Below, piece by piece: positions 1 through 38,989 of a stretch of DNA of 38,989 nt. The notes beneath the pieces are model-generated. The model saw only the letters and a program-made list of their open reading frames with translations, did no database searches and had not been told where the DNA came from. Source of the DNA: a virus (taxonomy: Duplodnaviria > Caudoviricetes). The DNA is taken from the IMG/VR virus record IMGVR_UViG_3300029290_000005, positions 1-38,989 of that record. One strand, 5' to 3'. Position 1 is the first letter of the stretch; the number at the start of each line of letters is the position of its first letter. The position numbers and the translations under genes are program-made.

Positions 1-381
1 ATGCAAACCATATTTTTTGACCATTTAACAAACAGCTCTAGAGGTAAACTTTATATTCCTGATGGGATTGGGCCATTCCCTTCTGTAATTATCTTAAAAC
101 AATGCGAAAGAAAAATAGACGAGTCTTCTCTAGACTATTATGCAAGTAAGATGAATGAGATTGGCTTTTTAGCTTTTACTTTTATTGTACCCTCCGAAAA
201 ACGAATAGAAATTCTATATTCCCATCTTAATTCAGCGATTGACTATTTAGCTAATAGGTCGGATGTCGATACAAAAAAAATTTTTTTATTAATGGCTGAA
301 CGTGAAAAAACTATAGAAATCGATATGAAGTTATTTGATGATCGTATTCAAGCGATGGCTTCCTTAAATTGGCTAACTTAA
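1..381 (+). pseudogene. Degenerate/truncated alpha/beta-hydrolase (dienelactone hydrolase/S9-like N-terminal half)
   Basis: GKLYIPDGIGPFPSVII...AIDYLANRSDVDTKKIFLL matches the N-terminal half of the fold. The expected GxSxG is replaced by MAEREK and the ORF ends at 126 aa. Confidence 0.5.
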
Positions 382-613
382 CAAACATACTTTAAGAATC
401 ACAATCTACTACCTTTAAATTACTTGAAATTAGAATCTATTCCTTGCTATCCCAATCCCAGTATTACTACTTTGTCCTTTTAAGAATATTTTACATATTC
501 ATACACTCATTGACTAATAGTTAAACAATCGAGAGTTTTGTAGTAACTCTCCTATCTAGATATTTAATCAAATTAATTATAATACTCTACTTAATAATAT
601 ATGGTTTTTATTT

Positions 614-1132
614 ATGTTTTCTATAGAATTAAAGAGAAAGCAAATTTTCTGGCAGACTGAACAACAGAGATTCGAGAAAGAATATATTTTTAACTCTCAT
701 TTTGAGTATTTGGCTTTTGATTTAGATCGTGGAAGTTATATTTTGAAATATTTCATAGATAAAGAATCAAAACAAGATGCCTTAGATGCATTCCACCGCG
801 TTAACACTAGTTGGACGATGTGGAAAAAAGCTATTCAATTTAAACAGGAAGATCTAAGCAAAATTGAAGAGATACCTGAAGGCTATGTTGTCATTTCAAA
901 GGAACAAGCAAAAGATTCTGAACGTTTAGAGTTTTTATTGAATAACCCCACATTAGAAGCTTCACTTATTAATCGTGAATCATGTGTTGGAATAATGAGT
1001 AGATTCTTCTTAGTCTTTGAAATGTTTAATAAATTTATGAATAAAAAAAATTCTAAACTAGGCACTAGAACATTACGAGATGCTATCGATAAAGCTATGT
1101 ATGAGCAAAAGGGCTATAAGGATGTAGATTAA
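614..1132 (+). CDS. Hypothetical phage-type protein, convergent with the endolysin
   Basis: 172-aa AT-rich ORF. Segments IPEGYVV, KDSERLEFL and TLRDAIDKAM resemble small phage hypothetical proteins. Confidence 0.6.
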   Translation: MFSIELKRKQIFWQTEQQRFEKEYIFNSHFEYLAFDLDRGSYILKYFIDKESKQDALDAFHRVNTSWTMWKKAIQFKQEDLSKIEEIPEGYVVISKEQAKDSERLEFLLNNPTLEASLINRESCVGIMSRFFLVFEMFNKFMNKKNSKLGTRTLRDAIDKAMYEQKGYKDVD

Positions 1133-1146
1133 ATGATTACTCAAAT

Positions 1147-1168
1147 AAGGCGCTAACCAGCGCCTTTA
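1147..1168. terminator. Probable bidirectional intrinsic terminator
   Basis: AAGGCGCT-aacc-AGCGCCTT hairpin between convergent genes. Confidence 0.7.
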
Positions 1169-1200
1169 TAATTGAATATACTTATAACCTCAAAAGCTTT

Positions 1201-1746
1201 CTATAAAAAAATCCTATTAGCGATCCAACCGTAAAAGAATTGCTCTTGGCTTGGATTGCGCTCACAGATTTCAATATAGCGTTGCCCCTGCATAATATTA
1301 AGAACCCGAACTAGCACCTTCTCTCCTTCTTTCCCACGTTTGGCCAAATAGTTTTTTAGAGCATTAAGGGTAGCTGGGCCATAAATTCCATCTACCGTAA
1401 GATCTGGCCAACCACCTTTGCCTTGATTATTCAGCAAATTCAAAGCACGTTGTAAAAGGGTTTTTGCAAAACCGGTACCGCAGTTCACACCAGTATCTAA
1501 AAGCTCTTCAGCAATTGCAGAAGAAACTGAATTCACTTGGTCAAATCGTGGATCTGTCCAGTACTGTTTCTTATAAATTGCTTTGGCCACATCAAGCGGT
1601 AAATCTTTCATGTTGCCCTTGAAACCATTTGTACGTGCAACTGCTTCAGTAATACCGTATTTTGTTGCCCCTCCCCGATCGGCAGGATTATTTACATAAC
1701 CCCCTTCGCGTTTAATTAATTCATCAAGATATTGTTCTATGTTCAT
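1201..1746 (-). CDS. Endolysin, glycoside hydrolase family 108 with C-terminal peptidoglycan-binding domain
   Basis: EGGYVNNPADRGGATKYGIT catalytic motif; VDGIYGPATL; FFYGWIANR C-terminus; last gene of the late operon. Confidence 0.95.
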   Translation of the reverse strand: MNIEQYLDELIKREGGYVNNPADRGGATKYGITEAVARTNGFKGNMKDLPLDVAKAIYKKQYWTDPRFDQVNSVSSAIAEELLDTGVNCGTGFAKTLLQRALNLLNNQGKGGWPDLTVDGIYGPATLNALKNYLAKRGKEGEKVLVRVLNIMQGQRYIEICERNPSQEQFFYGWIANRIFL

Positions 1747-1766
1747 TTCAGTTTCCTTTTGGTAAT

Positions 1767-1789
1767 AAAAAACCGCCTTTCGGCGGTTT
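1767..1789 (-). terminator. Intrinsic terminator upstream of the endolysin RBS
   Basis: Minus strand AAAACCGCC-GAAA-GGCGGTTTTTT. Confidence 0.75.
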
Positions 1790-1816
1790 TATAAAAGTAT
1801 TTAATAAACTAAATTT

Positions 1817-2347
1817 TCACTTAGCTGGTGGTTTAGGATTTGCGATAGCAGGTCCATTCACATGGTTAAAGTTTCCCGTTTTAGGATCCATCTTTGCTGA
1901 CTCTATAATTAGGGTCTCCGTTAGCTTAAATATCTGCTCATCTGTTAAAGAGTTATTAATAGAAAGCTGGCAAATATAAAATAATCCAGATTCCAAAAAT
2001 GCAGTTCGTTCAGTAGTTGTGGTTAACAATGCAAGAGCCTCAGACATCTTATCTTGGTAGTGAATTAGCTCTTGGGGTGATGTAGTAGATGGAATAGCTG
2101 CAGCAAATTTTACGATAGCATCTGAAATTTTAACCTCAGATTCTTTACTTAAAGCTTTTGCAGTTAAGGCTTTTTGCATACATACATCGCCTCTTGAGTT
2201 TTCTACAGCAGCAGTTAAATCAGAATTCCAAACTGAAAGCCCACCTCCATTATTGAAAGCAATTGATGAACGCTTGAAAGTAGCTGGATCAATAAAAGAA
2301 CACCCATTTAATAAAATTAAAATTGAAAATATTATTGAATGTTTCAT
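1817..2347 (-). CDS. Predicted lipoprotein cargo gene between holin and endolysin
   Basis: MKHSIIFSILILLNG-C: basic N-terminus, hydrophobic core, lipobox-like Cys16. Flanked by terminators and an AT-rich spacer. Confidence 0.75.
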   Translation of the reverse strand: MKHSIIFSILILLNGCSFIDPATFKRSSIAFNNGGGLSVWNSDLTAAVENSRGDVCMQKALTAKALSKESEVKISDAIVKFAAAIPSTTSPQELIHYQDKMSEALALLTTTTERTAFLESGLFYICQLSINNSLTDEQIFKLTETLIIESAKMDPKTGNFNHVNGPAIANPKPPAK

Positions 2348-2478
2348 TTTGAAATCTCATTTTGAGTTATTGTTCTTTTAATAAACTCCTTACAGTACTT
2401 ATCGTCAATTGAAATCTGATCATTATTTAGTCTTTTTTTCTATGATTTAGAATAACTTAAAAATGATTATTAATTATT

Positions 2479-2499
2479 AAAAAAACCGCCCAAAGGCGG
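2479..2499 (-). terminator. Intrinsic terminator after the holin
   Basis: Minus strand CCGCC-TTTG-GGCGG-TTTTTTT. Confidence 0.7.
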
Positions 2500-2501
2500 C
2501 A

Positions 2502-2891
2502 TTAACTGTTCTCAATGTCTTTTCTGGCTTTCTTAACTTCTTTGATTACCTCAATAATCGTCTTTCCTTCCTGTTTGTTGATAAAGTTAAAAGTCCATCG
2601 GACCAAAGCCCAGCCGGGAATACCACAAATAAAAAAGAACCCTCCAAGGGCCATCATCCCCCAAATATCTGTAACCCATGCATGAAGCCCCCACTTCACA
2701 ATGATGAATGAACCACCCGCCAAACTTGAAACAACCGTACAGATAAGGCCTACTGCCCACTCTTGAGGTGAGCGTGGCATACGTGTCATCAATACTACTG
2801 CTGCGACTAAAGCAACAGCTAAAGTCACCATAATTGCTGCACCATAAAATTTTAAAAGTGCTGTTAAACCGCTAGTAGAAACTGGTTCCAT
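2502..2891 (-). CDS. Putative holin (3 predicted TM segments, charged C-terminus)
   Basis: Start re-called at ATG 2891 (MEPVSTSG) with GGAG RBS. Three hydrophobic stretches, KEVKKARK tail, located upstream of the endolysin. Confidence 0.75.
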   Translation of the reverse strand: MEPVSTSGLTALLKFYGAAIMVTLAVALVAAVVLMTRMPRSPQEWAVGLICTVVSSLAGGSFIIVKWGLHAWVTDIWGMMALGGFFFICGIPGWALVRWTFNFINKQEGKTIIEVIKEVKKARKDIENS

Positions 2892-2966
2892 TGATATCTC
2901 CAGAAATAAAAAAATCGCCCGAAAGCGATAGTGGTTCGTTGTCCAATCCATCATTGGAGGGGCAAT

Positions 2967-2989
2967 AAAAAAGCACCCGATCGGGTGCT
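2967..2989 (-). terminator. Terminator after the tail tip gene (a second hairpin lies at about 2909-2930)
   Basis: AGCACCC-GATC-GGGTGCTTTTTT; second hairpin ATCGC-TTTCGG-GCGATTTTTTT. Confidence 0.7.
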
Positions 2990-3005
2990 AAGAAAATCAT
3001 TTAAA

Positions 3006-5495
3006 TTAAGCTTCAGAAGTACTTTGAGTAATCTGATTAGAATAATTCCAGTCGGTATTTTTCCATACATCACGTGCAGCAACACGGATGTAATAAGGCG
3101 TTGTTGCTTGAAGGTTTTTAATCGTTTTCGTAAGCTCTGTACCGGTCCAAGTTGGATTTGTGGTGGTAGGGTCAAAGTTCGGGGTACTGCTGAGCCAGAC
3201 AGCATAATCTTTCAAGTCCGGCACTTCACTAGGTATCCAGCTGACAGTTATAGAATCATTTGTTGCTGATGTATAAATATTGGTAAGTAATGGCGGCACC
3301 GGATTAGTAATACTTAGTTCAGCAAAAGAACTAATCTGTTCGCCGTTTTTACTGGCCACCCGAATTGTGTATGAACGACCAATACCATCTTGCATAGCCT
3401 CTTCAATTGAATAGCTAAAATCTGTATTAGTAGTATCTACCTCGCGTATTTTCACGGCATCAGACCATACTTGAACGCGATAACCAGTAGCACCAGTTGT
3501 CACCTGCCACTGCACCTTGAAAGATGTACCAACAAAAGCTGACTGCAAAGATAGGCCTTTTACACTAGTGGTGCGACCACCGGTTAAAGTATAGCTATAG
3601 GCGGTAACCTCATCTAATGTTTGCTCTTTACGCTCAAGACCATTAAAGCTAGTGAACTTTAAGAAGATCTGTTTACCCACTAGATTTTCATTGTATGGGT
3701 ATTCAAAGATAGCCCGATCAAGGCGTACAAATGGCTCACCAGCGTTATGAAACTGAGCATCATCAAAACGCCCACGTAGCACATCACTTAAGGTATAAAG
3801 ACCAGATCCGTTTAACGTGGCCACTTGATAATTAAAATACTCATCCCCCACTTTACAAAGTGTTTGATCGGCTTGAGCATCTTGTAAGGTGCCGCTGAAG
3901 ATACGACTTGCTGTATTTAGTTCGACTTGTAAAGCGGTGTCATCAGCATCAATGGTTGTCACCAATTGGCCGTATCGTGCGGACCCATAAACAGTACCTA
4001 TCATTTCATAGGTTGTATTATCAAGGCTGGTCCACACGTTACACCCCCCCCAATTAATGCCACCTGAAACAGCCACCCATACTTTATTCTTCCCATCAGT
4101 TAGATCTAGCGGAGGCTCAAATATAGCAGGTGCATTTACATTACCTGGTTCCTCATTACCGCCCTGATATCCATTAGATGCTTGTGAATCATATTCAATG
4201 GCAGATCTTGAACCTAAAGCAAGCTCTTCAGCTGTGATTGTTAATTTACCGAACTCATCCTCTTCAATGCGTGTGATACGTACAGGAAATTGATTTAGAC
4301 CCAATGCTTCATCTGTAATGGTGACAATATCCATTGGCTCTAACCGGCAATACTTCCAGCCCAAGGTAAACTCATATTCATTACGCACATAAAGCAATCG
4401 TTGTAAGCGAAGCTGTGCAGCATGTCGGGCTATTTTAGGCTCACAGAAATAATGGCTTTCTACTGGATCCTCGGTACGTAGGCCAAACATCTCAATGTTG
4501 GCTTGATCCTTGGCCTCAGTGGTTTCTGTGTTGTACTGGTTGTAACGATTGATATATTCAATCTGCACATGATTATAAGCATCAGTATCGCGGCTACGGC
4601 GAACTCGCACTGGTTCATCATCACTAATAAAATCATCATCAGTTAAGTGATAAACCGGTGTGAGATCCGGTGTAAAAGTAACACCGTTTCCAGTAATAGC
4701 TGAATCGCCAAAAGAACGGATCTTTAAACCGTCTGGACTTGGTACCACAGCACAATTTACAGCTTCGACAATCTCATTGATTGTCTCATAGGCGGGTCGT
4801 TGTTCTGTGAATGCAGGGCTAATTAAGAGATTGGCTGCACGGCAATAAGTGCGGAACTCTTCTAAATCTGCCATGTTTAAATTGGGTGCAGCTCCATGGC
4901 GAGGATGTGTAATAAAGTCTTCAATCACATCTGCTGGATTAGCATCATCAATAGTTTCTGACAATGTAATAGTGCTGATCACCTCAAAGTTATGATTTGA
5001 TAAGCTGGCACTATTTCCCATCTCATAATTAGCACATGCTACATATCCCAAAAATGGATAGTTAATCGCTTGATCTGGATGCTTTGAGACTAACCAACCC
5101 CACGGCGGGTTATTGTTCCCATCGAATAATTCAAACTTTAGCTGGTCGATTGGATCTAGCGTAATAGATCCTTCCTGCTTTGTTATGTACTGCTCTTTAT
5201 CAACCCATATCAAACCAATCTTCTTAATTTGGTTCTCACATAATCCCAACATGAGCGAAGCACTATAACTAAAAGTAGTGTTACTAGTTTTAGTGCTTCC
5301 CCCTTTACCGCCTGATTTCTCAACCGTAGTATGAGGCGTAGCAAGAAAATCACCGTACCAAAACATGTTTGCAGCTACTCGGGTTTTGCCATATACCAAA
5401 GGCTGACAAAGCCCGTAAGCTGATTGCTGGATTCGCATTGAGTTAATACGGGTATCAGTAGTACTAATCGTGGTACCGCCAAATAATCCACCCAT
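3006..5495 (-). CDS. Tail tip / host-specificity protein (lambda J-like) with C-terminal FN3-like domains
   Basis: QPLVYGKTRVAANMFW, ANPADVIEDFIT, LEPMDIVTI, LRGRFD motifs. FN3-like SITVSW...NLQATTPYYIRVAARD; position after NlpC/P60 gene. Confidence 0.9.
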   Translation of the reverse strand: MGGLFGGTTISTTDTRINSMRIQQSAYGLCQPLVYGKTRVAANMFWYGDFLATPHTTVEKSGGKGGSTKTSNTTFSYSASLMLGLCENQIKKIGLIWVDKEQYITKQEGSITLDPIDQLKFELFDGNNNPPWGWLVSKHPDQAINYPFLGYVACANYEMGNSASLSNHNFEVISTITLSETIDDANPADVIEDFITHPRHGAAPNLNMADLEEFRTYCRAANLLISPAFTEQRPAYETINEIVEAVNCAVVPSPDGLKIRSFGDSAITGNGVTFTPDLTPVYHLTDDDFISDDEPVRVRRSRDTDAYNHVQIEYINRYNQYNTETTEAKDQANIEMFGLRTEDPVESHYFCEPKIARHAAQLRLQRLLYVRNEYEFTLGWKYCRLEPMDIVTITDEALGLNQFPVRITRIEEDEFGKLTITAEELALGSRSAIEYDSQASNGYQGGNEEPGNVNAPAIFEPPLDLTDGKNKVWVAVSGGINWGGCNVWTSLDNTTYEMIGTVYGSARYGQLVTTIDADDTALQVELNTASRIFSGTLQDAQADQTLCKVGDEYFNYQVATLNGSGLYTLSDVLRGRFDDAQFHNAGEPFVRLDRAIFEYPYNENLVGKQIFLKFTSFNGLERKEQTLDEVTAYSYTLTGGRTTSVKGLSLQSAFVGTSFKVQWQVTTGATGYRVQVWSDAVKIREVDTTNTDFSYSIEEAMQDGIGRSYTIRVASKNGEQISSFAELSITNPVPPLLTNIYTSATNDSITVSWIPSEVPDLKDYAVWLSSTPNFDPTTTNPTWTGTELTKTIKNLQATTPYYIRVAARDVWKNTDWNYSNQITQSTSEA

Positions 5496-5921
5496 TTATT
5501 TAAGCCTCTTCATACGAAAAAACCCGGCAATTCGCCGGGCTAAACTTCCTTTTGTACCATCTTGGATAATCACTCCCTGATGGAGATAACTGTGAATGAC
5601 CTGCGGCCAATCGATGACAATTGCACCATGACTAATGCACTTGCCAAATTGATATAAAACGATGTCACCTGGTTGTGGCGGTCCCTCTACTGGATCGCAT
5701 ACACCTAAAATAAGCTCTAAATAACGCTGCCCCATCTGGTGCAAGTGCCAATCTGGTGGATATGGCCGTGGATCTAGATAATCCATGAGACCTACTTTTT
5801 CGTATACCTCACAGATTAAAGTACCGCAATCTACCCCAACTCCCTTAACACGGCCTTGGTGGTGATATGGGGTATCAAGCCATGTAAGGGCCTCTTGTAC
5901 TGCTTGTTGTCCAGTACTCAT
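5496..5921 (-). CDS. NlpC/P60-family tail assembly protein (lambda K-like)
   Basis: WLDTPYHHQGRVKGVGVDC, QPGDIVLY, SHGAIV, VIHS give the Cys/His catalytic pattern. Confidence 0.92.
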   Translation of the reverse strand: MSTGQQAVQEALTWLDTPYHHQGRVKGVGVDCGTLICEVYEKVGLMDYLDPRPYPPDWHLHQMGQRYLELILGVCDPVEGPPQPGDIVLYQFGKCISHGAIVIDWPQVIHSYLHQGVIIQDGTKGSLARRIAGFFRMKRLK

Positions 5922-5932
5922 ATTTACTCCAT

Positions 5933-5961
5933 AAAAAAAGCCCCTTATTAATCGGGGCTTT
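5933..5961 (-). terminator. Terminator downstream of the tail fibre gene
   Basis: AAAGCCCC-gattaataa-GGGGCTTTTTTT. Confidence 0.7.
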
Positions 5962-8165
5962 TAATTTTTCAAAACTATTTGCGGGGGTGCAGGATATGCA
6001 TATGCATTTCTTGCAAACTCAGTGATAGATTTCACATCGGTATATCGATTGGTATCGGATGTGGACCCCGCCGTTACAGCAATACCGGTATAACCATTTT
6101 TGAGCCGGACAAATAACAGCATGTTATAAATTGATGGCGCAAGCGTGCCAGTCTTACCACCGATAGCCCAAGGCTCTCCATTAACAACAGGATCAACTGA
6201 GCTGTCAATAATAATGCTTCTAGGGTTATTACCTTGAATGCTAATTGTGTGATTTAACTGCCCCCAAATCGAAAGCATTGTTGCGTTCTTGCTGGCATAT
6301 ACGCCAAGCTTAAGTAAATCACTTACCGTTGAAGCATGACCGCTTGCGGCTAAACCAGATGGATTTTTAAAGGTTGTGCTGGTCATACCTAGATCAGCAG
6401 CTTTACTGTTCATTCTTGAAATGAATGTTGCAGTGTCACCGCCTAAAAATGCCCCAACACTTCGAGCGACCAGATTTGCCGAAGTATTACTTGAAGGAAG
6501 CATCATATTAAAAAGAGCATCAAACAAAGTGATTTGATCACCTTCAAGCAAATTATTTCCGCTGCCTGTTGCAATATCGCCAACTGCTACAGTTAATAAA
6601 GTATTTAAAGTCATGCCAGACTCTAAAGCCACAATGACAGACATTACTTTCGTAACTGAAGCTGGTGCTATAGAAGTGCTAATAGACTTTGAGAATAAAA
6701 GTCCTGAATAATTAGCATTTCCAGATAAATCAATTGGAACTAAACCAGCAGAGGTTGCAGTAATAACTGGTAAAGCTGGCAATGCTTCTACCAGTTTATT
6801 GTTTTCCTGAATTTTATCGTCAATCACAGTCTCATCAACGCCTTGCTTTAAAACATATTTAATCGGATCGATGATATGCCCCCATGCTTGGGCCGTTGAA
6901 ACAGAATGAGAATAAAGAAGGGTTGAATCAAATCCTGTAGTATCAACTGTAAAATCAAATGTAATGCTGGTATCTACAGTGGATTGCAAAGTGAATTGCA
7001 CAATGCCGGTATTTGGAATGATTTCATATTTAGAGGTTGCCGAAGATGTTAGGGCTTTAACAGTACCCCCTGCTTCAGCAAATCCAGCTTTTGAAATTTC
7101 TTGCAAAATCCAGCCAAATTTATTTGCTTCACTGGCTAGTGTGGAATTATTTCCAAAATACGAAATTCTGTAATAACAATCCGGATTAGCACCATTCACC
7201 TTGATATCAAGAATGTGTTTCTCTAATGCCTGAACTGTAGTATTCGCTGCAATCGCTGCGCGAGTCAGAGCGAGCATCGGGTAAAGCTTGTCACGATTAA
7301 GAGTTAAAGAATCTTTACTTGTAAAGGGAGCTAAAGCATCTTCAACACTAATTTTACGCCATGCGGCCACCCCTACTTTTTGCCAAACAATATCTGGCCG
7401 TGAGGTAGTGCTTAACTCCCAATAGGCATAAGAACCAAACTTGAAACGCTTTAAAATACCGAAAGTAGCAGGAAAGTCAGAAGGAAAATCTGTCATATTC
7501 GAAACTGAATACAAACCAACATCTGTCAAATTCGTTATTGCTAAATCAGAAACTACACCACGGTTTACTAATGAAACATTCAAGATGTCAGATTTTGCAG
7601 TATTTAATTCGGGTAAGCTTGCTTGCTGTACCCAAGTAGACCAACTCGTAATAAAAGTTCTTGAGAATAATTTTCCCGACAATGTCAGATATTCCTGTTG
7701 AATGGTGTTATTAACACCATGTTTAAATACTTTTAAACTGCCAGCCTCCTTAACTGGATAGTTACGCGACAAATCAGCAATTACACTATTTAATGCGGTA
7801 TATGTACCCGGAACATTAAATGTATCCAAGTTGTCAGATTCAGTTAAAACCTTAGATTTAAAAGTTGCACTTGAGTTAGCAAACTCTATCGCCCGATCTA
7901 AATCACTCATATCGGTAACTGTCCAATAATCACCGTCTGCTGACCCCTCAGGTTTATCCCAGCGCCAAATTTTTCCAGTATCTAAAGCCTTAGCATAGCT
8001 AGTATTCTCAACTGGTCGAGATGCTCTTAATAATGATGTTGAAGAAAAAGAAGGGCTTAGTGCTTCAATTGATTTCAGGAAATCAATTAAAAACCCCAAA
8101 TTGGTTTTAAATAAAGCTTCGGTAACACTAGGACCAATAAAGAAATCTTTGTTAGGAATAGCCAT
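5961..8165 (-). CDS. Tail fibre/spike-like protein with C-terminal peptidase S11 (D-Ala-D-Ala peptidase / PBP fold) domain
   Basis: Lies in the tail module with no signal peptide. Pyocin-knob-like segment (NLDTFNVPGTY...NYPVKEAGSLKV...SWSTW). SVTK (aa503), SSN (aa558), MNSKAADLGMTSTTFKNPSGL and KTG (aa671). Confidence 0.85.
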   Translation of the reverse strand: MAIPNKDFFIGPSVTEALFKTNLGFLIDFLKSIEALSPSFSSTSLLRASRPVENTSYAKALDTGKIWRWDKPEGSADGDYWTVTDMSDLDRAIEFANSSATFKSKVLTESDNLDTFNVPGTYTALNSVIADLSRNYPVKEAGSLKVFKHGVNNTIQQEYLTLSGKLFSRTFITSWSTWVQQASLPELNTAKSDILNVSLVNRGVVSDLAITNLTDVGLYSVSNMTDFPSDFPATFGILKRFKFGSYAYWELSTTSRPDIVWQKVGVAAWRKISVEDALAPFTSKDSLTLNRDKLYPMLALTRAAIAANTTVQALEKHILDIKVNGANPDCYYRISYFGNNSTLASEANKFGWILQEISKAGFAEAGGTVKALTSSATSKYEIIPNTGIVQFTLQSTVDTSITFDFTVDTTGFDSTLLYSHSVSTAQAWGHIIDPIKYVLKQGVDETVIDDKIQENNKLVEALPALPVITATSAGLVPIDLSGNANYSGLLFSKSISTSIAPASVTKVMSVIVALESGMTLNTLLTVAVGDIATGSGNNLLEGDQITLFDALFNMMLPSSNTSANLVARSVGAFLGGDTATFISRMNSKAADLGMTSTTFKNPSGLAASGHASTVSDLLKLGVYASKNATMLSIWGQLNHTISIQGNNPRSIIIDSSVDPVVNGEPWAIGGKTGTLAPSIYNMLLFVRLKNGYTGIAVTAGSTSDTNRYTDVKSITEFARNAYAYPAPPQIVLKN

Positions 8166-8176
8166 AATTTTTTCCC

Positions 8177-8207
8177 AAAAAAAAGCCCTGTTTTTAGACA
8201 GGGCTTT
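8177..8207 (-). terminator. Terminator-like hairpin immediately upstream of the tail fibre gene
   Basis: AAAGCCCTGT-ctaaaa-ACAGGGCTTTTTTT. Confidence 0.7.
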
Positions 8208-8224
8208 GGTTAAATATAAATGTA

Positions 8225-9082
8225 TTAGACGGATGTTTCAGGAATTGGTACAAACGGCGCTCCACGGAAGCGAGCACGGTTATTAAAACGATTAGTACAG
8301 GTATCAAGCCGTTTATCACAACCTGGATAAACTCGAACAGCTTCTCCCATTTCAGGCATTTCTAAAAGTGGCAAAGTTAAAAGCAATGAACCTGCTTCAT
8401 GTAAGCGTATGGTACGTTTAATACCGATATTTGCTCCCTCTAAAAACTCAATAACTCCTTGAGTAAACCATCCTTGTGGTTGACTCACTTCGCAAAGGAT
8501 ACGGCTAGGTGTGCTATTTGCTGCAATAGTTGTATTAACTGCAAAATCAGCACTTAATAAGCCACAAGCACTATCAAACAAGGTGTTTAAGCATCCTGGT
8601 GTATACAAGTTTCTTGGCATTTGAAGCTTTAGGTTATCAACATCTGAAACTACGCTGGCATTAATTACATAACGGTCTAGCTCTGGCTCAACTATACGTC
8701 CCTCAAATAGCACTAATGTGCCAGCACTCGTATCAGTTGGCGTGTACATATCCATAAATATGCGTTCTAATTTAAAACGTGCGCCGTCTAATATGCCGTT
8801 GTGAAAAGCCTGAGCTACGGGAACATCGCCGAATTTAGTGGTTTCATTTGTCTCAATAGTGATAGATAAATTATCTACCTCGATGCCTAAAGATAGGCTA
8901 GTTCCTTCCCGGCTAATGATCGGACCATCAGAACGGAATTCTTTGCCATCAACAACCAGACTATAATCATAACTTGTATAACGATACTCAATGCCCTGTA
9001 TGGTCGTTATGGTGTACAAATCGGCCATGATGAACTGATCAGCATCTAGCAAGGCAATAAGTTGAGGTGATGCTTGTCTCAT
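8225..9082 (-). CDS. Tail tip/hub protein (DUF2163 / BR0599-like, lambda L position)
   Basis: GCLNTLFDSACG and PGCDKRLDTCTNRFNNRARFRGAPFVP four-Cys signature. Confidence 0.88.
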   Translation of the reverse strand: MRQASPQLIALLDADQFIMADLYTITTIQGIEYRYTSYDYSLVVDGKEFRSDGPIISREGTSLSLGIEVDNLSITIETNETTKFGDVPVAQAFHNGILDGARFKLERIFMDMYTPTDTSAGTLVLFEGRIVEPELDRYVINASVVSDVDNLKLQMPRNLYTPGCLNTLFDSACGLLSADFAVNTTIAANSTPSRILCEVSQPQGWFTQGVIEFLEGANIGIKRTIRLHEAGSLLLTLPLLEMPEMGEAVRVYPGCDKRLDTCTNRFNNRARFRGAPFVPIPETSV

Positions 9083-9732
9083 ATCTTAGTTCCTAATGAT
9101 CCGATTAGCTCGACCTTTCCAGCCTTCCAAAGTTTGTGCATAAAATTGACGTATTGCTGTGTGTCATCTTTAAACCGGCACCGATAGTAAAATGTACCTG
9201 CTATCTGAATTTCTATACCTTCTTCCAGTGGCTCTGAAAGTACATATTTACCCTCACTTGTTACTTGAGCAGATGCGGTATTCCACATGGGCTTTTCTTC
9301 ATTGGAATTCCACATTGTTTTAACTGGTGTTTGATTCCACATGTTTGGATCTACTTCACCAATGATCTGCTCTTCGGTGTTACCTAAGGGCAAATGGCTG
9401 GTAAAAATATGCTTATATAGCTGGAATGTTGTAGCCGTGCCATCACCAACAAATGTGCAATTGAACTGATTATCATCAGGCATCTTATAAAGAAATGAAT
9501 CAAATGCTCCCCGGCGTTCTAGATAAAATCCTTGAAGTTGCTGAAATTCAGTTCTTCCCTTATTTTCACGCAAGAAAGCGTAAGACAACGAGATTTCATA
9601 TTTAGGTGCGGCCTGAAAGCTCGCACGGAGCTCTCGGCCATTGATAGAAGTCATGATCTTGGTATTGAACATCGGGGTAATTGAGGTATCCCATTCAAGA
9701 CCAGGTAATTCTGGAAATAAAACGTTAGACAC
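9079..9732 (-). CDS. Distal tail protein (DUF2460-like)
   Basis: Start re-called at GTG 9732 after AGGAGG. FNTKIMTSINGRELR, RRGAFDSFLY, VGDGTATTFQL, YYRCRF; directly after the tape measure gene. Confidence 0.85.
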   Translation of the reverse strand: MSNVLFPELPGLEWDTSITPMFNTKIMTSINGRELRASFQAAPKYEISLSYAFLRENKGRTEFQQLQGFYLERRGAFDSFLYKMPDDNQFNCTFVGDGTATTFQLYKHIFTSHLPLGNTEEQIIGEVDPNMWNQTPVKTMWNSNEEKPMWNTASAQVTSEGKYVLSEPLEEGIEIQIAGTFYYRCRFKDDTQQYVNFMHKLWKAGKVELIGSLGTKI

Positions 9733-9742
9733 TAACACCTCC

Positions 9743-12526
9743 TTATTTACCATTTTTACCAAAGCCACGAGCGTAACTATTCAAACCACTAGCGACCGCG
9801 CGGCCATTATTCTTAAATAATCGTTGAATACTCTTCGCATCGATTGCACTAATATTAATGGTCGGTCCAGCACCCCCACCTTCAGCTACTGCAGCTGCTC
9901 CAAAACTTGCACCACTTCGCATAGCTTTGCCCATTTCACGAATAGTATTTGCATGTTGAGAAGGTAAAACCATTTCGTCTTCATGTAGCTGGGTGACTGG
10001 ATTCACACCTGATGGAATGTCATAACCGCCTCGAGCAGATTTGATTTTGCCAGCTAAACCAGCCACTAAACCAAACGCAGCAGCACCAGCACCTACAGCC
10101 AGAATTGGACCAATGTATGGAATAGCAACCATGGCTTTAAATGCGCCAGCCATGGCCTCCCATGCCGACATCATGATTCCCTTGATTGCTTCAGCTGCTT
10201 TTAAGCCCAATCGAGCTAAACCACCCGCAGCAGTAACACTGGTACGTGTTGCTTCTCCTGCAATTGTTGCTCCCGTTTGAGCCGCTTGACCCGATGCCTC
10301 AGCCGCCGTTTCAGCACCAACGAAACCAAGCTTTCTAGCTAACTTAATCGCTTGGATTCTGAGCCAACCTTGTAGCTCTTTAGTAGCGGATTGCAAGGCA
10401 AATGCACCCATATCAGCTAATACCGCTTTAGTTGCGTTGCTCCATGTCAATGTGCCATTCATTAAAGACTGAATGCCCTGATCCCAAAGGTTTGCAAGCC
10501 GAGAAGTGAACCCGCCGAACTTAGCTTCAAAGTCTTTCATTTCCGCATCACTGATTAAGCCCATAGACTTAGTGTCAGCAACTTTCTGATCTGTCTCTAA
10601 ATCAGAAATATTGTTAATGATTTGGTTTTGATTACCTTGCTTACCAGTAATACCGGTTTGCTCATTCTCAAGTGCCAGACGCTCTAAAAGACCTTGCCGC
10701 TTAATTTCACGTAATTGATCTTCGAGCTGCTTCTCTAATTGAACTTTGCGAACGTTTGAAATTTTCTTGGCATCATATTCAGCTTGGATCCGTGCCGCTT
10801 CAATTTCATAAAGGCGCTGTGCTTGCTGTTGATAATTGTCGATCTGTTCTTCACGAGCTTTTTTGTATTCCTCAAACTCTTTTAAACGAATAGCAATGAT
10901 CTTGTCTGAAGCATCCTTTTCCGCTTTGACTTTTGCGGCGGCTTTTTCATCAGCAGTCATCTTAGATTTTTCAATCTCATCTAATGCCTTTTGTAGATCT
11001 AAAGCGACTTTCTTTTCTTCGGATGCATATTTATACCGAATATCAGCAAGTGCTTTAGCTGCTTGTTCAGCTTGGCGCACCGCATCAGATTTACCCTGCT
11101 TTGCCTTATCCGACTTATCACCATCAGGATTGAGTGCCTTATTTTGTCCGATACCAGAAGTAACCCCTTTACTTCCACCTCTACTACCAAGTTGAGCATT
11201 TTGGATATCTATTTTGGCTTGAGATAAACGATCAAATGAGGGTGTTCCACTAAAGATATTAGAAGCTGAATTAATTGCGGCTTTGGTGGTACCAGCAATA
11301 TCAACCACAGTATCTTTGGTTTCAGTCCAGATTGCCTTAACGCCACCAGCCAGAGCCTTACCTTTAGCCAGGATCCCATCCGCATTTACAAAGTTTACGG
11401 CAGTACTTCCAATAGTCCTTAGATTACTCATCACACCAGACATTAAACGCACAAGATTTTGTAATCCAGCTCCAAGCCCTACAATAACAACTGCAACACC
11501 CTTAGCAACTGAGCCTAATGTCTGAATAACTCCGGTAAATGCTCCACCTTTTGTAGTGCCATTCATGAAATGACTAATTACACCGCTTAAAGCTGGCATC
11601 ACTGCTTGAGCCAATTGATTTTTTAAGCCGGTGTACTGCATTTGAAGTACTTCAGTTTGAGCCTTTAATTCAATGGATTTTTGAATTGCCTCTTCACCAG
11701 TAATAATCCCTGCTTCTTCCATAGCAGACTGGTATTCTTTCCAAAGCTTACCGCCATCTTGCAATATTGGAATTAATCCAGTGAGATCTGAGCCCATACT
11801 CTCAAGATAGAAAGACATTTGCTGCTGGTTGACTCCAGCTTCTTCCAACTTATCTACATAAGTCTGTAAGGCTTCCACACCATCCATCTTGGACATTTCT
11901 TCAGCGAGTTTTTTAGCACCCTCAGCGCCAGACTCCGTTTTAACGGCGATTTGCTCAAAAAAATCTTTAGCCCCACCAGATCCCACTGATGCAAACTCAC
12001 CGATCTTTTCATTGAAGTCTTTCATCATGTCTGAGAGTTTTTCTTGAGAAAAACCTAAAGTTTGTGCGGCACCAGATAATCCCTGAAATGACTGTATTGA
12101 GGTATTTGCTAAGGCTGAAAATTTGGCGAGTTCAACATTATTATTGGCCACTTCAATTGCCAATGTTGCTAAACCCGCTGTAGCTGCTACGGTACCACCT
12201 ACTGCCAGCCCTGCTACTGCACCCGCAGCAACTAGCGCACCACCACGCAGAGCTCCTAATTTGGAAGTAATACCATCAAAAGCCGAGCCTAATCGTGACC
12301 CGCCTAAAGCATCCCCAATCTGTTTATTAAACCCGTCTGCAATTGATTTTGAAATATCATCAAATTGGCGCTTAATTCCCGAGAGATTAAACTTAAAGCT
12401 CACCCCTTTAGTGGTATTTTCAATTTGCTTGGCAGATTCAGTAACAATCTTTTCTGCCTCATCCATGCCTTTTTTAAGCTCAGAGGTCTTAGCACCAATA
12501 TGAACTTCTACGCGGTTATTCGCCAT
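9743..12526 (-). CDS. Tail tape measure protein
   Basis: 927 aa, Ala/Gly-rich helical and coiled-coil; SARGGYDIP...QLHEDEMVLP C-terminus; follows the tail chaperones. Confidence 0.93.
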   Translation of the reverse strand: MANNRVEVHIGAKTSELKKGMDEAEKIVTESAKQIENTTKGVSFKFNLSGIKRQFDDISKSIADGFNKQIGDALGGSRLGSAFDGITSKLGALRGGALVAAGAVAGLAVGGTVAATAGLATLAIEVANNNVELAKFSALANTSIQSFQGLSGAAQTLGFSQEKLSDMMKDFNEKIGEFASVGSGGAKDFFEQIAVKTESGAEGAKKLAEEMSKMDGVEALQTYVDKLEEAGVNQQQMSFYLESMGSDLTGLIPILQDGGKLWKEYQSAMEEAGIITGEEAIQKSIELKAQTEVLQMQYTGLKNQLAQAVMPALSGVISHFMNGTTKGGAFTGVIQTLGSVAKGVAVVIVGLGAGLQNLVRLMSGVMSNLRTIGSTAVNFVNADGILAKGKALAGGVKAIWTETKDTVVDIAGTTKAAINSASNIFSGTPSFDRLSQAKIDIQNAQLGSRGGSKGVTSGIGQNKALNPDGDKSDKAKQGKSDAVRQAEQAAKALADIRYKYASEEKKVALDLQKALDEIEKSKMTADEKAAAKVKAEKDASDKIIAIRLKEFEEYKKAREEQIDNYQQQAQRLYEIEAARIQAEYDAKKISNVRKVQLEKQLEDQLREIKRQGLLERLALENEQTGITGKQGNQNQIINNISDLETDQKVADTKSMGLISDAEMKDFEAKFGGFTSRLANLWDQGIQSLMNGTLTWSNATKAVLADMGAFALQSATKELQGWLRIQAIKLARKLGFVGAETAAEASGQAAQTGATIAGEATRTSVTAAGGLARLGLKAAEAIKGIMMSAWEAMAGAFKAMVAIPYIGPILAVGAGAAAFGLVAGLAGKIKSARGGYDIPSGVNPVTQLHEDEMVLPSQHANTIREMGKAMRSGASFGAAAVAEGGGAGPTINISAIDAKSIQRLFKNNGRAVASGLNSYARGFGKNGK

Positions 12527-12545
12527 TTCAGTTTTCCTCAGGCAT

Positions 12546-12572
12546 AAAAAAACCCACTTCTTAGAGTGGGTT
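12546..12572 (-). terminator. Terminator ending the cargo gene upstream of the tape measure gene
   Basis: AACCCACT-ctaaga-AGTGGGTTTTTTT. Confidence 0.7.
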
Positions 12573-12594
12573 CATATTAAAATTTAAAATGTCT

Positions 12595-13170
12595 TTAAAA
12601 TTTCAGACGTATATTTTCTTCAGCTTTTTTTGCCTTTAGATATTCATCAAGATCTTCTTGAGTTACTTTAGAAATATCAACATAACTAAGCGAACCGCTT
12701 TCCAGATCAATATTATATTTTTGAGATAAAAGCTTATTATAAAGCGATCTACTTGAACCAGTCTCAGAGTTTAAAAGCGTGCATAAACTACCAACAACCT
12801 CTAAGTCTACTTCTGATTGCTTCCCCTTTACAAAAGCTTTCAATTGCGCATCTCTAAATATATCTTGTGTTACTTCCCTAACAAACTTTTTATATTTCGG
12901 ACTATTATCTTCAGCAGCTAATTGAATAATTTCAAAAGGTACAGTAGTATGCCACAATGATTTTCTTAGTTCACAAACAAAGACTAAATCATTGGTTTTT
13001 AGATCTTTTGTTGCCTTATTTTTTATTAATTTATCTATTTTATAAGAGTTACTTTCATATTCCTTTGCATATTCATTTCTTTGGTATTGCATATAAAAAT
13101 AATTCCCAACTATATAAAGAATTGCAGAAAGAGCTAATACAAGAATTCCTATTAATATTTTATTAATCAT
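12595..13170 (-). CDS. AT-rich membrane-anchored cargo protein
   Basis: N-terminal TM anchor (ILIGILVLALSAILYIVG); inserted between chaperone and tape measure genes with its own promoter-like and terminator elements. Confidence 0.75.
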   Translation of the reverse strand: MINKILIGILVLALSAILYIVGNYFYMQYQRNEYAKEYESNSYKIDKLIKNKATKDLKTNDLVFVCELRKSLWHTTVPFEIIQLAAEDNSPKYKKFVREVTQDIFRDAQLKAFVKGKQSEVDLEVVGSLCTLLNSETGSSRSLYNKLLSQKYNIDLESGSLSYVDISKVTQEDLDEYLKAKKAEENIRLKF

Positions 13171-13197
13171 ATTTGATACCCTATAAAAGTATTAACA

Positions 13198-13226
13198 AAG
13201 ATACCAAATTGACTATTTAATGTCTC
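13198..13226 (-). promoter_or_regulatory. Putative sigma70 promoter of the cargo gene
   Basis: Minus strand GAGACA-17 bp-TATCTT with TG extended -10. Confidence 0.45.
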
Positions 13227-13246
13227 TTAAAAAATCTTAGGCGGCC

Positions 13247-13516
13247 TTAACCGCCCTGAGGAAAATTACTTAAAACCTCAATTAAATCGTCATCGTCTTC
13301 TGATTCACTATTAACTGGCTGACTTTCATCAATTCCCATAAAAGTTTCCAAAATACGGCAAAGCCGTTGCACCCCGATATTTGTGGGAGGGTTATTTTGC
13401 TGATACGCATTTAAAGCCCTTAATCTTGGTAGATCAATTTCACTACGTACATAGTCGTAATCTTTCCCCATAGTTAGCACTAAATGCGTGTACAGCTCCT
13501 CCCAATTTATTCCCCC
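13247..13516 (-). CDS. Tail assembly chaperone C-terminal extension (gpT-like), reached by -1 frameshift
   Basis: The -1 frame is open from G GGG GAA (13516-13510): GGINWEELYTHLVLTMGKDY...PQGG. Confidence 0.75.
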   Translation of the reverse strand, partial: GGINWEELYTHLVLTMGKDYDYVRSEIDLPRLRALNAYQQNNPPTNIGVQRLCRILETFMGIDESQPVNSESEDDDDLIEVLSNFPQGG

Positions 13517-13827
13517 GAGCTTTCACCTGCTGGTTTACCTGTACCGGTATATTCCAAGCCTGAGGTTTTAGTTACTAGTGATAAGACCTCTTCCATGTTA
13601 GCCATATCTAAGAGCTCATCCGAAACATATTCACGGGTAATTTCTGGATAATTCCGCTTTAAACAAATATGGGCCATGTCTACAATTACGGACACAGGGA
13701 CATCATTTGAGCTTAACTGTTCTTGGAAACGCTCAAGTGTACCCAATGGTGCTGGAGCAAAAATCCAAGTCTGGCCAGCAATTTCTTTACTATTACCACG
13801 TGGGTTTTCAACTTGCTTGAATTGCAT
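13507..13827 (-). CDS. Tail assembly chaperone (gpG-like)
   Basis: 106 aa between tail tube and tape measure genes, ending at a G-run. Confidence 0.8.
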   Translation of the reverse strand: MQFKQVENPRGNSKEIAGQTWIFAPAPLGTLERFQEQLSSNDVPVSVIVDMAHICLKRNYPEITREYVSDELLDMANMEEVLSLVTKTSGLEYTGTGKPAGESSGE

Positions 13828-13833
13828 TTGCTA

Positions 13834-14601
13834 TTACTCCGATAAATCCATTTTGAAAACACGGTTGAGATCATCAGCCATCGGCTGGAATTCAAACTCA
13901 GGAATGTCGTAATCGTCCTGTTTTGAACTGAATCCAAGCTTGTTACTGGTGCAACGGTAGAAATTCATATGCATGAATTTGCCCTTGTAATCACGTTGCA
14001 GGTCTAATGCAAACTCAGGTGTATAACCCATGTCTAAGTTGGACACGGTGATTGACTTGCCACCTGCTACCGTTGCGGAATATCGGAAGCTGATAAAAAC
14101 AACTTTCCCCACATCCGCTGTAGCAAAAGTATATGCCCCCGTTGCGTTATCCACACTGTATTGTCCAGCCGTTGGCGCTGACGCTACACGCTTGAGTGGA
14201 ATAGCTTTTCCATCAGTTACACCTAGATCTTTTACAAAGGTTCCACTATTTGGAACTACTGGAGTAACTAAGCCACCTGCAGGAACGATTTCACCGTTAA
14301 TGGTTTGAGATACTGTCTCGATCCCACCTTCAGCAACAACGCCTCCGAAGAAAATAGAATTTAACAGGGTTCCGTTAATTCGCCCGAATGATGCTTTGCC
14401 TTTAATTGAGCCTTTACCACGTGCAGCATCTACGGCGAACTGTCCACGGCCAAAGAGTTCTTTTAAATCGAAACTAATATCGACACCTACCGACTGTAAT
14501 ACCCCTACTTCTACAGGTGTAGGATTGCTAATCGGCTGGCCGTAAACGTCTTGGATCGGTGTAGCAAAGATCTTGCCGGCACCAAATAAATATTGAGCCA
14601 T
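13834..14601 (-). CDS. Major tail tube protein
   Basis: Position; YLFGAGKIF, KELFGRGQFAVDAARGK and DDYDIPEFEF; preceded by a hairpin (about 14626-14645) and GAGGT RBS. Confidence 0.8.
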   Translation of the reverse strand: MAQYLFGAGKIFATPIQDVYGQPISNPTPVEVGVLQSVGVDISFDLKELFGRGQFAVDAARGKGSIKGKASFGRINGTLLNSIFFGGVVAEGGIETVSQTINGEIVPAGGLVTPVVPNSGTFVKDLGVTDGKAIPLKRVASAPTAGQYSVDNATGAYTFATADVGKVVFISFRYSATVAGGKSITVSNLDMGYTPEFALDLQRDYKGKFMHMNFYRCTSNKLGFSSKQDDYDIPEFEFQPMADDLNRVFKMDLSE

Positions 14602-14663
14602 TTATTTTGACCTCTCTAAAATGACAAAACCGCCATAGAGGCGGTCATTAAATGAATGTTTTG

Positions 14664-15107
14664 TTAATTGGTGGTGAGAATCCGGATAGGAATAATGGCA
14701 ATCGCCTGATCATCCAGCATGTTTTCTACTGCTTCATATACTTCGATTGTGCCCTCGATCCAGCAGTGCTCTACCAAACCTCCTAAAGTTTGATATTCGC
14801 TAAATTCTGGATGGTCTGGCTGAATAGCGTCACGTATACGATCAATGAAAATATTCATCTGTGATGATGGAGGTTTAGCTCTATCAGTCTCATGGATATA
14901 GAGATAGATCTCAGCGGCTAGTTCAACTTTTGAATCTAAACCATGTACCGGCACTTCTTGCTGATTGCCTTGTGTAATAAATATGGCTGGTCGCTCGTCT
15001 GGTGTCACATTATTAAAATGACGTAAACGGCGACTTACTGTTTTGAGCCCGTCCACATTTGTACTTAACCGATCAAACAACGCTTGATAGATTGCTTCGC
15101 TATCCAC
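14664..15107 (-). CDS. Tail terminator/completion protein
   Basis: Acidic 147-aa protein just before the tube gene; QTLGGLVEHCWIEG. Confidence 0.7.
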   Translation of the reverse strand: MDSEAIYQALFDRLSTNVDGLKTVSRRLRHFNNVTPDERPAIFITQGNQQEVPVHGLDSKVELAAEIYLYIHETDRAKPPSSQMNIFIDRIRDAIQPDHPEFSEYQTLGGLVEHCWIEGTIEVYEAVENMLDDQAIAIIPIRILTTN

Positions 15108-15582
15108 CTGCTAAACCTCGCTCAATTGCTGCATCAATATTTTTCGGCACAATCTTGGCCACCATATCTAAAGAATCACGCATGAAACGCAGTTCTCTAA
15201 AACGAACATTCCTTGAGTGAGCCTTCACATTGACTTGAACTGGTGAGATAGGTCGACCAAAAGCCTGTTTGATTGTTCGAAGATGAGCCTTAACGCCCAT
15301 AGATCCATGTAAGCCAAACTCATGAGCAAAGGCATAAGGAACCAAAGCACCACCAGCTCCCACCGTTCCTTCTATCGAATCCTTATCCTCATCCACTTTG
15401 GATGAAACGGATCCACGTAAGCGGCCAGACTGAACTTTTAGCCGTTGGCCACTCAACATGTCTTCCTGAACAATACGCTGTAAGCGCAAAGTAAGTGCGT
15501 TTATCGTGCGTCTTATTTCAAACCTAACGCGATTATTCATCTCATCAAAGTTGACTTGCTTATTAACACGATAATCGTTCAT
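15100..15582 (-). CDS. Neck/tail-completion protein (HK97 gp10-like)
   Basis: SGRLRGSV, PYAFAHEFG, RFMRDSL motifs. Confidence 0.75.
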   Translation of the reverse strand: MNDYRVNKQVNFDEMNNRVRFEIRRTINALTLRLQRIVQEDMLSGQRLKVQSGRLRGSVSSKVDEDKDSIEGTVGAGGALVPYAFAHEFGLHGSMGVKAHLRTIKQAFGRPISPVQVNVKAHSRNVRFRELRFMRDSLDMVAKIVPKNIDAAIERGLAGG

Positions 15583-15589
15583 AGCTTAA

Positions 15590-15781
15590 TTACCCTTTAG
15601 CAGAGGCCGTTGATTTCTTTGGCTCAATCAATTCAACATAACGCTCAAAACCCAAGGGCTTTAACATATGGATAATGTCATCTTCAGATTCTAAAACACC
15701 GTTTTTGATATCAAGGTTCTGACCAGCAATAACAATTTTTGTTGGCTTATAACCTTGGGGTGCCTGATATTTAAAAGGCAT
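15590..15781 (-). CDS. Small hypothetical protein in the neck region
   Basis: 63 aa, AGGAG RBS, tightly packed in the operon. Confidence 0.65.
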   Translation of the reverse strand: MPFKYQAPQGYKPTKIVIAGQNLDIKNGVLESEDDIIHMLKPLGFERYVELIEPKKSTASAKG

Positions 15782-15790
15782 GGGTCTCTC

Positions 15791-16174
15791 CTATACAACA
15801 AAAGCACCAACACCTAACCGGTTTGGGTTTGTGCCTTCATCATCGATTGGAATGGAATTTTTTAGTGCAAGGTAGCGCTGGCCATACATGCTGAGATCAT
15901 AGAAAGCCTCCTTCGATGATCGTGAATAACTCACACTTTGGCCGGCAATTGTCATGCTCGAGGCGGTACCAAAAGCAGCACCATTGCCGCTAATGGTTCC
16001 AACTTTAAGAATATGTGCTGCATACAGACCTACAGCACGTTCCTTTAATGCACCAAACTCAATTTGAGAAACGACCAGATCTGCTTCTTCTAATGCATCC
16101 TGAATCTTTGCATCAGACAAATTGACTAAACCCGTATCCGTAGAGAATTTCTGGCGAAACGTTTGTACGTCCAT
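15791..16174 (-). CDS. Head-tail adaptor (DUF4054-like)
   Basis: AVGLYAAHIL, GQSVSY, SMYGQRYLAL. Confidence 0.8.
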   Translation of the reverse strand: MDVQTFRQKFSTDTGLVNLSDAKIQDALEEADLVVSQIEFGALKERAVGLYAAHILKVGTISGNGAAFGTASSMTIAGQSVSYSRSSKEAFYDLSMYGQRYLALKNSIPIDDEGTNPNRLGVGAFVV

Positions 16175-16183
16175 AGGTCCACC

Positions 16184-16558
16184 TTATTCCTTAGCCCGAT
16201 CTAACTTCGCCTGTAATTGCTCAAGTGTTTCATCATCACTGAACATTACTTCAAGTGCAGTTAATTCAGCTCTCACGGCGGCCAAAGCAGCTTCATCTGC
16301 TTTAACATTATCACCTGCAGCATCATTCTGTTTTCCACCTTTACCACCACGGCCGCCTGTTTTACCTGCTGCTTTTGGTTCATCATCTGGGATTTCCTGA
16401 ACTTCAAGTTCACCTTTTTCTACAAGTGACTTAAAAGCCTTCCCTTTAGAAATACGTGTGAGATCCGCAGCACTAACTTCCACAGTTTGGCCCTGACCTA
16501 CTTGAATCCCATCAAAAGAAAAAGCGGCCTGAGAGCCGCTATAAGTAATTTTTGGCAT
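16184..16558 (-). CDS. Hypothetical virion-associated protein following the capsid gene
   Basis: 124 aa with GK-rich linker and short helical C-terminal module; AAGGA RBS. Confidence 0.65.
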   Translation of the reverse strand: MPKITYSGSQAAFSFDGIQVGQGQTVEVSAADLTRISKGKAFKSLVEKGELEVQEIPDDEPKAAGKTGGRGGKGGKQNDAAGDNVKADEAALAAVRAELTALEVMFSDDETLEQLQAKLDRAKE

Positions 16559-16570
16559 GTTTAGTTTTCC

Positions 16571-17551
16571 TTATTCAACATCGTAGTAGCGGAGAGAATC
16601 GACACGTTTTAAATAGACACCTTCATACATATAGTGGCCTGGTGTACGCATCACATAATTGATAGGTTGAGCTGCCAAGAATTCCAGTTCATTACAACGG
16701 AAAGTAATGCAGCTTGGATCACGGCGATAAATAATGCTGCGGTCTGTCCCGCCTTCGCCTTTACCCTCAAGCGTACTTTCAGAAGTAAACGTTAGTGTCT
16801 TACCTTGCATTGCAAAGGTGTTCTTTTCCTTAATGTATTCAAGAAAAGTCTTACCAGCTGAATCCGGAACGATACGGCTAGCAAGGATAGTGAACTTATT
16901 CTCAGGCATCACGAAAGTATCAGGCTGAATACTGCTATCAAACTTAGATGCATTGGTAGCACCTTTAATCGCCTTGTTAATGTCCCCAAGAACGGCTTCA
17001 ACAGTAGCTGTTGCATAATCTAATGTTGAAGTAATGACCTCTACACCTGTCTGGTTATAAAACCCCAGTAACCCTGTTTCAGGTTCACCAAACCAAGCCA
17101 CATCACTCATATGGTTTTCATAAGCCAGACGAGCAGCAGCTACTTTGTCAGTGGTCAACTGGATACCGGCTTTTAAGGCTGCGGCAGCATCGAAAATACT
17201 GATTTCATAACCAATAACACCAGGCTGTACGGTGAGTTTCACTTCGTCATACATCACTTCTGCTAATGGCACGTCATTACCTTGACCTGAGAATCGCTTA
17301 CCACGTCCAACACCTTTTTTACGCTGCAAGACACTTGCTGAACCAATAACTGCACCTTCTAAGCCTTCGATTGGTAAATACTTGGCATATGCTTGAGCTT
17401 CAGCAAGTTGCGGTGTCATTTCATCAATTGATTCAAGCTTTAGCAGCAACTTGGCAAAGTTATCTAAATTAAAGGCATCACCTACAGCGATTTGCACCCC
17501 ATGTGCAACGGCCGATAGACGAATTTTCATCTGTTCTAATTGTTTTGACAT
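16571..17551 (-). CDS. Major capsid protein (DUF2184, HK97 fold)
   Basis: VAWFGEPETGLLGFYN, PDTFVMP, EGVYLKR; 326 aa; position after decoration and protease genes. Confidence 0.88.
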   Translation of the reverse strand: MSKQLEQMKIRLSAVAHGVQIAVGDAFNLDNFAKLLLKLESIDEMTPQLAEAQAYAKYLPIEGLEGAVIGSASVLQRKKGVGRGKRFSGQGNDVPLAEVMYDEVKLTVQPGVIGYEISIFDAAAALKAGIQLTTDKVAAARLAYENHMSDVAWFGEPETGLLGFYNQTGVEVITSTLDYATATVEAVLGDINKAIKGATNASKFDSSIQPDTFVMPENKFTILASRIVPDSAGKTFLEYIKEKNTFAMQGKTLTFTSESTLEGKGEGGTDRSIIYRRDPSCITFRCNELEFLAAQPINYVMRTPGHYMYEGVYLKRVDSLRYYDVE

Positions 17552-17554
17552 TGA

Positions 17555-18025
17555 TTATGCTCCACGTAAACGAAGGATTGCCAAGCCATCTGGACCCGTA
17601 ATAGTTTCCCATGAGGCATTAGGTAGTTCTGTCGAATCTAATGCTGCAGAAGAAAGTGATCCAAGCGGCGCTTGCGCTGTAGGGTTCGCAGTACGCACAT
17701 ACACCTTTGCGTTAATATCAATCACAGGTGCGGTTGGCTTTACCCAGATAGAACCAATTTGCATGATCGGTGCACAGTCTTTCGCTTGATAGGCTTCTTT
17801 ACCTAAGGCGTTTTTTCCTGATTTGCCGACGTGCTGTAAAACCACCACACAAAACTTTGTATTAGTAGCACCAGTTACCGCAGTAACAGTCTTGCCATCA
17901 GTGGACTGAACCACCACTTCACCGTCACTTATCACGGCATTACCCGCAACTGGTAAAGATAAGATTTCTTCGGGCATGTGCAAACGAGCACGCATACCCG
18001 GAATAGCTTGAGGGGTTAAAGACAT
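17555..18025 (-). CDS. Head decoration/cement protein
   Basis: AIPGM, IMQIGSIWV, KVYVR; between protease and capsid genes. Confidence 0.7.
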   Translation of the reverse strand: MSLTPQAIPGMRARLHMPEEILSLPVAGNAVISDGEVVVQSTDGKTVTAVTGATNTKFCVVVLQHVGKSGKNALGKEAYQAKDCAPIMQIGSIWVKPTAPVIDINAKVYVRTANPTAQAPLGSLSSAALDSTELPNASWETITGPDGLAILRLRGA

Positions 18026-18043
18026 TCTCTTTTCTCCAGTTTC

Positions 18044-19240
18044 TTAGAAGCTTTGTTTCCAGGCTTCTTTTTTGTTGTTAGGTTTAGGTTCCTCATCCTC
18101 TGGTTTGCCATCACCAGCTTTGATGTTTTGCTGCTGGTTAAGTGCGTCACCAACTGGATTTGAAGGATGAATACTTTTCAGAGCAGATAAGGCTCGGAAT
18201 GCTGTATCAATCTGCTCAGGCTTCGCATCACCGACTGACACACTACCCAACACTGCCCCCACCAAGGCATCACCCGCTTTTGCAGCAAGCACATCACGCT
18301 TGATTTGCTCACATGTGCAGCCTTCAGTTTTAACTGTTGGCACCAATGCTTTAGCATCGGCAATCACAGCAGCACGTTCTGTTGCCGCTTGCTCAAGCTT
18401 TTCTGGTGTCATCTGGTTCTTTTCCAGATCACCGACTTTTTGCTCAAGCGTAGTTTTATCGATATGCAATTGATCTACGACCGCTTGAACAGCGTTCAAT
18501 TCATCACCGATAGAAAATTGCTTATCACCGACTTTAAGCTTTGCAGCTTTTAAGTTATCGATTTGTTCTTGCTGGATCTTTAATGCATCCGCCAAAGGCT
18601 TGTTATCGCCAATGTCAAAACGCATACCGTTTACAATTACTTCCATTGTTTTCCCCTCTGGTGGAGTTTGCTTTTGGTCACCGATACGGCAATCACCACC
18701 GCAGCGACCGTATTTAACAAGTGCTACATGATTGCCAATAAAGTTAGTAAATTTGGCTTGATACACTGTGCCGTCTGGCGCAGTACCCTGTTCTAGAACC
18801 AATGTTGCTCCATAACCCAGCGACATTTCTAATCGCTCGTTGTTCTGGATTAAATCAATGCTGTCCTTATCTTTAATGAGCAGATCACCCAATAGATATT
18901 CGCCTTCTTGGCGGACATTCTCACAATAGCCAATGTGGTAGTCCTTCCAGTTGGCAGCGTTAATTTCATTCTTGGGTGGGTGATAATCTGTTGCGTCTGC
19001 ACCATCCCAACTTTTAATGGCTTCTGGTTTAAAAAGTTCTTCAGGAGATGTATAGACATTAATTGTCTGATCTGCTGAAAAGCCTTCTAAATTTGGAAAC
19101 TCATACGCATAGTACTGACGTACCTGAGGTGCTTTTCCCAAGCGAACATTTACGCATTTCAAATAACCTTCCGGTGTATAAGAGCGGGTCGATTCGCTTG
19201 GCGCAAAGTCACCAATTTTGAGTTGGTAAATTGTTTTCAT
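18044..19240 (-). CDS. Head maturation protease/scaffold (DUF2213)
   Basis: TPEGYL, TDYHP, LEMSLGY, NHVALVKYGRCG, followed by a coiled-coil C-terminal half. Confidence 0.88.
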   Translation of the reverse strand: MKTIYQLKIGDFAPSESTRSYTPEGYLKCVNVRLGKAPQVRQYYAYEFPNLEGFSADQTINVYTSPEELFKPEAIKSWDGADATDYHPPKNEINAANWKDYHIGYCENVRQEGEYLLGDLLIKDKDSIDLIQNNERLEMSLGYGATLVLEQGTAPDGTVYQAKFTNFIGNHVALVKYGRCGGDCRIGDQKQTPPEGKTMEVIVNGMRFDIGDNKPLADALKIQQEQIDNLKAAKLKVGDKQFSIGDELNAVQAVVDQLHIDKTTLEQKVGDLEKNQMTPEKLEQAATERAAVIADAKALVPTVKTEGCTCEQIKRDVLAAKAGDALVGAVLGSVSVGDAKPEQIDTAFRALSALKSIHPSNPVGDALNQQQNIKAGDGKPEDEEPKPNNKKEAWKQSF

Positions 19241-19254
19241 AAATTGCGCCCAAT

Positions 19255-19275
19255 AAAAAACCCACCGAAGTGGGT
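19255..19275 (-). terminator. Terminator ending the 350-aa cargo gene
   Basis: ACCCAC-TTCG-GTGGGTTTTTT. Confidence 0.75.
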
Positions 19276-19280
19276 CAGAT

Positions 19281-20333
19281 TTAAAAGTTCACCTTAGTAA
19301 TTTTTCCAATTGGAATACTTTTCAATTTATATCCATCATCTTTTAAAGGATGCTTAGATTTTGGAATATTGGGATTTAGTCCACTATTCATCAAGTTATT
19401 AAAATAGTCTTTTTTTTCAATAGATAACTTATCCCACCAATCAGGCGACATAATAATATTATCAATCAAGTGAAATGTCATTTTTACTAAGCGACCGAAT
19501 TTATGATTATTCTTAATACTCAAGAAGGAATCAATAAATTTTTCATTAACGTCACTCCCCACACTCAGCCACGCCAATACAAAATACCATTTATTCTCGT
19601 CAGAAAAACTTATCAGCCCTAATGTGTCAAAAGAATTAAATTTTTCATCTCTAATACTTTGCAAAAAATTCCCTTTAAAATCTTGTTCAGGTCTTGTGGC
19701 TCCACTAACCATAAACGGTAAAGGTTGTTCAAACTCTAATATTAATGCTCTCAGATCAGAAAAGTCCTGCTTCTCTAAATATTGTTCCATTTTAGCTTTT
19801 TGTTGTTCCATTCCTTTTAGAGCCACTTGAATCCCTGAGTAATAACTTTTATAAATTCTTCTACAAAACTCTCTTTTTTCAACAACATATTCTGATTCAA
19901 TACTATTTAAGACTCTATCTTTATCAAGAAATTCAACTAATTTATTATAATATTCTTTTGTAAATGCTCTGTAAAAATGCAAGAAACATTCTTCTGGAGT
20001 TGATTCAAAGTTTTTTCTTTCAATTGGCGCAAATAGCTCACTATCATGTTCTGAACAAAATCCCTGAAAAGTTGAAGCTTTTCCTACCCCACACAATCTT
20101 GGCAATGACATTCCTTTATTTTTATGAATCTCCATATAATTTCTTCCATCATAGACATAAACCATCCCATTTTTGGCAATTTTACTTAGACTACTACTCT
20201 TTGAAATCGTGTGAGAATAGATAGCATTTCCATTACAACAAATTCTAGTTATATTTTTTGCCATACATGTTTTTAGCGAATGTCGTTTTCTAAATTCATT
20301 CCCAATTTGATGTGCTTTCCGTAGGTCTGCCAT
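19281..20333 (-). CDS. AT-rich cargo protein with Cys/His cluster (HNH/His-Me finger-like)
   Basis: CMAKNITRICC...SHTISK...ASTFQGFCSEHDSELFAPIE; interrupts the head module; own terminator. Confidence 0.7.
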   Translation of the reverse strand: MADLRKAHQIGNEFRKRHSLKTCMAKNITRICCNGNAIYSHTISKSSSLSKIAKNGMVYVYDGRNYMEIHKNKGMSLPRLCGVGKASTFQGFCSEHDSELFAPIERKNFESTPEECFLHFYRAFTKEYYNKLVEFLDKDRVLNSIESEYVVEKREFCRRIYKSYYSGIQVALKGMEQQKAKMEQYLEKQDFSDLRALILEFEQPLPFMVSGATRPEQDFKGNFLQSIRDEKFNSFDTLGLISFSDENKWYFVLAWLSVGSDVNEKFIDSFLSIKNNHKFGRLVKMTFHLIDNIIMSPDWWDKLSIEKKDYFNNLMNSGLNPNIPKSKHPLKDDGYKLKSIPIGKITKVNF

Positions 20334-20416
20334 AAAGACATTTACCTTTTTAAATAAAAAATAATCTGATACTTAAATTAGAAATTTCAACCCTTGTATC
20401 ATAAAAATTAAAATAA

Positions 20417-21229
20417 CTATTCAATCAAAATATCCTCATAATTAGGTAAGGCAGTGCAACGACAACGAATAGGCTGACCGGGATGTCCACCCGCTGGCGG
20501 TGAATCCCATCTAAATGTCTTGCCCTGTTTATGTTGGTGGTCTGGACGTACACGCTCATCTTTAGCTGTTTGCCATGTGTATGTCTCAACACCCATTGAA
20601 AGCTGTCTGGCTTTATTGATCTGCCCATTGATCTTACCCATCTGATCACTAGCAATAAGCCGTGCACGGTAATCAGTTGATAAACCCAATTGCTTAATTG
20701 CTTTGGCCAACTCTTCATTAGTTTGGCCAGTCTGCAAAGCATTGGTAATTAATACTTCAAGCTTATCGGCATATTGCTGCGGAATAGACTTAATCAAACT
20801 GACATTTGCCATAATGTTTAGATCTACCTCGTCTTGAATATCAGCAGCTCGATAGAACGGCGTAAGATCCACACCAATAATTGTTTTAGTGTGCTCTGCA
20901 ATTTGCTTGTCCACTTCCTTTTGTGTGTCAGTCACAACCTTTGTGGCTAACGGCCTAGAAATCTCAACAACATACTTTGTCAGCTTCTCTCGAAACGAAG
21001 TCATCATGTCCGAGAACCAGACATCACCGATATTCTGGCCAACCGTAGGAACAACTAATTCCTTTGTTTGTTCCTGACAGTATTTAGATATAGCTAGTAA
21101 TTGCCGTGTGTAATAAAGCTCTACACGGCGATTTACTTTTACGGGTCTAGGTTTGGAAGCCTTACGGCCTTTCTTACTCTTCTTCGCTTGCTGGAGGTGT
21201 GGTTTCAGCATCTGAATTATCGTCGACAT
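20417..21229 (-). CDS. Minor head morphogenesis protein (SPP1 gp7 / Mu gpF family)
   Basis: RARLIASDQ, YTWQTAKDERVRPDH, HPGQPIRCRC; overlaps the portal 3' end. Confidence 0.92.
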   Translation of the reverse strand: MSTIIQMLKPHLQQAKKSKKGRKASKPRPVKVNRRVELYYTRQLLAISKYCQEQTKELVVPTVGQNIGDVWFSDMMTSFREKLTKYVVEISRPLATKVVTDTQKEVDKQIAEHTKTIIGVDLTPFYRAADIQDEVDLNIMANVSLIKSIPQQYADKLEVLITNALQTGQTNEELAKAIKQLGLSTDYRARLIASDQMGKINGQINKARQLSMGVETYTWQTAKDERVRPDHQHKQGKTFRWDSPPAGGHPGQPIRCRCTALPNYEDILIE

Positions 21230-22508
21230 TTAACTTCACCATTATTTCTAGCTCTTTGATATGAGCTTCATCAATCACTGAATAAACGCCATCGATTAGC
21301 AATTGTCGGGCTATCTGTGGTTCTGTAATAATGCCCATCTCTAAATACTTGGCATCTCGTTCTGAATTAGCTTTCTCAACCTCTGAACGGACCTTCGCAT
21401 CCAACTGCCATAATGGATTAAAGACAATATCCAGATTTGGGAACACACGACCGAATGTAGTCTGGCAAATGACATCTAAAATCTGCATCATGAAAGGCTT
21501 AAGCATCCATGTTTGCTTGGTTGCTATGCTGTCGTAATAGTTCCGTGTGTCATGCTCACCTGTAGCATTCATACCTGCAGGCGATTGACCGAAAAGAATG
21601 GTGTAAGGAATATCAGCAGCACCCGCAGTTTGAATTGAGAATTCCCGCATCATGTCCGGTAAGCCAGCAAAGTTATAAGTCTTGGAGTCGTAATCTTCTT
21701 CAGCATCCAACACGATCATGCCGTTTAAACCTTTAAGCAATCCGACACTAAGAAAACGTTCTGCTACGGCTTTCATATCCTCTTTGATTTTGTCCACCAA
21801 ACCTGGTGTTTTAATCACATCAATCTTTGATTCATGGACAAGACTGGCTGAACCCTTTTTAACGGCAGCATGGTCTAGTAGGTCTTCATATACTTCCTGA
21901 AGAATACTTTGCGGCTCTTCATTCACGACATCGGCATGGCAGAATTTAATTAAACGGCTATGATGGATGCGTTGTGGCGCCTTGCCATCCATTTGCAGTT
22001 TGTAGAACTCAGGTTGCTTTAATAACCCGCCGCAGTCCTTAGGTGATAAATACGTCGTGGTATCTGGCTTAATGTACTTTTTCTTGAGTACCGTAAAGAA
22101 TTCTAAACGACCTACCCCTAATTTCTTTAAATCAAATGGCTGCTCTAGATTGCCGCCATCTACCGTCCCTAACAGCACGTAAACCACGCCATATAGACGC
22201 GATAAGATCAAGCTCGATAAAAGCACGTGGTTCAGTTGAAAAGCCTTACACGCTTCTTCTAGTTTGATTAGGTCTCTATCTTGAATTCCCTCATAAAACC
22301 AACCAGCCCTTAACATGTCACTTGCTGGTCTGTTCACAATACGTTTGGCCAACCAGTGTTGATATACAGCTTCTAGCTGATCATCAGGAATTTCCTTTTG
22401 AACAAAGTGACCATGTGAGGCCTTATCACGGCTGGTACCAATATTTGAGACAAAGTTTGTGTATGCCCCTGCATCGCCAATTGCATCGGGCTTTTTAGTT
22501 TCAGCCAT
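21174..22508 (-). CDS. Portal protein (DUF1073-type)
   Basis: Follows terL; SRLYG, IHHSRL, DIPYTILFGQSPAGMNATGEHDTRNYYD, FNPLWQ. Confidence 0.9.
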   Translation of the reverse strand: MAETKKPDAIGDAGAYTNFVSNIGTSRDKASHGHFVQKEIPDDQLEAVYQHWLAKRIVNRPASDMLRAGWFYEGIQDRDLIKLEEACKAFQLNHVLLSSLILSRLYGVVYVLLGTVDGGNLEQPFDLKKLGVGRLEFFTVLKKKYIKPDTTTYLSPKDCGGLLKQPEFYKLQMDGKAPQRIHHSRLIKFCHADVVNEEPQSILQEVYEDLLDHAAVKKGSASLVHESKIDVIKTPGLVDKIKEDMKAVAERFLSVGLLKGLNGMIVLDAEEDYDSKTYNFAGLPDMMREFSIQTAGAADIPYTILFGQSPAGMNATGEHDTRNYYDSIATKQTWMLKPFMMQILDVICQTTFGRVFPNLDIVFNPLWQLDAKVRSEVEKANSERDAKYLEMGIITEPQIARQLLIDGVYSVIDEAHIKELEIMVKLNVDDNSDAETTPPASEEE

Positions 22509-22516
22509 AATTTCCT

Positions 22517-24046
22517 CTAATCATCAAATACAGTTGGCTTCTTGGCTAATGAATCATTAATGGCATCAATAGTCGGATCCCACTGGTCGTCATGATCATG
22601 TGACATGTCAGCCGTGAGCCCTTCGATTTCTTCAATGTAGTTCAAAAGCCATGGTGCTTCTGCTGGCAACCAGACACGACGCTCTTCAACGTAGAACACC
22701 ACGTCCATGGTTCGTGTGAGCTTGTCTGTATCACGCTGAATTGCCCGAATAGGTAATGTGGTTTGTCTAGATATGGATTGGATCAGTCCGGTACCACTCG
22801 ATTTATCCTCTACGGCCATATAACGAAGCTTGCCGATCTTGGTATTGCTGTCCTTATGCTTATTGATAAAGGCCTTAGCTTCTTTCAATAGCTCAGGTGC
22901 TTCCCATTTGCCGCGCTTCACATCAATGATGTAAAGGTTATTGTCATAGCCCAAACCAGCACATAAAAACACAGAATAGTCGTTATGCTCTTTAGTCTTT
23001 TGCGCTGTATCTGCCCAAATCGCACGCCATTTAAGAAGTGGTAATTCCTCATAACGACCGAACCATTCAGCCTTAACAAGATCACCACCCAGCTTTTTAG
23101 GGTTTTGCATGTATTGGCTAGCAAACGTATAACGGGATACCGTTGCACCGTCTTTATCCTGTCCGCCTTGTTCGAGTTGTAATAGCGATTGCAATGATTC
23201 TTTTAATGGCCAATAGCTTTGACGGCCTTTCACATCTCGCTCAACATTACGTGGAATTTTGCGCTGTATGTGCTCAGGCAATTTACGGATGTACTCATCA
23301 TCAATAAGTGCGGGAATACTGATCTGTTCCCATTCACCAGGTACATTACCGGTCATCACAAAGTTAGTCGGATCTTCAACGTGTAACCGCTGCATGATCA
23401 AAATGATGGGCGTGTCCGATTTAGCTTTACGCGAGTTGACCGTGTTTAATATCTTACGGTTAGCCTTACGTCTAGCTGTCTGGCTAAAGGCATCCTCAGG
23501 CTTTAATGGGTCATCCAGAATAATGGCACCAGTAAAGCCTTCATCCGCTAATGTACCGGCACGGCGACCAGTGACCTGACCACCCATCGAAGCAGAATAA
23601 ACATGACCAGCATCGTAACCTTCGACTGTAGTTTTCCAGTTTGATTTAGCATCCGTGGCTGTTGAAATTTTTACTGGCCATAGATTTTGAAAATCTTCTG
23701 ACTTAACAATGTTCCTTGCTGTTGCTGATACATCCTCTACAAGTGACTGCGAGAATGACAAATACAAAAAGCGTGATCGAGCATTACGTGCTATGCCACG
23801 GGCAATAAGGTTTGTGAGTAACTCAGTCTTACCACTACCCGGTGGAACGTTAATAACTAGGTTTTTAACCTTGCCAGCAATTACCTCGTCAATTTTGTCG
23901 GCAATATATTCATGGTGCCAATTGACCGAAAATTTAAAGCCCATACGGGGCAAGAAAAAACGACGGGTAAAGAACAAGTGTTCTTTCTCACAGAGCTCTC
24001 GCTCTAACTGCATTTCTAGCAGCTTAGTACTTACCTTTGAGTTCAT
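22517..24046 (-). CDS. terL: Terminase large subunit
   Basis: NVPPGSGKT Walker A, IILDDP Walker B, MQRLH, WADTA nuclease motif, HDDQWD. Confidence 0.96.
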   Translation of the reverse strand: MNSKVSTKLLEMQLERELCEKEHLFFTRRFFLPRMGFKFSVNWHHEYIADKIDEVIAGKVKNLVINVPPGSGKTELLTNLIARGIARNARSRFLYLSFSQSLVEDVSATARNIVKSEDFQNLWPVKISTATDAKSNWKTTVEGYDAGHVYSASMGGQVTGRRAGTLADEGFTGAIILDDPLKPEDAFSQTARRKANRKILNTVNSRKAKSDTPIILIMQRLHVEDPTNFVMTGNVPGEWEQISIPALIDDEYIRKLPEHIQRKIPRNVERDVKGRQSYWPLKESLQSLLQLEQGGQDKDGATVSRYTFASQYMQNPKKLGGDLVKAEWFGRYEELPLLKWRAIWADTAQKTKEHNDYSVFLCAGLGYDNNLYIIDVKRGKWEAPELLKEAKAFINKHKDSNTKIGKLRYMAVEDKSSGTGLIQSISRQTTLPIRAIQRDTDKLTRTMDVVFYVEERRVWLPAEAPWLLNYIEEIEGLTADMSHDHDDQWDPTIDAINDSLAKKPTVFDD

Positions 24047-24500
24047 CTAACACCTGCCGTATCTGTTCAGGCGTTGCAACAACTTGGGTTACGTTCTCGC
24101 TTTGGAGTGGTCCACCACCAGCGCCGGTTAGCTCTTGTTTATTCGTGTAATGGTTTCCCATTTCCTTAGCTGCTTGCTCAGCAAATCTAGGTATCAACAT
24201 TGGGTTATCAGGGTATTTATCAGCCAGACCTTGAAGAAGCTGTAACCGGTATCTTTTATTTGCTATGGGTATTGCTTCAAGCTCTTCATTGGCTTTACGG
24301 CGACATGTAAAGAATAAATCTCGAAATTCCTGACTTAAGTCTTTTCCAATCTTCTTTGTTGGATCGTATGCTTCACATTGTTGCGGGGTTACATCTACAT
24401 TAAATATTTCTTTAACCGCTTTAGCTGCCTCAGTGGGTGTTTCAAATTCGGCAAGCATCCTCACGATGAATAATTTCACCTTCTTATTAATACGTGCCAT
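24024..24500 (-). CDS. terS: Terminase small subunit (DUF2280)
   Basis: Start re-called at ATG 24500 (MARINKKVK). YDPTK, IPIANKRYRL, EQAAKEMG, ELTGAGGGPL; overlaps terL. Confidence 0.8.
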   Translation of the reverse strand: MARINKKVKLFIVRMLAEFETPTEAAKAVKEIFNVDVTPQQCEAYDPTKKIGKDLSQEFRDLFFTCRRKANEELEAIPIANKRYRLQLLQGLADKYPDNPMLIPRFAEQAAKEMGNHYTNKQELTGAGGGPLQSENVTQVVATPEQIRQVLDELKGKY

Positions 24501-24546
24501 TTCAACCATTCCATCTAAGTACATCTAAGAAGAATGGCAAAAAAAT

Positions 24547-25194
24547 TTAAACCACCTTCAAGTAACAAGTGCCACATGCGTAGTGAACATCTGCTCGCGA
24601 CATCTCAGGTCTCGTATTTGCTGCTTCAACCATTCTTTTGACATCCTCACTTGCACCATAACGACGAACTACACCAGTGAATTCTTCAACATCATGCCCT
24701 TGTATAGCTAATTTAGGCAGGCCTGTTTCCCTGTTATATGCTGGTGTTCCCCACTCGTCTTTCTTATGCGCTATGTGATAAAGCTCATGCTCAACCAAAG
24801 CACAAAAGTTCACATCACTAGCAATCTGTGAATATGAAGCATCAAAAGTAATGAGATATTCAGGAATATGTTGAAACCACTGGATGAATTGTTCTTCTTG
24901 TCGTTCTTTCTTCCAGCCGCCAGCATTGATCATTATTTTTTCGGTAGTACCAATAACTTGACGTCCTTGCTTTTTAAAACCTGATCTAGCCCACATCACC
25001 GCTATATCTGGATATCGAAAAGACCGTAAGTGCATATGATCTGGGTTAAATAATTTGGATTTTGGATCTAGAAATACTTTTCCAATCCATTCCCACATTT
25101 CTGGAGCTGGTACAAAGTTAGGTGTATCCATTTCAAAAAGCCATTCGGGAGGCATAGGGCGTACAGGAACATGAAAGCTGATTTCTCTATTCAT
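24547..25194 (-). CDS. Phage putative metallopeptidase
   Basis: LVEHELYH (HExxH), GHDVEEF, C-terminal CGTC. Confidence 0.85.
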   Translation of the reverse strand: MNREISFHVPVRPMPPEWLFEMDTPNFVPAPEMWEWIGKVFLDPKSKLFNPDHMHLRSFRYPDIAVMWARSGFKKQGRQVIGTTEKIMINAGGWKKERQEEQFIQWFQHIPEYLITFDASYSQIASDVNFCALVEHELYHIAHKKDEWGTPAYNRETGLPKLAIQGHDVEEFTGVVRRYGASEDVKRMVEAANTRPEMSRADVHYACGTCYLKVV

Positions 25195-25206
25195 AAATTA
25201 TTTCCA

Positions 25207-25231
25207 TAAAAAAGTTACCCGAAGGTAACTT
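25207..25231 (-). terminator. Terminator ending the 287-aa cargo gene
   Basis: AAAGTTACC-TTCG-GGTAACTTTTTT. Confidence 0.75.
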
Positions 25232-25273
25232 TATAAAATTTTGACAGAAATTAAAAAACTATAGCGCTCTCAA

Positions 25274-26137
25274 TTAATTTTTCAAAATATCCAAATTAAT
25301 TACTTGATTATATAATTGAGGAAAAACTATTGAGTTATTTCCAACCACATTCATACTATTTATTTTTTCTGCACAAAATTTAAAATAATCAACTAACGAA
25401 GGATCGATATAATTTACTTGATAATTGTATGCCCCCAAAAAAGACAAGTGGTTGCAAGATGCAATACAACCTCCCAAAATCAAATCTCTTGAAAGACTTA
25501 TACTAAAATAATCAAAATTTAACTCATTTAAGATTATATTAAACTCATCAAAAGTTGTATGAATATTTTTCTTAAATTCACGGTCCAAAAAGATAGCAAT
25601 TAAGCAGTAATTAAGATGATGATAATAATTATCAAAGCCTTTAGCGAATTGAAATACTGAAGCTAGATTAGAATTAATATTAGCTGAACTAATTGAATTG
25701 CTTGAATTGTTCGCTAAAAAACTTACTCCTTGATTTATCAAGTGAACTTGTTGTTGAGTTTCCAAAAATCTTGAGTCAACAAGCTTTGAAAAGTTTTGAA
25801 AATTTTCTTCAAGTAATCTTATTCCTTGAAGCGCGTCTGCTTGAATTTCTAATTTTTCTTTAATATCAATTAAAGAATCAATTTGATTCGCTAACGTAGC
25901 ACTTGAATTTTTTTGTTGTTGTGATTCACCATATGTATAACCTATTGCAAGAACAGCCAAAATAATTGATATTAATGTTCCTGCAAATGAAACATATCCT
26001 AATGCGCTGGCATTTGTCGAATGTATATGAGAAACGTACCAGATAATACCTTGAATAATTGAAAGGGTAATTATTAAGTGAATCCACTCACGTTTAGAAA
26101 ATTTTTTTGAAATTTCCGTATTTTTCGGATCTGACAT
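25274..26137 (-). CDS. AT-rich 2-TM plus coiled-coil cargo protein
   Basis: Two N-terminal hydrophobic helices (second: VSFAGTLISIILAVLAIGY), heptad-like region, very AT-rich upstream spacer. Confidence 0.75.
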   Translation of the reverse strand: MSDPKNTEISKKFSKREWIHLIITLSIIQGIIWYVSHIHSTNASALGYVSFAGTLISIILAVLAIGYTYGESQQQKNSSATLANQIDSLIDIKEKLEIQADALQGIRLLEENFQNFSKLVDSRFLETQQQVHLINQGVSFLANNSSNSISSANINSNLASVFQFAKGFDNYYHHLNYCLIAIFLDREFKKNIHTTFDEFNIILNELNFDYFSISLSRDLILGGCIASCNHLSFLGAYNYQVNYIDPSLVDYFKFCAEKINSMNVVGNNSIVFPQLYNQVINLDILKN

Positions 26138-26272
26138 AGTAAATTAACTCAAATTTTTAAATATTATAAATGACTATGTAAATTTTTATAATAAATTATT
26201 TTTATTTTAGACTTAAATGCCCCACTCAATCAGTTAATCAAGTGGAGCTCAAATTCTGCTTTTTAATAACTA

Positions 26273-26983
26273 TTAAACAGCAGGAATCACTTTAATAGAC
26301 GTTGAAACCACATCATCACTATTTTGGCAAACAAGAGTGATATTGAAGTAAACGTCTTCAGCTAAAGCTGTAATAGTCTGGTTATAACGATAAATTTCAG
26401 TTAAGCCATCAACTGAAGTTATAACATGCTCAATTTCAGTTGCAGACACGTATTTCATTGAATACTTAACTGGCAAGGCTTGCGTTTGGAACAAAGTATC
26501 TAACAATGAAAAGAAGTCGTTATTACCATCAACAGTATTGTTATAACCAATATTCGAACCACCAAGATCGTAGCTATCGAATGTGGTCTGCAAACGAACA
26601 CCACTATGGACATTACCTGTAGCACTTAAGAAATTCTCAGCCACAACTTCAAGCGTATCGCTAATATTAGCTTTAGTAGCTGCATGGTAACCGTACATGA
26701 TCAGTGGAGCTTCAGGTGTACCGAAATCTAACGGCTCACCTACTGGAGTTAAAACACCATTTTCATATGTACAGTTATCCAAATACCAAGCCGATGCTGG
26801 AGGATTCGGAAGACTTGTTACACCAATGACAGTAAAGCCAGGTAATGCATTAATTGCTTCAACATTACTCAACACTTGGTCATAGCTAGTCGTATCGGCA
26901 ATCTTAACCAATACTGTATGACCGGCAGGCAAGTTTGTGTCTGTTAAAGTTTCGATTGTTGCTTTTTGCGGAGTAGTAACCAT
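26273..26983 (-). CDS. Hypothetical acidic, Thr/Val-rich protein (virion-protein-like composition)
   Basis: Start re-called at ATG 26983 (MVTTPQK) after AAGGA RBS; the longer ORF runs through two hairpins. Confidence 0.7.
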   Translation of the reverse strand: MVTTPQKATIETLTDTNLPAGHTVLVKIADTTSYDQVLSNVEAINALPGFTVIGVTSLPNPPASAWYLDNCTYENGVLTPVGEPLDFGTPEAPLIMYGYHAATKANISDTLEVVAENFLSATGNVHSGVRLQTTFDSYDLGGSNIGYNNTVDGNNDFFSLLDTLFQTQALPVKYSMKYVSATEIEHVITSVDGLTEIYRYNQTITALAEDVYFNITLVCQNSDDVVSTSIKVIPAV

Positions 26984-27051
26984 TTTAATTTCCTTATAAA
27001 AAAGCCCTATCATTTTTAATTGATAGAGCTGGGTAATAAAAACTGAAAAAT

Positions 27052-27089
27052 AAAAAAGCCCCGCCAATAATTGAGATTTAGCGGGGCTT
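27052..27089 (-). terminator. Terminator after the hydrolase gene (second hairpin at about 26998-27030)
   Basis: AAGCCCCGC...GCGGGGCTTTTTT. Confidence 0.65.
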
Positions 27090-27131
27090 CTTGTGCCGCA
27101 ATACAGCTAACACTTTAATTTTTAATCTACA

Positions 27132-27941
27132 TTAAACAAATAAACTAAAGGCATGATTAAACAGAACATGGAATCTACTACTACTTCCTGGCCATGTATG
27201 TCCCCAGCTATCATTACCTTCAGCAGTAATTTTAACTAGTGGATTTGTTACTGAACGAAAGACTCTTTCCATGTGCGCTCGGTTGGTATGAGTTACATCT
27301 CCTGCACCAATACAACCAATTGTAGGATGAGTTACATTCTGATAATCCTTAAAGGTTGTTCTTTGAGCAATATATGGCCCTCTCCAGTTTTCAGTAGTTC
27401 CTCCACCAGCTGGTGAATTTGCTACTACTCCAATAACTTTGTCATGGTATTGCGAATAAATTCCTCTACTCAAACATGACCACTGAAGAATACTACCCGC
27501 CCCACGTGAAGTACCAGTAAGGCAGACTTTGGAAGCTGAATTAAGATACTTCTTAGCCACCACATCATTGACAACACTTTCATACAAGTACGAGATAAAT
27601 GACTCTACTTCAAATGCGTATCTAATAAAGTCATGAATAGGGGCACTATTTGCTAAAGTAAAGCTCATAGGATGTTGGTCTGCTTTATACGCACAACAGT
27701 TAAAGTAGACATAACCACTTTGAACTACATAAGCAGGGCGTGCAAAAGTAGTATCTTCAAGGCTATCTCCATTTCCTCCATTAAACCAAAAAATAATATT
27801 TCGGGCTTGCTCAGTCCACGTATCATCATAAAACATCTGAAGAACAAGCATATTATCCGGAGATTCTACTGGTGCATTCTGTACAGTTTCACCAACGAGG
27901 CTTGTCATTGGAACTTTAAATTCTTTAATTACTAAAGCCAT
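27132..27941 (-). CDS. Alpha/beta-hydrolase (esterase-like)
   Basis: FNGGNG oxyanion-like loop, G-T-S145-R-G nucleophile elbow, GAGD acid, GHTWPG His; no signal peptide. Confidence 0.75.
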   Translation of the reverse strand: MALVIKEFKVPMTSLVGETVQNAPVESPDNMLVLQMFYDDTWTEQARNIIFWFNGGNGDSLEDTTFARPAYVVQSGYVYFNCCAYKADQHPMSFTLANSAPIHDFIRYAFEVESFISYLYESVVNDVVAKKYLNSASKVCLTGTSRGAGSILQWSCLSRGIYSQYHDKVIGVVANSPAGGGTTENWRGPYIAQRTTFKDYQNVTHPTIGCIGAGDVTHTNRAHMERVFRSVTNPLVKITAEGNDSWGHTWPGSSSRFHVLFNHAFSLFV

Positions 27942-27943
27942 GA

Positions 27944-29191
27944 TTATTCTCCTCGTAACTCATCATATCGTTGTTGTAATTGGTCCCGAACATTAATAGT
28001 GAAATCTATTCCACTACTGACATTGATGAATCCACGCGAATCAAATTTCCATTGATTACCATCTGTCCCTTCTAACGAGAAGAAATACTCTGTATTTGGT
28101 TCAAAGTAATGCAACGTACAAATGGTGAAATTGTATTCTGCCCATACGCCAAAATATGGATCATATTTCTCTGGAACAGCTTTAATCTCAATCGTTGTAG
28201 AGGTATTGGTTGCTGGCTGGTCACCATTATTGAACCAAACTCGTGCTTGAGTTGCATAGGCAGGGACCTTCACAATCCGATTGGAATTGACTACACCTGA
28301 TTGAATTCGGGTATCGTAGTAAATGTTGCCAAATTTATCCTTCCATTGAATTCGAGATGCATTCGACAACCCATCCGTCTTCATCCATAAATGGGTTTCA
28401 CCACTTATATTGAACCAAGATGTCATCCTATGACCGACATTAGGTGTTCCATTACCTGAAGAAATACTATTAGAGAGGATAGAACCATCGATTATCGTCA
28501 AACTTTTACTTGGTTCATTAACCAGTAACTCACCCATTTTCTGATAAGTCGGCATGGCAATTTGATACGGTGTAAATGGATCAAGTTTAAATAACTCTCG
28601 TGGTTGCCAGCCTTGATCACAAGATAATTGATAATTTGGAATATTATCTGCCGTTGGCAAAGTAGTTGTTCCAAGCATCAAATTAATTGTCGGCGCCTGA
28701 ATACCAGCTAATCCAGTTAATCGAAACTCTTCACTTTGTTTATCTGACAAGCGAACTAATAGTTTCATTGATCCACTTAGCAAAGCATGGGTTGGCTGTT
28801 CACCTAAATATTTGAAATGACTAACTCCCCCCTCATAGGTTCGAGACATTGCAAATAAATTTGGAGCAACAGCTGTATCTGTCAAAGTCGTATGAATCTC
28901 CTGAATAGGTAGACTATATGACTTGTCAGCAAATTTCTTACAGGCAACCTTTTGATTAAAAAAGCCAGTTCCATTACAAAAACGGATTTGTGCCTGGGCC
29001 AAAATAGGAGAAACAATATAGGGCATACTTGTTTGCGTGTATGTCCCATTCCCTACTGCTCTAATTTCCTCTAAAGCATCAACTCCATATCCACCCACAG
29101 TTCCTTGAGAACTATTCGCATAATATGCAGATAGATTCTTCAACTCTCCAGGTTCAATTTGAACTGGTGCATTATTTCCAGTAATAGTCAT
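27944..29191 (-). CDS. Hypothetical beta-rich protein with possible carbohydrate-binding module
   Basis: 415 aa, GAGGT RBS. TSWFNISG...RIQWKDKFGN...VKVPAYATQARVW resembles CBM-like modules of phage tail proteins. Stop is 2 nt from the hydrolase start. Confidence 0.65.
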   Translation of the reverse strand: MTITGNNAPVQIEPGELKNLSAYYANSSQGTVGGYGVDALEEIRAVGNGTYTQTSMPYIVSPILAQAQIRFCNGTGFFNQKVACKKFADKSYSLPIQEIHTTLTDTAVAPNLFAMSRTYEGGVSHFKYLGEQPTHALLSGSMKLLVRLSDKQSEEFRLTGLAGIQAPTINLMLGTTTLPTADNIPNYQLSCDQGWQPRELFKLDPFTPYQIAMPTYQKMGELLVNEPSKSLTIIDGSILSNSISSGNGTPNVGHRMTSWFNISGETHLWMKTDGLSNASRIQWKDKFGNIYYDTRIQSGVVNSNRIVKVPAYATQARVWFNNGDQPATNTSTTIEIKAVPEKYDPYFGVWAEYNFTICTLHYFEPNTEYFFSLEGTDGNQWKFDSRGFINVSSGIDFTINVRDQLQQRYDELRGE

Positions 29192-29227
29192 ATTTACCTC
29201 GTTTACTAAAAAATCCCTGACGGAATA

Positions 29228-29383
29228 TCAGGACTTGGTTTTAAGTTGCTCGAGGCAATCTGACTTGGCATTCGTGATGCTAAAAGAATTAATAGTTTTA
29301 CAACGTGGGCATTTAATTTCTAAAAAGGAAAAAGTTCCTTTAGCTAATAAACGCCCACATGAACTGCAATGTATTAACTTCAT
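29228..29383 (-). CDS. com: Mu Com-family zinc-finger translational regulator (51 aa; missing from the ORF track)
   Basis: Translated by hand: MKLIHCSSCGRLLAKGTFSFLEIKCPRCKTINSFSITNAKSDCLEQLKTKS. CxxC-x-LL...EIKCPRCK is the Com signature; AGGA RBS. Confidence 0.9.
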   Translation of the reverse strand: MKLIHCSSCGRLLAKGTFSFLEIKCPRCKTINSFSITNAKSDCLEQLKTKS

Positions 29384-29428
29384 TTGATTTTCCTGTGCAA
29401 AAGCTTTCTTTTTTGATAGCCTTCACCA

Positions 29429-29562
29429 ATCGTGTGCACGATAGCTGGGCTTGCTTTTGACAGGTATACGCTGTCATGAGATCGGCATACTGTTCCCGCA
29501 GTATGTCGTTCCCAGTCTTAAGACATGAAAAAAACTCGGTATCCGTTAGGAACCGAGTTTTT
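29429..29562 (+). ncRNA. Predicted structured RNA antisense to the com leader
   Basis: Closing stem GCTGGG/CCCAGT, hairpins TGACAG/CTGTCA and CGGCATACTG-TTCCCG-CAGTATGTCG. G.U pairs work only on +. Upstream TGaTAGCCT -10; downstream terminator 29528-29562. Confidence 0.55.
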
Positions 29563-29573
29563 CTTTGGACAAT

Positions 29574-29600
29574 AAAAAAGCTCACCTATTGGCGAGCTTT
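29574..29600 (-). terminator. tR'-like terminator just downstream of the late promoter
   Basis: AAAGCTCGCC-aata-GGTGAGCTTTTTT. Confidence 0.75.
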
Positions 29601-29629
29601 AATATCAGTGGTTTACTTACACTTCAAAC

Positions 29630-29670
29630 ACTATAACATAAATATGCCACAACCTGTGTACACAAGTCAA
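29630..29670 (-). promoter_or_regulatory. PR'-like late promoter with candidate qut and pause element
   Basis: TTGACT-18 bp-CATATT, palindrome TGTGTACACA in the spacer, second -10-like TATAGT 5 nt downstream. Confidence 0.6.
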
Positions 29671-29685
29671 TAAAGGAATTAAATA

Positions 29686-31035
29686 CTAATAAGACTTGTA
29701 ACGTGAACTTGGCGGATGTGGAAAATAGGCCTTATTTGATTTTGCTGTTGCTTGAGTTTTATTTTTCAACTCTGAGATTTCTTTAGCTTCTATTACTAAT
29801 TCAACACCTTTTTGTTCTGCCCTAAGACGAACATATCCGCGTAACATCTTTTCATTGTAAATGAACTGACCCTTTTTTAAACCATTCTTTAAAATAGGAC
29901 CATATTCTTCTTTTAGAAGGTTTCTAACTCTTAGTGAGAATTTTTTTAAATCTAATACATCACTGTCTTGAAATTGTTTCATGATTCCTAAGTATTGGTC
30001 ATACATTGTTTTAATGTATTCACCAATATTATCTTCAGCAACAATAGTTGACCACACAACCTCCTCATAATCACGAGAACGCTGATTAATAGCCTTTTCA
30101 TAAGGTCGAGACAATTCCGTATGTATAGCATCGATAGCTATATCAATCGCATTATGATAATCCTCCCATTCAACATCAGTTATTTGGGTAGGTTTGTCAT
30201 ATAACAACCACAATAATTTTTCAATTATCAAATGAACATAAAAAGGATAACCATCACTAATCAGGGCAATTCTGATATAAATTGAACGATCAATATTTAT
30301 ATCAAATGCTTTCATTGCTTCTATAGCAATTTCCCATCGAGCATCCCAAGATAATTTGGGTAACTCTATAGTTTCTAATTGACGTATAGCAGATCGATGC
30401 GAACCTAGTATTTCATCAAGAGTGTCTGCAATACCAGTAAAGATAAACTTAACATCGACACGCTTATCTCCTAATTGCTTTAAAAAATCAGCAAATTTTT
30501 CTACTTCTTCTACCTCTTTTATTCGATCAACCTCATCCACAACTACTAACAAAGGTTCATCAAAAAACTCTGAAAGCTCTTTTAAGATTTCAATTCCATC
30601 ACTTAAGCATTTAATTTCATTTTTAAAATTTATATATTCAACTTCACTTTCTCTCTTGAAAGTGAACCATTTAAAGCCAATTTGGAAGGTATTTTTTACC
30701 TTTTTTCTTTTTAATACAGTTTTATTAATAGCTTGAGTAGCGATAGTTGAGATCATTGACAGTACTGTTGTATCTGGAGCACATGAAATATCAATATAAC
30801 AGCTATGTCCTCCACACCATTCATTAGCAGCAGTAGCCGCTAATGAGGACTTACCGACCCCTCTCTCACCATAAATAAAAACATTTCTTCCTGTTGCATA
30901 AAGTGCTTGTTGTATTCTACTTAATTGTTTTTCTCTCCCTTTTAAATGCTCTAAAGACAATACAGGTCTTGAAGGAGAAACAACTTCATTCAACAATTTA
31001 CCAAATGTTTTTCTATCGTAGTTCTTAATAGCCAT
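29686..31035 (-). CDS. AAA+/P-loop ATPase (Orc1/Cdc6-like architecture) cargo protein
   Basis: LKGRE, YGERGVGKSS Walker A, VVVDEVDR Walker B, FIFTG, SDGYPFYVHL; AT-rich. Confidence 0.85.
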   Translation of the reverse strand: MAIKNYDRKTFGKLLNEVVSPSRPVLSLEHLKGREKQLSRIQQALYATGRNVFIYGERGVGKSSLAATAANEWCGGHSCYIDISCAPDTTVLSMISTIATQAINKTVLKRKKVKNTFQIGFKWFTFKRESEVEYINFKNEIKCLSDGIEILKELSEFFDEPLLVVVDEVDRIKEVEEVEKFADFLKQLGDKRVDVKFIFTGIADTLDEILGSHRSAIRQLETIELPKLSWDARWEIAIEAMKAFDINIDRSIYIRIALISDGYPFYVHLIIEKLLWLLYDKPTQITDVEWEDYHNAIDIAIDAIHTELSRPYEKAINQRSRDYEEVVWSTIVAEDNIGEYIKTMYDQYLGIMKQFQDSDVLDLKKFSLRVRNLLKEEYGPILKNGLKKGQFIYNEKMLRGYVRLRAEQKGVELVIEAKEISELKNKTQATAKSNKAYFPHPPSSRYKSY

Positions 31036-31063
31036 GCAAATACCCCTATTTGGATCAATAATA

Positions 31064-31552
31064 TCAAATATTTAGTAATTCTGTTTTTAAATTAGGGTAT
31101 CTTCCACTAATAAACGCTAATCCACATTTCATATCCTGACGGATTTGAATTGTGGATGTTTCAAACAAAGCAGCTGCTTTTCTTAATTTAGTATCATCAA
31201 CATATACGCACCAAATTACATCTAACCATTCTTGTAAAATTTCACTATCGTATTTTCTTAAGTCTAAAATAATTCTTTGGAATGCACGTGCTTCATTATC
31301 ATCTATTTGACATGAAATACCTTTATGAAAACTTGGCTCTTTGAAATTTTCGTCACTCATATATTTGGCTAGCAATTCTACCCTTTGTTTTTTGGTTAAT
31401 TTTTTTGTGGGAATAGATTTATAAAATTTCTGTCTTCTTTCAGAATCGCCATTAATCCATGCACCAAATTGGCGAAACCAATCTTCAGCACTGAATTTGG
31501 ACCAATCGACCGCTTGTAAAATGTGTTGTTGTACTGGCATATTCATTTTCAT
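31064..31552 (-). CDS. Putative late antiterminator (Q-like)
   Basis: WFRQFGAW, CQIDDNEAR, C-terminal HTH-like segment; last early-right gene before the PR'-like promoter. Confidence 0.65.
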   Translation of the reverse strand: MKMNMPVQQHILQAVDWSKFSAEDWFRQFGAWINGDSERRQKFYKSIPTKKLTKKQRVELLAKYMSDENFKEPSFHKGISCQIDDNEARAFQRIILDLRKYDSEILQEWLDVIWCVYVDDTKLRKAAALFETSTIQIRQDMKCGLAFISGRYPNLKTELLNI

Positions 31553-31941
31553 CCTACCAATTGCTCAAATTGTTTAATCGCCACGCCTACTTTCACTTGC
31601 TCTGTACTAAAACGTAAAACTGTAAAACCCATCATTGCTGCTTCGTTATATTTCTCCATGTCTCCTAAATAGCCTTTGCCTCTGATATGCCGTCCACCAC
31701 TCCAGATACCACCTTCAACCTCGACCAGAATCTTAGTGCCCGTAATTAAAAAATCTGCTCTCCATTTGCGTTTCGGATGGAATTTATATTCCTGCTCGAA
31801 ATCAATCTTGCAGGCTTTAAGGTGAGTTGCTAATAAAATCTCCCCTACACTTGGCTCCCGTGTTTGCTTTGCTGAACGGCGCTTTTTATTTTTCTGAATA
31901 GGAAATAAATCACGATATTCAGCAAGGCTCATTGAACTCAC
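31549..31941 (-). CDS. PD-(D/E)XK endonuclease (DUF559-like)
   Basis: EQEYKFHPKRKWRADF, LVEVEGG, GGRH, EKYNEA; GTG start at 31941 coupled by a GTGA overlap. Confidence 0.8.
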   Translation of the reverse strand: MSSMSLAEYRDLFPIQKNKKRRSAKQTREPSVGEILLATHLKACKIDFEQEYKFHPKRKWRADFLITGTKILVEVEGGIWSGGRHIRGKGYLGDMEKYNEAAMMGFTVLRFSTEQVKVGVAIKQFEQLVG

Positions 31942-32051
31942 TCTTTGATTGCCTCCTTGCGCGTATACCACCAAAGCACTACAACACCACAGATGACACT
32001 AGTTATGATTGAGATGAGCATTGCCCATGCCAAAATTTCGAATTTGTTCAT
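31938..32051 (-). CDS. Small single-TM protein (37 aa; missing from the ORF track)
   Basis: MNKFEILAWAMLISIITSVICGVVVLWWYTRKEAIKE; GGAG RBS; ATGA and GTGA overlaps with both neighbours. Confidence 0.7.
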   Translation of the reverse strand: MNKFEILAWAMLISIITSVICGVVVLWWYTRKEAIKE

Positions 32052-33010
32052 ACTATTTCTCCATTACGTTTTGTTTGAAATCCAACTTGAATTAGGTAAG
32101 GCATTAATTTTTGTTGTTGCTCAGGATCTGTAAGCTTAGCTGCGATACGAGCAGCTAGTTGTTCATAGCTCTCGTTCCCTTCGGCGTATTTACTTGCAAA
32201 CTCAGGATGTACAGAAAGTTTTTGAGCAAATGAGTAAATCTGTTTTGAACTAAGAGTGCTTGATTCTCCCTGCGGGACTCGAACCTGTGTTCCAGTATTT
32301 GAAGTTTTAACTTGTCCACGTGCTTGGTATTTGCCACATGCGTTGATCAACCAATCTGCAAAGTGGTAATTCATGAGTTCATCACAAAGATTCTTCTCAG
32401 CGTTGTAGAGTTCAAAAGCACGTAACTCCCGATCGAACCAAGTCGCGTTTTTGATCTGCTCGTAAGTTTCCTGATCAGTTGCCAAAAGAATTTCTTCACC
32501 AAGTTTTTTCAAACTCAGCCATGTTTTTTTATTTTTAGATTCATCTGATAGATTCTTTGGTAGATTCCGTGTCCCAACGTTGGTACTGTTTAATGGGATT
32601 GTTGGTACTCTTTCCTCGGAACAATGGGACTGTTCCGTTGTTGGAACTGTTCCATTATTGGTACTGTTTAAATCATCATTTTCAGTGTCAAAGTGTACCT
32701 TTGTTGGTACTGTTTCCCGGCCTTTAACTCCGATCAAAAGATAGACTTTTACCTGCTTAGTTTTACCTTCGCGCTTACCAGTATCGATAATAAATCCGTC
32801 TTCAATTAACTCATCAATGATTTTTAAAACGGTCTTACGGTCCATTTCCGTGTCATCAACTAAACGAGCAATACTTGGATAGCATTCATGTGTTTCACCA
32901 GCTCGATCGGCTAGTGAAAGAAGGACTAATTTTTTGAGTGGTTTTAATGCTCCACCCACCTTTTGTTTTTGGCGGGTTTTCCAAGCCCAAATAGTTGCAT
33001 CTAGACTCAT
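32048..33010 (-). CDS. Phage replication initiator (N-terminal HTH, lambda O-like)
   Basis: KLVLLSLADRA...CYPSIARL...LIEDGFI; contains internal iterons. Confidence 0.88.
   Translation of the reverse strand: MSLDATIWAWKTRQKQKVGGALKPLKKLVLLSLADRAGETHECYPSIARLVDDTEMDRKTVLKIIDELIEDGFIIDTGKREGKTKQVKVYLLIGVKGRETVPTKVHFDTENDDLNSTNNGTVPTTEQSHCSEERVPTIPLNSTNVGTRNLPKNLSDESKNKKTWLSLKKLGEEILLATDQETYEQIKNATWFDRELRAFELYNAEKNLCDELMNYHFADWLINACGKYQARGQVKTSNTGTQVRVPQGESSTLSSKQIYSFAQKLSVHPEFASKYAEGNESYEQLAARIAAKLTDPEQQQKLMPYLIQVGFQTKRNGEIV
32580..32714. repeat. Replication origin iterons
   Basis: Six copies of TTGGTACTGTT or close variants at 32580, 32602, 32624, 32641, 32658 and 32704, next to an AT-rich tract (about 32505-32545). 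Confidence 0.8.
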
Positions 33011-33300
33011 TTATCCCCCTCTTCATTCAACTGAATGAATGTGCTACCCAAATAGCGGATCCGTTTAGCCCGATATAAACTTGAGATGATCTGGCCAGCA
33101 TGAATAAGATAAATCCCATGTTTTCCATGCTCGTCAACCAAAGCCTGCATGAATTCATCACGTGTTACAGCAGCATTTTTTTCGTCACGGTTTTGGCGGG
33201 CTAAATTTTCCTTCCGTTTTTTCAACAAACCAGACAAGGTTCTTAAAGCTGGTTCATGCCAGGATTGAATATGCTTTTGTTGTTGTTCAAAGGTACTCAT
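33007..33300 (-). CDS. Hypothetical phage protein
   Basis: 97 aa, ATGA overlaps on both sides, GGAGG RBS. Confidence 0.75.
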   Translation of the reverse strand: MSTFEQQQKHIQSWHEPALRTLSGLLKKRKENLARQNRDEKNAAVTRDEFMQALVDEHGKHGIYLIHAGQIISSLYRAKRIRYLGSTFIQLNEEGDK

Positions 33301-33575
33301 GACACCTCCGCTAATGCTTGCTCAGCTTTTGTTAGGCGGCGTTTAGCGTTGAGCTCTGCTACTGTTGCTGTACGGATTTCTTTTGATGAAACCAGAATCA
33401 AATGATTCTCTGATTTGATAGTCCACAACCTAGTCAATGTTTTATTTTTAACCTCAAATAAATCGTTTGATTTAAAATTACGGCACTCTTCAGTAAGCAC
33501 CACTACATCACCCACTAAAAACTCTTGTGAGTTGTGTTCATTCAATTGATTTGGTAAATTAGTTTGCATATTCAT
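33297..33575 (-). CDS. Hypothetical phage protein
   Basis: 92 aa; FLVGDVVV and EIRTATVAEL patterns common in phage early proteins; AGGA RBS. Confidence 0.75.
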   Translation of the reverse strand: MNMQTNLPNQLNEHNSQEFLVGDVVVLTEECRNFKSNDLFEVKNKTLTRLWTIKSENHLILVSSKEIRTATVAELNAKRRLTKAEQALAEVS

Positions 33576-33632
33576 GGGTTCCTAAATTTGTGAATTGCAA
33601 CCACTCCTGTTCGCGCAGGTAGTGGTTTTTTA
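33567..33632 (+). ncRNA. Predicted small antisense RNA over the start/RBS of the 92-aa gene (OOP-like position)
   Basis: TTGTGT-17-TAAATT with extended TG (33532-33560); hairpin AACCACTCCTG-TTCGCG-CAGGTAGTGGTT plus T tract. Confidence 0.45.
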
Positions 33633-33950
33633 TTTGAATAAAATTCGCATGTATTCAGGTGACGTAAATGCATGCGCTAAATACACTCTTGTTGCTTCTG
33701 CAATTTCTGGTGAGCAATACACATCACTTTCTGGGACTACCTTCAAACCAAGAGCTGTCAATAAAAAGCTAATAAACTCAATCTCAGTCAATCCATTGGA
33801 TTTCTTATCGGTTTTCATTCTTGAAAGAATGCTTGCATCAACACTTACTTTCTCTGCGACTAGTCTTTGGTTGCTTGCATTAAGTGCTTGCAATATGAGC
33901 GATTCGTTATTGCTAGCGCTTGCAGGCAACTCATTTAATACTTTGCTCAT
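33630..33950 (-). CDS. CII-like transcriptional activator
   Basis: After cro; NQRLVAEKVSVDASILSRMK HTH and LTALGLKVVP. Confidence 0.75.
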   Translation of the reverse strand: MSKVLNELPASASNNESLILQALNASNQRLVAEKVSVDASILSRMKTDKKSNGLTEIEFISFLLTALGLKVVPESDVYCSPEIAEATRVYLAHAFTSPEYMRILFK

Positions 33951-33960
33951 GGCATGTTTC

Positions 33961-34212
33961 CTAAGCGGTTAATGTTCCAAGTTTTTTGTTTAAACCCTTT
34001 TGAGGGCGTAGTTCTATCCAGATATCTTGATAGCTATCTGGGAAAAGTTCTTTTCTAGTGGTTAATCCAAGATCTTCGGCAATTACTGCAAGTCTAATTT
34101 TTCTATCTAGTGGTATAGCTTTCCATCCACTTACAGATGAAGGTGCAATACCTAGAAGTCTTGCTACCGCTGTGACACCGCCCAATACATCAATAAGTTG
34201 TGCGTCATTCAT
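33961..34212 (-). CDS. cro: Cro-like repressor
   Basis: LGGVTAVARLLGIAPSSVSGW HTH; divergent from cI. Confidence 0.85.
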   Translation of the reverse strand: MNDAQLIDVLGGVTAVARLLGIAPSSVSGWKAIPLDRKIRLAVIAEDLGLTTRKELFPDSYQDIWIELRPQKGLNKKLGTLTA

Positions 34213-34240
34213 AACGTGCTCCTAATTTTTCATCAATTAT

Positions 34241-34301
34241 TAGGTATTCCTTATTTTAAATCAATAGGAATACCTAATTTTATTTATGTTAGGATTCCCT
34301 A
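34241..34301. promoter_or_regulatory. OR-like region: three operators
   Basis: TAGGTATTCCTT (34241), TAGGAATACCTA (34265), TAGGATTCCCTA (34290). Confidence 0.85.
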
Positions 34302-34320
34302 ATATTGTAAGGATAGTTTT

Positions 34321-35112
34321 ATGAACACTCTTGCTGAACGTCTTAGATATGCTATGGAAGTCTTGCCTACAAAGAAGATTAAAGGTGTAGACCTTGCTAG
34401 AGCTGTGGGTGTTAAACCTCCTTCCGTTAGCGATTGGCTTTCAGGTAAATCTAAAAAAATGGAAGGTGAAAACCTTTTAAAAGCGGCAAAGTACTTAAAA
34501 GTAAGTGCTGCTTGGTTAGCAACTGGTGTAGGTGAACCAAAAGAAGAACATATTAAAAATGTAGCAAACGCTGAAAGTGAAGCTCAATTTAAAATTATTG
34601 ATATTGAAGCATTTAAAAAGAAATACAATATTTCAGAAAGTGATGAAGCTGTCCTATTCTCGACTGTTGTTGATAAACCTTTTATGCCCTCTTCAAAACG
34701 ATGGGTTCCAGTAAAAGCTTACTCAAAAATGGGGATGGATGGCTTCTTCGTAGATATGGGATTTGAAGGCAATGGTGGAGATGGGTATATCCCAACTCAT
34801 ACGGCAGGAGCTAAAGCTTATGCTGTAAAAGGAACTGGTGATTCTATGTTTCCTGCAATCCGTAATGGCTGGTATGTAGTTTGCGATCCCGATGCAGAAC
34901 CTGTGCCAATGGAATTTGTTCAAGTATGTTTAAAAGATGGACGTTGCACAATTAAAGAATTTATAGGTATACATAATGATGTTCTGAGTCTTATCGCTGT
35001 AAATGGAGGCGAACGACTTACTTTTAATATGGATGAAGTAGAAAGTATTACCGCTATTACTGATATTGTCCCGCCAAGCCAACATAGGCACGAACATCCT
35101 AAAGCAAATTAA
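34321..35112 (+). CDS. cI: CI repressor (HTH plus S24 peptidase)
   Basis: GVDLARAVGVKPPSVSDW HTH; GDSMFP catalytic Ser and TIKEF catalytic Lys. Confidence 0.95.
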   Translation: MNTLAERLRYAMEVLPTKKIKGVDLARAVGVKPPSVSDWLSGKSKKMEGENLLKAAKYLKVSAAWLATGVGEPKEEHIKNVANAESEAQFKIIDIEAFKKKYNISESDEAVLFSTVVDKPFMPSSKRWVPVKAYSKMGMDGFFVDMGFEGNGGDGYIPTHTAGAKAYAVKGTGDSMFPAIRNGWYVVCDPDAEPVPMEFVQVCLKDGRCTIKEFIGIHNDVLSLIAVNGGERLTFNMDEVESITAITDIVPPSQHRHEHPKAN

Positions 35113-35145
35113 AATTTGGAATGAAATTCTATATGGGGTTAAATT

Positions 35146-35484
35146 TTGAAATGGCTTAGAAAGTGGTGGCAAGGTAAATATATAGAACCACCAAAAGCAA
35201 GAAGTTCAGATGATTTGATATTTATGATGGGCAGTTACGAAAAGCATTGGACATCAAAATTTGTTCACTGGCTTATTTCTCTTTTCACCCATCCTGAAAG
35301 ACGAGCAATCTTTTTAGCTGTAATGGGTTTTATAACTTTTATTTTTATGATTTTTAAATATTTTAATCATGAGAGCTCCAATCAAAGACCAATTAATTCG
35401 GATTTAAATTATCAAGAACAAGAAAAGATTAAAACTACTCAACCTGAAGAGTTTAAGGTCACAAATGAACAATCCCCGAAATGA
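35146..35484 (+). CDS. Small membrane protein downstream of cI
   Basis: TTG start, one TM (AIFLAVMGFITFIFMIF); a terminator follows at 35528-35553. Confidence 0.55.
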   Translation: MKWLRKWWQGKYIEPPKARSSDDLIFMMGSYEKHWTSKFVHWLISLFTHPERRAIFLAVMGFITFIFMIFKYFNHESSNQRPINSDLNYQEQEKIKTTQPEEFKVTNEQSPK

Positions 35485-35527
35485 CCTCTACTTTAAACAA
35501 GCTATTTAAAGTTATTTCGTACATATG

Positions 35528-35553
35528 GCCCATCAAAGGATGGGTTTTATTTT
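35528..35553 (+). terminator. Terminator of the cI transcript
   Basis: GCCCATC-AAAG-GATGGGT-TTTATTTT. Confidence 0.7.
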
Positions 35554-35573
35554 GTTCGGAAAATAAAAATTAT

Positions 35574-35633
35574 TAGGTCCAGCTAATTTAATTAGGAGTG
35601 CCTATTGACTTAATAATTAGGTTTACCTAATAT
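35574..35633 (+). promoter_or_regulatory. OL-like operators and PL-like promoter
   Basis: TAGGTCCAGCTA (35574), TAGGAGTGCCTA (35593), TAGGTTTACCTA (35618); TTGACT(35605)-17-TAATAT(35628). Confidence 0.85.
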
Positions 35634-35644
35634 TTATCTCACAA

Positions 35645-35695
35645 ACAACAAAAAGCCCCGAAACTTTGGACGGAGACGGGGCTTTGCAAACTGCG
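35645..35695 (-). ncRNA. Predicted antisense RNA of about 50 nt against the PL leader
   Basis: Minus-strand TTGAAA(35730-35725)-17-CATAAT(35707-35702); terminator AAAGCCCCG...CGGGGCTTTTT. Confidence 0.55.
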
Positions 35696-35704
35696 AGATC
35701 AATT

Positions 35705-36145
35705 ATGAACGTAAATACAATTCCTTTCAACCAAATCAAAGTTACGGGCTTTACAGCTCTAGTTTTGATTGCTGGTTTAGCTTCTTGTGAATATAAAACA
35801 GCACAGTCTAGCTCTGGTTCTAATTCCTACAACTTCACACCACAAACTCAACCTAGCAGCTATGGCGTTCAAACGGCCAAGATCATTGGTAAAACGTCTG
35901 GTATAGCAGTTATTAAACTTGATGGCTTCCGAGTTAACGTTAGCTTTGACTTTGAAACTCATCCTGATAGCTACGGTGTTCCAGGTTCCGAATTTACTGC
36001 TGTTGATGTAACCCAACTCACAATCAATGAAATTACCGATGTAAACGGTAAGTTTTACAGCGATTTCACAGATTACAACGATCATCGCAATATCAATGCG
36101 CTTCTTAAAGGCTTCATCGAACGTAATAAGTTGGTGGAGGCTTAA
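35705..36145 (+). CDS. Hypothetical protein, first early-left gene; hydrophobic N-terminus with lipobox-like LASC
   Basis: Start re-called at ATG 35705; FTALVLIAGLASC. Confidence 0.7.
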   Translation: MNVNTIPFNQIKVTGFTALVLIAGLASCEYKTAQSSSGSNSYNFTPQTQPSSYGVQTAKIIGKTSGIAVIKLDGFRVNVSFDFETHPDSYGVPGSEFTAVDVTQLTINEITDVNGKFYSDFTDYNDHRNINALLKGFIERNKLVEA

Positions 36146-36147
36146 TA

Positions 36148-36471
36148 ATGACTAAATTCAAAAAGCATCCAGACGGCTACAAGTCATATTTAGGCCGTGA
36201 CAATACTGGCCTCTACTATGTTCGCATTGGTTGGACTGTATATGCATCAAATGCTAATGGCTCGGTTCTTTACAAGATCAATGACTCAGTTAAGACGCCT
36301 TTAGATGTGGCCAAGTTCCAATCTGAATATCCAAAAGTATGGGAAGTACTTACTCAAGAGATCAGCTTTCAACGCAAAAAGAAATTAGCTATCGATTTGG
36401 GTAACTCACACATCTCATCAATTGAACGCAAAGCTTATAAAACTAAGCGCGGCTTCACTGGCTCAAGATAA
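36148..36471 (+). CDS. Hypothetical phage protein
   Basis: 107 aa, GGAGG RBS. Confidence 0.75.
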   Translation: MTKFKKHPDGYKSYLGRDNTGLYYVRIGWTVYASNANGSVLYKINDSVKTPLDVAKFQSEYPKVWEVLTQEISFQRKKKLAIDLGNSHISSIERKAYKTKRGFTGSR

Positions 36472-36482
36472 GGATAATAAAA

Positions 36483-37100
36483 ATGAATGCGGCAATTAAT
36501 CCAACCGTTTTAAACAATGAAAGTGCTAACCACTTTGAACAGTTAGCAGCGATTAGCGTATCTGTACATATCGAAAAGAAAAACAACATGTCATATCTGT
36601 CTTGGGCTTGGGCCGTGGACAAACTCATGCGCATAGATCCAAAAGCAAACTGGGCTTTTCGTGATCCAATGACTTTTCCGGATGGATCAATGATGGTTCA
36701 TTGTGATGTCACCGTATTTGGTAAAACCATGTACATGTTCTTGCCAGTGATGGACCATCGGAATAAAGCGATTGTTAAACCGAATGCTTTTGATATTAAT
36801 AAGGCCATGATGCGGTGTCTGGTTAAAGGCATTGCCGTACATGGTTTAGGTCTATACATCTATGCGGGTGAAGACTTACCTGAGGAAGAAAAGACTCAGC
36901 AAACACCACAAAACCAACAACACCCGAATGCAGCCCAACAACTTACGGCTGAATTTCAGCAAGCATTACATGCAATTCATCACACACAAAATGAGGCAGA
37001 TCTGGCCACAATCTATAAACGCTTCAAAGGTACGAGCTTTGAGAGCCAGATTGTTAAGGCATGTAAGGCAAAAAAGGACATGGAGGGATGGAGCGCTTAA
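36483..37100 (+). CDS. Single-strand annealing protein (Sak/Rad52-like, DUF1071)
   Basis: IEKKNNMSYLSWAWA, LPVMDHRNKA, RCLVKGIAVHGLGLYIYAGEDLP. Confidence 0.9.
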   Translation: MNAAINPTVLNNESANHFEQLAAISVSVHIEKKNNMSYLSWAWAVDKLMRIDPKANWAFRDPMTFPDGSMMVHCDVTVFGKTMYMFLPVMDHRNKAIVKPNAFDINKAMMRCLVKGIAVHGLGLYIYAGEDLPEEEKTQQTPQNQQHPNAAQQLTAEFQQALHAIHHTQNEADLATIYKRFKGTSFESQIVKACKAKKDMEGWSA

Positions 37101-37300
37101 GTACCTATATCTTTAGGTATGTTGCCAAATTACATGGCAACGGCACTCTAAGAGGTCGTATTGAAGCGACCTCTGCCCTCCACGCCAAACAACGTGTCAT
37201 GCAGAGCAATGAGCTGATTAAAGATGCTCATATCTCTTTACTCAAGAATCAGGCTTCTGCCCGTAAACAGGCTTTTGAAGCTATGGAGGAATTCATATGA
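37088..37300 (+). CDS. Hypothetical phage protein
   Basis: 70 aa, overlaps both neighbours. Confidence 0.6.
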   Translation: MERLSTYIFRYVAKLHGNGTLRGRIEATSALHAKQRVMQSNELIKDAHISLLKNQASARKQAFEAMEEFI

Positions 37301-37440
37301 GCTTCCGTTACTCATCCTCAGCCCGAACCCTAATTGTATTCGGCAATCTGATGAACCATTACTACGACAATGTAAACCCGTCTCAAATCGATAGCTTAGT
37401 TGATGAGGCGAAATTTAAAGAAGCGACTTGGAGAAAATAA
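37297..37440 (+). CDS. Small hypothetical protein (47 aa; missing from the ORF track)
   Basis: MSFRYSSSARTLIVFGNLMNHYYDNVNPSQIDSLVDEAKFKEATWRK; GGAGG RBS, ATGA overlap. Confidence 0.7.
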   Translation: MSFRYSSSARTLIVFGNLMNHYYDNVNPSQIDSLVDEAKFKEATWRK

Positions 37441-37451
37441 GGAGGAGCTAA

Positions 37452-37721
37452 ATGCTAAAAGATTTGAGAAATCTATCAGGTGCAGAACAGCAGGAATATT
37501 TAGATCGCTTCATCAAGGCAAATGAAGAACAAAACTTTCCCCAAGAAGTTGTGGCTCTTTATCTGGACTGCTCACCGTGGACGTTAGCTAGAATGCGTTG
37601 TGATCAGTCATCTATGCCTTTCTCAAAAATTGGTAGACGTGTCTCATATAAGAAGAAAGACGTATTAAAGTATGAACAAAGCAAGACCGTGCTGAACACA
37701 GCACAACTTGCTACGATATAA
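37452..37721 (+). CDS. Excisionase-like HTH DNA-binding protein
   Basis: QEVVALYLDCSPWTLARMR...PFSKIGRRVSY; AGGAGG RBS; adjacent to the integrase. Confidence 0.8.
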   Translation: MLKDLRNLSGAEQQEYLDRFIKANEEQNFPQEVVALYLDCSPWTLARMRCDQSSMPFSKIGRRVSYKKKDVLKYEQSKTVLNTAQLATI

Positions 37722-37739
37722 GGCGGTTATACCGCCTTT
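37719..37739. terminator. Bidirectional hairpin overlapping both convergent stop codons
   Basis: AAGGCGGT-tat-ACCGCCTT. Confidence 0.6.
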
Positions 37740-38989
37740 ATTTCTTTTAACCTTTCAGCCCAAACTGATTGATAGTTAAAGCAATCAATTTTTCCTTGAT
37801 AAACCGCTTCAATCATATTCATCGATGCTTTTAATTCCTCATCAGGAATTTGAACATATCCACCTGTAACGTCGATCCTTGGACGAGCAGTATGATTTAG
37901 AAGTCTTTTTGTCACATAGATATTAAATCTTAATAGATTGCATATAGAGGCAAATGTACGACGGAAATCATGCATTGAAACATAATAATCAACCTGCTCA
38001 CCAACTCGATTTAATAGTGTATCCACTTTTGTAGCATGCATATTCCATGAGGTAGGCATCTTTGTAGCTGGGAACACCCAATCGTTTTCTCTTAATAACC
38101 AGCGTTCACGCAAAATACTATGTAAATGATCACCAATTGGAAAAGTATGATCTGTACCGTTTTTGGTATCTCTAAAAGTTAAGGTACCACTTTTAATATT
38201 CACATCAGTCCACTTTAAACAACATGCCTCTTGTTTACGGCATCCCGTATACATGCACATCAATACAATATCTCGGTGTGTATTTGATCTTGCTGTATTT
38301 TCAAGATTTACCTCATCTTCATAGTTGAGTACTGCGTTGTAATATTTGTGAATAATGTCTTTGTGAAGGTGCCTATCTCTACTGCCAATCTTGTTCCAAC
38401 CTCTAGTTACGGAAATGATATCTACAGGATTGGTTTTAAGAATTGGGTTTTCATCTGTTGAATAAAGGACATGGATGTACTTCCACAAGGTACCTAAAAG
38501 AGATACGGATCCATTTGCAGATGATTCACTTATATTAGATACCTCAATAAAACGATCTAAGACTTCTTGCTTGGTTATCTGAAAAAGTTTTCTATTACCC
38601 CATCCTAAATAAAGATTAAAGTATGTGTTGTACTGCTTTATGGTTTTTGGCCTGAAGTCATTTTTTTCAATATAAATTTGAAGCGCTTCATTCACTGTAA
38701 TGTCTAAAGGATTAGAAACACTTTTTAATCTGGTTGGTTTTTCATATTCGTTGTTTGAAATTTTCGCAAGAATCATCTGAGCTTTTGCTCGAGCATTTGT
38801 AGTAGGAATATCGGTAGCCTTGCCAATCGTTACTCGAAATAACTCGCCTTCATGTCGACGTTCAACGATATATGTTTTGCTTTTATTGGTTACCCGAACA
38901 GCAAAACCAATGAGTTCTGAGTCTCGATATATTTTTTGACCTTTTTCCGTCAATGGAATAGCATCAACATTAGATTTGTTGAGTTTCAT
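37727..38989 (-). CDS. int: Tyrosine integrase with N-terminal arm-binding domain
   Basis: TGCRKQE (R), DTKNG (K), HDFRRT (HxxR), LLNH (H), GGYV (Y). Confidence 0.96.
   Translation of the reverse strand: MKLNKSNVDAIPLTEKGQKIYRDSELIGFAVRVTNKSKTYIVERRHEGELFRVTIGKATDIPTTNARAKAQMILAKISNNEYEKPTRLKSVSNPLDITVNEALQIYIEKNDFRPKTIKQYNTYFNLYLGWGNRKLFQITKQEVLDRFIEVSNISESSANGSVSLLGTLWKYIHVLYSTDENPILKTNPVDIISVTRGWNKIGSRDRHLHKDIIHKYYNAVLNYEDEVNLENTARSNTHRDIVLMCMYTGCRKQEACCLKWTDVNIKSGTLTFRDTKNGTDHTFPIGDHLHSILRERWLLRENDWVFPATKMPTSWNMHATKVDTLLNRVGEQVDYYVSMHDFRRTFASICNLLRFNIYVTKRLLNHTARPRIDVTGGYVQIPDEELKASMNMIEAVYQGKIDCFNYQSVWAERLKEIKAV

Follow-up and report, generated by a model that had tools for sequence, protein, structure and literature searches.

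Why should a phage tail fibre end in the fold of a penicillin-binding protein (PBP)? The question is raised by a gene in a 38,989-base provirus record, the whole of which is called the window below and whose completeness was estimated at 91% (CheckV). The S11 tip of this fibre is real and intact and adds a variant to the known enzyme-tipped receptor-binding fibres; its mechanism is one that we infer. Our preferred reading, in which we place about even confidence, is that a swappable S11 tip on a predicted trimeric fibre serves as an enzyme for receptor binding and removes a small or D-amino acid (e.g. D-Ala) held in acyl linkage on an outer polymer.

The fibre gene and its surroundings

The window encodes a terminase, portal, capsid, tape measure, DUF2460 protein, BR0599 hub, NlpC/P60 protein and Phage-tail_3 protein, as well as a holin-like protein, a GH108 endolysin, a repressor and an integrase. 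Close relatives are named as Acinetobacter proteins, and bases 1-600 of the window had no match in the five genomes compared. The initial annotation, made from the letters alone, had located the fibre between L-like and K-like tail genes; profile matches of the neighbours confirmed this order, with the hub gene upstream and the NlpC/P60 gene, followed by the J-like Phage-tail_3 gene, downstream (Table 1). The fibre starts 60 bp past the hub gene, in the middle of the late operon and behind a terminator-like hairpin. Scanning of the region yielded two such hairpins, where 3.2 would be expected from shuffled sequences, so that the hairpin count alone is not significant. The NlpC/P60 gene occupies a position equivalent to that of RcGTA g14, a demonstrated peptidoglycan hydrolase, and its product is a candidate for the peptidoglycan enzyme of the tail.

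Table 1. Positions in the window of the fibre gene, its segments and motifs, and adjacent features.
Feature	Position	Strand	Basis
Tail fibre gene, 734 aa (P0001)	5961..8165	-	ORF 8165->5961; profile matches
N-terminal anchor, residues 1-98	7872..8165	-	common to phage 5W (61%) and G091 prophage (64%), with other tips there
Pyocin-knob domain, residues ~99-190	7596..7871	-	structural match 6cu2; weak sequence match to pyocin fibre 6cl5; PHROG tail matches
Second knob-like repeat, residues ~191-278	7332..7595	-	duplicated in longer relatives; within predicted trimer interface
Middle beta-rich domain, residues ~279-445	6831..7331	-	phrog_14083, E 6e-15
Short helical neck, residues ~446-470	6756..6830	-	helix in low-confidence model
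S11 tip of PBP fold, residues ~471-734	5964..6755	-	profile, PDB sequence match, model
SxxK motif SVTK, residues 503-506 (nucleophile S503, K506)	6648..6659	-	motif read, alignment
Lineage signature loop GSGNNL, residues 534-539	6549..6566	-	alignment
SxN motif SSN, residues 558-560	6486..6494	-	motif read, alignment
KTG motif, residues 671-673	6147..6155	-	motif read, alignment
R707, at the K15-enzyme R248 position in the alignment	6045..6047	-	invariant in 18/18 aligned homologues
Baseplate hub gene, L-like	8225..9082	-	Gp84_N and BR0599 (Phage_BR0599/Gp84) profile matches
Distal tail protein (DUF2460) and tape measure gene, upstream of hub	9079..12526	-	profile matches
NlpC/P60 peptidase, K-like	5496..5921	-	profile match; Cys and His motifs present
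Central tail-tip protein, J-like	3006..5495	-	Phage-tail_3, Rcc01698_C, fn3
Terminator-like hairpin and T run, just before fibre start	8182..8207	-	hairpin scan; similar hairpin in other-tip relatives
Hairpin and T run directly past fibre stop codon, 9-nt loop	5933..5962	-	by eye; absent from scanner list

Position in the tail module, an anchor common to fibres with other tips and the knob domains place the protein among phage fibres. The knob (model residues 5-96, about residues 99-190 of the protein) aligned with the R2 pyocin fibre 6cu2 at Z 12.6 and rmsd 3.2 over 90 residues (VIA-align), and also resembles the knobs of AS12 gp42 and Pa193 in structure comparison. Together with the anchor homology, this upholds the fibre-type N-terminus and knob-like segment first described for the gene. 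The middle domain occurs in two copies in the fibre of the G091 prophage and is present in Pseudomonas phage Zuri gp89; it had no Atlas match above 0.85 and showed no clear fold in the low-confidence model, which does not make it a new fold. A crude hydropathy test likewise bore out the reported absence of a signal peptide: the best 12-residue hydropathy at the start, which is that of a phage anchor, was 1.3, against 2.0-3.6 in most canonical-looking S11 matches, and no export signal of the host DacA/PbpG type was found.

Trimer prediction had been suggested as a check on the gene. Three copies, modelled over residues ~102-431, scored 0.84 against 0.00 for the best control, with at least 68% of contacts shared between runs and partner pLDDT of at least 74; in the calibration, which was unlike the present job, 20 solved pairs out of 30 attained the mark for this score, as did 1 single chain out of 23. 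Only the two knob segments contribute to the confident interface, and resemblance to knob fibres of known structure may account for the pass. The model supports, short of proof, a predicted homotrimer.

Fold, active site and lineage of the tip

The positions and motifs originally given for SVTK, SSN and KTG were all correct, and a profile search and structure prediction agreed with the S11 signature read from them. The tip scored 69.9 bits against Pfam Peptidase_S11 (PF00768; cut-off 27.6, E 3e-19), and its top PDB sequence matches were B. subtilis DacB (3mfd, E 1.5e-18) and the Streptomyces K15 DD-transpeptidase (E 1.5e-15). An AlphaFold model of residues 460-734 (pLDDT 94.4) matched the K15 enzyme (1skf) at TM 0.83 and rmsd 2.2 A, and the 39 Foldseek matches listed for the tip are DD-peptidases, PBPs or a design based on one. 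We assign the tip to S11 on the curated profile cut-off, which it passes, and on the SxxK, SxN and KTG motifs, which follow in order on a penicilloyl-serine transferase fold. MNSKAADLGM lies at residues 585-594 and NPSGL at 601-605.

In the K15 enzyme, R248 holds the substrate carboxylate. This residue has been studied by mutation (structure 1esi), and R707 of the tip aligns with it. All 18 homologues aligned, with identities as low as 29%, have S503, K506, S558, N560, K671, T672, G673 and R707 unchanged; each of 29 close homologues keeps the three motifs and 28 of them keep R707, the sole miss being a partial sequence. Pairwise dN/dS over the tip was 0.06-0.14 in six of six comparisons, a sign of purifying selection. 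The enzyme site is under maintenance.

Low-molecular-mass class C PBPs (MEROPS S11; K15 1skf, DacB 3mfd, E. coli PBP5/PBP7) resemble the tip in fold (TM 0.81-0.83), in the order and spacing of SxxK, SxN and KTG and in the R248-equivalent arginine. The tip differs from them in sequence (25-28% identity), in lacking a signal peptide, PBP5_C domain and membrane anchor, in its fusion to a phage fibre, in its GSGNNL/MMLPSSN signature, in its separate position in the tree and in falling under every NCBIfam cut-off. Scores of 29-58 against cut-offs of 294-765 speak against orthology to DacA, DacC, DacD or PbpG; the best was for the PbpG endopeptidase (57.6, cut-off 294). A class A beta-lactamase was also considered and rejected, the PSE-4 match having E 0.29 against 1.5e-18 for DacB, with no export signal.

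Fifty-nine matches at E up to 1e-30 were obtained among the 1.84 billion representatives searched; most of the top ones are without a hydrophobic start, and GSGxNL and LPSSN are common to them. A tree was built from 140 of 220 sequences, after exclusion of 21 near duplicates and of 59 sequences, most of them partial or circularly permuted, that lacked an unbroken match along the profile. It placed the tip in a clade of 18 rows (SH-aLRT 98) together with the fibre and a free copy of A. rudis, free or fused copies of Moraxella cuniculi and Actinobacillus arthritidis, and a glycosyltransferase-S11 fusion of Pelistega ratti. Nine host PBP rows, including A. rudis's own three, lay across a split with support of only 89-91, and the tip lineage is far from host PBP5/6/7. 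Recent capture of a host dacA or pbpG was rejected on the strength of the tree and of the GC and GC3 of the tip, which match those of the remainder of the gene.

Phage members of the lineage are fused to T7-type, P2-type, BppU and DUF4815 anchors and also pair S11 with LamG or CBM lectin domains and with M14 carboxypeptidase; the scan for second domains covered 48 and 30 chosen proteins, most of which had no second family. The A. rudis prophage carries its free S11 copy next to the fibre, with an M14 peptidase and an acyltransferase. Cellular members, which have no obvious signal peptide, are found next to, or fused with, MurF-like ligases (L011, L012, L013, P0037, P0112), PGA_cap plus a Mur ligase (P0121) or a YheCD ATP-grasp ligase (P0146, L094). 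MurF-like ligases, ATP-grasp ligases and PGA_cap are amide-forming and capsule-associated, and make amide-decorated surface polymers. Such partners would link the lineage with surface polymers that carry amino acids, and not with turnover of the wall.

Exchange of tips and the host surface

Anchor matches were found in 2 of 50,697 phage records, of which the one opened, phage 5W, has a SASA esterase fibre in the same gene slot. They were also found in 3 of 247 Acinetobacter species genomes, two of which were opened: the G060 prophage has a GDSL/SGNH tip on the same anchor and slot, while the G091 prophage, with near-identical tail genes, has a fibre with two middle domains and a different, unassigned tip. 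Swapping of tips at a shared anchor, for which a survey had been proposed at the outset, is thereby documented. Since esterases of the SASA or GDSL/SGNH kind form the tip on this anchor in other phages, the slot can be said to hold decoration-removing enzymes.

The tip itself, at 73-93% identity, rides on at least six different N-termini in proteins of 734-1213 aa, and the anchors carrying near-identical tips are of siphovirus and myovirus type, including a myovirus-type baseplate locus (L023). In three cases (two A. baumannii, one A. seifertii) proteins with the same tip on at least two different anchors are recorded on contigs of identical length from one species. This and the sharing among many anchors fit what is expected of a host-type-specific receptor-binding protein; shared tips in one chromosome can also arise when co-resident prophages recombine. 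Few genomes have the tip: it occurs in 1 of 247 Acinetobacter species genomes (genus representatives) and in 5 of 401 of a family sample, one of these (A. rudis) on a fibre; stand-alone copies occur in three Moraxellaceae chromosomes. Two isolate runs from two studies, X3 and X13, contain the fibre through the whole tip, and in run X2 the match is limited to a 240-bp piece. Relatives whose source was checked stem for the most part from soil, the rhizosphere or fermentation-type settings, not from clinics.

Which polymer such a tip might meet can be approached through the capsule (K) loci of its hosts. The initial annotation mentioned amide-linked D-Ala in some Acinetobacter capsules and suggested a correlation with the host K locus. 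The first part stands: the K17 capsule carries a D-alanine amide, and Alt1 is encoded by only three K loci (KL17/18/237), of which KL18 is common (3,778 genomes), according to PMC9676051 and bioRxiv 10.64898/2026.07.20.739706. As a specific target the decoration fared poorly, and K17 as a general target was rejected, none of the three testable hosts of near-identical tips having a KL17/KL18-type (alt1-bearing) locus. The carrier AB945B12 has a novel K locus with a KL118-like wzx and a ptr2-like gene (85.8%), at typing confidence 'None' in a fragmented assembly, and alt1 was not among its matched K-locus genes. Compared with the G091 K locus, one X13 contig has gna and the next three genes and, beyond these, a stretch of 11,772 other bases that reaches galU; the three genes past gna appear, by ORF reading and a literature passage, to be of dgaABC type. 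Contigs at depth 16-17 (prophage 15) from X1, perhaps the run that the window came from, contain a divergent gna along with fragments of a 2-epimerase-like gene, the locus being assigned by depth only, and the KL18 gene list holds neither dga nor a 2-epimerase of this kind. Because the K loci of the three hosts all differ and none is of the KL17/18 type, no single capsule type explains the carriers. A capsule-decoration reading is weakened by this, not removed, because unseen parts of the host loci may share a transferase.

The pyruvyltransferase-like family to which the ptr2-like gene of AB945B12 belongs has a background of 35 of 247 genomes, and no KL118/124-type reference locus was recognised among 30 pyruvyltransferase loci. 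The K locus of A. rudis, whose tip is 45% identical, holds Fuc3N genes and a FemAB-like gene, the latter a single instance (n=1) against a background of 25/247; this species also has a second kps-type locus, and its adhesin-linked locus contains a YheCD ATP-grasp ligase. The marker of the adhesin-linked locus, a 550-aa protein, is present in 70 of 247 Acinetobacter genomes and was followed by a PGA_cap gene in all four larger genomes opened; in G155 the locus includes a protein of the S11 lineage, with E 8e-51 against the lineage profile. As a lead only, the adhesin-linked locus is a candidate for making a receptor irrespective of K type. Beside Bap lies a CapA protein whose N-terminal part was compared with S11 as a possible dead S11 domain: hmmsearch found no match, and hhalign returned a probability of 2% and E 0.024.

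How the tip may act

In our preferred reading, the late operon would yield the fibre and the anchor would attach it to the tail tip, as the slot of the gene, the anchor homology, the knob fold and the trimer model suggest. KTG and R707 would bind a carboxylate-ended side group, a role drawn from established PBP chemistry. S503 would then form an acyl-enzyme and release the amino acid in the manner of a DD-carboxypeptidase, acting on a decorated capsule or adhesin-linked polymer and not on a stem peptide. An amino acid joined to a uronic acid by an amide bond has a free carboxylate at its end and would present a carboxypeptidase-type substrate shape; from established specificity, M14 would suit L-residues and S11 D-residues. 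Cycles of binding and clipping may move the virion through the coat, as is thought for O-deacetylase tips, after which the J-like tip and the NlpC/P60 peptidase would deal with membrane and wall. Counting against an outer polymer as target is that every S11 enzyme characterised, to our knowledge, acts on peptidoglycan peptides.

Deacetylase tips are the precedent for fibres that remove decorations (PMC5380687; PMC11058221). The SGNH/SASA esterase (O-deacetylase) fibres of Acinetobacter siphophages, in the same slot and on the same anchor in phage 5W and the G060 prophage, and the Vi and c341 deacetylase tailspikes modify their receptor instead of cutting it, according to the same sources. The S11 tip differs from SGNH esterase tips in fold and would be an SxxK serine amidase or esterase with a carboxylate site, not an SGNH acetyl esterase. 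Known Acinetobacter fibre tips comprise lyases, glycosidases and SGNH esterases, and a survey of Acinetobacter phage fibres (PMC11058221) contains no mention of carboxypeptidase, penicillin or lactamase domains.

Two phage proteins invite comparison. A mycobacteriophage tail protein (PMC5831693) likewise has a serine domain of PBP/beta-lactamase fold, with a proposed surface action at adsorption. Its domain is probably another family of the fold, because its structural likeness to the tip is only weak (TM 0.45-0.48, 10-11% identity, E 6e-3 or worse); its host has no Gram-negative outer membrane and, as far as checked, the domain does not sit on a knob fibre. Erythrobacter phage vB_EliS-R6L gp77 (755 aa), the top BFVD match at TM 0.84, has the same S11 lineage in a tail-module protein and differs in having S11 placed centrally, followed by LamG. 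In the R6L paper, gp77 occurs once, in the annotation table, with no function studied. In open-licence PMC and bioRxiv texts, mention of an S11 phage fibre was limited to the mycobacteriophage and R6L cases, with no functional study.

Were the preferred reading correct, a PBP-fold tip would bring new chemistry to phage host recognition, would provide a tool enzyme for amino-acid-decorated glycans and would point to an uncharacterised surface polymer from MurF-like/ATP-grasp/CapA loci. A tentative and on balance doubtful extension is that the tip represents a widespread, hitherto undescribed class of phage receptor-binding enzymes on the penicillin-binding fold, the mirror image of M14 carboxypeptidase tips, that strips or covalently captures D-amino-acid decorations made by MurF-like/ATP-grasp/CapA loci, possibly by the locus beside a giant Bap-type adhesin in Acinetobacter, and that phage adsorption by way of such tips would be blocked by beta-lactams. 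For phage-antibiotic combinations, this raises the question of whether a beta-lactam can inhibit adsorption via the tip. Prophage annotations such as 'serine hydrolase' or 'D-alanyl-D-alanine carboxypeptidase' can, moreover, be tail fibres and not host or resistance genes.

Several alternatives draw on the same observations. The tip could be a DD-peptidase (carboxy- or endopeptidase) of peptidoglycan, acting to loosen the wall when the phage enters or, as free protein, to aid lysis. It has the fold and motifs of these enzymes and its top NCBIfam score is for PbpG, albeit far under the cut-off; a universal substrate would account for the differing host K loci, the mycobacteriophage protein offers a precedent, and relatives on Gram-positive BppU anchors face an exposed wall. 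We nonetheless regard it as unlikely. The outer membrane of a Gram-negative host keeps the distal end of a side fibre on the outside, the phage already possesses a tail NlpC/P60 gene in the position of g14 as well as the GH108 endolysin, and the tip is rare and freely exchanged for esterases, unlike a core entry function. Topology and the presence of a separate NlpC/P60 gene tell against the cutting of peptidoglycan peptides during entry, which the initial annotation had put forward.

We give similarly little credence to a tip that mainly binds, gripping a carboxylate-bearing mimic of D-Ala (pyruvate ketal, lactyl, uronate) or trapping its receptor as a long-lived acyl-enzyme and so making adsorption irreversible. 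The pyruvyltransferase-like gene of one typed host, set against the family background given above, the K15 transpeptidase as top structural match and the retained carboxylate site of KTG and R707 all accord with binding. A ketal is no substrate for a serine hydrolase, yet the nucleophile triad is invariant across both the diverse and the close homologues, and A. rudis has no PF04230 match.

Very improbable is an enzyme that is expressed in the lysogen and edits the host's own surface (superinfection exclusion) without being part of the virion. The free copies, both in the A. rudis prophage and alone in Moraxellaceae chromosomes, would suit such a role, but the tip of the window is fused to an anchor and knobs in the middle of the late operon, just past the hub and behind the hairpin, and promoter-like matches were at chance level (10 found, 9.5 expected).

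Least credible of all is a beta-lactam sink or a beta-lactamase protecting the host: PBP folds are acylated by penicillins and there is a weak Beta-lactamase2 match (23.2 bits), but the protein has no export signal, its relatives, where checked, come mostly from outside clinics, and the drug sink that had been envisaged is rejected because 3-18 sites per virion at 1e10 pfu/ml amount to 0.05-0.3 nM, far below the micromolar levels of beta-lactam drugs.

Permuted, duplicated and sister fibre tips

Within the lineage of signal-peptide-less S11 relatives of the window fibre tip, Staphylococcus phages UHP46/ZCSS1 carry a circularly permuted domain in which the KTG half precedes the SxxK half, and the same form is present in numerous gut and Gram-positive phage tail proteins. 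Four fibres (P0019, P0020, P0022 and P0126) contain two S11 domains each. In the first three of these, KGG replaces KTG in the first S11 domain, and a lectin-like region lies ahead of each S11 domain. The ~320-aa tip of the sister fibre from the prophage of Acinetobacter genome G091 was without a Pfam match.

Features observed alongside the window fibre
Feature	Location	Remarks
Circularly permuted S11	L008:6488-7807; P0031, P0032, P0038-P0050, many of P0081-P0200	
Erwiniaceae free S11 and dacD	L014:1340-3617; L015:7905-10120; L016:7983-10119	
A. rudis prophage cluster	L010:6537-11765	fibre-S11, holin-like gene, second free S11, M14 carboxypeptidase, hexapeptide acyltransferase
Adhesin-linked 550-aa protein loci	L104:6511-9893; L103:10393-14907; L094:3627-9015; L030:10009-13173	
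G091 prophage sister fibre	L078:5215-7509	same anchor as window fibre; two middle domains
Low-GC unassigned genes	window 19281-20333, 25274-29191, 29686-31035	
Two unassigned genes	window 1817-2347, 12595-13170	lipoprotein- or membrane-like N-termini

Free and fused S11 copies in cells

Phage-type S11 domains, free and signal-less, stand alone amid housekeeping genes in three Moraxellaceae chromosomes (L080-L082, from G384, G364 and G408), one copy retaining an upstream middle-domain fragment; these copies suggest a domesticated fibre tip. Three Erwiniaceae encode a free S11 of the lineage immediately upstream of the canonical dacD gene. Pelistega ratti WP_163764968 (P0071) is a GT4 glycosyltransferase-S11 fusion whose S11 domain nests within phage fibre tips.

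Associated loci and other window genes

The A. rudis cluster, situated in the prophage lysis region with its acyltransferase on the opposite strand, is possibly a surface-editing cassette. Directly after a giant Ig-repeat adhesin gene, Acinetobacter genomes (70/247) encode an unassigned 550-aa protein, with PGA_cap, ATP-grasp or S11 genes downstream; in Pseudomonas this protein is fused to a MurF-like ligase. The protein and its neighbours are a candidate uncharacterised adhesin-linked polymer or modification system.

In the window, the low-GC genes lie within the head module and past the terminase region, adjoining a STAND/AAA-type ATPase gene, and are possible defence or moron cargo. The two genes with lipoprotein- or membrane-like N-termini are insertions in the lysis and tail modules.
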